Assembly: GCA_020891255.1 (NCBI GenBank)
Contig: BQFW01000011.1
Span: forward strand, 1,364,001 to 1,428,000
Direction: 5' to 3'
Source: Entomortierella parvispora E1425
Taxonomy: Eukaryota > Fungi > Mortierellomycota
Length of the DNA stretch: 64,000 nt
A program made the translations under genes and the position numbers. This document shows, one piece after another, positions 1 through 64,000 of the stretch; positions within the stretch are counted from its first letter, which is position 1; every line of letters starts with the position of its first letter. Below the pieces are notes generated by a model that ran no database searches, was not told the DNA's origin, and worked only from the letters and a program-made list of their open reading frames with translations.

Positions 1-3000
1 CGCCGGGGCTGCTGCAGGTCCCTATGGATATGGTGGCTATGGTGGCTACGGCCCGTACGATGGAATCCCAGGTCGGGGACCCCTCATTGCAGGGGCAGGA
101 GAACTAGGCTATGGTCGACACTTGGTATCTGCAGCACATATTGCGCGATCAGACTCTGAGGTCAGACTGCATCGTGACCATTCTACGGAAGATGACATAG
201 CTTTGGCATCGGCAGCCTTTATCAACGACCGCCGACTGGGACGAGATAGACTACGAGAAGAACTCGGAGATCAAGCCTTGCTAAAGCGGAATCCACAACT
301 GTACCAGGAATCTGAGGCGGGCGAGGAATCATTCGATGAGAATCCTCATCGAGGTATTACACCATCAGGAGGCGACATTCTTGAAGAAATAGACGTTTCC
401 CATCAAAGTCGACATGCTGTCATGAATAGAGATGAGGACGAGGAGTTTACAAGCAATCGGCATGAGGCCTTCCCATCTGATTCTGCCAACACTGAAATTT
501 CGTACCACGAGGTGCAGCTTGAAGAGGGTCCTGCTGTCATGCAAGAGTTGGCGATCGAAACCTATTTCGACACTACCAAATCTCAACTCAAAGTGCGGCA
601 GCAACAAGGGCAGCTTCTGACAGAGATGGCGTCTCAACTGAAAATACGTCAACAGCAACAACAGGAGAAAGAGCAGGAGCAATTTCCGCAACAGCAACGG
701 AAGTCATTGCATCCACCATCACTACCAGAATATCAGGAGGCACAAGCACAACACATCTTAGCTCCTACTCAACCTTTGGCTCGGTCTCCTAGTCCTGGAG
801 TATCGTCTCTTTCACAGCAATTGCAACTGCTGCAGCAATCTCCCCCAACTCTGAACATACCAAAGCCGCCATCAAATCCTCCACCAGTCCGTTTGCTAGC
901 GAATCGAGGAATACCTACGCCGTTGGTGAATGCAGCTCGAGGCGTCCCCATTGCTCTCATCGCCAAGAAGACATCCCCAACTTCAAATAGAGGAGGGCTT
1001 GATTCCTCGAACAAGAATGTTATCACCGAGAACAACATCGTGGAAGGGATTCCAGGAGAGGAGGAAAATGGGTCTGAACCAATACTCTCGACATCAGCAT
1101 CAGCCTCTGAAAATATTATGATGCAGCTCAGGAATCGGAATTCTTTCAATATTCAAGAAGGATCAGCCAAGTTGACCACGCAGCCCACCATAGTTCCAAT
1201 AGATGCTGCTGGATCGGCTGTGTTACGAGCTAAGGCGTTGATCTCGGGTTCCATTCTCATGGGAGCATCAGCCTTGTCGCCAGGGAAGGGTATTGCCACG
1301 GGTACTGCACATGCAGGGTTAACGGAAGCGCGCTCAAATCAGTCTCTAAAGCATGCTTTCAAGGACCATGGAGCTAGAGCAACTGCTGCAGCTTTGGCGA
1401 GTAAGAGGCGACGAAGGGGTGAAAAAGTGGCTGCTATGAGTCGCTCACACCTGCATCCCATCATGTTGACGGAAGGAATAATGGCATGCTGGAACAACGA
1501 GTTTGCATATGCACTTGATGTCTTTAAGGAAAACGGGGCGACCTTTCCTCGTTGGAGTCTTGCAGCTGCTGAGGTAACAACACTGCAATAGTCATGACCA
1601 GCTGGTGGCCAAGAGATCCAATGTCAAAAAAAAAAAAAAAAAAAAAACTCAATTGGCCCTTTCTTCTTGTTTCATATTTAGGTCCACATCGTGCGGCAGC
1701 TTATTAGTGGGCAGCTCTCGGAGCCAGACTGTGAGCTCATGGAGTCGTTGCAGCATTCAGAACAAGTTGCCTCGCGCATCCTTGATAAGAAACAAGAGTT
1801 TGTAAGTGCAAGCAAATATCGATCTGAAGAACTTGAGATTTTTTAGCTGAATCATGGATCCACTGTATCCATCGTAGGAATCGAGTTATATGAGCTACCG
1901 GTCTCTTTGCAGCGCGGACGCGAGCTTGATCACGGTGAACGAGAACACATTGCGACAGAACTACAAGTGGGATTGCGAAATGTCATTTTACGACACATTG
2001 CTTTATCGTGGCATCCTTCAGCTGACAGCATCCTCGGACACCAAGGGAACGTTCTCTGATATCCGTGGGGGCCTTCAATTGCGTCGCGCCTGGAAAGGTT
2101 ACATGCGAATCAAACAGGAAGTCGAGTTGGCCAGGGATCGTTGGCAGAAACTCTCCGCCCTCTGCGCTCAAGCCCAGGCTCAAGCCCAAACGGATACCGA
2201 TTCGGACATGATCTCACCCGTGGCAGTGGATGACAACGAAAATCTACCGCCCGGGACCAAGGCCTTCACAGCACCGATTTCGATCCCACCAAGTCTCCTC
2301 AAGAGATCTGCGACATCAGTTGTGTCTTCTTCTCACCCAGTGGAGGGATCTCGATGGTCTATCTTTGGCCGACGTATGAGCACCCATCACTCGTCCACTG
2401 CCTTGTCAACGTCCCCTGCTGACGGTGCAGAGAACTTACAGAGCGGTGGTGGAGGTAGCAACAGCAACGGGCCCAGGACACGGTCAAAATTCTTGTCTTC
2501 CAGTCCCTCCTCGAAAAGTCTCGCTAGTGTCCTGAGGGAACAGACGAAAGCACAAGAAGAGATCAAGACAGCAGTCAAGGTGTTGGACGATGTGGAGGAT
2601 TATTTGCAGTATGGACTAGGCCTCTTTTACTTTATCGTCACGATTGTCCCAAAATCGCTGTTACCGGCATTGCGCACAATTGGATTACAGTCGAACCATG
2701 ATCAGGGGATTCAGCACCTGGAGGCGGTGTTTGCGCACAAAAACGGTCGAGGTAAGTCCCATCTTTTCTCTCTTCCTAGTATGCTGTCTTCGGTTATTAA
2801 TCCATTTTTCCTCGTTATATCGTAGCTCCTTTTTCGGCGCTGTTCTTGTTGATCAACTATTTGTTCTTGCCTCGAGGAGTAAACGACCCCAGTATCTCTC
2901 TTGGAAGAGCTGGCGACATCCTTCAAGATTGTCTAAGGACTTGCCCGTAAGTATTACAATGCTCCTGAACTGTGGACTGGAGGAACGTCTTACATATTCA

Positions 3001-5235
3001 AACAACTCACATCTGCAATTCTTGACCACAAGTAATGGATCGAGCTATCTGCTCATGGCATGCCATCATGCCCGCAAGACTGGCAATATGATTCCTGGTG
3101 CTCTGAACCACATCACGCGGGGCATTCAAACCTGCGAGGCTGCAGGAATCCCTTCGATCAACTACCGTTTCGAGCTTGGCCTGACCTTCTTCATCAATCA
3201 AGAGTTTGAGAAGGCTGCCGACATTTTTGAGATCCTTTGGAGGCGGTTCTTTGTTCCTATCACGGCAAGCACTTCAAATGCACAGGTCATCAACTCTGGT
3301 CCAGGAGGGCGAAGAAGACAAGGAAGTAGGAGCAACAGTATCAACCAGTCAACGACACAGGACGCATCAGTGGATGTGGATGAAGAAGAGGAAGATGACT
3401 TTGAATTGGCGCCGTTCTGCGGTTTGTGCCTGATTGCAAGCAAGGTGGTCATTCGATTAGGGCAGGAGGGCTATTTTGAATATGGACGAGAAGGATTCGG
3501 ACATCACCCAGAAAGGGCTGCCACTCCTGGGGGCCTCTTGGGACCTATTTCTGGATCCACAACCCCATCCGCCACCCCTCGAACTAGCTCAAGCTCTGAT
3601 TCAGATTTGCTTGTAGCCTCACAAGAAGTTCTGGCCATGATGGCGACTCCGGAGCAACTTAACGCAACAATTAAGACAACAGTAGGGGGTTCAATTTTTG
3701 AGCACGTCAAGACCAGCTCTACCCAGAGCACATCCACAGTCCAGGAATCAGAGTCGTCAACTGCTCAGGGAACGATGACAGGCAGTGGGTTTCTTTCCTC
3801 GTTCTCTCCACCGCCGCCTCCTAGTCAAGCTGGAAAGGTACCAATGCGTCATGACGACGAGGTGGTTGGGTGGTTTCAGTCAGTGATGGCCTACTACTAA
3901 TATTTGCTTCATTTGTGCTTTTCTCGTTTCAACACCAAAGCTCAATCGATTCAACAAGTTTGCATGGAACCAATGTCAGAAGAGTCTTCAGAATGGGCGT
4001 ATTTCACCCTTCCTCCCACTTGTCATTCTTTATCTGCGACGCGATCTTGCCTACATGAAACCAGCGCTTTTACGAAAGTTCAAAACTTTGCTCGAAACGA
4101 TTTGGAAGGTAAATTTTATTTTCGAGACCAGCGCCGCGCATGCTTGACAAGTGATGAGTCGATAGAGTCGCTTTCTCTAACCCCACTTCCCCAACTTTTA
4201 TAGTCGATTCAATCCACTGCGGATGGTGACTCCCAGGCGATCTATCTTCTCTTGAGCGCTGTGGTTCACCGTCAATTGCTCCCTGATGACGCAACTTTTG
4301 CCTACACGTCCTTGACAGACTGTTTGTTACTCGAGTCGGCCATCGTGTCTGAAATGTGGGTTATCCCCTACTGTCACTACGAGGTAAAAACATGGAGCAG
4401 TGTTTAACTGTGAATATGGAACGGTGTCAGCTATTGTCATTCTCAACGAAGTGACATCTTCATTAACAAGCCGACCTTGTCTTTGATTTAGCTCGGTGAG
4501 CTGTTATTCAAAAGACTGCATCTTCCGCAGGCAGCGCTGGAACAGTTTCAATGGGTTGTCAAGGGTCCAGGAAAAGAAGTCCGACCAACGAGCATTCTTT
4601 TCAGTAACACAAGCAGCAACACCAATTCTTCGCCGTCCATCGCCCATTTGAATTCGAACCCTCGACACTCTGTCTTTGGAGGTGGATATCCTTCGGACAC
4701 TGTCACGAATCTAGTCGAGAGTGCGGCTAGTCCCATGGCCGAGGCGACGTTCAATCGGCACAGCCAGGTCTTCAATGTACCTTCTGAAGGTCCCCTTTCA
4801 TCTTCATCATCCTCGTCCGTCTTAGCAGCTACAGCAGCATCCGTGACAGCACCACCCAGTCCAGCCAGCTTCTACAACTCGAGGTACAAGAAGTTTGAGT
4901 TCTCACAAGTGTTGCGCCATCGAAGTTCGATATGTATTGAACAAATCCAAAAGGCGATCGCGGAAGCAGCATTGGCTGCTAAAGATGCAAAGAGTGCTAG
5001 CAGCAGCACTGGGTCGACGACGAAGGGTTCTAGGCCCTCTAGGAGAGCCTCTGAACCAGTGTCAGCCTCGGCAGTGGCGGCGGCAGTGCAGGCAACGCCT
5101 TCCTATCAGGGTTGGAGCGCAACTAGCAGCACTTTGCCTAATATCCTGTCGGATGCACAGAGACGTCGCGGGAGTCAGCAGTGGGTGACGGGATCCCAAG
5201 TATCCCTCAAGGCGACCCTCTCAGGAAAGCCATAG
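1..5235 (+). CDS. TTC39/Iml2-family TPR protein with long low-complexity N-terminus (5' partial, multi-exon)
   Basis: Reading frame is open from the window edge. Spliced segments give GIMACWNNEFAYALDVF, YRGILQLT..GLQLRRAWKGY, YGLGLFYFIVTIVPKSLLPALRTIGLQSNHDQGIQHL, YRFELGLTFFINQEFEKAADIF, WVIPYCHYE/LGEL and KKFEFSQVLRHR, resembling TTC39/Iml2. GT..AG introns join the ORF pieces; stop at 5235. Confidence 0.8.
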
Positions 5236-5909
5236 CAAATAAAAGCAACAGTCTCCTTTTTGACTACATAATAATAACAATACAATAATCCATTGTGTCC
5301 AACGGCGGTACCCAGCATTAGCAACGTGCTGTGTAGAAGAGTCGAGAGGAAAGGACGGGGAGAAGAGAAGAAGAAAAAAGAAAAAGCAGAAAACAGACTC
5401 CGAGACAACGGCCATGAGCGCAAGACAGACCTGGATACTCTCTGGCCTGTGGTTCCTGCTGTTCCTGCTGTTGTCGTCAGTTTGTTGTCAATGGTCTCTG
5501 AACACACTCGCCCGTGTGGGCCGTGGGATTGCATGAGGGATCAGATCCAATGTGCCCTCCTCTTCTCTTTCATTCATTCGCTTCTTTCATTCCTCTCTCA
5601 TTGCATCCTCGCATTCGCCGTTCTCCCTGTGCCTGTGCCTGTGCCTGTGGTGCCTGAAAAAAAAAATATTTTGTGTTTCTTCTGCACATCACACACATCC
5701 TCTCCGCTTCAGAGCACTCTGCATCACATCATCCATCCATAAACAACGCGTCGACTCGCTCCAAGGCGCTCTGTCCCTCCCTTTCCTCTTGTCCCTTCTC
5801 GCACTCCTCCAACTCTTTCGCATTCTACCCTTTTAGCCTCTTCTTCACTCCCGACCCCCTCCCCCATCCTTGGCTTGAGGAAGCAAAAAAAAAAAAAAAT
5901 TGTTCAACA

Positions 5910-8781
5910 ATGAAGTTTGCTCCGACTGCCTGGATCCTCACCCTGTCGGCGGTCGTCGCCCTGGCCACCACAACCATAACTTGCGAAGCCCACGAGAAAT
6001 CACACCCTCCATCTTCAACCGTCGACAATATCCATTTCCAACGGGAGGCAAAGACGGATCATGCCAGATCTGCCACAGCTCAGAGAAAACGCAGCCTTGT
6101 AGGCCTTGGACCTCGTCGACTACCGGCAGAGAAGAGAGACGGCAATCTGTTGGGTTCCTTGGTGGGAGACTTGGTCCCTCAAAAGCCAGGTGCTGCTCCT
6201 GCTCCTGTTCCTGCCCCAGCTCCAGCTCCTGCTTCAGAGCCATCTGCCGCTCCAGCCCCAGCAACAGTACCTGCACCGGCCCCAGCCTCGGCTCCAGCTC
6301 CAGCTCCAGAATCACCACCCACATCACCTCCATCCAACGGTAAGAACTCCACCCGAAATATACCTCCCCCCCTCCACCGATACCTACCCCTCCTACCACA
6401 GCTTCTTTTCTTTTCTTTGTCGGTTACAGTCATTTACACCGTGCATGGGCGCACACGCACACATAGACACACGTATACACCCTTCACGCCTCATTTGTTT
6501 GAGAACAGGAAAGAAATAGAGGAAAAAGAAGAAACGACAAAATGTCTCGTTGAGCGAAGGAGCGTTTGTCTCCTAGCAGGCGAGCATTTTTTTTTCTACC
6601 CCTTGCTTTTTCTCCCTCTCTTCTTTGAAAGAGCGTTTATTTTGTCGCGTATTGTGTTGTTGGGTGGTCTGAGGACATGTTTATGTCATGTACGCCTGCT
6701 GCCCATTAGTGTTTGGCTCGAGCACCCTTTTCATTCTGCTCTCGTTCTGTTCTCGGGGCCCCGTGTTTGTTTGTTGGCTCCTTGGGTGACAGGACCACAG
6801 CTCAATGTATTTTTGAACTTGAGAGAACGAGAACCCCGTTCTTTCCTATCTCTATTCTTTTACTTTTTTTTTTATATTTGAGAGCCAACCGAGCCTCGAT
6901 CTCTGTTGTGGTTGTTTTTTTTTTTTTTTTTTTGTTTCTCTTCATCGTTTTTTGCTCTTGGATTCAGGATTGGAGCGATCAGGAACGGTTTTTGGGAAAC
7001 ATGACTGCGACAATTGCCTTTGAAATTCCAGGAAACATGGAAACCTTTGAACAGGATGATGCAAAGCTGACGGATCAGGATAGCAAAATGGATCCTCTCG
7101 GGACGATCAAGGACAATGGATAGACGCGATGGCAAAAACTGGATAGCTGGACAAAACGGCATGTACTCTCTATGGACAATGTAATGAGATGTAAGACCTA
7201 AAGACAGACGATGAAAAAAAAAAAAGGAAAAGAGAAGAAACAACAATATCAAAGACAAAAGGAAACGCGGGAGGAAAAGAGGAGAGAGCCCTGCATAAAA
7301 ATGAAGACTGGGAAAAAAAAAAGAAAACACGAACCCTTCGCGTGGCCAAAACTAATCGATCGCGTTTCTCTCTCATTCTTTAGGCGGCAGTCCTAGGATC
7401 GTTCATTTGGAGCCCAGGGGCGAAGGCGACGACGACAACGATGACAACGATGACAACGATGATGATAACGATGATAACGACTACAGGGGCAATGGAGGAC
7501 CAGAGCGTGGATCTGAGGACCAGGATCCAGATTCTGGAGAGGAATCTGAAGACCCTCAACCAGAAGAAGGAAATGACAACCATACTGACGAACCTTTGCC
7601 CTCTCCTTCTCCTACTGTTCCGGTACCACCTGTACCTTCGCCTGACCCACCTGTTGTTGAACCAGAACCCTCGCCTCCCCCAGCTTCATCCCCTCCACCA
7701 GAGGAGCCGGCGACCACTGCTGGAGTAGCAAAAGAAGAGCCTACGCCTGGACCCTCTTCGGACCCAGTGGTAACTACCGCCACTACTGACGACTCCTCTA
7801 ACCCTACACCTGGGCTCACCCTTCCTGTGACGGATGGTAATAATGACAACTCGGACACGACAACAACCTCCCACCACAGACCCACGACCACGAAATCAAC
7901 GGTCGGAGGCAAAGATGAAATCTTGCCTACCAGTGGAGGCAACAGTAATGGCAACACTTCGACTCATCAGACCATAGGCAGTGGCAACAACATGGCCGTA
8001 ACGATCGGTGTTGTGGTGATGGCCATTATCGTTGCTGGTGTCATTGGTATCTGGATCTTCCGCAAGTGGAAGCTCTCGGTAGGTTCAACTGTTTTTCTGG
8101 AAAAAAAAAAAAAAGATGTTGATTTATGAATGATCCACAAACTCATCTCACTTTTCTTTCTTCTTTTGGTGGTGATAGCCCTCGCGTCAGTTCAAGAGCA
8201 AGATTGCCTCAGGAGGCATCGTCGGTAGTGCAGGAGGTTCCGCTGCTGGAGGTACTTACCGATCCCACGAGACCCAAGAAGAGTATTCGAGCTTTGAGGG
8301 GATCTTCCGACCGCCTACTCATGAATCGGCCATGGATATGACTACAGCTTCCAAAGGAACTTCTGCTGTGGCGGCTACGGCCATGGGCGCCAACGCTTAC
8401 AAGCAACAACAACATTATGCAGCTCAGGACCATTACCAGCAGGAGAACTACCAGCAAGATCAATATTATGACCCCAATTACTACGGTTATGACCAGGATG
8501 CGGCGGGAGCAGAAGTCCTTGGCGATGCGACAGACTCGGCTTATTCTAATCACCAGCAGCACATGAGTCTTTCGAGTGACATGGGAGCTCTGGTCTCTAA
8601 TGCTCATGCTCCCGAGTACCACGCTTACCGATACCCAGATGAGAGCTATGATCAGCAGGATCCACGTTACTCTCAGCAGCCCCAACAGTCTCACGTACCG
8701 GCGACGGGACACAACATGCACAACTATGGATCTGAAGACTTCAGCCAGAACCACCACTTTTTGCGAGAGTTGCGCGAATAA
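5910..8781 (+). CDS. Secreted-type single-pass (type I) membrane protein: signal peptide, Pro/Ala- and Thr/Asp-rich ectodomain, TM helix, Tyr/Gln-rich cytoplasmic tail (Mid2/mucin-like)
   Basis: ATG 5910 MKFAPTAWILTLSAVVALA (signal peptide). Exons ~5910-6339, 7384-8078 and 8179-8781 join in frame. TM VTIGVVVMAIIVAGVIGIWIF is followed by RKWKLS|PSRQFKSKI. Confidence 0.75.
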
Positions 8782-9525
8782 GACTTCAGTTTTTTTCCCG
8801 CCTTCTCTTTGATGATCTCTACCTTATGATTCATTTTATCCTTTCCATTCTTTCATTCTAATAATCCCATCCTCGATTTCTTCAAACCTTCTCCCTTTGC
8901 CCTTCTTGTCTTCTTTCAACTTGCCCACGCCGATCTTAGTTTTGATAACAGGATTTGTGTGTTGCAACCATCTCTTCCGTCTCTTGCATTCGGTGCTTCT
9001 CCTACTTCTCCACCAATCCTCCAGCCCAAACACCTCCAAATTCATTTCATTGCATCTCACTCAACTATCATCTCGTTCATGAAATAAATCGACGGGCCCC
9101 CTCCAAGCTATCTTTTCCAAAAAAAAAAAAAAAAAAAACGAGCCCCGGAATGCCAATCGTGTTTGCGGCAGCTAGCTACGGTATCCGGCTCCTCGCTCTT
9201 TCCTTGATGTCTGTCCTAGAGTCCGAGGCATATTTTACCATAGCTACGATATATGACGAGGACCCTTTTTTTTTATTGAAGTATTGTACAATTGGAGCAA
9301 GGTGTTTATAAAAGTATATGAAGAGGTAGGTATGTGTTGCAAATTTCGTCCATTCTTTCTCTGCTTCCTTTTTTTTTTTTTTTTTTTTTTTTTTTTGGGT
9401 GTGTTTGTGTGTATATGAAGTGTGGGTGTTTTTGCTGTTTTCATTTGGAGGACGAACATGATGAAAAATCGCGAGGTAGGATATAGACAAAAACAAAGTC
9501 AAAAAAAAAAGAGAGGAGACAGTCT

Positions 9526-10063
9526 TCAGAACTCTTTGTCCTCATTGTCGTCTTCATCATGAGTTGTCGACACTGGAGAGGCCTCGGAGGGATCATCATG
9601 ACCACGGGAGGGGGACGACGAGCTCGAGACGGAGGTGTCGATGGATTGTATTGATCCCTTGCGCCTGCCTGCTCCTGATGCTGATAAAATGACAGCTTGA
9701 CCATCCTCGGCTTCGGACCCTGACGTAGCAGCAGCAGCAGCAGCCGCTGCCGCTGCGGTTTCTTCCAGGACGGCAACAGCCTGTTCGAAATCCTGGTCAC
9801 TGACCATGATATAATCGGAATTGAAAGTGCTGAGATAGAACAAGCCGATGCCCTTCTCACTCAAAGGTCGAGAAAAGGCAGAGACGATCCCACATTCGTC
9901 AAAACCCAAAGGTCCATCCCCAATCGCAATCAAGCGCCAGTCACCTGCCTGGGTGTTGAGGGTATTGTCGGGGAAAAGGCTCATCGTTGCTTCATCCATA
10001 ATGATGCTCAAGGTTGAGTCTGTTTGTGTAAACGAAAAGAACCGGTCCGTTCTGATGACAAAA

Positions 10064-10097
<34 letters not shown>

Positions 10098-12735
10098 AGA
10101 GAGAGAAAACGATCAAGGAAGCACGTTAGCAAAAGAAGGTAAGGTAACCAAAGATGACGGCATGTGAAAGAAAAAAACGAAAAAAGATCCAACTCCGAAT
10201 GAGGGTTCGCAACAAGCCATGAGTTTCTTACCGATTATCGAAAAAGATGGACTCCAGTAGCCGGATCGCATGCTGGTCCTTCAGACTATCCTCCATGCTT
10301 GTGATGTGCAGCCTGTGTGGGAAATTGACTCGGAACGGATGGCTCTTCCTGGCTGAGCTCTTGCGCTGATGGTTCAGGGACAAAGACGAAAGGAGGGCGG
10401 AAGGATCCAGGGTCGAAAGCAGGGACGAATCCAGGATGTTGCTCTGATGACCACTGGCAAGACCACTGCTTGGTCCACTAGTTGCCTCACTCCCGATCCC
10501 GCTATCCTCCCTGTCGCCGTCGTCATCTTCGCCATCTGAATCTCGCATTTCCTCTTTCATGTTGTGCCTCTCATGTTCCTCCTCGCCCTCCATGAGACTC
10601 TGTCTTCGGCGGATAGTGGCTGCAGACTCTAGTAACAATGCATCCTGGAGAGAGGTGATCTCGTTTGGACTCATCGGGAACGATTCCTCCCATGACTGCA
10701 GGTCCGTGGTCTCGAGTCCCGAATCCGTTAAAGGATCATTGCTGATGACAAACTTTTCCGAAAGACATTCCAGCGCCCGCGTGAGATCGCATTCCGGCAA
10801 AAGGGTAAAGTCTGCATCATAAGTCGATATTTGCCTGCATGAGAAAAAAAAAAAAAGGTCAATTTCATGGTAAATTAGTGCTATTGAGCAAAGAAGCGAA
10901 GCAATGGCGCTGGGACGATCGGTCTCTAGCCAATCTCTTCTTGACGCTCCCAGAATCATTTTCTCTCTGTTTTGCTCTCTTTTCTACACCATTTTTCCAA
11001 CCACCGAACAAGAGAAGGTGGAACAGCGTAATGACCATAATAATAATCGCTCTCAATCAATGACACTTCTCGGGGAAATGAGATCAATTTTAGGTTGCTC
11101 AAAAACCAAAAAATAAAAGGAAGAAATGATTTCATCGACTCTTCGTCGCGTCAAAGAGCCGTGCGGTGGTACAAAGTGCTATTGGGCAGGGCACAAACCC
11201 GAGCTGAGTGCCGTGCGTAGAGTTCAGAGCTTTTCAAGCACATACACATGTGTACGAGAGCGTGAGAGACACAACAACAAGATCAACAATGTGGAGGATT
11301 GTTGAGTTGAGGGGTGGTCTGACAAAGAAAAAAAGGTTGGGCAAAGTGGGGCATGCGAGACGAGGGCTCGAGGTTCGAGACAACAAAAGAGAAAATAATG
11401 CGAACACAAAATCCCATTTTCTGTCAAAAATACCAACAGGGCAAAAAAAAAACCAGGGCGCAGAAGAAACGAGTGCGACCATCTCACACACAACGATAGG
11501 TGTGTTTGTGTGCAACACTGTCTGTTTTTGCCTGCATCCCCATCACAAACCGCATCATGAACAACTCAAGGAAAAAAAAAAGAACGCAACACAGAGCAAC
11601 AGACAAACAGCCAAAAAAAAAAAAAAAAAACAGGAGGCGAACAGTAGGCTGGTCTCTCATCTCGCTCTGTGTGCAAGCACGACTGCAGTGAATAATCCCT
11701 CACGGAAAGGGTCAAGGTGGTGACCCCATCCTTGAAAATCACCTCAAGATGCGTGCTTGTTGTGTGTGGCACACTACACACTAGTCTTGTTGGGACTAAG
11801 GAGAGACAAGAATGCTCAATTGCACTGTACTTACATGATGGAGACATTGATGTCCGCCAATGCTTTGGATACATGCGAAATGGCCTCCACCGCGCCTAAT
11901 AGAGCCAAGGAAAAATGAGGGGAACCATAGGGTCAGCAAGGTCTGAGGGACGAACATCCCCTTAATCCCGTGGAGAGTTGTGTAAATGGTGACAATACAC
12001 AACATCCAATGTATTGTATGCAAGGTGCATGAAGAATGAGTACAAGCGGCGGCTCGTCGGGGGCAACCCAACTCAAAAGAGCAAGGTCCAACACTGTGGA
12101 TTGAGTGAAGTGGTGCCTCTTTGATCTACATCTTTTTTAGTCTGACGCCCCGCTAACAACGTGTTTTTTTGCATGTTTAAAAATAAAAGGGAAGAGGAAG
12201 GAGGTAGGCAGATCTTACCAAGACCCGACTCGCCAGGCTCAATCTCGACCGCACGCCAGATCACATTGCAAACATCAAGTGTGTCCTCGGGGAAACCGGC
12301 AATGTGGGACTCGTCCAGGATCAACGACACCTCTCGTTCTGTTTCTGTGTATGAGAACAGGTGCTGGGGTCTTTTTGATTTGTTTGGTGTTTGTCCGAAT
12401 AGTGAACGACCCGAGGTTGAGAAAATAGGAAGATAAGAAAGAGAAAAGAGACATCCGGATCGAGGTAGTAACCAAAAGGGAGACAAAGTTCGAGACGAAC
12501 AAAGAACATTGGCAGGACGAGGAAGAGAGGCAGTTGAGAGGGTTAGTTCCAAGGATACAAAGCCCAGAAGTGAGTCTGACGGGTTTGTGTCGATAGTGAC
12601 ACGGTCGGTCTCTGCAATATAATCTTACCCTGCGGGGAACAAAACGAGTTTCATAAGCTGGTGAGTGCATCGAGGAATGTCGCCTTTGGCGATGGACGCC
12701 AGCTTGAGGCGGAATGGAAGAATGTCGACAATCAT
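9526..12735 (-). CDS. CASTOR/GATSL-family ACT-domain protein (cytosolic arginine sensor-like)
   Basis: Exons ~12735-12629, 12370-12219, 11895-11835, ~10833-10232, 10051-9526. Peptides MIVDILPFRLKLASI, LFSYTETEREVSLILDE, WRAVEI, ALADINVSIMQISTYDADF, FFSFTQTDSTLSIIMD and WRLIAIGDGPLGFDECGIVSAFSRPL..FYLSTFNSDYIMV match CASTOR motifs. Confidence 0.85.
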
Positions 12736-13360
12736 TTTTTGTTCAGAGTAGGTTTGTGTGTCGAGAGGGGGGAAAGGCTGTTGTTGGAAGAGAGCTCCTG
12801 GCTCAACGTTTGTTGCTGTGGTGGCGGTGGGCGAGTGCGGTGGTTGGATGGACAATGAGGAAGGGTGGGATGCAAATGACGCGAAAGGGAGACAAAAAGG
12901 CGATGAAGCAGTCAGGGACCAGGAGAGGGAGCAAAGAAAGAGGGTGAGGCCGAGATATTAAAGCGTCGGAAAAAGAACCAGAAAGAGGCACGAAGGAAAG
13001 AGGGAGAAGGAGAGGAAGGGCAAAGTGGGAGGGGTTGTCTGAGAAGCTGATACCGACAGTGGAGATGACCCAAGGAGAGGGTTCACGATGACGATGAAAA
13101 GGGACAGAGGGAAGGCAAACGAAAGAAGGAAGGACGGGAGGGAGGGACCAAGGAAAGAACAAAGGCGAAGGAAAAAAAAAGAAAAATGTCGGTTGGGGAA
13201 CCGGAGAGAAATAAAAAAGAACAGGAAGGGAGCCACAGGTGCGCTGCAGGGGCGAAGGGGACGAGGAGAACGAGGGAGGGGGAAAGGGGCGAAGGAAGGA
13301 AGAAACACAGAAATGAGGAAACGAGGAAGCGAAGAAAACGAAGGAACCAGGGAAGGAAAG

Positions 13361-13418
13361 AAGGAAGGAAGGAAGGAAGGAAGGAAGGAAGGAAGGAAGG
13401 AAGGAAGGAAGGAAGGAA
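13361..13418. repeat. (GGAA)n microsatellite in the purine-rich region upstream of the CASTOR-like gene
   Basis: About 14 contiguous AAGG units visible. Confidence 0.95.
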
Positions 13419-14966
13419 CAAAAGAAAAAGAAAAAAAAAGGACAAGATCCCAGCAAAGGTGGTGACAAGAAGGATGACTCTGATGATGGTGATGACTGCT
13501 ACGATGAAGGGGGGGACAAGGTCAGAAAGAGGCTAGCAGCAAAGGCATTGACGACGATCCGGGCGGTTCTTGAATCCACAACGAGCAAGACCAAGAAAAC
13601 ATGGACAAGGGGAACTGCATAGCAGACAAACAGACAGACAGACACACACACACACAGACACAGACAGACAGCGCGAAATAGAAGGTAGCGTGCTTTGTGC
13701 TTTGGATGAACTCAGTTGTGGGGCAATGCACGCAATGGGCCTCCAGTCCGTATCTGCATCGTCTGTTTCTGGAGAGTTGCTCTGTTCTTGCTCTATTCTT
13801 GCTCCACTCTTTTTTTGTCGGTCGCTCTCTCCTTCTCTATTTCTACCTTTCCTCTTCTGCCTGGGTATCTCGGTCCTTTAGCAACCAGGGCAAACAGCTT
13901 GCGCTGGGGGTGCTCTCCACTTTCTCGGGTTTACCCCGAATCTCTTTTTCCTTTAAGCAATGGGCAGGCAGACAATGGGATGAAGGAGAGCGAGGGCTGA
14001 CAAGGACCCATTTGACGCTATTTGGACGCTAACGATGTAACTCTCTTTTTGTCCCCCTTTCCTTCCTTGACGGATGGGTCGTCATTGCCTGGCCTTGCCC
14101 TCCCCCCTTCTCGCCCCCCTGCACATTGCCTTCATGTCCTGCCACGTCCCATCCTGATTTATTTGTTTGTGTGTGACCATGGATGGACACATGGTCAGAG
14201 GAGGATGAGAGGGCATGAAAAATAACAATCCTGCAACCCAACTAATCGAGTGGGCAATGGACCAAAAGGATGAAGCGCGTGGGAGAGTAAGAGTGGTGCG
14301 TGTTGTGTCTATGTGTCTGTGTGTCTGTGTGTCTGTGTGAATAGGCGTGTGTATGGGTTGTGTGTGTGTGCGTGTGTGTCTTGTGTTGTCAAGCGTGAAG
14401 GTAGTGGTTGTTCGTGAGGGCGAGATGACGACAAAGATCTGGGCGTCCATGGCGCAATTGGATTGTTCATCCCTCCCGACGCGAGCGAGGGACGCGACCC
14501 TCTCAAAAGGAAAGAATGATGTCACGTTTAAGCTCGGACCTTCTCAATTGCAACCAGCGCGTTTCTCTTGAAGGGGGTCGTTCCAGAGTCTGGAGAGCAC
14601 AAATTCGCGGGCACCGTCTACTCTCAAAAAGAGCTACCCCACACAGCTCGTAAACAACGCCTGAGCCGCCGTGCGCCGCTGGGGCGCAGCTTCATATATG
14701 GTCCTCTCTTGGCCCACAGAAATACAAGTCCCTGGAGCAGCGCCTGCCCAGGTCTGAACCGTTGTGTTCAGTTTTTGAAGAATTCGCGTGCTGCAGCCGC
14801 AGATCCCGACTTTTTGCGCCAGCCCCAAATCCGCACCAGCGGCCCACCACCAAGCTGACTGCCCTCTAGAATTTTATTTTTATTTTGCGAAACTCCAGAA
14901 GACCCAGAGGGCGGCCTGAGTCTCAGACACAGAAACAACACCCACATATCCTGTTCTTACAGAAAT

Positions 14967-17647
14967 CTACTTCCAGGCTGCATCGCGAGCATTCTCCCAC
15001 AAATTGTGATAGCTCTGAAAGCCCTGGATCGTAAATGGAATACGATAATCCGCTGGCAAGAAGCTGTACTCGGTCCACGTTGCCGGATTCATTGGCCAGT
15101 TGGGGACAAACTGGTTCTTGCTGTCCTTCTTGAACAAAGATCGAACATTGCCCGTGTTATACGTCTGTCGCCATGTAACCGAAAGATTTGCGCTCAAAAC
15201 CAAAGGTTCTGGTAGCAGTGCGACAGCAGCCTTGCCCTGGGCGAACGTAAAGGTTGCCCCGGCTTGAAACGTGCCGATGTCCTCTTCCGTTTTCGCAGTT
15301 TGTATTAGAATGCGGCCTTCCTTGATTTCTTCTTCACCCTCCTCCCTGTCCTCGGATGGAGCCGTTTTTATCAAGTCTGGCAATTCTTGAAGGTGGAAAG
15401 CGCCCTTTATAGCCATGTATGCCTGAAAATAAACCGCGGCCTTCAGGACCTGCCCTCCTGGGAAAGTCGAGTACGAGACCTTGTTTGTACTCTGGCCTGC
15501 TGCCACAACCACAGTTTTGACATTGTTTTTCTGGCTCATTTGGTTTGCAAAAGTAGCACAGGCTGATCCACAAATGCCTTCGCTGAAGAGGAGGATATCT
15601 TCTGCATCCCAAGGGTGGTACACCGCCTTTGGGTCGTACACATACCCTTTAGTGATTGAGCGTGGTCTCTGACTCTCTGCCTTGGGGTCGACTGTTAACC
15701 GACCGTACGCAAACTCGGCGCAGTTGTCGGAGACGTAGTTGCTAAAGTCACCCTTGCGATTCGGATGCGAGACCTTTGTCGCCAGGTAGGTGCTGTCGGC
15801 CACAGTTCCGTCTGAGCGGAGATAACTTTCAGCGATCGTGTACCCGGTTTTGACGAGCAGTGCCTCCAGATCTGAAAGCTTGAAGTTGGTCGTACTCTCG
15901 GGTGTCTCTGGGAAGAAGAGCTGCAGAATGCGATGCGAAAGGCAGGTACTACCACCACCGTTCCGCGAGAGATCTAGGATCAACTTTTTGGCTACGGGAC
16001 GAAGTACGTTGATGGCCTCCACCACATTGGCGTAAATCTGTGCGATCCCTGTAGGGCCACCAGGTGGGTCGAACGTTGGGATGACGATGACACCTGTCGT
16101 TTGGTCTCCCAGAAGAACTGCGTATAGTGTTTTTGTAATGTGAAGCACGGATCAAAAGGGCATGCATGATGATTAGTGCTGAATATGACGGGAAAAAAAA
16201 TATCACAAAGGTACACGGATAAATGTGTATACCATCCGCGTTTTCTTACCTGCATTGATTCCAAGTGGACTGATAAGTAAAACCTGATAGGGGTCAGCGG
16301 CGGAAGCAAAATGCGAAAAGTCCCATTTATGAACATGAGGGTGCTCAAAAATCGGGAGTCTGGGCACCGGCACAAAGACGGGAATCTCCCGGAGCACTCT
16401 CTCCGCTTGAGTTCGTAGAATCTCCTGGTCGGCTTCATCCGTCCACTCCAATTTGGAGTCGCCGGCGGAATTAGGGCCAAGGATGATCTCCAGAGTACGC
16501 TTTGCCAGCCAATCCGGCATGGCTTTGAATTCTTGCATCACTTCAGTAATGGCCCGTTCTTGAATGGGGTCGGAGGGAACCTCAAAAGGAGTCTGCTGTC
16601 GATGTTGTTGCTGGTCATGAGACTCTTCGGAAATGGGCATGGATTCCTTGTTCATCTTGGCAGAGCAGTAGTTATCGTAGTATTGATCGCTGGTGACGAT
16701 ACCCCCTTTGAAGCTCGCTCCCCACTGGACAACCACCTGCTTAACAACGGAACCCCAGAGGTTAGGGCACTTGAATCCAAACTTGAGCGAAGATTCTGCT
16801 GGTAATCGTGCTCTCCAGGAGAATTGGCCACTGGCAGTATATCCCTTGGCGCGTGCATCAAATACTGGACCTCCCACCGCCGCATTGTATCTGTTGTTGC
16901 CCGTGAAAGAGTAGAGAAGAAATAAAGTGATGATGAGCTGCTGAGGGATTGTAACGTTCGATCTTTCCGTAAATACGTTGGTTAAGCTCATTGCTTTCCA
17001 CCTTACCTGACAGCAGCGTCTTTCGAAATGGATAGGTTATCATCTGCCCAGGCTTGAATGTAATCGAAAGCGGACTTGTCATTGATTGTGACCACATTGC
17101 AGCCCTGAGCATTGAAGTTCAGGCTAGAGAGAGTCGCAAAGTTTGGTAATGTCGCCACTACTAGCAAGACTCTGTTCCCAGAGTAATCAATCATGTCACC
17201 CATGATAAACCCGTGGTTGAATGCAAATGCGAGAAAGCAGTCTGCAGCGTACAACAGATGAGCATCGCGAGCCTTGGTCAGAATATCCGAAAGGCCCTCA
17301 TGAAAGGCGCGGTCTGTCAGCTTCGAGGTGGCTGGGGAAGCCACAAAAGCATCAATATCGCTAATGATTGAGGCATTCTTAAACGTTAGACCGGGTGCAG
17401 AAGGTGGGCCTGCAGCCAAGTCTTGGAAAACATAAGAGTTGTTGATGATGGCTTTGATACTAGCCACAGTCTTTGTCCTAACGTCGGGCGGGAAGGGGAA
17501 GGAGTAGTCGAGGCAGGCCTTGGCGTCGTTGTAGGTCATCTGCGATCCTAGCATGGTCGCTTGGAGGCAAGGGTCACCGAATGCATTGGCCCTCTCAATG
17601 AGAAGGGCTAACACACTGGCCACAGTGAGGCGAAAGTGGAGTTTCAT
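14967..17647 (-). CDS. Secreted peptidase S41 (tail-specific protease) family protein
   Basis: Signal peptide MKLHFRLTVASVLALLIERANA. Exons ~17647-17007, 16890-16250, 16107-14967. Motifs LILDLSRNGGGS and FSEGICGSACATF are typical of fungal S41 peptidases. Confidence 0.85.
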
Positions 17648-18109
17648 CCCGTCGATGTAAAAACAGAGGAATTCTGGGAGAAGGATGGGAAGATTTTCCA
17701 CTTTCCTCCACAAATGTTTTGTAGAAATTGGAGGTGCTCCCTGTGCTGAAAAGGGGTGATCAAGCGGAATGCCTGCATGGGTTGCACCAGAACAGATCCA
17801 CTCACAGTATTTGCTCCGCAAAGGCTCTTGAATCAACGACTCTGTACGTTAACTATCCGCTGCCGTCCCAAGATGATCCATGTCCGCCCCCGATTCCACT
17901 CTTTTTGGCTTGAGATTTCAGCCCCTATTTTTGACAAAAAAAAAAAAGGACCCTAAAGTCAGAGCGATCATGAGAGTCAGAAGTTCAGAGTTGCCCGGGT
18001 CCCTCCTCTTGTCCATTTTTCTCTTTTCCAGGAGGTACAATTGCTTCGACGTGGTCTCTTTGTCTCTTTGAAATTAGATGGGTGATTTTATTTAGTAGGG
18101 GGGCTGGAA

Positions 18110-19234
18110 TCATTGTATATCATCGTATGCGTCCATTTGATAGTCGTTGCGGTCTTCTGCATTCCAGGTTGGAGTTTTAAATCGCGAAAGAGAGAGTGGG
18201 TTTGCTGGTTAGCGACGGAGGTCTCTTTTTGTCCCTCTTTATCATCATCCAAGGATGAAAACGTTGCTTTCTTTTTCCTTACCTTCTTCAATCCGACTCC
18301 ATTTCCCGAGTTTTTGATTCCGCATGTACCGTTGATACACCACAGATCCAATATAAAGCAAAATCAGGATCACGACTACAGGCACAATGACGCGCCATGC
18401 CGAGATCCCCCCAGATCCTGAAGCAGGTGCAACATCACGTTTCAAAAGCTGACACGTCCTGTTTACTGACTTGTCTCCGCCTTCGTATTCACACCGGATC
18501 TCACTCGAGTTGGCTGTTGGGATCGGCATATTATTCTCGTTCAAGCCTAGTGCCTGCGAGTTGCACTGCCAACTTGTCATACAGCTCTGTCCCAGTGTTG
18601 GTCTCGGCAAGCAAGTGCCCTGGATGCACGTCAACCCTGGCGCACAGTTTGAAAACAAGGTGTACCACAACGTTGTCGCCTGATCCAAATTCGACAACAG
18701 GAGGTCCTTTGGCAACGTTCCACTGATTAGATCGTACACCATTAATGCCAATCCTGGCTTGTCGTCCGATCGCGGCATCTGGAAGAGTGTACAGTTGGAG
18801 TTCAAGGCATTACGAGGACCGACCCACCCAGGGACTGCGGGCACTCCAGAAGAGTTTCGAGAGAGGATATAACCCCAATTCATCTTTTTCTCCAGACAGA
18901 CGAGCCCATCGCTCATCACATAGCACTCTTCAGAGTCCTTGCAGCCGGGGAAATCTATACAGTTTACGGTCCCTGGAGGGAAAATGTTGACTGCTGGTCC
19001 TTCAGTGCGCTCCGCAGGTGCTGTGCTGGTCGTGACCGAGGCCGAGATTGAAGGCGATCCCGATGTAGTGGAGGAGGATGGCGACATGGAAGTAGGTTCA
19101 GTGAGAGTGCTTGTCGTTGTGATGCTCGAGATGGCAGACGTTGGCGTCTGGGCATGGGTATAGGACAAGAAGAGCGCTGACAAGAGAAGGACAGGCAGCC
19201 ATTGCTTGCGTATCCGTATCTGGGAGATGGACAT
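18110..19234 (-). CDS. Single-pass membrane protein with Ser/Thr-rich stalk and Cys-rich ectodomain, unknown function
   Basis: ATG 19234; hydrophobic signal WLPVLLLSALFLSYTHA; S/T-rich stretch; many Cys (CIDFPGC, CAPGLTCIQGTC, CMTSWQC); TM VIVPVVVILILLYIGSVVY; probable last intron 18282..~18157 (GTAAGG..CAG), stop at 18110. Confidence 0.7.
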
Positions 19235-21727
19235 GGTGTACTGTTTGAATGGTCAAATGGGATCGAGCCTAGAAGGGATCGTAAGCAAGCGAGAGGTCGT
19301 GAAGGGAAGATGGGAGCCTGGGCGAGGGTGCATCAATACGCGCGGGCGAGGAGGACGATGGGGAGGATGATGTCAAAGAGGCACACACGAACTGCACACG
19401 ACAACTAGGGGAGCGGCTGGGTGCTTCGATGGCGAAGGGTCCTGTCAGTGGAAGGGGAAAGGGGAGAGGAGAGGAGAGAGGAGAGGAGAGAGGAGAGGGA
19501 AGCAGAAGAAGGAAAGGGGATTGGAATGGATGGATGGATGGATGGATGGTTGAACAGATGAATGGGTCAGATGGGAACAAACAAAGGAAGGCAGGCCAGA
19601 ACGACAGGAAAGTCTGTTTTTTGTTCGTTCTTTCGGGTGAACTGCTACAGATCGAGAAGTGTGAGAAAACCGTGTGCCTTTCTGGTCACATAAACTTTCT
19701 TTTTGGAGCCGCTCCCCTTTTCCTTTCTCTCCCTTTCTTCTCTCTCCTCTCTCTTCTTGAACTTTGCCTCGGAAAGGAACAGCACCACCAGCAGCAAGCA
19801 AGGGACATTCTTACTCGACATGCATGGAGGATTCATTAGAGACGTGTTTGTCTGCTGAGTCATGCACCCTAGAGCCAGGTTGACCATGGCGTCCTTGCTG
19901 GAGAACAATGACCGACTAAAGGCGAATGAGCCCACCTACATTTCATTGAAGAGTTGACATGATCTTTTGGCGGAAAAAGGACATCTCCCTATGTGTGGTG
20001 CCAGACCATAGGAGGCCAATGGTTCGAGTGTCTCTGGATACTATGAGAGCAGAGGCTCTCCCAATCACTTGCAGTATCATGATGCTCGCCACATTTTCTC
20101 AGTCGGCGTCATAATGAAGGTGTCCTCAGTCAAGGGGCGAATTCCGGAAGGCACTCGTGGAGAAGGTATCTAGCTACTCGACAATGTTTCCTGGTATCAG
20201 CTGTCTTGGTAGGCAAGTGGTCATTAACTCTATTCTTGGGCGGTAGGTTTCTTTGACAGCACTTGGGGGCTTCATGGAAACTTAATGCTCAGGTGTTGCA
20301 CCTTTCACCAAGGAAGAATCAACCTTGGATACTGGAGAACAAGAACACTGATAAATTTTAAAAACAGGCGGCAAGGACACCACCACTGCCTCTTTTGCAG
20401 ATAGAGAAACTACGGAGGACGTGAACTGTACAAGCAAGGTCCTAGATGGAGGTTAAGGCTCATAGTTTGGTCTCTACGAGAGAGATCTCAATGGGCCTTC
20501 TATGAAGGATCCCGGCTGGGTGTAACTTGGACAAACGTGACTTTCTGCGATATCGGCGTGCCATATCGATCGACTTAATCTGACGACGGCCTGAGTTCAC
20601 TGCATGAACGACTAGAACAGCAATGAGCCGTTTCCAAGGTTTCTGTCGCTGATTCCGGTGGTAAGAACGACGGCAAGTCTTTGGCCGTGCATGAGTGTAG
20701 ATAGTAGCAGGTGCCCACAAGCACACTTGCCTGCTTGTGTTCCAAATCAGACCATCAACCACCAAGACATCAACACGTCGTCTCTGGGCGATTGACCATC
20801 AAAAGCTCCTCGATGCCCTCTTTTCTTTTCATTTTCTTCTCTCTTTCATCACCGCTAGTCGACAAATAGACCCTCCACCCGACCTTGATGATGATGCCTG
20901 CCCATCCTCCTCCTCCCTCCAACTTCCACCCACATTAGCACTTTACATAAAAGAAAAGAAGATCCGGAAATCCCTTGGTAGCAATAGCTGCAACACCTTG
21001 TCAAGGTGGATGGTATATCCAGTGACTCCAGTCAATCTATTATCATTATGCAAAGAAAAGACAGAGATCCCTTACTCCTTTTCTACTCTCATGTTTTTTT
21101 TTTGCTAGATCGTGCCGTGGCTAGCTGTAGCCTTTGTTGTCCCCCTAGGCGGCCACAGATCATATGATCCCCGGCCCCATAAAAGCCTATTAGATCCCCC
21201 GCCCATTGGAGCCTATAATGCCGCGGCTGGCAGTACGGCCCTCGTTGTTCCCCTGAGCTACAGAGCCTATGATCTCCCGGCCTACAGAAGGTCAGCGCCG
21301 CCGACGCCGACGCCGCCGCCCTCAGAACAACCGACGCGGGCTACAGGCTCCCCAACTGCAAGAGCCTCCACAAGATCTCAACCCCGAGTATGCTAATGAA
21401 ATTCAGCAGCTGCTGACGAGGCACCAGCTGGAACTGCAGGTCGTTCTACAACGACAACAAGAGGAGCGTCATCAGCAGGAAATCCAAGTCCTGGTTATCC
21501 GGCAACAACTACCAACAAAACCGAGTCGATCTTGAGTGAAACGAGGAATCGTTTGAGAGTGATAGGTCCTGGATGGAGTCAAAGGGGTTTTTGTAAAGCT
21601 GCGCAACTGAAAGAGGAGGCATGAGGCCGGCCCGGGAGTATGGTAAGGGTCAACACGAGAAAACCCGCGATCCAGCTCTTTCCAAACACAGTTTCCCGTT
21701 GTGGATTTCAAGCAACAAACAGCTTTA

Positions 21728-22150
21728 TAAAGGGCGTCTTTCATATTTCTCAAATAAGTATTGTTCGAGTGAATGCTGGATCTGTTGGGTTAATTTAGCA
21801 GAAAGCGACGCCATTGCTATGGGCAGACTCAGGCTAACATAAAACATAGAAATCTAACTCCCTTGGCCTTCAAACACAAAGGGGAAAATGGTCAATTTTT
21901 GGCTCTCTTTCATCTTGGTGGCGACCTCTTTCAAGTCTCGTGATGTCTGAATGACGGAAGATCACTGAACTGAGTAACGGCACCTGCAGCGGAGCGCATC
22001 TTCGGTGTGTGGTTGATTCCTCTCATAAGGAGGCGCATAGAGAAAGACGAGGTTGTCAAAAGTGTTGAAGACTCGGAGCAAAAGAGTGAGGTTGCATCCA
22101 AGCTAGGCGGAGGGGGTAATGCAATAACTTGACAACTCTGGTACTGGCTG
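21728..22150 (-). repeat. Dispersed repeat family R, copy A (internally deleted)
   Basis: Shares AATAAGTATTGTTC..GTGAATGC with ~48265-48290, AGCGGAGCGCATC..TTCCTCTCA with ~49478-49520, and AAAATTGACCATT with ~44763 and ~49315. Confidence 0.7.
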
Positions 22151-22351
22151 TTGTCTCGGTCAGTAGGCGAGGGAGCGCCGTTGTCAGGATTTGATGTGGT
22201 CTCGAAAACAGGTTGAATTCACAACTCTCGCGATCATTCATGGACATCCAGCTTCTTCATTTAGCGACGAGGGTCAAAATTTGACAAGACTTTATTGGTC
22301 AATCGTTCAAGCACTCTCCTTGGCTTCATTCATCCGGGTATGCACCACTGA

Positions 22352-23467
22352 TCAGGCTTTGAGCGGTCCCTCTGGTAAACCAAACTCATCCAAGCGCTAG
22401 CGAAAGGGAAAAAAAATGGATCATCCATATTTAGTTGCTTATCGCAGAAGTACATTGTCATGACTTCCGAGTCCCGGTTTGATCTTACCTCTGCCTGTGG
22501 TTCTGTTGTTTCGGCTGTTGGAAGATCCAGAGATTCGTCCTCCAAGTACGAAGGCTCCTCCTCCTCGTAGAGTTCATCTCCAAGGGCGTCCAGCTCAGCT
22601 TCTAATTCGTCTTCGTCAACATCTTCCGGTACGCCATAGGACCGTCCTAGTGTTTCTTGAATTTCGTTCGCCTGATCCATGATATCCTCCATTTCTTCTT
22701 GCATTTGCTATTGTTGTTGTTTTTTTCCATTAAAATGATGTCAAGTCAGTATCCATTCGTCTCTAGTGGTCCACAACATATCTGCCCTTCTTCTTTGGAT
22801 CATAAATTCCCATGTCAGTTGTTGGGCTCACCTCGATCTTGTCCAAGTTGACTTTCTTGTACTGCTGCTTCATGGTCTGGTTGGCTGTCTTCATGGCATC
22901 CACAGTTGTCATGACATTCTTCAAGTTCTCGGTCGTAAATGCTGCCTGTTCCATGTTGAAGGACTGCTGCTGGAGTTGCTCCCGCTGACTCTCATAAAGC
23001 TTCCGCTCCTTCAAGATCCTCATGGCCTTTGTCTTGACAGAGTTCTAAGAATAATCAATGGGAAGAAGAGGTTAAAAAACAGGTAAATAGTACTTGCAAT
23101 GGACATGGCAGGGGCTGTTGTGGAAACAGAGTACTTTCAATCCTTCCTTCTATGGGCTATTACCTTGGCGGGTCCGTCTCGCATTTTCTTCATTTGATCC
23201 TTGTATTTGATAAGTTCGGCATCCAACTTTCGGATCTTGACTTCGACAGCGTCCACACGAAGGTCAGTCTAGAGCACGATATCCCCAGAGAAAAGCACGG
23301 TCGGTGAGAACAGCGAAATAGTGGAAAAAATTACGCGTACATGAACCTCCTCATCGTCGTAAAAAGTCGTCGATGTCATTCCATGGCCTTATTCATCATA
23401 CCGCTGTGATGGCATCCGTGAGGCTTGGTTTGGGTGTCTTTTTTCCTGTGCCAAAGAGTCTATGCAT
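22352..23467 (-). CDS. VPS60: ESCRT-III subunit Vps60/CHMP5
   Basis: [20 protein letters not shown]; [21 protein letters not shown]; [12 protein letters not shown]; [31 protein letters not shown]; ends [12 protein letters not shown]. Confidence 0.93.
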
Positions 23468-25374
23468 GGTGAATTTGTTCCTGGGTTGTTTCCTGTGAGT
23501 TGTTGATGAAAAGAGAACCTTGGCATTCATGGACTCTCTTGGCCACGACAAAACGTGACTGCCTAAATCATTCATGGACATGCAACCAAAAGTCACCGCC
23601 TGGACGCGCTGCTTCCGTTCTTTGTCAACCAAACTCTCCACCCTCACTCTCACGCTGCAGGTGCATCTGATTCATGATTGTCATTGCTGTTGTAAATGTT
23701 TTCCTGTGTAGTCATTTTCTTCACAATGTTTCCCATTGGGTTCTGAGGGTTTGTATGGCATCCGCTGGGGTGTGATTAAGGGCGTATCGTCGTTCTTTCC
23801 CAGCTCGCCGGTGGCTCACCATGGCCATCAACGATTGCCGTCCAAATGCTGTCGCAGGACTTTTCCATCGGTATCAGGTAGGTACCCAGAATATCTCCAG
23901 ACAGTTAACGGGCGCATCCTCACTTGAAGGTGTCTTCCTTCGATTCTGAAGGACCCAGCTTTTTCGGAAAGGCGCGTTGAAGTTGGTCTCCTATAGCCTA
24001 ATACCTCTATCCCTGGTTCCACCTGTTCTATCATGCCGCTTTTGAAGAAATGTAGCATGCTGCTCTACTTTCAGTTAGCAACTTGGCTTCCTCCCATTGC
24101 TTTACTCTTATTCTCCCCAGCCGTCATATATTTCTCTCGGACTTGCAATGGAATCTCTCGCACTCCTAAACACCTGAGACCGGGACCTGGCCTGTGCAGT
24201 CTCAGTAACGAATCAATTCCGGTCCTTATATTCCGCGGCGATTTCTTCAAGACAGTCAAGCCAAGGTGGTGGACATTCGAGGGCTACCTTGACCATGGAT
24301 ACCTGGGCATCGACGACTTCGTTCACGACCTTAGAGTTATTGGAACTTGCACCCCACGTGGCCCCGACCATGCTTTGATGAAGAAGCACCGTTTCCGCCT
24401 TTTGCAGTATCTTAGGACTGATGGTGGAGAACTCTTGCTTCGCCCGATAGAGTCGAACCACATCATGAAGAAGGAAACGTAAGTGGTCGTTATGAAAGTC
24501 GCGATTAAGGGCTAATGTGGTCTCAACGAGGGCAAGGTGCTTTACTGGTTGCTGTTAGAATGAAGAGTTGTGCTTGGCTGATATCTGTTACGCCTCCTCA
24601 TACCTCCAAGGTGTATAATCTTGGGGAGGTCACCGTGCTGACGCCCAAGGCATGAAAGAAGCACTTGCTGACAGGACTCCGATTTGTCCCGATCGTATTA
24701 GCAAAAGCGCGATTTGATAATCTGAGAACTCGCCATTGGGGGGGTTTTTTTTGATTTGGTGCTTAGCCCAGTGCCATTTCGGCTCCCCAAGAAATTAACA
24801 GGAGAGGCGAGTTGGGAACAACTTCAGCTGCTCGCCCAATCTGGTCGATGCATGCCAATAGTCACGAAGATGACGTGGAGCAGGAAGATAACCCATTCAG
24901 GTAGCGTTCGGTCGGTAATCATTTTCATGAACCTGAAAGGACGTAAGACAAGAAGAGCTGTGATTTACATTGTGAGTCTATGATGAATTAATTCACCCAT
25001 ATGATCATAATAAAAAAAAAGTCCTTTATAACAAGAATGAGTTGCTTGCCAGGGAAGAGCGGAGGAAATATGTTTTCTTGGAAAGAGGACTTGAAGAATT
25101 TGGAGCACACGCAAGAACAAGGAAGTAATTGAGAATACAGAAAGTTACCTCGGCGGCTTGAAGTCATCTCTGTCTACACACTCGCAGACATCGCTGGAGC
25201 AAAAAATAGAAGTATGGGCGCACGAACGTTCATTTGCCATCGACACTCCCTTGGATCAGTTGGTCTTTATAAGTTTATTTGTGATGTTTCCAGTGAGTAT
25301 GAATATGTGCAAAGGGAGCGATGTTAATCACACCTCCCTTAATCCTCCCGACAGCGTCTCGTCTACATCCTATC

Positions 25375-27248
25375 TTAAGCAGAAATGGTATTGTCGTAAT
25401 CAATTGTAGGGACCACAGACGACATAAACTTCAAAAAGATGATGAGGTACCTATACAACAGGAAAGTCATGTCATGAGTCAGCATCTACAGGGGTCGGTC
25501 GGTCTCTGTACTGAATTCATAGGAAATAGGACAGAGTCTCTGCAACTTACTGGTCGACTCTAACAGGTTCCTCTTTGCCTTCGTCATTAGCGACTTTTTC
25601 GATAATTTTCTTCATCACAGCGCCGTGTCTGCAAGGATGAATACTGGCGAGTGACATATTCAAATGGGGGTGAGTCTCGATTGTGACAGTCTTCTTTGCA
25701 TAGTCCTGAGAAACATCCTCGAAGATTTGAGAAGACACCAACGGGCGGCGGTGCTAAGATAAGAGCAGTGCCTAAAGTTAGGATTTTTGCCGGTATGCAA
25801 TTGCACAATCACCCATCAATTCTTTCTGAAGGTAGCAGAAATGTACCTCATCGTAGCCAAAGAGCCACATTCTGGGTGTTTGATAATACTTGTCGTAGGT
25901 GATGAAGACATCGTAGGTACGAACATTCAAGATCTTATCACTATTTTTGTTCCAAGTTAAGATACAAGACCCTCGTTAGTGTCAACAGGCACTGAAATGT
26001 ACTCCGCGTCGGGCGATAAAGAGGCAAAAAGAGTGTCATACCCTGGGTCGACCTCTGTGGGAACCGCGGGAGCAAGTGTGGCCTAAAAGTGGATTTCTAG
26101 ATTGTCAGCATTCCAGCTCGAGTCCAAAGTAACGCACGCATATAATTCAACAAAGAGTTCAGCTTACAGGGTCGACCTCTTCCTCCATGGTGTCAAAGTC
26201 GTCCATGTCCGGGATATCGCCCATGTCAGGAATGTTGTCTAGGTCAATCTCTTCCTCAGCAGCCGATCGCAGTTGATCCTGGAGCTGCATTCGCTCCATA
26301 GCCTTCATGGCCAGCTGCGCCTCTGCTTCGGCCTCGGCCTCCTCGTCCACGTCCTCGTCCATGCTTCCAGCAATCTCCTCAATTGGTCCGCCAGAGACAC
26401 GTGAACTGTGGGACATAACCCAGGCGTCACCGCCGTCACTCTCAATCTGAGTCTCCTGGTCCTCGTCCGTGTACTCCATATGCTTGACTCTGCGCAGACA
26501 TGGTACTGTTTCCGAGCAGATAAAAAGAAGGATGATTCGCATTAGAAGGGCCGTTCACTACTGAAAGCCTCCTGGTTGGCTGTGCAGACTTTTAGGGCCC
26601 GGGCTCCCCTGAAACGAATTGCATGGGCCGACGACGTGATCTCGTTGGCCAATGGTCACGGGCCCATTCATGCTATCAGGTCACCCATGGCATTGCGCAA
26701 CCCCCGGGCCACTAACTGGAAGTAATATACAAAGCGTGTCAGGTCAACTCACCATTGCGTGTAATCAAAAACTGTTTGTCAGGAAGCAAGTAGTCGCGGC
26801 GTTTGCTGGGCTCGCCTCCTTCCCTGATGGAATGCAAGAAAGGAAGTCTCAGTTAGTCCTCCAACTTCGGCAGCATGAGTGTATGGGCTTGAGAAACCCC
26901 GTGTCGACCCACTTACCAGCTCCAAGTAGGGCATTTGTAGACCAAGAAGTCGCCGGCGGCTTCAAACTAAACAAAAGAAGGGAGAAGCATCCAGTCAGTT
27001 GCTGTGCTGTAGAGGGGGGCTCTTTTTGCCACCATCTCTCGAGAATGATGCCAAAGGCGCAAGGCGAGGCGATGACACTTTATCCCAGGCTATTTTCTCG
27101 AAAGCAATGAGAACAATGAATAAAGAAAGAGAGGAGAGAGACTTGCCTCCTCGGGGGTGATGCATCCAGTCTCCTTGAACTTGGAGTTCTTGAGGACAGG
27201 GCTCAGGTACTCTCGAATGCCAAAGAAGATGTTTTGGACGGAATTCAT
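25375..27248 (-). CDS. ATG3: Autophagy E2-like conjugating enzyme Atg3
   Basis: N-term [23 protein letters not shown]; [25 protein letters not shown]; [36 protein letters not shown]; C-term [21 protein letters not shown]. Confidence 0.96.
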
Positions 27249-28034
27249 CGTGTCGCGTGCAAAGGAGACAGGGACAGGGACAGGATGGATTCAGTGGGAA
27301 AGAAAGGAGAGAAGGAACGGAGCAAAACGCGAGTAAAAGAGGACAAGAAGAAGAGTGGAGATAGGAAGCAGGGGAGGGAGCAAAGGGAATGAAAGGGCAG
27401 GGGAGGAAGGGAAGGGAAGGGAAGGAAGGCAAATGAACGAACGAATGAATGAATGAAGAGCGAAAAGAAGAAAAAGCAAACGAGGACGGGGGAGAAATAC
27501 GTGGGAGGGGCTTTTGCATGTGGGCGGTGCATAGAAATCAAAGGGGCATGTATGTATGTATGTATGGTTGGACACACCCCTCCTTCTCTCTCGCTCTGTT
27601 TCTCTTGCTGGATGGCCCGTCGCCCTTCCTTCTCTGTCCCTTCTCTCTCACTTGAACATTCGCCTCGTAGGAGACGCGTTCTTGTCCCCGAGATCTGTTT
27701 CCGTCTTCTGTGCACATCCCCACCGATCCCCCATCCCCTCCGTCCCTACCCCTGCCCCCAATCGCATCATCGACCGCAGGAACGGCTCCACAGAAACGGA
27801 CCCGTCGATCGGTCTTTGCGTCTCTTCTCCACATTTTTTTTTTGTATTAGGTTCCTGTTCTGTCATTCTTTCGCTTTTTCCCTCTTTCCTCTTCTCGTCT
27901 TCTTCACCCCCATCCTTTCTCGACGTCCCTTGTCTCTCGCTCCCTCACCTCTTCCTAGCCGTCCCCTGATCCCTCTTACATCTCTGCTGCATCCCTCTTC
28001 CATTCCATTTCCTCTCTTTCCTCTCTCCATCACA

Positions 28035-30554
28035 ATGCCACCATTCATCCCTCCCCTGGCCGACCCGTCCAAGACCGTCTCCAGCCTCGTGGCCGAGCGT
28101 GCTCTAGTCTCCTTCCCCATCGAGCCCTTGACTCAGTTCCTCCATGGTGCCAACCTCGATCCTCAGCGCAAGATCCGTAACCTATTGGAGCAAGATCCAG
28201 TCTTCTCCAACGCTGACAAACCCTTCTTGAGCCGAGAAAAGATGTATGTCCGCTCGCTTGAGAAGGCAGCCAAGCTGGTCGAGATGCGAAAGAAGAACAA
28301 CTGGTCGGACGAAGATATGATGCGTGCCATGATGATGGTTGGTGACTCCACGCCCCAGTTCTTGGTAAGTTTTTGCAGGGAAACGACAACTTGAATTAGC
28401 GGTTTGATTTTTTTTTTTTTCATTTTTATGGTTGATGATCGATCGCCCCTCCCCGCTAACGGTCCGGAGAAAGCGAACAGGGCGTGCATTGATCCGTCCC
28501 GATATTTTGTTTTTCTTTATCATGGCACAATAGCATGAAGCCCTTTTTATTCCTACTCTCCGCACCCAACTCTCGGACGAGCAGCAAAAGATCTGGCTCC
28601 CCAAGGCTGTGAACTACGAGATCTTTGGATGGTAAAGCTCACTTGACCGTGTTGTCAATACGGATGCAATTGCTCAATCGATACCAGGTTCCAGGTTCTG
28701 TACTCTGTGCTGTGACCATTTTAACAAAACTACCCTATTTCTCCTTGCCTTCCAAACATAGTTACGCCCAGACGGAACTTGCCCATGGGTCCAACTTGCG
28801 CAAACTCGAGACCACGGCAACTTTTATCCCCGAGACGGATGAGTTTGAGATTGATACCCCCACCATCAACGCTATGAAGTGGTGGCCTGGAGCCTTGGCT
28901 CAAACCTCAACCCACTGCGCCATCTATGCCCGTCTTATCCTCCATGGAAAGGATTATGGTGTCCATCCTTTCCTGCTCCAGATCCGTGCTCCCGGCACAC
29001 ATGCACCCATGCCTAACATTGAGATTGGCAACTTGGGTAACAAGATCGGATTCAATACCATTGATAACGGCTTTATGCGAGTTCACAAGGTTCGCATCCC
29101 CCGTGAGCAAATGATGATGCGCAACTCTAAGGTCACTCGGGAGGGCGTCTACGTTCCTGCTAAAAACGCAAAGATGAACTACTCGACCATGGTTGCAATC
29201 CGTGCCAACATTGTCAAGAATGCTGGATATGCTCTTGGCCAAGCCCTGACAATCGCGATCCGTTACTCAATGGTCCGCGTCCAAGGAGGTGATCGGATCC
29301 CATCCCAGAAAGGTGAGGAGCTCAAGATCATTGACCATGGCATGCAACGGTTCCGTTTGACGACTTCCTTGGCCTTGAGCTATGCCATGTTGATGACGGG
29401 TCGCGTCATGACCGACCTTCATAAGCGCAATTTGAAGAATGTGGTTCAAGGTGAGGTTGGATTGATGGCTGAGGTCCATGCTACATCCTCGGGCCTGAAA
29501 GCCTTGACTTCCGATCTCGCCACGGCCCAGATGGAGGACGCGAGAAGAGCTTGTGGTGGACATGGCTATGCTTGGTGCGGAGGAATCGTCGACATCTTGA
29601 CCACTACCCTTCAAGATGTCACTGTGGAAGGTAAGAAGATGAATGAGTCTCGACCGATGCGAGTGCAGAAAAATTGGGGGCGCAAAGTGATTGATTAACA
29701 ACTGTTTTTCATTCCATTTTTTTTTTTTTTTTTTTTTTTTTGGCCGATAATCAATGAATATTGTAGGTGAAAACACCATTCTGCATCTACAGACTTCTCG
29801 CTGGCTGCTCAAGACAGTCCTCCAGGCCAAGAAGACTAACGATCTGTCGATGGTTCCCTCTGGCTTGAGATCTGCCTTGGCCGGCAACCACGTGATCGAG
29901 GACGAAAAGTCGACCATTGTTCCTGGCCAACCTATTTCTGGAGAGACCCTGATCGCGGCATTCTGGCACCGAGAGGCACGTGTTCTCCAAGAGGTGGTCC
30001 TCCAGATCCTGAAGGACGGCGCCGGAGAGGAAGCCATGGCAAAGTCCCAGGTTCAGATGGTGGAGTTGTCTCGCACTCACGGTGAAGGCATGTTGGTCCG
30101 TAACTTTTACGAGGCCATTGCACAACAGGAACAAGTCATCCGGAACGAGCACAAGGCGGATCCCACCAAGGGCTACCTGCCCGTCTTGAAGATGCTCTGC
30201 GAACTTCATGCGATCCATCGTTTGATTGAGCAGTCGGGAGATTTCTTGGAGGATGGCTATGTTTCTCGAAGACAGCTGAACTGGTGCAAGGACCGTCGCA
30301 GTCAATTGATTGATCTCTTGCGCTATGAGATCATTGGCCTTGTCGATGCCTTTGACATCTCGGATAACCAGCTCAACTCTGCCATTGGCCGTAAGGACGG
30401 ACGCGTGTATGAGTCACTTTATGAATGGGCAAAGTACGGCATGACTATCATGGAGAAGGGAAGCCAAGGCGGTGTTCTGGGCTTTGACGAGGTCATGAAG
30501 GATGTTCTCGCTGAGGGCAGACGTCTGAACGGCGTTGCCACCTCCAAACTTTAG
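28035..30554 (+). CDS. POX1: Peroxisomal acyl-CoA oxidase
   Basis: YAQTELAHGSN, KWWPGAL, GFNTIDNGF, ARRACGGHGY, VTVEG|ENTIL (catalytic Glu), NSAIGRKDGRVYESL; C-terminal PTS1 SKL*. Confidence 0.95.
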
Positions 30555-32238
30555 ACCCGTGTGAATAGATAGAAAAAAATTACTTTCTATACGTAGTTCG
30601 CAACCACTCAGACTATTGCTTTTCTCGATCTGGAGCGGTCATGACAATGCGATTCGAATCATGATACAGCGCTGGGTGCTAAGAGAGGGATTTGAGCGGC
30701 AGCGGTGTTCATAATGGTTCTTCTATCCTTTTACCTTTGTCCTTTGTCAACAAGAAGGAAGAGAAAAGAGAAATAACGGACAATAAGTATGGTTTGAAAC
30801 ACAAGTGAACGAACATTGTTGTGAAAAGCACGACTACGGGGTTTATCCTGCAGCATGACCAGAGCAACTCTGCGGAAGACAAGATTTTTGGTATTTATTA
30901 TCATCGTTGTACTTGGAGGAAGATGAGGAGTGCAAGGGGGAGAATACGTCAGCTTGTTTGCTATACATGTAATATTCTATTGAAATGAACAGGATGCTCC
31001 GCGTCTCCCTGCGCAAAGCATCCTGCTCTGGAGTCCGGACCCGATTGAACTTCGCCGACTCTGCGGTAAATTGCTGCATGCCGTCTTTCTAGCACCTCAG
31101 GCAGAAGAGGCTCTCATTGGCAGGAAGGACAGCTAGTGCGGGCGCGGACGCGTGATCTAGCAAACAAACACGAAGAATGTAAAAAAGGGGTATTGGGCGG
31201 GATCTCTCGCTGTTTTTTCTCTGCCCAGGTGATACGGTCGACTTGTTCAGCAAAGTGAGTACCTGCTCCAGCAAAATGCCCATCGTGCCTTGAGCTTTGA
31301 TGTCTGGCAATTCGAGAACGACATTATGACGACAATGCCATTGTTCAGAAACGAGAACTTGGCCGGACACTTCTCAAGGCGCCAAACCCTGGGTCTCTGA
31401 ATGAATTCGTCCCTCCCGAGTTTTTCAGTCATCTAAAAGAGATTTCAGAATGAGAGAGGATCAGAACTTTTGTATGGGTTTTGTTTGCTTGATCTTCAAG
31501 AAAAGGAAACAGCAAGAGAAGAATCGTTTACCTCTTCCGGCTCCTTCAAAATCATGGTCGGCCATGGAATGTGGAAATCTGATCCATTGATTGTAGAGTA
31601 TATAGCCTGAACCTTGCGGCAGATACACAATGGCTCTTTGAGGTCGAGTCCTTGTCAGGTGGGATGGTCTGGCCACGCTTGTCTTTGGTCACAAGGTTGG
31701 GCCAGTGCTGTTCAGCAAAGGTCTGTCCGGCGTTGACTCTTGTAGATATTTTTGACATCCTAGAGTCCTTATCCAGATCCAGAATGTATTTCCCTGAGGA
31801 GTTTCGCTTGTCTTCATAGGATGTGAGTGTTGTCGTCTATTGTCAACCAGGGAAACTAGTTGACGAAGCTCAGATCCAAAAAGTCGTATCCAAAATGCAG
31901 CCTGTCCACGTTGTCCTGCTCCTCTTCTTGGTCATAACCAAGTAGGAAAATAGGGAGTTAATAATCAATAGATGAGAATGCTGTTTCATGCGCAAGGGTA
32001 GTTTACCCGTACGTGCATACATGGGGATAGGTCCTTTCGCAAGAGAGTGAAAGTAGAGGCGCTGAACCGATACATCAACATGCTGGGGAAGCCAGGAAAC
32101 AAGGTCCTTTCACATAGAAGCAGGTGGAGAGGAAAAGGACAGGGCAAGTGGAAGAAGACAAATGAAGGGATGAAAAAGGGATGAAGAGATGAAGACAGGA
32201 TGGTGGTGATGGTGGTGATGGTGGCGAGTCGGTGAGAG

Positions 32239-32651
32239 CAGAGCCTCGGGCGGGGTGTGACTACGCTGTAAATTTTCATCCTTGCTGGTGGGCGTGCTTC
32301 AAAGCACGCCAGGGCGGCCACTCAAAACAAGACGAGCGTATCACACATTGACGACACAGCGCACCAGAGCAACCCAGATGGCGTTCCTGCATCTCCGACA
32401 TGGCGTACCTGCATCTCCGACATGGCGTACCTGCATCCCCGACATGGCGTACCTGCATCCCCGACATGGCGTACTTGCATTCCTGACATGGCGCACTTGC
32501 ATTCCCGACATTGGTGGGGCAACAATCCCGACATGGTGTCTCCCGTGCTACCAACTACGACCAGTTGCCACAGACAATATCATGCCGGCGATGGACCCTT
32601 TCTTTGCCCCTTTCATATTTTCTATCAACAATCAACAAGTACATTCATCGC
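32239..32651 (+). repeat. Left terminal inverted repeat (413 bp) with 6+ copies of 22-bp ATGGCGTACCTGCATC(T/C)CCGAC
   Basis: Reverse complement of 37617-38029. Tandem units start at 32378, 32400, 32422, 32444, 32466 and 32488. Confidence 0.95.
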
Positions 32652-32826
32652 TATTTGGACTTCAGGGATAGCATTTAAATGATTTTGACCGAGACTTATC
32701 AAATACGACGTTATTGCTGGCGAAGGATTTATTTCTGGATTGATCGAACTTGTTAGTTGAAGAAGGCTCCAGAAATGAAGAATGAACAACCAGTTTCATG
32801 AAATCATTATGTCACCAGTCTTCAAT

Positions 32827-33822
32827 CTATTCTCTTGGTTCCTCCTCAGATCTTTCTGGGTTCACACGTCGGTGTCCTTGAAGTCTCGTCGGTGCGTTGG
32901 TAGCGAGGGAATTAACTGCATGAATGGATGAATAGTTAGTTCCAGTGTAGATATTATCGAAATTATTTTCAGGGATGATGTTAACGTACATGGTTGCCGG
33001 ACAGTGGGACCACCCAACCTTGCCAATTGAAAAGAAAGTAATCGCTGACCGTCGTTCACTTCATGCCTCCAAGTTCTTACTTCATCCATAAAGGTATAGA
33101 CGGCTAGTGGTTCAGTGATAGAGCTCAATTAGTTTCAGCAATCAAGATTCTGATCATGTTCACGTCATGAGATGCAGTAGCGCACCTTCAACAAAAACTG
33201 GCATATTAACGATGTCGGGAATAGGAGCGCTGAGTTCGCGTGTTGCTGACGACTCTGACGAGGTCAATGGCTGCAAGGAGATCACTGGCTCTGAGGAGAT
33301 CACTGACTCGTTCAGAGTTGGGTTGGGAACAAAAGCAGGTGGTCTTTCCTCTCTGCGTTTTGCTTCAGAGGGACCAGCCTCAGATTTCTTTTTTTGGTGA
33401 TGAAGGCCAGAGGCTCTTATATTGGAGGGACCCGCACCTGAAAACCCCGCTCTGGAGGGGCCAGCGGTAGAAGTCCCCACGCCAGAGGGACTAGCAGCAG
33501 ATGCCCCCGTGGTGGAGGGGACAGTACCTGTGGCATTCATCATTCGGAACTGTTCCTTCACAGTAATGCAACTGTCGTAATGGCGCTTCACAGAGCCAGT
33601 GGATAGAATCCTTGCCCTTCTGCAGATGCAAGTAAAGAGTCCTATCTTCCTGTCGCGGTGGAAGGTAACTTGATTGCGGCTATGCCCACACGTAAATGTG
33701 AATGGCTCGTCAACATGGTGTGTTTTCCAGTGAAACTCGTCGTCCGGGGTAAAGTTCTCTCTATCTTCTTGAACTAGGCCCTGGCCGCAGACTTGGAAAG
33801 AGCAACTTGATGCTTTGGGCAT
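32827..33822 (-). CDS. Transposon cargo gene: putative Cys/His zinc-finger protein
   Basis: ATG 33822 MPKASSCSFQVC...HWKTHH...CICRRARILSTGSVKRHYDSC, then a low-complexity S/A/P region. A downstream intron is supported by GTACGT/CTAAC/CAG (~32990-32917). The junction near 33163-33124 is uncertain. Confidence 0.6.
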
Positions 33823-33918
33823 TATGATATGGTGATGAGGAATTGTGTGCGAAAAGGAAAAGAAAGAAGAAGAGAAAGCGGTACATGTACAGGGGTTCCT
33901 TACAAAAAATGGGTGGGA

Positions 33919-34240
33919 CAGCAAGATTGGCAAAGGGGGGGAGAGAAAGGGGGAGCAGTAAGATTGGCAAAAAGGGGAGCAGCAAAGTTGGCAAAATGGG
34001 GAGCAGCAAGATTGGCAAAGGGGGGAGAGAAAGGGGGAGCAGTAAGATTGGCAAAAAGGGGAGCAGCAAAGTTGGCAAAATGGGGAGCAGCAAGATTGGC
34101 AAAGGGGGGAGAGAAAGGGGGAGCAGTAAGATTGGCAAAAAGGGGAGCAGCAAAGTTGGCAAAATGGGGAGCAGCAAGATTAGCAAAAGGGGGAGCAGCA
34201 AGATTAGCAAAAGGGTTGCTGCAAGGTTGGCAAAAAGGGG
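33919..34240. repeat. ~84-bp higher-order tandem repeat (24+24+36 subunits around TTGGCAAA/GGGGAGCAG) inside the hAT element
   Basis: CAGCAAG recurs at 33919, 34004, 34088 and 34172, followed by degenerate 24-bp units. Confidence 0.92.
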
Positions 34241-34300
34241 AACAGAAAAGGTGGAGCACCAAGGTAAGGAAGACATTGAGTGGAGAGGCACTACTGTAGT

Positions 34301-37300
34301 TTATTGGCGGTGATAGTGGAAAGTTGGGTTCATATTTCTGCGCGCGTCGAGTTTGACAGCCTCATCAACAGCATGGATTTTTGTGATCTCGGGTATAGCT
34401 TTTGCAAAACTTCGAGCAAAAAGTACCGCCTGAAAGTTGTGGTCCGCCATGGAAGCTCTTTTCTTGTCAAGGATCAATCCTGCTTGACTGAATGCTCGCT
34501 CGGAATCGGATGAAGTTGCCTGAATGCATAGATATGACAGTGCAATAGAACACAGACTCATGAGAGATTCATTCGAACGATGCTGGAGCCAAAAGTCTTG
34601 AGGGCAATCCATGAACTTCTTCGTGTAGGCTTCGGACGAACAAAAGGCGCCGTAAACGTTAAGAGCTAGGAAGGCGTATCCTTGGCTATTTGCTCGGAGG
34701 ATCAGTCCCATGGTTTCATCCAGGAAAGGGTCGGGGTCGATTTCCTCCGCTTCTTTGTGTCGGCGAGTCAAGTGCTCGACAACCAGATTGCCGGCCAGTT
34801 CTTTCGCACGGTTCAAAAGACTCTTGCCGTCTATCTCTGTATCCATCAAGAATTTTGATGAGGCACAGGCTGGGTTGAAGTAAATGGCAAGGAGGATGGC
34901 GTCTGGGACGTTGGTCAATGGCCAGGACTCCTTGATCTGATAGTCCAGACTTCTGTGCAGGGCTCTGGCTTGAGGCGTAGTAAACGACTCAACAGCAGGG
35001 AGAATAGAGTAAGCGCGAGCGTAGACGTGAGAGAGTGTTGGCTTCGATGCGTGCCCAGCCCAATGGGTGAAATCTGCTGCTGGTTGCAACAAGGCGAGCA
35101 TCTCTCCAAGAGCGACAGCCTCGTCATCACAGAGCATCACCTCGCGTAATTCATTTGCTTTCATCTTCAGATCCCTTGTGCCACTCTCAAGATCGCAAAG
35201 GGAGGCAGTTATGGCAGGTAAGAGTTTGTGTACCCTTGCAGACATAGTGAACCATGAGTTCCATCGTGTTTTGTTGAAGGTCAAGAGGTTCCACTGCTTT
35301 CCATCGAAGTGGCGCTTCTGCTGCGAGTTGAGGATGTCCGTAGCTGCAGAACTCTCAGCGAAAACCGCAGAAATATCCTTGCACTTCTGAAAGATGGCGA
35401 AGACTGAGCTCTGTCGTTTGAGTGCGTTGTTGATACAAAGCTGTATCTTATGGGAGGCACAGGGAATCCATGCAATCGGCGCAACTTGGTTGTTGTAAAG
35501 AGTCATAGCCAATTTGACATTCGCACCCTGGTCTGTTGTAATGCCTGACACTCGGTTGTGTAAACCCCAATCACGGACAACGCGATCTGTAAACAATGTG
35601 TATAGCTGTTAGCGTCATAAATATCAGCTGCAACGAAACCTGACCCCTGGTTAAACCTACCCAAAGCGTCCATAATGTTGATAGCTGTTTGACGTCCATG
35701 AATGCGTTCCATGCCGATGATGAAGGAAACCATGCCAGATGACCTCGAAAAAAAATGACAGGTAATCCCGAGAAATTTCCTCCTATCACGACTACTCCAC
35801 CCGTCAAGAGTAAGCGAAACCTTGTCGAGTTGAGACGTGAGAAAGCTTTTGATAAACGTCTTGGCACTCTGCGTTGTGGCCTTGAGCCTCTTCTGGAGAG
35901 TAGGAATAGTCGGGATGGTAAAATGAGCGTTGAGGTCTCGGCAAAGCTTCTTCATTGAGGGGTGCGCAAGCTGGCTGAACGGCGCACCAGCCTCCGTGAC
36001 CAAACTCAAAAGATTGTCATGAAAGTCAAGGATATCCCGTTCAGTTGGCTTCCTCATGTTGCTTGCAATTTGTTCCTGGCGGACAACTTCGTACCTCGCC
36101 CCCAATGGCGCTGTTTCTCCAACAGCCTGAAGTACTTCCTCTCCTCGAACCATTTCTTGGTACTTCCGGAACTCGCTCAGAGCCAACCACAGGTCATTGT
36201 GTTCCTTGTTCATATGGCCGATCTTGCCAGTATTTCCACCAGTGCTGTATTCAGCGCCACAGATCTCCTCAGCCTCGCCACTCTCGCCAGACTTTGCGAC
36301 AACACACCGGTGTTTTAAAAATTTTGCTTTCCCGGGTCCAACAGCTGCGTCGTATCCTTCCAGGCGGACGAGGGTAAAGAAATGCATCAGGATACCAGTC
36401 TTGTTGGTACTTTTCTTAATGGGGACCCTTGCCAATACCTTCTGCGTTTCGGGGGCATTCTCACAGAGTTCTGATGGGGGGATAGTCCCAATCTCATAAG
36501 ATTCGTACGCCTTATACCACTCTTCAGTTGCGGGATGGCTTTCCCTGACTTTGATACGGAGCCGAGAAATTCGGTCCATTCGCTGGTCCATCAGTTGAGG
36601 AAGACTTCGAAGAGACAATGTATCCTCATTTTCCATGTTTTGTTCCTCAGAGACGTTGTCGATGGGCTGCTGGATTCGCGCTCGCCGTTCCAGGACATAT
36701 TTAGAGGGCGCTGGATATACGAGCTCAGGCTCAGGTGCTGAATTTGCGCGAACAAACGGCGGGGGAGCAGAGGTTGAAGCCGAAACAAGCGAGGTAGCGA
36801 CTGATCTCTTTCTTGGAAATACAGGAGTATGGATCGGAGGAACAGATGCCTAGTAAACGATAAAAAAGAAATGAAGCAAACAGAGTGAGTTTATGGTGGG
36901 ATCAGATGGATTTTGATCATATGTCCTATCATTGCTAAATTACGGGAAAATCATCCTCTCCGACATCTTCAGTTTCGGCATCTTTCGGTCTTTTTTGCGC
37001 GAGAGGCCCGGGTCGAGATTGACATTGCATCACCGTCCTTGGTGGAGGCACAGATTGACATTGCCTCCAGATCCTGGGATGAGGAAAAAAGCCCCCCACG
37101 CACATGTTAGTAGATATTCTTTTGGCACTATTCCTATCCACGGCAAACACTTACATGTTCATTGATGCGCAAGTGGTTTGGGAGTGAAGATTCGGTCAAC
37201 ATGGCAATCCTAATGTTCTCCTAAAATAAACGCTGCACGTTAGCGGAAGAGACGTTGAAGTGACATTCCAAGAGGTTATTTACCTCTTCGTTATCTTCGT

Positions 37301-37433
37301 TTTCGCTTTCACTATCTTCACTATCTGATGTCGTGGAAGACTCCCCGTCATCAGAGAGAAACTCTTCGGCCAGGTCACTGTTAGCCTCTTCAACGTATTC
37401 GTCGGCAAAGGGATCATAAGCTTCCACGGACAT
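34301..37433 (-). CDS. hAT transposase with BED-like finger and C-terminal dimerization domain (apparent 1-nt frameshift in a 5' exon)
   Basis: Inferred exons 37433-37284, 37220-37155, 37073-36944, 36849-35661, 35586-34301. Motifs C..C..H..H (BED-like), SLTLDGWSS, GITTDQGANVK, WIPCASHKIQL, KTRWNS and LCIQATSSDSERAFSQAGLILDKKRASM. Confidence 0.92.
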
Positions 37434-37616
37434 GGTCTTTACTGTGCAGAGTGATATGGAAAGGGTGTGTTGGTGGGAGCAGGGGTGAGAAGGGCGGACG
37501 ACGGCAGCACAGCTTTTTATACATCGCTTGAAATAGAGCCAGCATGGTGCAAAAATATCTCGAACTTCCGCTGGGAATGTTCATAAGTCTCCGACGGATA
37601 TTGCTGAATGAGCATG

Positions 37617-38029
37617 GCGATGAATGTACTTGTTGATTGTTGATAGAAAATATGAAAGGGGCAAAGAAAGGGTCCATCGCCGGCATGATATTGTCTGTGG
37701 CAACTGGTCGTAGTTGGTAGCACGGGAGACACCATGTCGGGATTGTTGCCCCACCAATGTCGGGAATGCAAGTGCGCCATGTCAGGAATGCAAGTACGCC
37801 ATGTCGGGGATGCAGGTACGCCATGTCGGGGATGCAGGTACGCCATGTCGGAGATGCAGGTACGCCATGTCGGAGATGCAGGAACGCCATCTGGGTTGCT
37901 CTGGTGCGCTGTGTCGTCAATGTGTGATACGCTCGTCTTGTTTTGAGTGGCCGCCCTGGCGTGCTTTGAAGCACGCCCACCAGCAAGGATGAAAATTTAC
38001 AGCGTAGTCACACCCCGCCCGAGGCTCTG
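37617..38029 (-). repeat. Right terminal inverted repeat (413 bp)
   Basis: Reverse complement of 32239-32651; no mismatches noticed by eye. Confidence 0.95.
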
Positions 38030-39103
38030 GGTGAGAGAGAAAAGGGGAAGCACGTGCATTTAGAGTTGGTGGCGGACGCGACTGGGAGTCTGGGACTGGG
38101 GGAAGCTCGGAGTGGAGCCAGACGCGTGGATTAAAAGGACAAAGTTGACGTGGATACTTGGCGGTGTTATGGCCAAAAGATACGGTGGCCAAAAGATAGG
38201 GAGCTCGACCCAGCTTGGACGAGGACATGCGCCTCTGCTCGCGAGAAATTCAAGAGGCAAAATGGAGGACCGCTTGGAGGAAGGTGGGACAATAAGAGAA
38301 AGTGTCAAGAGGAGGACGGGAGATGGAAGGTCCATGGAAGGTCCATTAGAGCATGGAGAGAGTCCAGGAGGCAGCAAGATGGAGGAAAGGAGGAAAGGAG
38401 GGAGGGAAGAAGAGATGGCACTCTACTCAGAAAAAGAAAGAGAGGAGAGAGAGGAGAGAGAGAGAGCGAAGGTCAAGAAAGAACAAAAAAATAAAGTAGG
38501 AGGTCCCTTGGGACGCGGTGGAGGGGCGATACTCGCTATACATGGGCCTGTCACGTCGATTTCACTCATACCATGTCCGCAGCAACTTGCTGGTTACAGT
38601 CTGTGGGATCAAGCACACATGTCAGCGTTCATAAAGTCCTTTCCGCGCGCGTGCCGCACGGCTACAACTACTTTTGCCATAAATATAAAAATTATGTTTT
38701 TTCATCCCCTTTATAGGCGTTTTTTGGGGACAACTTGCCCTTGCGGTACCAGGAGGTTTTTTGGTAAAATGATTTCAATCGAGGCATTTTGTGACTACCA
38801 AAGACAGAAAAAGTCAATGGTCGCACAATGCAGCACAAAAAAAAGAAGGCCGTTGTTGAGTGATTGGTGGCTTGTGGGTCTAAGCGAGATTCTCGTGGGT
38901 GTGAGAGGGAAGCACAGCTGTTGGAAGGATGAAACTGTGCACATATCGAGAGGGATCAACAGAATAAAGGCAGGGCCACGGGAAGACATGTTAGCCAAGC
39001 TGGAGAAGGAACAGGAACAGCAAGTCTTTTACGACTGGCTGAGGGACTGGAGAGCGAGCACTCGGGCCGAGAAACTTAGCCAGAAGCGGAGAAAGGAGCA
39101 ATT

Positions 39104-39226
39104 GGTAAAAGTAGACAAAGAGGGGGAGGATCAAGATGTGAAGCAATTGTTCAAACGGCCAGGCGGGATAGGTAAAAGTAGACAAAGGGGGGAAGGATCA
39201 AGAGTTCAAACGGCCAGGTGAGATAG
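39104..39226. repeat. Imperfect short tandem duplication (~67-bp period)
   Basis: GGTAAAAGTAGACAAAG..GGATCAAGA..GTTCAAACGGCCAGG occurs at 39104 and 39171. Confidence 0.85.
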
Positions 39227-40107
39227 ATCAGTCTTGATGGGGCGGATGATCACAGAGTAAATTTCAGTCTTCCTTCTGAGCCTTTTGTTCCATCTCTTTT
39301 CTCTTTTCTCGTCTGACCGTGGCGCTTGCTCTATCGACATTGCACAGGACAGGACAGGATGGGCGACTAGACCAGCATCAGCAAGGTCTTGGCATGGTCA
39401 CTCGACTTGCAGAACAGTGCATCCATCGATAGTCACTCTTGTCATGGTTGCATTGTCACCAGCCAGATCGATTCTTCCGTTCATGCGTTTCCATTTAAAA
39501 GAGGGACAACCGCGCCTGCAGAAGAAAGGAAGGGAAGGGAAGGAAGGAAGGAGGTAGCTTGCCTCCAGCGCAGACTCGACATCATTGTAGATTCAACTGG
39601 ATCCCTTGACATGGAAAAGCCGTTTGAATCATCGTTCGAGTCCACCCGCCCTTTGCGTGTGGTAGTGACCTCAGGCACCACACGATAATACTGAGTAGGG
39701 TCATTGTAACAGTCAGTGGTCTTCAGGAGATCCTTATAGTGCAGACGACGTCGGACAGAGGACCAACCACCGATTACCATTAACAATGCCAGATAGGCAT
39801 GGAGGCCTGCCTGAGAGCCTTTTCCCTGCGGCAGAAACCATGGCTGACAACAAGGACAGACGAGCAGGATTGTGGACGTCATCGTGTTGGTCTTTTCCCA
39901 TATTCCCGAACCGACATCATATCTTTTCTCAGTTGCACAGCTCTATGGAAACTCCCTTGACTGCATCCATGGATCATTAGGAAATTTGATTGACAAAGGT
40001 AAATTTTGACCAAAGTATTTGGTATTTTTTCAGCTCCGGATGGGAGGGAGACAAGGATGTTATCATACACGACGGTAGGCACACTGACACAAGGACAAAC
40101 ATATAGG

Positions 40108-42372
40108 CAAGTGCATGCGAGAGTGCACAATTACCTCTTCTGGAAAGCATTCAGCGCGGTAAAGGATGGTCAGGATGTGGTCAAAGCGGGGACCATGGAG
40201 CGCTATGGAGATATATGGAAAGAGGACCCACAGAGCTCAAGGATCAAGATCTAGATGGAGCCACTGCAACGCCACCAGTAACGAATATTTTACGAGGGCA
40301 ACAAGCATCACTCCAACTTGAATGCCCATGTGTGCCTTTTCCTCAATCTGGACTGCAGCGATATGGTGATTTCACTTAGTTCAGCACGGTCGAACCCACG
40401 GGTGACATGGGCTCTCTGAAGACCAAGATCAACCAGTTGGTCTATAGCATGTGTGAAAGTATTGGAAAGAACACCGCTGCTCATGAGGTAGCTGAATTGG
40501 CCAGCCGATCCAAGCCCGAGTTCCTTGCAAGCACGTCCCATGAGTTCAGGTATGCCCCCCCCCCCCCTTTTTTTTTTTGACATGATAATTTCCTGTTATT
40601 TATCCACTCTCGTTTCTTTTTGAAAACACCCATAGAACTCCTATGAACGGTGTTATTGGAGGGACTAGTTTGACTCTGGAGACAGAGTTGACTCGACTGC
40701 AACGAGAGAACTTGGTGATTGTTAGTCACCTCGCTCACTCGTTTTTGATATTTCCAAGAGTAAGAGGAGTAAGAACCTTTGGCTGTGCAGTGGAGCAGGA
40801 CTGGGGATGGAATATGGAGCTAATGTATTATTTTTGTCTTTGACTTTAGTCGAAACTGGTAAAATGGCTATAGAACAGGCACCGTTCTCACTCCGGACGC
40901 AGGCACTTTGGTGTACTCAGGACGCTTGCTGTGAAGGCGCACCAAAAGAAACTGGATCTGATCTACAATATCCAGAATTCCCAATAGTCTCTGTCAAGTC
41001 ACCTAGCAATCCCATTGGAAACGCCATCAAGTTTACGACAGAGGAAAGGTTGAACCGAGCGGTGTCTGCAAAAGCAAGACGGATGTCAGAGCGACAGGAT
41101 CGTTGTGGTGATTGATACTTCTGTCAGGTCGATGGATCGGCAACATGCGAGTAGGCGGTACCGGCTTGGGTCTCTCGATGGCAAAAAACGTCTTGTGACG
41201 TTGATGGGAGGCGATCTCTGGGTCAACAGTACGTTCGGCATGGGCTCGCAGTTCTTCTTCACGGCTCGCTCCAACATCGGCACCATGTCAGTTGTCAGTG
41301 GTAGTGATTATCTTGAAGACGAAGCCCTATGTCGGGTTCCATATTCTCTATATGGGCACGATGAAGGACGAGGCCATCTCGAACCCTATCATGCGGATGC
41401 TGGAGAATTTTGAAGTTCAAGACTACTCGTGTCACATCTCTGGAGCAAGCCAGCGCTTTGATGCCCAACTTTGGCAGCCAGGAGAAGTCCATATGTGATG
41501 TGGTCATTGTGGACAATGTCAAGGACATCCGCAAGGACATCCGCAAGATCAAGGAGATTGCCATGTTACGCTTCCCACCCATTGTGTTGTTGTCGATGAC
41601 GATACCCTATATCAGCATGACGATACCCTATATCAGCATGAAGTTGTGCCAGGAGCTTGGAATCGTCAGTTACTTGAACCCACCGGTTCAGTTGCCCGAA
41701 TTGATGAGCGCACTACTGCCACTCTTTGAGTCTGCATCGGCGCTCCTCCGGGACGAAGAGCATGCAATCCTATTGCACATTCTGTTGTCTTAGGACAATG
41801 TGGTAAGCTAGTAGTTGGCAGTCAGAATTCTGGAGAAGTTTGGACACAAGGTGATAATTGTGTCGAATGGCAAGATGATCGACCACTTGCCTATTATTGC
41901 CTTGACTACCCACGCCATGATTGGAGATAGATAGAAGTGTCGTAGCCGCTGACATGGTATGTTTTTTTATCTTTAATTTCGTCCCCCCCCCCCCCCTTTT
42001 TTTTTTTTTCTTTTTGCTGATTGCCGCGGTACGCTTTCAGTGATCCTGACTGGCTCATCTGGATGTCTTTTCTCCATTGTTTTAGGTGTTTTAGGACGAG
42101 TACATCACGAAGCCGCTGCGCGTCATCGAGTTGATTGCGATGATCAACAAGTTCCCGCCCAAGAACTGTCCTGATCTGGCCCAACATGATCCCTACTGCG
42201 AACACCCCAACATGCGGTCCAGTTACAGTCCTCCTCAAGATACCAAGTCCAATTTTTTTGTTCAAGAAGTCTTAAAAAACGATATATCCCCATCATGGCC
42301 AAGTGCAGTGTGGTTTTGTTTCCTTTCCCGATCTTTTCTTCTTTCTCATCCTGTCTTTTCTCTCTTTTTGTA
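40108..42372 (+). pseudogene. 5'-truncated, decayed group III (Nik1/Os-1-type) hybrid histidine kinase, copy 1
   Basis: KTKINQLV..AELASRSKPEFLASTSHEFR|[26 protein letters not shown]; KRLVTLMGGDLWVNSTFGMGSQFFFT; receiver remnants PIIALTTHAMIGDR* and DEYITKPLR. Multiple stops and frameshifts; introns retained. Confidence 0.88.
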
Positions 42373-44314
42373 TCAGTACTTTTTTTATTTCTTTTTTTCG
42401 ATATAATTTCGTTTGGCCGTACCCCCGCCATGATCGGCCCGGCCCCGGACCTAGCCGATTCACATAGGGGAAGGTGAACCTATTGAAGGCGGTACTTTTG
42501 GACCGCCTCCCCCTCCAATGGGTTTACGCCCAACTGAGGGATCCTCTTTCTCTAGAAGAAAGGGGAGCGCTCAGCGAAGAGGCCAGACCCATTAAAAAGG
42601 AGCTGAACGCACACATACGGGGCCCCGGCCCGTCTCCTAGCCCACCCCTGTCGCTGCAGGAACAGTGTTTTGAATGCGACAGAGTACGACGGACAGTACG
42701 GACCGACGGCATTACTACATGAGGGAGGGAAGAAGGATTCAGTACTGCAAGCATGAAATGACTCCACTGCAGAAGTCGCCACTGCTCCCCTGGGCCATGC
42801 GGTCACGGCTGCTCAAGACTATGGGGCCGGCAAAACCATCATCGCCGCCCCTGCTGCCGTTCCACAATCGGGTGTAGATACGTTGGATATCAATGCCCTG
42901 CGTAAAGTGACCTTGAGGACAAGAAATAGGTGTATTGTGCAGGGGACGAAGGTCCCAAAATACATCTTAGTCATGGCCGATATTCCATGAGTGCATTTGA
43001 AAGAGCAATACCCCTCGTAACAGCTTATTTGAAGAACCTTTGCGGACTTCTGTTCACCTTGCGCTCTTGATCACTCACAGAAACCTGGACCTTCTCAATG
43101 AATCCTTTCTTGCCACACCTTTTTTTTTTTTTTTTTTTTTTTTGCTCCATGATTTTCTGCTGCTAAGAAAGCGCAGGTCTGGCTCTCGATGATGGTGGTC
43201 ACGCCTATCGCTGCAAGCTGTCCGATGATAAAGTCCAGATTCCATGTCTCAATGTCTCTTATTACTGACTTCATCTCAGCGTCCTTTGTCCTCACATCCT
43301 GATTCAATTAATCATCACTCCCCTGGTCTTCTGTTGCATGGGGTAAAGAACAGGAAAAAATATTGGCGGCCCATCGCGTTGTTTCCCTTTGGACTCAGGC
43401 ACCAACACTTTGTGATGCTACCAGATCTGTCTGCCCATCGTTCCTTCAGCATTGTCTGCTAGTGGAATGGTGTTGTTTCAGGGGAAGGAGGTCTCTTGGG
43501 AGGGGGGTCAGTTGTTGATGTTAGGTCAGCGTTACTTTGAGAAAAGAACGATACGAAAAAAAAAATTGGTGGCGCGTGATAATGTGCCGCTTGAGAATTG
43601 GTGGCGCGTTTTTTTTTTTTTTTTTTTTTTTTTTTTGCAAGTTGTGGAAGTATATCTACTGGGGGCAATATACTGACACTACAGAAGGCGATCATATTCC
43701 TCGGATAGTAACTGTGTGCCCTGCGTGATGGGATGCATGGGATCCTCCCTTGATCCAAACTTTTTTTTTTCTTTTTTGGTATACTTGGACGGGATTCTAA
43801 ACCACGGTCTAAACATGGTGAGAGATGAGGAAGGTGCGAGAGCCATTGGAAGAAGAAGGAAGAGGCAGACTCAGTCGTGATGAGGATGAAGAGGGTGGTG
43901 TCTATTGAAGCGAGCAATGAAAAGGGAAAATGGTGTAGACCTCGACTGAATGTCGACAGGACAGCGGGAGCCAACACTCACGTACTTATGTACATGTACA
44001 ACGACTTGTCTACTTGATGAGGACGAAAAACGATGGTCAAGATGAATGAATTCATACTTGGGTGGACTACAAGAAAGAACACGAGGATAGACACGCGAGG
44101 GATGAATTGATCGAACAACGGCCAACGTCGTTGATCGATCTCGATCTTCACAACTTTGATAGAATCGTCATTAGAGGGAAACAACAGCGCGCGTTTTCTT
44201 TTTCTTCCATTCAGTTATCGTACGTTGTTGCGCATCGGCCATACCGCTCGTTTGTCGAGGATAAGATTCTGATGAGCCGGTCAGTGTTGCCATGATCTTT
44301 GCGTCATTGTTTCC

Positions 44315-44472
44315 AAGTAGAGCCTGATATATGGTATTGTCGTAGCCGAGTGATGGTCACGCTAGATGATGCTCATGCTAGATGATCGTTCCCAACGATC
44401 GCGAAGTAGAGCCTGATATATGGTATTGCCGTCGCCGAGTGATGGGCACGCAAGGTGATCGTTCCCAGCGGT
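44315..44472. repeat. Imperfect direct tandem duplication (~89-bp period)
   Basis: AAGTAGAGCCTGATATATGGTATTG(T/C)CGT occurs at 44315 and 44404. Confidence 0.88.
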
Positions 44473-44689
44473 CAAGGTCCATGCCGCCAGTGCCCTTTTT
44501 TTAAATGATACAAAAGCAGCCTTCACTTCTCCCTTCTTTCTTCAGCCCCATAGCATAGAATCAGCCTCCCCGTTAACACCAGCCTGTAAATAGGCGATCC
44601 CACAAGGCATTCCCCAGCCATAATTAACGGTGGTAGTGGGGCAGGAGGAGGTACGTCTATTAAAATGTCGAAAGGAGAACATACCCCTT

Positions 44690-45782
44690 CATACTTTGAA
44701 CAGGATTCAGACAACTGTGAGATTTGTGAGAGGTCAACCACCAAGGGATCATAAAACAATCAAAATTGACCATTGTTTTCGCCTTTCCCTTTTGTTCCCA
44801 GTACCATTCAACACCCAATATAGAAGCACCGCTACCTTTATACCAGGATCTCTATTAACGGCCCCATGAGGGAGGACCCCACCGTCGGCGTCGCCGAGCT
44901 AGACCCCCGCATGTGGAAGGGCAGGTGAGGGGGAACCACCCCTACCTGCAAGAACGACAAGCGGCCGAGGAACAACTGCAGCTTCAAAGAGATGCCCGGG
45001 AAGGAGATATTCATCTCCTCCAAAATGCTCTAGATCTTCATTATCTCCGCCGGAGACACAAACAACATGCACAGCAACAGCAGCCCCAGCCCCAGCACCA
45101 CTAGCACCACCACTAGGAATTCCAACAGCAATTTGAACGAGAATAGTTAATAAATATCGACTTTTGTTTGGCTCTCCTACATTCCCTTCGTGCTCAAATT
45201 GCCAGTATCCCTCGTTGATAGCTCCCGAACTGGATTCCAAGCTTGAACTCTTGTCCAATTCATGCTCTCAATTACTCATACAAGTCATCGTCGCCTAGAA
45301 GCCAGCGAATGCTCCACACTCTCATAAGCTTTTGCTCGCTATCCATCCTTTTATGTCGTTGTACGTCTTGGACGGAGCTTTGTAAAGCTCCTGTTTGAGT
45401 CCAGACCTAGTGCTTAGCCGTGTGGGCAATACTTGAGCCACACCATGACAGAAATAGACCCGGACAGAAAGTGGATGAGACTCGAGGGGGGGGGGGGTTA
45501 TCCAGACCTGTGTTGTGATGGCTCTGAGCTTGCAGATCAGAGGTGGCACACAGCCCAATTCACTATCTCCAAAGGTCTCAACAGCATGACGATGTGGGCT
45601 CGAACGACCAATATCAATATCAACTCGCAAGGATGGAATGGGATAGTTGCATGCCTCAAGCACTTAGATTTCTATGTTTTTTTGTTAGCCATAGTCTACC
45701 CTTGGCAACCACGATGCTGTCCACTGAAGTAAAGTCTCGAGCTCTTCGCCTAGGGCCTTGCCAAATCCTCGCATTCAATAAC
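44690..45782 (+). repeat. Dispersed repeat family R, copy B (contains a decayed Arg/Gln-rich ORF)
   Basis: Colinear with the reverse complement of ~48280-49390: GTCAACCACCAAGGGA, RGNHPYL coding segment, CAAATTGCCAGTA, GCCACACCATGACAGA(A/G)ATAGACCCGGACAG, GCTCTGAGCTTGCAGATCAGA, GCACTTAGAT. Confidence 0.85.
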
Positions 45783-45807
45783 GGGAATACTGTGGGTAGT
45801 TCTCCTG

Positions 45808-48155
45808 CCTATCTACAAAAAGAGAGACAGGATGACAAAGAAGAAAAGATCGGGAAAGGAAACAAAACCACACTACACTTGGCCATGATGGGGATATATC
45901 GTTTAAGACTTCTTGAACAAAAAAATTGGACTTGGTATCTTGAGGAGGACTGTAGCTGGACCGCATGTTGGGGTGTTCGCAGTAGGGATCATGTTGGGCC
46001 AGATCAGGACAGTTCTTGGGCGGGAACTTGTTGATCATCGCAATCAACTCGATGACGCGCAGCGGCTTCGTGATGTACTCGTCCTAAAACACCTAAAACA
46101 ATGGAGAAAAGATATCCAGATGAGCCAGTCAGGATCACTGAAAGCGTACCGCGGCAATCAGCAAAAAGAAAAAAAAAAAAGGGGGGGGGGGGGGGACGAA
46201 ATTAAAGATAAAAAAACATACCATGTCAGCGGCTACGACACTTCTATCTATCTCCAATCATGGCGTGGGTAGTCAAGGCAATAATAGGCAAGTGGTCGAC
46301 CATCTTGCCGTTCGACACAATTGTCGCCTTGTATCCAAACTCCTCCAAACTCCTCCAAACTCCTGAGTGCCACCTCTGGTTCACCACATTGTTCTCGGCC
46401 AACAGAATGTGCAACGGGATCGCATGCTCTTCATCCGAGAGGAGCGCCGACGCAGACGCCAAGACCGGCAGTAGTGCGTTCATCAATTCAGGCAAATGAA
46501 CCGGTAGGCTAACGTAACTGGCGATACCGAGCTCCTGGCACAACTTCATGCCGATATAGGGTGTCACCATCGACAACAACACAACGGGAAAGAAGCGTAA
46601 CATGGCAATGTCCTTGATCTTGCGGATGTCCTTGCGGATGTCCTTGACATTGTCCACAATGACCACATCAAACATAAACTTCTCCTGGCTGCCAGGGTTG
46701 GGCATCAAAGCGTTGGCTTGCTCCAGAGACGCGATATATGTTGTCTCTTGAACTCCAAGCTCTCGAGTGTTCACATCACAGAGTTGGAAATGACCCTGTC
46801 CCTCATCGCACCCATGTAGAGAATATGGAACCCGACATAGGGCTTGGTCTTCAAGTTGATCTGTTCCACTGACATCGTACTGGTGTTGAAGCGTACCGAA
46901 AAGAAGAAATGGGAGCCCTTAACGAGTGTTTTGTTGACCCAGAGGTCGCCTCCCATCAACGTCACAAGACGCTTGGAGATTCTAGGAGATCCAAGCCGGT
47001 ACCACCATGCTCGCATATTGCCGACCCATCGACCTGACAGAAGGTATCAAACACCGCAACGATTCTGTCGCTCTGGATATTAATACCCGTATCCGAGACA
47101 CAGAACTGAATCTCCACTCTAGCATCCATCTTGTTTTTGCAGACATAGTCCAGCACCACACTTCCCTCCGTCGTAAACTTGATGGCGTCTCCAATAAGAT
47201 TGGTGATGACTTGACAGAGACGAGAAGGGTCACCGACAGGTTGATCTGGGAACTCGTTGTGGATGTTGTAGATGTTGTAGATCAGATCCGATTTCTTTTG
47301 ATGCGCCTTGACAGCAAGAGTCCTGAGTAGACCAAAATGCCTGCGTCCGGAGCGAGAATGGTGCCTGCTCGATAGTCGCTAAAGTCAAAGACAGAAATAA
47401 TGCATTAGCTCCATATTCCACCCACAGTCCTGTTCCATTGCGCAGCCCAGGTTCTTACTCTTGGAAATATCCAGGATATCGTCAAAGATGGTCAAAAGCG
47501 AGTGAACGAGGTGAATGACAATCAACAAACAATTTCGTTGCCGGCGAGTCAACTCTTTTCAAACTAGTCCTTCCAATAATACCGTTCATAGGAGTCCTAT
47601 GGGTGTTTGCAAAAGAAATGAGAGTCGATAAATGGCTGTGGCAAGAAATGAACATGTCAAGGATTAAACACAAAAAAAAAAAAAAAAAGTACCTGATCTC
47701 ATGGGACAAGCTTGCAAGAAACTCGGACTTGACCGGTTTGCCAGTTCAGCTACCTCACAACGGTGTTCTTTCCAATACTTTCACACATGGCTGTAGACCA
47801 CCTGGTTGATCTTGGTCTTCAAAGAGCCCATGTCACTCGATGGTTCCACCGTGCTGAACTAAGTGAAATCACCATCTTTCGCTGCGTCGCTACAGTCAAA
47901 ATTGAGTCAAAGGCACGCAGATAGGCAGTCAAGTTGGACGCCATCGTGTTCACGTTAGAGGTGGTTACCCTGGTAAAATATTCGTCACCGGTGGCGTTGC
48001 AGTGACTCCTATTTCTTGATCCTTGAGCTCTGATGGTTCCTCTTTTCATGATAACTCCATAGCGCTCCATGTTCTCCGCTTTGACCACATCCTGACCATC
48101 CATTGCCGTACTAAAATTCACTCCAGAAGAGGTAGTAGTGTACCCTTGCATGCAC
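45808..48155 (-). pseudogene. 5'-truncated, decayed group III hybrid histidine kinase, copy 2 (inverted relative to copy 1)
   Basis: SNVNTMASNLTAYLRAF (last HAMP), MSHEIR..TPMNGIIG, FDTFCQVDGS..EHGGTGL, ISKRLVTLMGGDLWVN, HILLAENNVVNQ, PIIALTTHAMIGDR*. Frameshifts and stops present. Confidence 0.9.
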
Positions 48156-48242
48156 CTGCTGCAAAGTTGACCCAAAAGAAAATAAACCGAATCCCCTCCA
48201 AGGGCGGTCCACAGACTGTCAGCTAGAACCCCATAATCAAGG

Positions 48243-48939
48243 ACCAGGCCTCTTTCATCTTCTCATATAAGTATTGTTCAGTGAATGCGGGATCTATCTG
48301 ACAAGGCCACAGGAGAAGAGCTCGATATTTTAATTAATGGACAGCGTTGTCGTTACCGTGGACAGACTCGGGCTACCAAAAAACACAGAGATCTAAGTGC
48401 TCGAGGCATGCACCCACCCGATCCATCGGCATCGCGCGTGCTTTGGAGATAGTAAATTGGTATTCTGATCTGCAAGCTCAGAGCCCTTGCACAAGTCTGG
48501 ATGACCCAGTCCCCTCCCACCCTCAAGTCTCGTCCACTTTCCTGTCCGGGTCTATCTCTGTCATGGTGTGGCTAAAGTACTGTCCACCATACAACAACAT
48601 GAAAGGATGGATAACGAGCAAAAGATTATGAGAGAGTGGGGCATTCGGTGACTTCTGGGCGATGATGACTTGCATAAGTAATTGAGATCATGACTTGGAC
48701 GAGAATTCAAACTTGGGATCCAGTACAGGGCTATCAACGATGAGTACTGGCAATTTGGGCAAGAAAGGAATGTGGGAGAGCCTAATGAAAGCCAAGATGT
48801 TTATTTGCTAATACTGATAATGCTGCTGCTGTTGCTGTTGCTGCTGTTGCTGCTGTTGCTGCTGTTGCTGCTGTTGCTGCTGTTGCTGCTGTTGCTGCTG
48901 CTGCTGGTGGTGGTGATGCTGCTGCTGCTGGTGGTGGTG

Positions 48940-48979
<40 letters not shown>

Positions 48980-49640
48980 CGCTGTCTTAGGTCGTGCAGA
49001 TCTAAAGCGTTTTGGATGAGATGTATCTCACCCTCCTGAGCGTGATTTTGCGCCTGCTGTTGCTGTAGAAGCAGCATGTACCTCAGCTGTTGCTGAATTA
49101 GTAAATGCTGTTCTTCCCCTACCTGCTGTGCTAGCAGGTAGGGGTGGTTCCCCCTCGCCGCTTGGCCTCTCGCGCGGCGGCGGGCACGGCGGGGACGGGA
49201 ACCCTTGGCAGGGTTGACCTCATATGGAGGTGGTGGTGGTGGTGGAGGTGGTGGCGCTTCCATGGTGAATGAGGGGATGAGAGAAGAAGGAGAAGGAAAA
49301 GGCGAAAACAATGATCAATTTTGACTTTTTTATGGTCCCTTGGTGGTTGACATCTCACAAGTCTCGTGATTGTCTGACCCTGTTCGTAGGCAAGAGTAGA
49401 GGGAGGGTTGATGTCCGCCTTCTCAAACTTCACTCAGTGGCACTAGCTGGAAGATCAATCAAATGAGCAACAGTGCCTACAGCGGAGCGCATCGTCCGTT
49501 TATGCTTGTTTCCTCTCACAAGGTATGTAGAGAATGGCGAGGAGGTCAAGGCAGAGAAGACTCGGGAGGCGGGGAGGGAGAAGTAGTGAGGAGTTGCCCA
49601 AGCTAGACGGAAAGGGAAATGCAATGACTGAAGCGACCTC
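48243..49640 (-). repeat. Dispersed repeat family R, copy C (most complete copy)
   Basis: Homologous to copy B over ~1.1 kb and to copy A at both of its ends. Confidence 0.85.
48808..49263 (-). CDS. Small Pro/Arg/Gln-rich ORF with expanded polyQ/His tract, inside repeat R copy C; coding status uncertain
   Basis: ATG 49263 MEAPPPPPPPPP..RPRRARRRARG..RGNHPYL..EGEIHLIQNALDLHDLRQRH followed by a (CAG/CAA/CAC) tract at ~48823-48982. The homologous frame is broken in copy B. Confidence 0.4.
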
Positions 49641-51093
49641 TAGGCGTTGTTCGGCCATGATGTTGATGGTATTTTATATTTTATCTTATTTTTTTTTCTG
49701 GTCTATTAAATATAATAAATACATGTCCTGCCGACAAAACAGATCAGCGAGGGCATCTCTGCTCACAAAAATCCTGAGTTGGGTTAGTTGTCTTCTCTAC
49801 AATCATCGCTTGGAACTACAACTCAATGGAGAGTAGCACAAGTCATAAAATCCTGGCCAGGCGTATGTCGATGGTCGATCAAGACGCAGATCAACAACAA
49901 AAGCAACTTTACGATCCACCATCATGGTCTGTTATGATTCCCTCTTAGGTGAACGGCTGTTGTCAACACGGGCATGTCTAGGGCTCCTCCTTTGATGTTG
50001 TAGTCCTCACTCTAGGACTGCAATTTCCTTGCCTCGGATATGTCATCTATCCATATTGCCTCCGAAAAATCAACAAAATGACCTCCAGTCCCACAAACAA
50101 ATCACATACCAGCTTCTTCAGTCAACAGAGAGGTTAAATGACCATGAGTAAAGAAAGCTACACATCCATGGTAGTGTATCCGATGTGTGTCCAATGTGTC
50201 CCCGATATGCTTCCGTTTCCTTAGATCGAGCTTGCCACATGCAGATCGCTTCTTCTGTGACCAAACAGCAATGGCAACCTATAAAAATGAAAGGTCAGTA
50301 CCTGCTACGTGCCATGTAAAAGATTTGAGCGTCATGGATCGATTCGATAGTTGACAACCAACCAAGCTCCCTCTTCCTGATGTCTCCGCAATCGGGGACC
50401 AGTTCTCGGCCGGCCTGACAGGCGTGGTTTTTGATGCATCCAGGTTTGTGGAATTGTCTGTAAGTGAGCGCTGCAGAATTTGATAAATTAAAATGTAAGG
50501 AAAGGATGCCAATATACATTACCTGCGCAATGGATATGGATCTTGGTAGAAAACAAGCGAATGAGATGTTTCGCACATGGGCTTTCAATGAGCATTAATT
50601 CATCCATCCATCCGCAGGACACGTGACTACGTAATTGTGGAGGAAAAGATGCTGTGGTTCGGGTGGTAGAAGGGTCTGTTCTGATCCTGGTCGAAAGACG
50701 CTCTGGTGGTGCCAGCAGTCCCTGTTCGTGCTACCCCCTGCCCTTGGCATTGAAAGGTTGAGCTGGCTCCTTCGAGAACACTCTCGTCGAGATCAAGCTT
50801 CTCTTGCTCCTCGCCCGCGTTCATACTTGTGAAATAAAGGTTCTCTGGGTGGTATCTGTGTTCTTTTCCGGGTCTCCTAAAAGGGTTCTCGCCTGCTCGT
50901 ATGGAACCAGTGTCCGTATAGCAGAAGCAGCAGCGACGGAATAGTAGGAAAGAAGTATGTGGCAAAGTCAACTTTCCCCCTTTTTATACCAGAGCTGCAG
51001 TGGCTTAGAGGCAAATCCACGACATAATTAATGGACCGCGGCCCAAACGCGCGCGAAGTGGTGCATGGTCAGACTCCTCAACTCACTCCCACG

Positions 51094-54072
51094 ATGACTG
51101 ATTTCAGCATTTTCACCCTCTCTGATTCGAACTCTCGGTTCGCATCGTTCTTCAAGCGTCGTCCTCCAGTGGAATGGACGTTCTTTCGGGAGTTTGTTGA
51201 TGTTGGTCAACCAATCAGCGGCCAATACCAAAAGTACATCAGGAGCCTCGACCAAATTTCAGTGTCGCCGGAAGTCCCTCCTCTCGTGACTTCGCCAAGT
51301 CAACAACAGTATGGGTGATTACTGAGTCTTCTGTGCCTCCTCACCTCCTCGGCGTATACCTAAACTGTTGTGCTCTCTGTTGAAATAGAAAGAGATCTTT
51401 TGTAAGCATCTGCTGGAAGAGCGCAAAGCAAGTCTGGAGGCTCTCAGGTTGAGTACTTGACATGCACAAAGCATTGATGTCTTCATTGTCTATCAGTTGA
51501 CAACTCTGACAATTTCATTTTTCAACTATGTAGCTTTTAGCAAGTCAAACACTCGACACGTCAGCTCGGATGTTGATGCACAGCAATAAGGTGCATGAAA
51601 AGAACTTAATGCGGAACATGGGGATCTACAGACTAGATTCGACTTCCATTTCTTCAACATACGCACGGCGAATAAGAGGCGATACTTATAACGAGGACAA
51701 GGCAAGGTGAGGTACCGTTTGATTGATGTGTTGCAAATCATACACTGCGACATTCAGCTAATCCACGTTTGTTACTGTAGACTGCAACAAACGATCGATT
51801 CTCAGGAGAGTGGTTCAGATCTACCTACTTATGACAGTGAGATCTCTGGGGAATCCGGAATTTATAAGGCGTATTTAACCAAATCTGGCATGTGTTCTCC
51901 TTCAACACTGTATCGAAAAAGGACTGTAACTCAGCGGGATGATGGGCATGGCCACCACTCAGACGCAGCAGCACGTGATACAGATTCAGCGGTAGATTCG
52001 GATATAACAGCAATGTCCAGCTCGTCCAACCCCTCAACTCGAACAAGCAGGTGCTTTCAATGTTAATCTAATGCTCATTTGGTCATAGTCACTGCGCTCA
52101 TGCGAGAAACTCTATCTAATGGCAAATTACGGCAGGAAAGCGGCCAATTTCAACTACGACATCATCTCATGTATCATCACAACCAGCCACGTTTCCCTCG
52201 GTTTCCTTCACGGCTCTTCCACCCCAAGTTCAGGTAAGTTTCAATTCTTTAATTTGCGGCTCTCCTTTCTAGCCTTTACAGTCGTCCTCATAAAGATACA
52301 CCCATTGCCTGCGAATAGTCCTCAACAGAGAGTTCCCACCCTGAGGCTATTTTCCTACCTCGCTCACTGTTCAGTGCAGAAGACAACGTGGATCAGTATT
52401 TCTTCGACCACCCGATCAATGGATGGGCGGATGTTTGTGCATTTTGCAGCGTTTTGTTGAAGCAAAAGTACTTGACATCATGCAAGAAGGCCTATCAGCG
52501 ATATTCAAAAAGTCTACTTGCAATACGACACAACACAGCAGTTAATGGTCAGATCAGATAACATGCTGCGAACGTCTTGAAAACCCGAGAGTCTAGCTTT
52601 CGAACCGATTATTTTCATATCGAAAGTCACCTACAACAGGATGCAGCTAGCACGCGAAAGATTTCACTCGCGGGCGAAGAAGAGGAGGCGCCGCCGCATC
52701 TAGCGCTGCACTTTGATCTCGCTTCACCCAGGTCAGTAGATGATGACTTTCAACCCGGAGATAGAGGTGCAGGAACAGAATCAACTGCAACACATGACGA
52801 GGATCTAACTGGAGAAATACCAGAGCCGATTGAGACGGATCGTCTTGTTGGCCATGGAGAATTTTCAAGTCAGCTCTCGACGGAAGGTCGTGTTGTTGTC
52901 GACGACTTCGATATTTCGGCTGCCATCATGAAACACCGAAGTATTATAAGACTACCAATTCTCACCGAAATGGATGATTTGCTGTTAGTATTTGTGATGT
53001 CGTTTTGGAATACGCCTTCGACGACAGCGCTAAATGTCCTAACGCGATCATTTTTGTGGATAATAGGCTGACAAACTTTGTCATGTCTCGGTCACTGCTC
53101 CTGAAACTGCTACCTACGGAGATAGTCGACAAAGCGTTTCCATCTCACAACCCTGTTGCTCTGGAGTCCACAGAACTCGATCTAGTTGGGAAAATATCAG
53201 CCTATGCAACAACGTACTCGTATGATGATCTCAAATCATGGTTTGAACAACAATCAAGACTGGCAACCGCTATTGTTCACCCGCTCCATTTCGTCATACT
53301 TCTGGGAAGCGGGACTCTGGTCAGACTGCAATTGGCACAGGAAAGGAACTGGCGACAACGAAGATACTTTCACTCAAGGCCTTATCAAACCGCTGTTGGC
53401 TGCAGCATTCGGTGATTTTGCTGGGTGCTCACGATGCCTGCGTGCTTGTTTTATCGCAATATCGCTGACTGACATACGAACTCATGGACTCGTGATTCAC
53501 TTGGCTCTGGAAAATCCGAGGATCCCGATGCCCGGCTTCAATTGCCTGATTACCAAGTGTCAATAGGAACACACTCCATAATCTTGGGCGAGTTCAAAAC
53601 AGCAATGGCTCCATTGAAGGCTATACAGGACGATTATGTAAAGCTAGTCTTCATGGGCAAAAAGACCGTCGATGGTCTGTACAAGGCAGGATATCCTGAA
53701 CCCGTCACACTCATTCATGGCAGGGGCATGTCAGTGGATGTGCACAGTCTGGGCATTCGTTTAGAGACAATGTATCATTTGAAATCTCTAGGATCGTTCC
53801 GTCTGGTCTCAGGACCTCTCGAGCTCTCGCTATTGTTAGGCATTGGACTTCTGATCTCGGCGAGGGCATTAACAACTCACACGGTTGGAAACCAAATTCA
53901 AACGAAAATAGCAGGCGATAACGTTTTCGATGACTTTTTTTTCGTGTGTGATTGGTCAATAGCGAGGTCAACCTTTGACAAGATCAAGCGTCGAAAAAAG
54001 GCTCCCACTGATAACAAATGGACAAGAGGGACGTACGATTTCAAAGGCATCACTATCTCAGCGACAAAATAA
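51094..54072 (+). pseudogene. Decayed gene of a lineage-expanded family with a C-terminal PD-(D/E)xK (restriction-endonuclease-like) motif
   Basis: Protein-like fragments in shifting frames: MTDF..FFKRRPPVEWTF, DFDISAAIMKHR..EMDDLL, NEDTFTQGLIKPLLAAAFG, PDYQV..ILGEFKT..DDYVKLVFMGKKTVDGL. Family assignment is from motif recollection only. Confidence 0.45.
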
Positions 54073-54888
54073 AGCGGGTGACAGCAAAGAGTAGAAATGA
54101 GCGGTGAAAACATACTTTTATTCCTCCTGTTGCTATTGAAAGGCAATCTCCTGCTTCATGTCCAGACGCCAGTTCTCAAGGAGCGCCGCGCATCGTTCAT
54201 TGGGGATAAGATCATGATATATGACTGCGCGTGGTGTATTGTGATTACTCAGCTCGCGTCCGGTGTAGGAAGTCGTCCCTGTGCTGTCTTGGCAGGTCAT
54301 ACCAGGTATGAATTGGGTCAAGACTCTGGATGCTTTTGGACCTGATGAGAAAGAGGAAGGAAGGCTGGGTGGGTGGTGCATGCAGTACCAGATCAACTCA
54401 GAAAATGAGACGTTTTGTCCGCATGTTGAGGTTCTGCTTCCAGTGATCAAAAGGGATGGCCGAAAGACAAGGCCCTGTTGCCTGATGCATTAACTCTCCT
54501 TCCAGTGAATGTGCGTACATCGCGCTATCGCAGCAACCTGTCAAGTGTTTATGAGCCAGCCTTGAGGACTTAAAAAAAAAAAGAATTTTCGCGACAATCG
54601 CCGTTGTTGGCACAATGAAGCCATAGCTTGAACTCTGGTGGGCCTGCAGCTGCCAGGCAAACACTCATCAAACCTGCGGCAATGTTGCTGTCACCAAAAC
54701 GTATCCAATTGCTCGGCACGCCTCCACCACAAAACAAAGCTCCGGCAGCACATGCGTGCACATGATATCGGACATGGTGTATATTATGGAGCCGGGGATA
54801 GTGTGTGATATAGATATGGACAAGACTATAAAAAAAATGGTATCCTCTTCCTTCTTCTGAAAAATAGAGAAGACTGGGTGGCCTCCTT

Positions 54889-55518
54889 TCACACCAGCTC
54901 CATGGCAGCATCTCTATGGGAAGAAGGTCCATTGGTGCCATCAAAAGGACGGAACCACATTTTTGAATGGGGCGAGCGCGAAGACGCGCTTAAGGACTGA
55001 TCATCATCCGACAATGAACTATCATAGTCTTCATCCTTCTCCTTTTTGACTTTGAACACCAGTCCATTGCCGACCATAGGCTGAGGCCAGAGCCAAAGCA
55101 AAGGGTTTTGGCCCAAGACTTCCTGAAAGTTGGCAAGGACTCCTTGGTGGTACGGACATTTGACCTAAGGAAAATGAAAGCAAGCTTGATAGATGAGAAA
55201 AAAAAAGCTCCTGTGAAAAAGTTCCATTTGCTCCCGCGGGAGAAATAGAAAGTAGAGAAATGAAGAAAACGTACATCTCGGATCTTTCCACGGCGGATCA
55301 TGGTCAGGACACGATCCTTTTCCCAGCTCTCAATCGTCGTTGTGTTGCTTGAGATGCACCAATAGTGATAGGTGGTCAGAATACTGATGCCGAATAAAAC
55401 GGAGCCATCCATGATCATGTTGATCCCGATAAACATGATCTGCTCTTGAGTCGGTTGATTATGACGGTTCTAATAAGTGTTTCACGGCAATGGTTAGTGC
55501 CGGTACACTTTGACAGGC

Positions 55519-55554
<36 letters not shown>

Positions 55555-56285
55555 ACGATTCCAAGCTGCTCATTCTCATAGGCCTCCCAGCACCGGAGGA
55601 TCAAAAGACAGGCGCAAATAAAAGTTGAGATCGTGGTCCAAGTGATGAAGCGAACAAAGTGACCATAGTTCTTGAACCCAACACAGTTCTGGACCCAGGG
55701 ACAATGATGATCCATCTTCAGGACGCACTTTTTGCACGTGCGGCAATGATGTGTCCTTGGAGGTTTGTAGGTATCACAAGTTCGACAGTACCGCGGTGTA
55801 TGTGTCGTCTTTTTGTACTCTATGCTGGAACCATCAATGGGTGGGGTCTAACAGGAGTCATCATAAGATAAAGTCAGTGAGGGGGTTGTAGGATTGTTCC
55901 ACAGTCTGGCTCCCCTGCTTCAATAGCTCCTCATAACACGTTCATGTTCCAGGCGTGCAACGTATATCGAAAGCTGACTCCTTACCCAATCCAATGGTGG
56001 TGATCCTGGATCCGTCATCATGGTGAGATAGTAGTTCCAGCAGAGCATACCCAACGAGAAATTGAACGGTACCAGGTATAACAAAGCGCGCACGTTTAGA
56101 TTGGACCACATCATGCTCAGGTATCCTCCACTCTCGTTGTCATATCTTTGCTCGTCCTCTGTATCCATTAAAGCTGAGAACTCGGTCCCAAAGAGCCATG
56201 GCCAAAAGATGAAAACCTGGGAGGTGACGGCTATGAATGAAAACAGGAAGCATGCAAAGCATGCAATCCACCTGTCGTTGCTCAT
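54889..56285 (-). CDS. PFA4: DHHC palmitoyltransferase (Pfa4-like)
   Basis: TM-rich N-terminus; [14 protein letters not shown]; Cys-rich domain with [20 protein letters not shown]; TTTIESWEK; [23 protein letters not shown]. Confidence 0.88.
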
Positions 56286-56553
56286 CCTTTTTGGAGAGGG
56301 TTCTATCGGTATATCCTGCTCAGGCCGTGTTCCAGTCTTGAAGAGAGAGTCTGCTTGCCGATGGAGAAGGGGTATAGAGGAAAAGAAGAAGACGCGCCTC
56401 GTTCCACAAGTCGGAGATGATTCTTTGATGATGAGAGAATGGCGACGTGGGGACAAATGCACGGGAGGCCCAGCCCCTGATTTTTTTAGCACTTAAAAAT
56501 AAATGATCTGGGATAAATTATACTGAGTTTTTATTCTTGTTGACCAAATGTTT

Positions 56554-58510
56554 TCAGATTCGACTGATGCCTCCTGGTCGCAGCGAGCTATCGCTCGCGC
56601 TGCTGCTTGCGCCTGCACTCTCCTCGATCCTCATATTTGGGGAAACAACTCTGATATCTGGTCCCCCAGTTCCGTCCATACCATCTTCGCCCGCACCGCT
56701 GGCAAGGAGCATGCAAGGTAGACAGCATCCCGAGCAACAGAGTAAAAGAGAGAGCACAATAAAGATAGGGATCAAAACCTTAGAGATCGAGTAGCTGTAG
56801 CCATCCAGCCTTGCTGCCAACAACCCAATGAGCGAATATGTGAGTGTACCGAGGATCACAAACACGACGGCACCCACGATCATAAGTGTCTGGCCCTGTT
56901 GCCTCATCTCCACGTTTTGCATCCTCGAGAATCGTCTGTATCCAACTGCAAGTTGAGCCAGGTACTTAAGACCCACCAAGTAGAGCGGGATGAACACTAT
57001 TCCCCACGAACAGGCGATACTGCCATCGATTCGGAGCATGATCAGGACAGCCAGCACCAGGCGTACCACCTTCCACCAGAGTGCCTCAAAGACAACAACG
57101 AGTTTGCCTACAAAAGGAACCTCTGCTGCCGATGCGACCTTGAGCGTGACCGCCAACTGAATAATGGCCAACAGGAAAAAGATGCCCTCCAGTGCGAAAT
57201 AGGGTCCAAACACTTGTGGGCCCGTGGCGCTGGAGGGGTCGTTCGCCTTTCTGACAATCTGGATCTGGAATGCAGTAAAGAGAAGGATGTTGACCAATGC
57301 AAAAATCGTTCCCGTAAGTCGCTGACGTTTACGCTCCTTGAGCTTTTGTGCTTTGGCTTCCTCCCGTGAAGCAGAGGTCGATGTTGCACCATTCTCCTGC
57401 TCCTCGTGATCCTCATCTGTGTCCTCATTTTCGATCGGTCGACTGAGCTGAAAGAGTATTGAGAGGACGATGACGGCATCCAGGATCCAGAGAGGTATAA
57501 AGACCACATAATAGTTCCAGTTGACTTTGCCATCCACTTGAACCGATAGGAAGCTAAGAAAGATGATGGCGAGGACTAGAAGAATGGAGAGGATGATGAA
57601 GATGGCACAGAGAAGACTCTCGATCTCCACAAGCCTCGCCCCAATCTCTGTTCCTGCCATTTGCACGCCCATCATGCCATATTTGTCGTATACTGCGCGT
57701 TTCTTGGGATCACCTAAACGAATACAATAGGCAGTAAAAAAACACGAGGAGGTCAGGTTTTTTGCTTGGCAATATTCTTTTTTCGAGTTCCACAACGTTC
57801 GAGAAATGGGGAATGAGGACAACGGGAAGGACAAGGACATGGCGAAATCATTCGATCAAAAGTCCAAACAACGGTCAGATACTGTAGCATTCTGAATCAT
57901 AAAAGTCGACGGGGGCACTTCCAGTGACATGATGGTCATCACCACTGTGATCCTTCATAGTTGTGCTGACCGTCGCGATGCTCGGTGAGCAGGAAGAAAT
58001 GCATTCATCTTTTCGTACTTACCCAGAACCTCATATGCTGCAGCAATATCTCGAAACTGGGCAAGGTCGATAAAGAACAGGTCAAGGGCAAGTTAGCATC
58101 GTGCCAGGTGGTCATGGACATCAGACCCTGAGAATGGTGTGGTAGCCCTTGCACTCCGTGATATCCACAATCTTTTTTTTTATTGCCGCTGCCGTTTTCG
58201 TTCTGCAGGGTGAGATGTGTGAACGTACCTTGTTCTCATGATCTGGAACCTCGGCAACATTGACCTTATCGGGGTGATATCGTAGAGCGAGCCGCCTACA
58301 ACGACAAAGGGCAAGACACAGAACAACCAAAAGGGTTAGAACAATCGAACCGTCGTCATTCTTTGCAGAAGGGCAGGTAGGCAGTAAGAGAGAATGATGG
58401 CAAGGCATGAACATGACGAGGACTTACCGATAGGCCTTCTTGAGTTCATCCTGGGTACTCGACTTTGGCACGCCCAGGGTCTCGTAGAGATGGACCGTGT
58501 TGCGGTCCAT
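56554..58510 (-). CDS. DnaJ-domain protein fused to a multi-TM TMEM185/FAM11A-like domain
   Basis: MDRNTVHLYETLGVPKSSTQDELKKAYR..LALRYHPDK (HPD motif)..LGDPKKRAVYDKYG, then TM segments with VDGKVNWNYYVVFIPLW and IDGSIACSWGIVFIPL, and a Cys-rich C-terminal patch (LLCCSGCCLPCM). Confidence 0.85.
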
Positions 58511-59047
58511 AGTAAAGAAGAGGTCAGACCGTGGCTGTCTATGTTATTCTGATATTGTCGACAAGGCAGAAGAAGGAAAAGCAAGGGAGGAAGGGCAGGG
58601 ATGGACACAAACAGAGCAGAGAAGCCGAGCGAGATATGGAGAGATATGTGCTGAAAAGGGGCACCTGGACAACTGCACTGGGAATAAAAAGAGGCGGCAA
58701 TCGAACTCCGCGTGGAAGGAAGGAGGAGAGGAGCCTGACTGTCTGGTTGCGTAGTTGTGGCTGTCCTGAAGGGAGACACAGAGCGCGGATGGATGAATGA
58801 ATGGAAGAGAGGAAGACGGAAGAATGAGGGCAAGAATAAATGAAGCAGGAATGCATGCATTGCTGTTCTCCGTCTGTCTGTCCATCCAATCTTGTCTTTT
58901 TACCATGCGTCAATTGCATCCCAAAGCCACCGCGATCTGATCATTCTCTGTTGCTCCGCCCAGCCTCCCCTTTGCTATTTCATTGCTCCGCCTCTTGTTC
59001 ATCTCTACCCACATTATCCTCCTCCACCGCGCATCCTCATCCTCAAC

Positions 59048-59862
59048 ATGGCAGCCACCGCACGGAACCCCGGGAAGCAATACACGGAATTCAAGGAGCA
59101 GGACCTGACAACATCCGTCCAGGAGCGCACCGCCAACAAGTTCGACATCTACTGTCCTCAGGAGTCCTGCCGTTGCAAGCTCCTTTTGGCCCAGGCCGCC
59201 ACACTGGCCCACAGAGAGAAGAGCAAGGTAGTAACAGCGGCTTTCTCTTTTGTTTTCGTCCTTTGCTGACTGCTACTCTACCGATACCGAGCAAGGGGGG
59301 CCATGGGATAACATTCATATTCAGGGCTCTGGTCACGGCACTGTCCACCTCTTTTTTTGCTTTGGCAAGGGGAGGGTTCCAGGGGAGCAGGGGAAGCAGG
59401 GGAAGCATCCGGGGGTGGTGCAGGAAAGACAACGGAGAAACCATCATCAGAACGGCTATTTTGCGTGCCCTCACTAATGACTTTACTGTGGTAAACGACC
59501 CTCTTTTTTTATTTGTCAAACAGCTCTCATTGCCAAAACTCCCCGTTGCCCCTGGGGCGACCGTTTCGACCATTGAAGAGAACGACTCGACTGTCCATGA
59601 GGATACAGCACAAAGCGAAATCAAGGAGACGGAGGAGTCAAATACTACTACTGCACCAGTAGAAGACCAACAGGCATTCTGGCGCGTGTCCAATATGATG
59701 GCTTTTGAGAACATTGGCTTTAGCAAGAAGCTTCCGAACGGCATCCAGTTCCTCTCTTGCGCAGATTGTGATACCGGCCCATTGGGATACCATGATTCGA
59801 CTGGATCTAGCAAGGAATACCTCATCGCATTGAACAGGGTCCGATACCACGAACGGTCTTGA
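59048..59862 (+). CDS. DSS4: Mss4/Dss4 (RABIF) Rab guanine-nucleotide-free chaperone
   Basis: Exons 59048-59227 and 59524-59862: NKFDIYCPQESCRC (CxxxxC), FWRVSNMMAFENIGFSK, LSCADCDTGPLGY. Confidence 0.9.
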
Positions 59863-61385
59863 ATGGTGGATGGACAAAAAGCCTCCTAGACTAGAAAGTA
59901 GATCATGTTCCTCCCTCGTGAAATACCACAAACAGAGTGTCCTTTGCATCTCTCCATCCAATACCCTCTCTTTGGAGAGATATACGTTTTGGTACAGCCT
60001 GTTATTGGTGCGAAGATGGAATGCATGCACAACAGTTTATTTAGCAGGCGAGGTTGATCATCTCTTTCGTGGCTGTTGCGGCCGGTCAGTCACAACCAGG
60101 CACGATCAAGGGCGGAGATGGGTGGTCTGATCGCAACAGCTCGTCCTCAGGCGTGTCATGTTCCTGACTTGATGTTCCCACCGAGCACGTTGGCCTTTGT
60201 TGTGGTTCGGTGTCCTGGTGGCGAGGCCGGTGGTGTTTTAAGAATTGGAACGTCTATCAGCAAACCCAACGCTTTATGATGACAAAGATGTTATCTTTCG
60301 ACAATGGTCATTCGTTCATCTCTTTCTTTTTTTTCGTTTTTTTTTTTTTTTTGATGGTCCTTTTGATTCAAGTGGATTGGAAGATGAATAGAAAAAAACT
60401 ATTTAGGAAGAGCGCTATGGTCACGATTGAATCATTGACAGGGCAATCACACGCCTTTGAAGATGAGGGATAGCAATGACTGGATGACTTTTTAGACCCG
60501 GTGTGTGACCTTGTGATATAAAGGACACACGACGACGACAACGTGCGCAAAAGGTGAAAGAGAAAAAAAGAGCCCTGTGCGGACACGCACTTTCATACAA
60601 TTCTCCAGCTCCTTGACAAAAGAAAAAAAAATAGGGGTGCAAGGCAGATGGCCAAATCGCTGTCTTTGAGTTTCTTGCATTGGGCCTTTTCTCCCACCAA
60701 ACAGGAGGAGAGTCCTCACACAACATGCAAATGCACAAATAGAAGAGCCACATACCAACCCCACTGCCATGCGCTGAATGCATGGCGCGCACGCACTCCA
60801 ATTTATGACCGAGGGACAGAACCATATGACCATGCGATGCGATGTCAGCAGCTTTCTTTCTTTTTGCACTCCATCTTTCGTTTTGTTATTCGGTTCCTGA
60901 AAAAAGGGCGAAACAACGTACCCTGCCCTTGCCCCCCACCTTCAACTCGATCATTCCCCTTGATCTTCATCGTCGCCTTTATCTTCCCACCTGTTTTTTT
61001 TATCCCCTTCTCTTCTTTTCTTCTGTCCCTCATTCTCTTTCTCAAAAAAAAAGTCCTACGCACAGCCCGATTTTTTTTCTTTTCTCCTCCCCGCCTTTGT
61101 TTCTTCCTTCATTATCATTTAACGACCCATCACACATCCCCCAACAACATTGCAAACCCAACGAAACAACCTCCCCCGGGTCCGTTCGAACGCTGATCTT
61201 GATCTTTTTTCCACGACCCAAAAGAGTCCAATCCATCTCTTTTTGCACTGTACTCTTTTTCTTCTTTTTTACTTCTTCATTTGCATCTGTCTTCTCTACC
61301 CCACCATACTACCCCCAGTCAAAAAAGTCCGTCTCTTCTTTCTCAAAAGTCGCACCTTCAAGAACTCCGAAAACAACGAAAAACC

Positions 61386-63016
61386 ATGACTCCAACCGTG
61401 AAAGCCTGGCACCGTGATGACTGCCGTCGACTCTCAATCGACATTGAGCAGATCCAATACAACGAACTGAAGAAGAAGGTGAGGAAAAAAAAAAAAGACC
61501 GAAAAGAAATCCCTCATCCCCTCTCATCTGTTTTCTCTCGGATGATGATCTTGCTACACTGGTGTCCTTCTATTTTCAGTGCACGTCCTCACAAGACATT
61601 CAAACCAAAAAAAACATACATTACCTTTGGCCTTGCCCGCATTAGCTTCAAAACACCTTTCAACTCGAAAACGAGTTTACAGTCAAGTATGCAGACATGG
61701 ACGGTGATCTCTGCACGATCAGCGGACACGAGGAGCTAGAGGAGCTCGTCAATTCGGACCTGGTCAAGGAGCGTAAGGGCAGTTTGAGGCTACAAGTCAT
61801 CCCAAAACGCGCCAGTATCCTCCATCGACGCGACTCTTCCGACCAATCAGGCACTTCCACCGTTGGTAAGTTGAAAATAAAAACAACGCGTTCCCAGAGA
61901 AATGAGCCTTTGTTTTTTTTTCTTCCTTGTGGCATGAACTGAAACTGATGAACCCTGTTATCTCCACGACTTTCTTTTTCTTTTACGGCTATCCTTTTTA
62001 GTAGATTCGAAGCAGGGCAGGAGTCCATTTGAGAACGAATACACGGACCGTGACATGTTGGAGATCCTGAGGGACATCAGTCTTTTCATCTGTGCGCGAG
62101 GCATGGACCGACATAACGAGAATGGTAAGAATAATGAAAGAGGTAGCGTCTCGCTTGACATCAACAAAACGAAAGGGTGTTGACCATCTGCCCTTCATTT
62201 TTCTTCTTCTCTCTCTTCCCTTTGGGGCTGTCCCTTGCTCCTTAGAAAACGCGCTCGCGGAGCTGCCACCTGGTGCATCGTCATGGGTCTCTGCTGGCAA
62301 GAATCTCATAAGTAAATGAAACGAAATTGGCAATTGGCATCCTAGTGTCATCAAGGACGATCGATGCAAGAAAAGGTCAAAACTAATCCAGACAACAAAA
62401 AACCATGCATGTGAAAATAGCACCAACCACGGCTCAAAACTTTCAGCGATTGAATTACGCCCGTTCTGTCCGAGAAAAGTTCCCTGTTGCGAACGGCACA
62501 GAACGTAAGTACAATCGAATATCTCTTGAACTAGAATGGAGAGGCATACCCTCATTTTCTCATTTCTTGTCTGAACAATATCATACTTCCTTCGCTCACT
62601 AATAGTTCTGACGGGCTTGGATGAACACGTATACCGATGGACGGTGGAGACCACCGGACAATGGCTCGCCAACAATGGCTACGAGGATAGCGTCCAGTCC
62701 TTCAAAGGTAAGGAGAACATGCATGGCGACAAACTCCATCATGTCTGCCTTTGTGCTTTCATGGGTAGGTACTCTCCTGGATACTAACTGTCGCGATCAT
62801 CGTCACTGTCGTAACTTCCCCTTAGAAAACGACATCACGGGCGACGTCCTTTTGGATCTCACCCATGACACACTCAAGGACATGGGCATGACCTCGACCG
62901 GTCGAAGGATCCGTCTTCTAAAGTTGATTGCCGAACTCCGATTGCTCGTCGCCGACATCGCCCTCCAAGAAGCCACGGATGAAGCCACGGCCTTTGAAAA
63001 CATGGCCATTCCCTAA
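61386..63016 (+). CDS. Small adaptor protein with N-terminal PB1 and C-terminal SAM domain
   Basis: Exons join in frame to YNELKKK|LQNTFQLENEFTVKYADMDGDLCTISGHEELEEL (PB1 OPCA motif) and WTVETTGQWLANNGY..FK|ENDITGDVLLDLTHDTLKDMGMTSTGRRIRLLKLI (SAM). Confidence 0.82.
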
Positions 63017-63397
63017 AAGATACCCTTCACTTCTAAAACTCCTTCCCTTTTCTGATTCCTTTCTCTCCATCCCTCTTTTTTCACTCTTTTTTCACTCTTT
63101 TGAACTCCTCATCTTCTCCCTGCTCTTCCTTTTACGAAATGATATGAACAAAAAGAACAAAGGCCCCTGGACATGAAATGAAAAAATCTCATAGGCACTT
63201 CTCAATAAATGCAATACGACAGCAAGAAATGAGTTATTTTATATACGTTTTGTTTTGTTTTGTTTTCATGTCTTTTGGTTCTCGGTTTCTGAAAACTCTT
63301 ACAGTCACGGAATACACAATGAAAGAAAGAGACAAGATAGGGAAGGAGGAGGGAGGGAAGGTAGAAGATAAACACAGAAAAGTAGGAAAAGGCGAAA

Positions 63398-64000
63398 TCA
63401 GACCGATTTACGTCTTGCCAGACAATAGTCTCCCCAGATCTTAGCCTGACCTCTCGTCAATGCGACCGTAATCTTGTCCGGGATCCAGAAAGCGCGCACC
63501 CACCGATTCTTGCCTGCGCCTACAGTCGTATCCAAAAACTTTTTGCAATACAATTTCTCCCAATGCTCCTTGTCCTGAAGGTAACGTGGCTCCAGATCAA
63601 CTTCTTTTGGCGCTGATGATGACGCTGTAGTTGCGGAAATTTTGGATTCCTCGTCCGACGAAGAGGACGAAGAAGGTCGACCGCTGTAATCCAAGTCAAC
63701 TAAGTACTGGCACTCATCCAAAGGGGTCTAATGAGAAACAGTAAAAGAAAAAAAAAATTAGCCCTCATTTGCCCTTCTTATCTTGGTGTCTTGCACAAAG
63801 CGAACGATACTTACATAATGGTCCCAGACCTCTTTGTTCTGGTTGTTCATTTGTGTGGGCACAAACGACGTGCCCGGGCGCCTCTCTGCGCTCCACCGCC
63901 AATCGATTCTCATCATGGGTCGATGATGCTTTCCTTCGGCGGCAGAAGGCTTCAATACTGGAATTTCTTCCTCACCAGCCTCCACATGTGTTCCGTCCTG
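63398..64000 (-). CDS. ALG9: Alpha-1,2-mannosyltransferase Alg9, C-terminal part (runs off the window)
   Basis: FVPTQMNNQNKE..HY|..DECQYLVDLD..EPRY..WEKLYCKKFLD..RAFWIP..WGDYCLARRK resembles the Alg9 luminal C-terminus. Confidence 0.8.

Follow-up and report, generated by a model that had tools for sequence, protein, structure and literature searches.

A hAT element in Entomortierella parvispora

The element described here is a hAT transposon of 5,791 bp, occupying positions 32239-38029 of a 64-kb window of the genome of the soil fungus E. parvispora (the window being the whole stretch of DNA that was analyzed). It carries a spliced transposase gene and, downstream in the same orientation, a second and separate gene, gene 2, with a tandem array between them. 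The ends are CAG...CTG, as had been claimed in an initial reading of the bare sequence; the outermost bases are CAGAGCC on the left and GGCTCTG on the right. The 8-mer GGTGAGAG directly abuts both ends, forming the left target-site duplication (TSD) at 32231-32238 and the right one at 38030-38037, and an unbiased scan of 10 kb around the site for 11-nt terminal inverted repeats (TIRs) bordered by 8-bp TSDs recovered a single pair, the element ends, which confirmed the TSD proposed earlier. The left TIR (32239-32654, plus strand) begins with CAGAGCC and is 100% complementary to the right TIR (37614-38029, minus strand). The perfect identity of the arms thus stood; their length was revised from 413 bp to 416 nt upon alignment.

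Each TIR consists of a terminal stretch, about six 22-bp subterminal repeats with the core GACATGGCG, and an inner stretch. The array in the left TIR lies at 32378-32511 on the plus strand and comprises 6.1 units, and its counterpart in the right TIR lies at 37757-37890. The core occurs five times per arm against 0.33 occurrences expected over the whole window, a 30-fold enrichment, and is found in the TIRs and nowhere else in the window. A related motif, CATGGCGGG, is present near the end of a 67% relative, L040. With regard to the atypical structure originally proposed, the TIR length holds (416 nt versus the usual short repeats). Subterminal repeats are not lacking: the 22-bp arrays sit within the TIR. 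In effect, the long TIR is an ordinary hAT end in symmetric form, and the 22-bp repeats are probably transposase-binding sites. They would correspond to the subterminal sites that ordinary hATs bear in nonidentical form at each end; one end may once have been copied onto the opposite end to give two mirrored blocks, and the arms could then have been kept alike by youth together with repair-templated copying.

The transposase gene

The transposase is a predicted protein of about 874 amino acids, encoded on the minus strand. Its last exon (34301-35586; 427 codons plus stop) holds the second catalytic Asp, the CxxH and RW motifs, the all-alpha insertion, the SER..FS motif, and the hAT dimerization domain. 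An intron of 74 nt (35587-35660; GTAGGT...CTAAC...CAG) joins it in frame, as checked by hand, to the main 5' exon (35661-36849; 396 codons), which contains a Cys/His patch and the DGW motif with the first catalytic Asp. The frame of the main 5' exon is open for 71 codons upstream of an ATG at 36636, to a TAG acceptor, and conservation with L040 is seen from about 36553 downstream. A probable first coding exon of 50 acidic codons is predicted at 37284-37433, with its ATG at 37433 and a GTAAAT donor at 37283. L040 has a conserved counterpart at 721-888, linked there to the main exon by a 67-nt intron. An optional in-frame micro-exon at 37220-37155 is possible from the sequence.

Database searches were run exon by exon. 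Pfam matched Dimer_Tnp_hAT (PF05699) with an E value of 3.5e-9 (36.8 bits versus a cutoff of 21.4 bits) and, weakly, DUF659, and phmmer aligned the protein with Hermes through the second Asp, CxxH, RW, and the SER Glu (TTDQGANV/VTDRGANV, CASH/CSSH, TRWNS, and SSDSERAFS/SSAASERTFS), which bears out the hAT transposase motifs noted at the outset. The first catalytic Asp, in the upstream exon, was spotted by eye. No BED finger was matched by Pfam in the 396-amino-acid exon, which shows an unusually spaced Cys...Cys...His-x4-His patch. As judged from the predicted protein, the dimerization domain and the motifs aligned to Hermes catalytic residues are intact.

A second copy and the age of the element

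A second full copy, which brings the total to two, was found on another contig (G000:C15:28497-34199) with its own 8-bp TSD, GCTGGGGG, distinct from GGTGAGAG; this is what the sequence-only reading had proposed looking for. The copies differ by three substitutions, three single-base indels, and changes in repeat number over about 5.7 kb, so that they are ~99.9% identical with a substitution divergence of ~0.05%. The three single-base indels all lie within A or T runs, none of the three falls in an inferred coding exon, and they may be long-read errors. Distinct perfect 8-bp TSDs at both copies, together with ~99.9% identity, make recent hAT transposition well supported, in line with the recent insertion first claimed. 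At least two insertions of the element have occurred, each with an 8-bp duplication. It is not prolific, given that there are only two copies.

The arms hold 5 and 5 of the 22-bp cores in copy 1 and 4 and 6 in copy 2, the arms of copy 2 also differ by a 1-bp indel, and the number of intergenic array motifs differs between the copies. Members of the family need not have identical arms. These differences bear on whether the perfect identity of the 416-bp arms is an artifact of assembly or polishing, a caveat that accompanied the original claim. Short-read polishing can homogenize repeats, and the assembly was built from Nanopore plus HiSeq data (PMC8759367). However, the same end structure occurs in copies on different contigs that nevertheless differ in core number and by one substitution, which indicates that the repeats were resolved individually; coverage was 409x with long reads (PMC8759367); and the same genome holds an unrelated hAT family (L037; 27% transposase amino acid identity) whose TIRs of ~690 bp are 98 to 99% identical. 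An artifact is extremely improbable.

The presence of just two copies and the lack of a Pfam-recognized BED finger would also fit a dead relic, complete in structure but with its transposase inactive, whose movement was confined to the past or driven by another element. Against this stand the ~0.05% substitution divergence, frames intact across about 874 codons, the retained catalytic motifs, and the perfect TSDs, and we regard a dead relic as very unlikely.

Gene 2 and its upstream array

The second gene claimed for the element is present on the minus strand at 33822-32827 and encodes 279 amino acids in three exons (33822-33186, 33103-32990, and 32915-32827, including the stop). Its product equals P0001/EMPS_10687, the annotated three-exon protein of the other element copy; the model rests on exon matches to that protein, with splice sites read from the sequence; the E. 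parvispora annotation drew on hints derived from RNA-seq (PMC8759367). Gene 2 is wholly internal, ending 173 bp from the TIR. Its sole coding difference between the two copies is synonymous, and the zinc ligands and reading frame are intact in both. An intergenic tandem array (33906-34262, minus strand) separates the stop of the transposase from the start of gene 2; it has 12 copies of the 24-bp motif TTTGCYAAYYTTRC and an 84-bp higher-order unit. All 12 copies are on the gene strand, and none occurs elsewhere in the 64 kb.

The gene 2 protein has an N-terminal two-zinc domain of about 95 amino acids, a low-complexity middle with a basic patch, and a short C-terminal part. The conserved domain is of the CCHH plus CCHC type, with ligands C7, C12, H31, H36, C65, C67, H81, and C85 each at least 90% conserved in 45 homologs, and it begins at residue 1 in most matches. 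A word-based search for gene 2 gave no match beyond the annotated protein of the other copy. A profile search recovered 86 representatives of the domain family at E values of 1e-3 or below (6.7e-45 for gene 2 itself), and in that search the domain was found in the Mortierellaceae alone. No Pfam family was matched by gene 2, its paralogs, or 45 family members. An AlphaFold2 (AF2) model of the domain built from four sequences was poor (pLDDT 46), whereas that from 45 sequences reached a pLDDT of 88; with the latter, a fold search (Foldseek/PDB, VIA-wide) yielded nothing above noise, the best Z score being 3.4, for U1/matrin-type zinc fingers. Gene 2 was also considered as a paralog of its own transposase's finger and is not one, since BLASTP against the transposase N terminus gave no similarity (E value of 1.4).

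Relatives of gene 2 and its probable role

The layout of an accessory zinc protein beside a motif array recurs at four related loci. A decayed hAT relic (L045, C15:36060-36880) keeps the order of transposase C terminus, motif array, and gene 2 paralog; its proteins are 38 to 40% identical to those of the young element, and its array, of a related motif, occupies the same place. A paralog of gene 2 is also the accessory gene of a 9.6-kb Mutator-like element (MULE) in the same genome, directly behind a tandem array, and is retained in at least eight full copies and three deletion derivatives. In a tree, the two hAT-borne gene 2 copies form one supported clade (99/97). The hAT and MULE accessory genes are old paralogs and not the product of a recent exchange. 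A shared array was considered as well and set aside: the MULE array and the hAT intergenic array were not similar when compared.

Gene 2 could be captured cargo, that is, a host zinc-finger gene picked up passively and without a role in the element's life. No hAT transposase lies within 5 to 8 kb of the homologs from Actinomortierella, Dissophora, and Linnemannia, so the domain is not strictly transposon bound, and one Actinomortierella homolog lies between SIL1-like and HEATR5-like genes, which are host-like. Moreover, the closer transposase relatives L069 (51%) and L036 (39%) lack gene 2 in the sequence available. Complete relatives of the element were also sought, but the contigs recovered (L040/L068, 3.7 kb; L069, 2.9 kb) were too short to display the two ends together or any second gene, and L036, on C8, was rejected as a complete element after no TIR or TSD was found. 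Passive carriage is nonetheless somewhat unlikely in view of the gene order and related upstream array that persist in the relic at 38 to 40% protein identity, the separate clade of hAT-borne copies, the intact ligands and frame in both young copies with their single synonymous change, and the retention of a paralog by the unrelated MULE. Gene 2 is probably not random cargo.

We favor an explanation in which the gene 2 protein is a nucleic acid-binding accessory factor retained by the element lineage. It would most likely bind a repeated motif of the element, either the intergenic array or the TIR repeats, and such binding might regulate expression or transposition. Taken together, the locus is likely to represent a young, structurally intact, and probably autonomous hAT with mirrored 416-bp ends bearing 22-bp repeats and with gene 2 as a putative accessory factor kept by the element.

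Comparison with known systems

The hAT elements are textbook one-gene, short-TIR transposons and a source of gene-transfer tools and domesticated genes. Their TIRs are usually quoted as about 5 to 27 bp, a typical but not a defining range, and their terminal motif follows a YARNG-type consensus; the ends of hobo and Hermes begin with CAGAG, and the CAGAG ends found here fit the same motif. The TSD consensus is nTnnnnAn for Ac and nnnTAnnn for Buster elements, and neither of the two TSDs observed here fits either one well, although the sample is only two; relatives carry ZBED1-like Pfam families. Like the classical hATs Ac, hobo, Hermes, and Restless, the element has an 8-bp TSD, short repeated subterminal motifs, a Dimer_Tnp_hAT domain, and Hermes-like D, CxxH, RW, and E motifs. 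Unlike them, it has TIRs of 416 bp at 100% identity instead of roughly 10 to 30 bp, subterminal arrays that are exact mirror images where classical elements have two different ends, and a further conserved gene preceded by an array of its own. It also differs in that Pfam recognizes no BED finger in its transposase.

Within E. parvispora, the L037 elements resemble this one in having CAG ends, 8-bp TSDs, tandem repeats inside TIRs of several hundred base pairs, a length of ~5.4 to 5.8 kb, and young copies; the gene 2 zinc domain, present here, was not found in L037. The proposal of an atypical two-gene, long-TIR lineage is upheld as to the long TIR and the second gene. The design is not unique in the genome, given the ~690-bp TIRs of L037. 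A search confined to the published literature found no description of a long-TIR, two-gene hAT layout. That a young and intact lineage combines mirrored 416-bp ends with a conserved accessory gene shows hAT elements to be less constrained in design than is generally held, and the near-identical pair of copies is tractable for testing the function of long symmetric ends.

Outside the hAT superfamily, Mutator elements of the MuDR/VANDAL type and the 9.6-kb MULE are similar in layout: their ends are long or structured, an accessory gene neighbors the transposase, and the noncoding DNA carries tandem motif arrays. The accessory protein of the MULE shares its N-terminal zinc domain with gene 2. A hAT and a Mutator element both have an accessory gene from one small zinc-domain family, placed in each case behind a tandem array of motifs, which points to a shared level of transposon control among early-diverging fungi. 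The VANDALs of Arabidopsis have an accessory protein, VANC, whose target motifs are often tandemly repeated (PMC5735166). Mutator elements differ in transposase superfamily and TSD, and the likeness to VANC is one of layout only. By analogy, gene 2 and its Mutator-borne paralog might belong to a family, specific to the Mortierellaceae, of zinc-finger proteins that are encoded by transposons and recognize particular sequences, each binding the array beside its own gene so that its element stays transcribed or evades host silencing; such a family would be a fungal counterpart, used independently by two superfamilies, of the VANDAL/VANC anti-silencing system of plants, in which an accessory protein binds tandem motifs of its own element and strips silencing marks, and the long symmetric TIRs would likewise multiply binding sites. 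We think this broader scheme, taken as a whole, unlikely.

Galileo, of the P superfamily, has long TIRs with multiple transposase-binding sites within a short-TIR superfamily (PMC3688188). Galileo belongs to a different superfamily and is not known to carry such an accessory gene. The element of E. parvispora is nevertheless like it in being a long-TIR lineage inside a short-TIR superfamily, with putative binding sites repeated within its ends.

A young hAT element with mirrored ends

The hAT transposon at 32239-38029 is bounded by an inverted repeat whose arms, at 32239-32654 and 37614-38029, are 416 nt each and 100% complementary. It begins with CAGAGCC and ends with GGCTCTG, and the octamer GGTGAGAG directly flanks it on both sides. 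When 10 kb was scanned blindly for 11-nt terminal inverted repeats (TIRs) accompanied by an 8-bp duplication, this pair of ends and no other was returned. The arm alignment, the flanking octamer, and the scan agree with the sequence-only reading, which had described long identical TIRs, CAG/CTG ends, and an 8-bp target-site duplication (TSD), except that it had put the arms at 413 nt.

A whole-genome DNA search of E. parvispora E1425 (38.9 Mb, 20 contigs) recovered one further full copy, at C15:28497-34199 on contig C15, with the same ends as copy 1 and its own 8-bp duplication, GCTGGGGG as against GGTGAGAG. Insertion was of the cut-and-paste type, with an 8-bp duplication. Between the two copies there are 3 substitutions, 3 indels of a single base, all within runs of A or T, and changes in repeat number that involve one 84/85-bp unit of the intergenic array and, in the ends, the 22-bp units. 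Because the copies differ so little, the family is very young; the recent insertion proposed earlier is borne out by the near-identity of two copies that each have their own TSD. Exact arm identity belongs to copy 1 and not to the family, since the 22-bp repeat cores number 5 and 5 in the arms of copy 1 and 4 and 6 in those of copy 2. That the copies differ is also evidence against the identity of the arms being an artifact of the assembly, which was made from Nanopore and HiSeq reads at 409x coverage.

Each arm consists of an outer part of ~113 bp of unique terminal sequence containing a 20-bp palindrome, a middle 22-bp tandem array of 6.1 units, and an inner part of ~143 bp. The symmetric ends are rich in a single repeated motif: each arm contains five occurrences of the array core GACATGGCG, which is found once elsewhere in the 64 kb (expected, 0.33). 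A soil metagenome relative at 67% identity (L040) has CAGAGGGCG and then CATGGCGGG motifs at the matching place. hATs normally carry subterminal transposase-binding repeats, and we infer that the 22-bp repeats are putative sites of this kind, which here lie within an end region duplicated in its entirety as a mirror image. At C9:4327-4513 and C10:239193-239363, isolated stretches match the part of the TIR that holds the 22-bp repeats at 80 to 86% identity; either old end fragments or arrays of independent origin could account for them.

The transposase gene

The minus strand has two large open frames, 36849..35661 and 35586..34301; between them is a 74-nt intron bearing GTAGGT, CTAAC, and CAG signals, and its removal joins them in frame. 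Upstream, an acidic 50-codon exon (37433..37284, minus strand) is conserved in the metagenomic relative, where a 67-nt intron connects it to the main exon; in our element, it can be joined in frame either directly or via a 66-nt micro-exon. The predicted protein would be ~874 amino acids (aa) long. Searched exon by exon rather than as a joined protein, the last exon matched Dimer_Tnp_hAT (E value, 3.5e-9) and part of DUF659 in Pfam. Its alignment with Hermes includes the CxxH and RW motifs as well as the second catalytic Asp and the SER Glu. The first catalytic Asp can be seen in the upstream exon as part of a DGW motif, and Pfam recognized no BED finger. The predicted hAT enzyme is intact. 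In the protein collection, its relatives comprise metagenomic fragments at up to 67% identity and, as the most distant, ZBED1-like animal proteins. The metagenomic copy is probably defective, with an in-frame TGA (TAT in our element) at L040:1009-1011 in the conserved N-terminal part. Another relative in the genome (39 to 43% aa identity; L036:3841-5660, equivalent to C8:635840-637659) has open frames and no detectable TIR or TSD, and may be an immobilized or domesticated copy.

A second gene with a zinc domain

The second gene that had been proposed for the element is real: gene 2 (33822..32827) follows the transposase on the minus strand, which both share, and encodes 279 aa in three exons with GT..AG introns (EMPS_10687 at NCBI for copy 2). 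It is separate because the transposase stops after a complete dimerization domain, because 478 bp of noncoding DNA divides the two, and because in gene 2, as in most homologs, the conserved domain starts at residue 1 (Met-Pro-Lys/Arg). Within its first ~95 residues, eight ligand positions (C7, C12, H31, and H36 with C65, C67, H81, and C85) are at least 90% conserved, as is R56 equally strongly. No Pfam family matched the domain, and when 1.84 billion representatives were searched with a profile, only 86 relatives emerged; among ten looked up, those with names were all hypothetical proteins of Mortierellaceae (Entomortierella, Lunasporangiospora, Actinomortierella, Linnemannia, Dissophora, and Haplosporangium). 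An AlphaFold model from 45 sequences was confident (pLDDT, 88), with two helices, a small sheet, and a long helix; its best structural matches, U1/matrin-type C2H2 fingers, were weak (Z ≤ 3.4). The N terminus is a two-zinc module without a close known fold, and it probably binds nucleic acids.

Four observations say that gene 2 is part of the biology of the element. First, at a distance of 1.9 kb from copy 2, a relic hAT (C15:36060-36880, equivalent to L045:1264-2360) keeps a transposase C-terminal fragment, a short (51-bp) tandem repeat, and a gene 2 paralog (EMPS_10689) in the same order and orientation as in the young element, at protein identities of only 38 to 40%. Second, the intergenic arrays of the two have a motif in common. 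Within the window, TTTGCYAAYYTTRC is confined to the array of the element, with 12 occurrences, all on the strand of the genes; the two intergenic regions gave a local alignment score of 30 (maximum of 200 shuffles, 26) and share a ATTTTTTG(T/A)AA box ~85 bp before the ATG. Third, both hAT-borne proteins fall in one maximum-likelihood clade (99/97), together with homologs from four other genera. Fourth, the closest outside homolog (56% aa identity, contig L072) has a tandem array in front of it as well. The conserved accessory gene is located behind its own motif array. Counting against a role in the element, no hAT transposase lies within 5 to 8 kb of the Actinomortierella, Dissophora, and Linnemannia homologs, one of which sits between host-like genes, and the domain is absent, as far as sequence reaches, from other hATs of the genome and from the 51% and 39% transposase relatives. 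In Linnemannia elongata, a gene 2 homolog is followed at 2 kb by an unrelated element of ~4.35 kb (L066:11073-15425; JAGSXK010000010.1), with TIRs of ~440 bp at 95 to 98% identity and no recognized transposase.

At least 12 further copies of the domain in the genome are located in a 9.6-kb Mutator-like element (MULE) (C9:853741-863344; L067:7142 to L063:6845) with TIRs of ~50 bp and a MULE transposase (PF10551; E value, 5e-20). It is present as at least eight near-identical full copies (~100% by BLAST) and three deletion derivatives, and it contains eleven 282-bp tandem repeats, which immediately precede the zinc-domain gene, and an extra open reading frame with, by eye, a protease-like HW motif and no Pfam match. 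Judged by its N-terminal zinc domain, the hAT gene 2 is a paralog of the MULE accessory gene. In the tree, the two are separated by an old split rather than a recent swap, and the hAT and MULE arrays are unrelated in sequence.

Comparison with known systems

The long-TIR design is not confined to this element. A different hAT family on contig C7 (L037:634-6006) likewise has CAG ends, an 8-bp TSD (GAAAAAAA), and long TIRs (~690 bp, containing a 10-bp tandem repeat), but its transposase is only 27% identical in aa sequence and it lacks the gene 2 domain. Our literature searches turned up no paper on hATs with TIRs of several hundred base pairs or a conserved second gene; hATs are listed for Mortierellomycotina, without structural detail, in a survey of DNA transposons in fungi (PMC5751038).

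In the mechanism that we envisage, transposase would bind the 22-bp repeats, one end may have been copied onto the other, and youth together with templated repair would keep the arms alike. The gene 2 protein would bind DNA or RNA, its most likely target being a motif repeated within the element, and might thereby modulate expression or transposition. If the accessory family were a shared regulatory or antisilencing device, the interest of the element would rise. In the VANDAL Mutator elements of Arabidopsis, the accessory protein VANC removes silencing and binds motifs that are often arranged in tandem (PMC5735166); the hAT layout of an accessory gene with a motif array recalls that of VANDAL, by analogy only.
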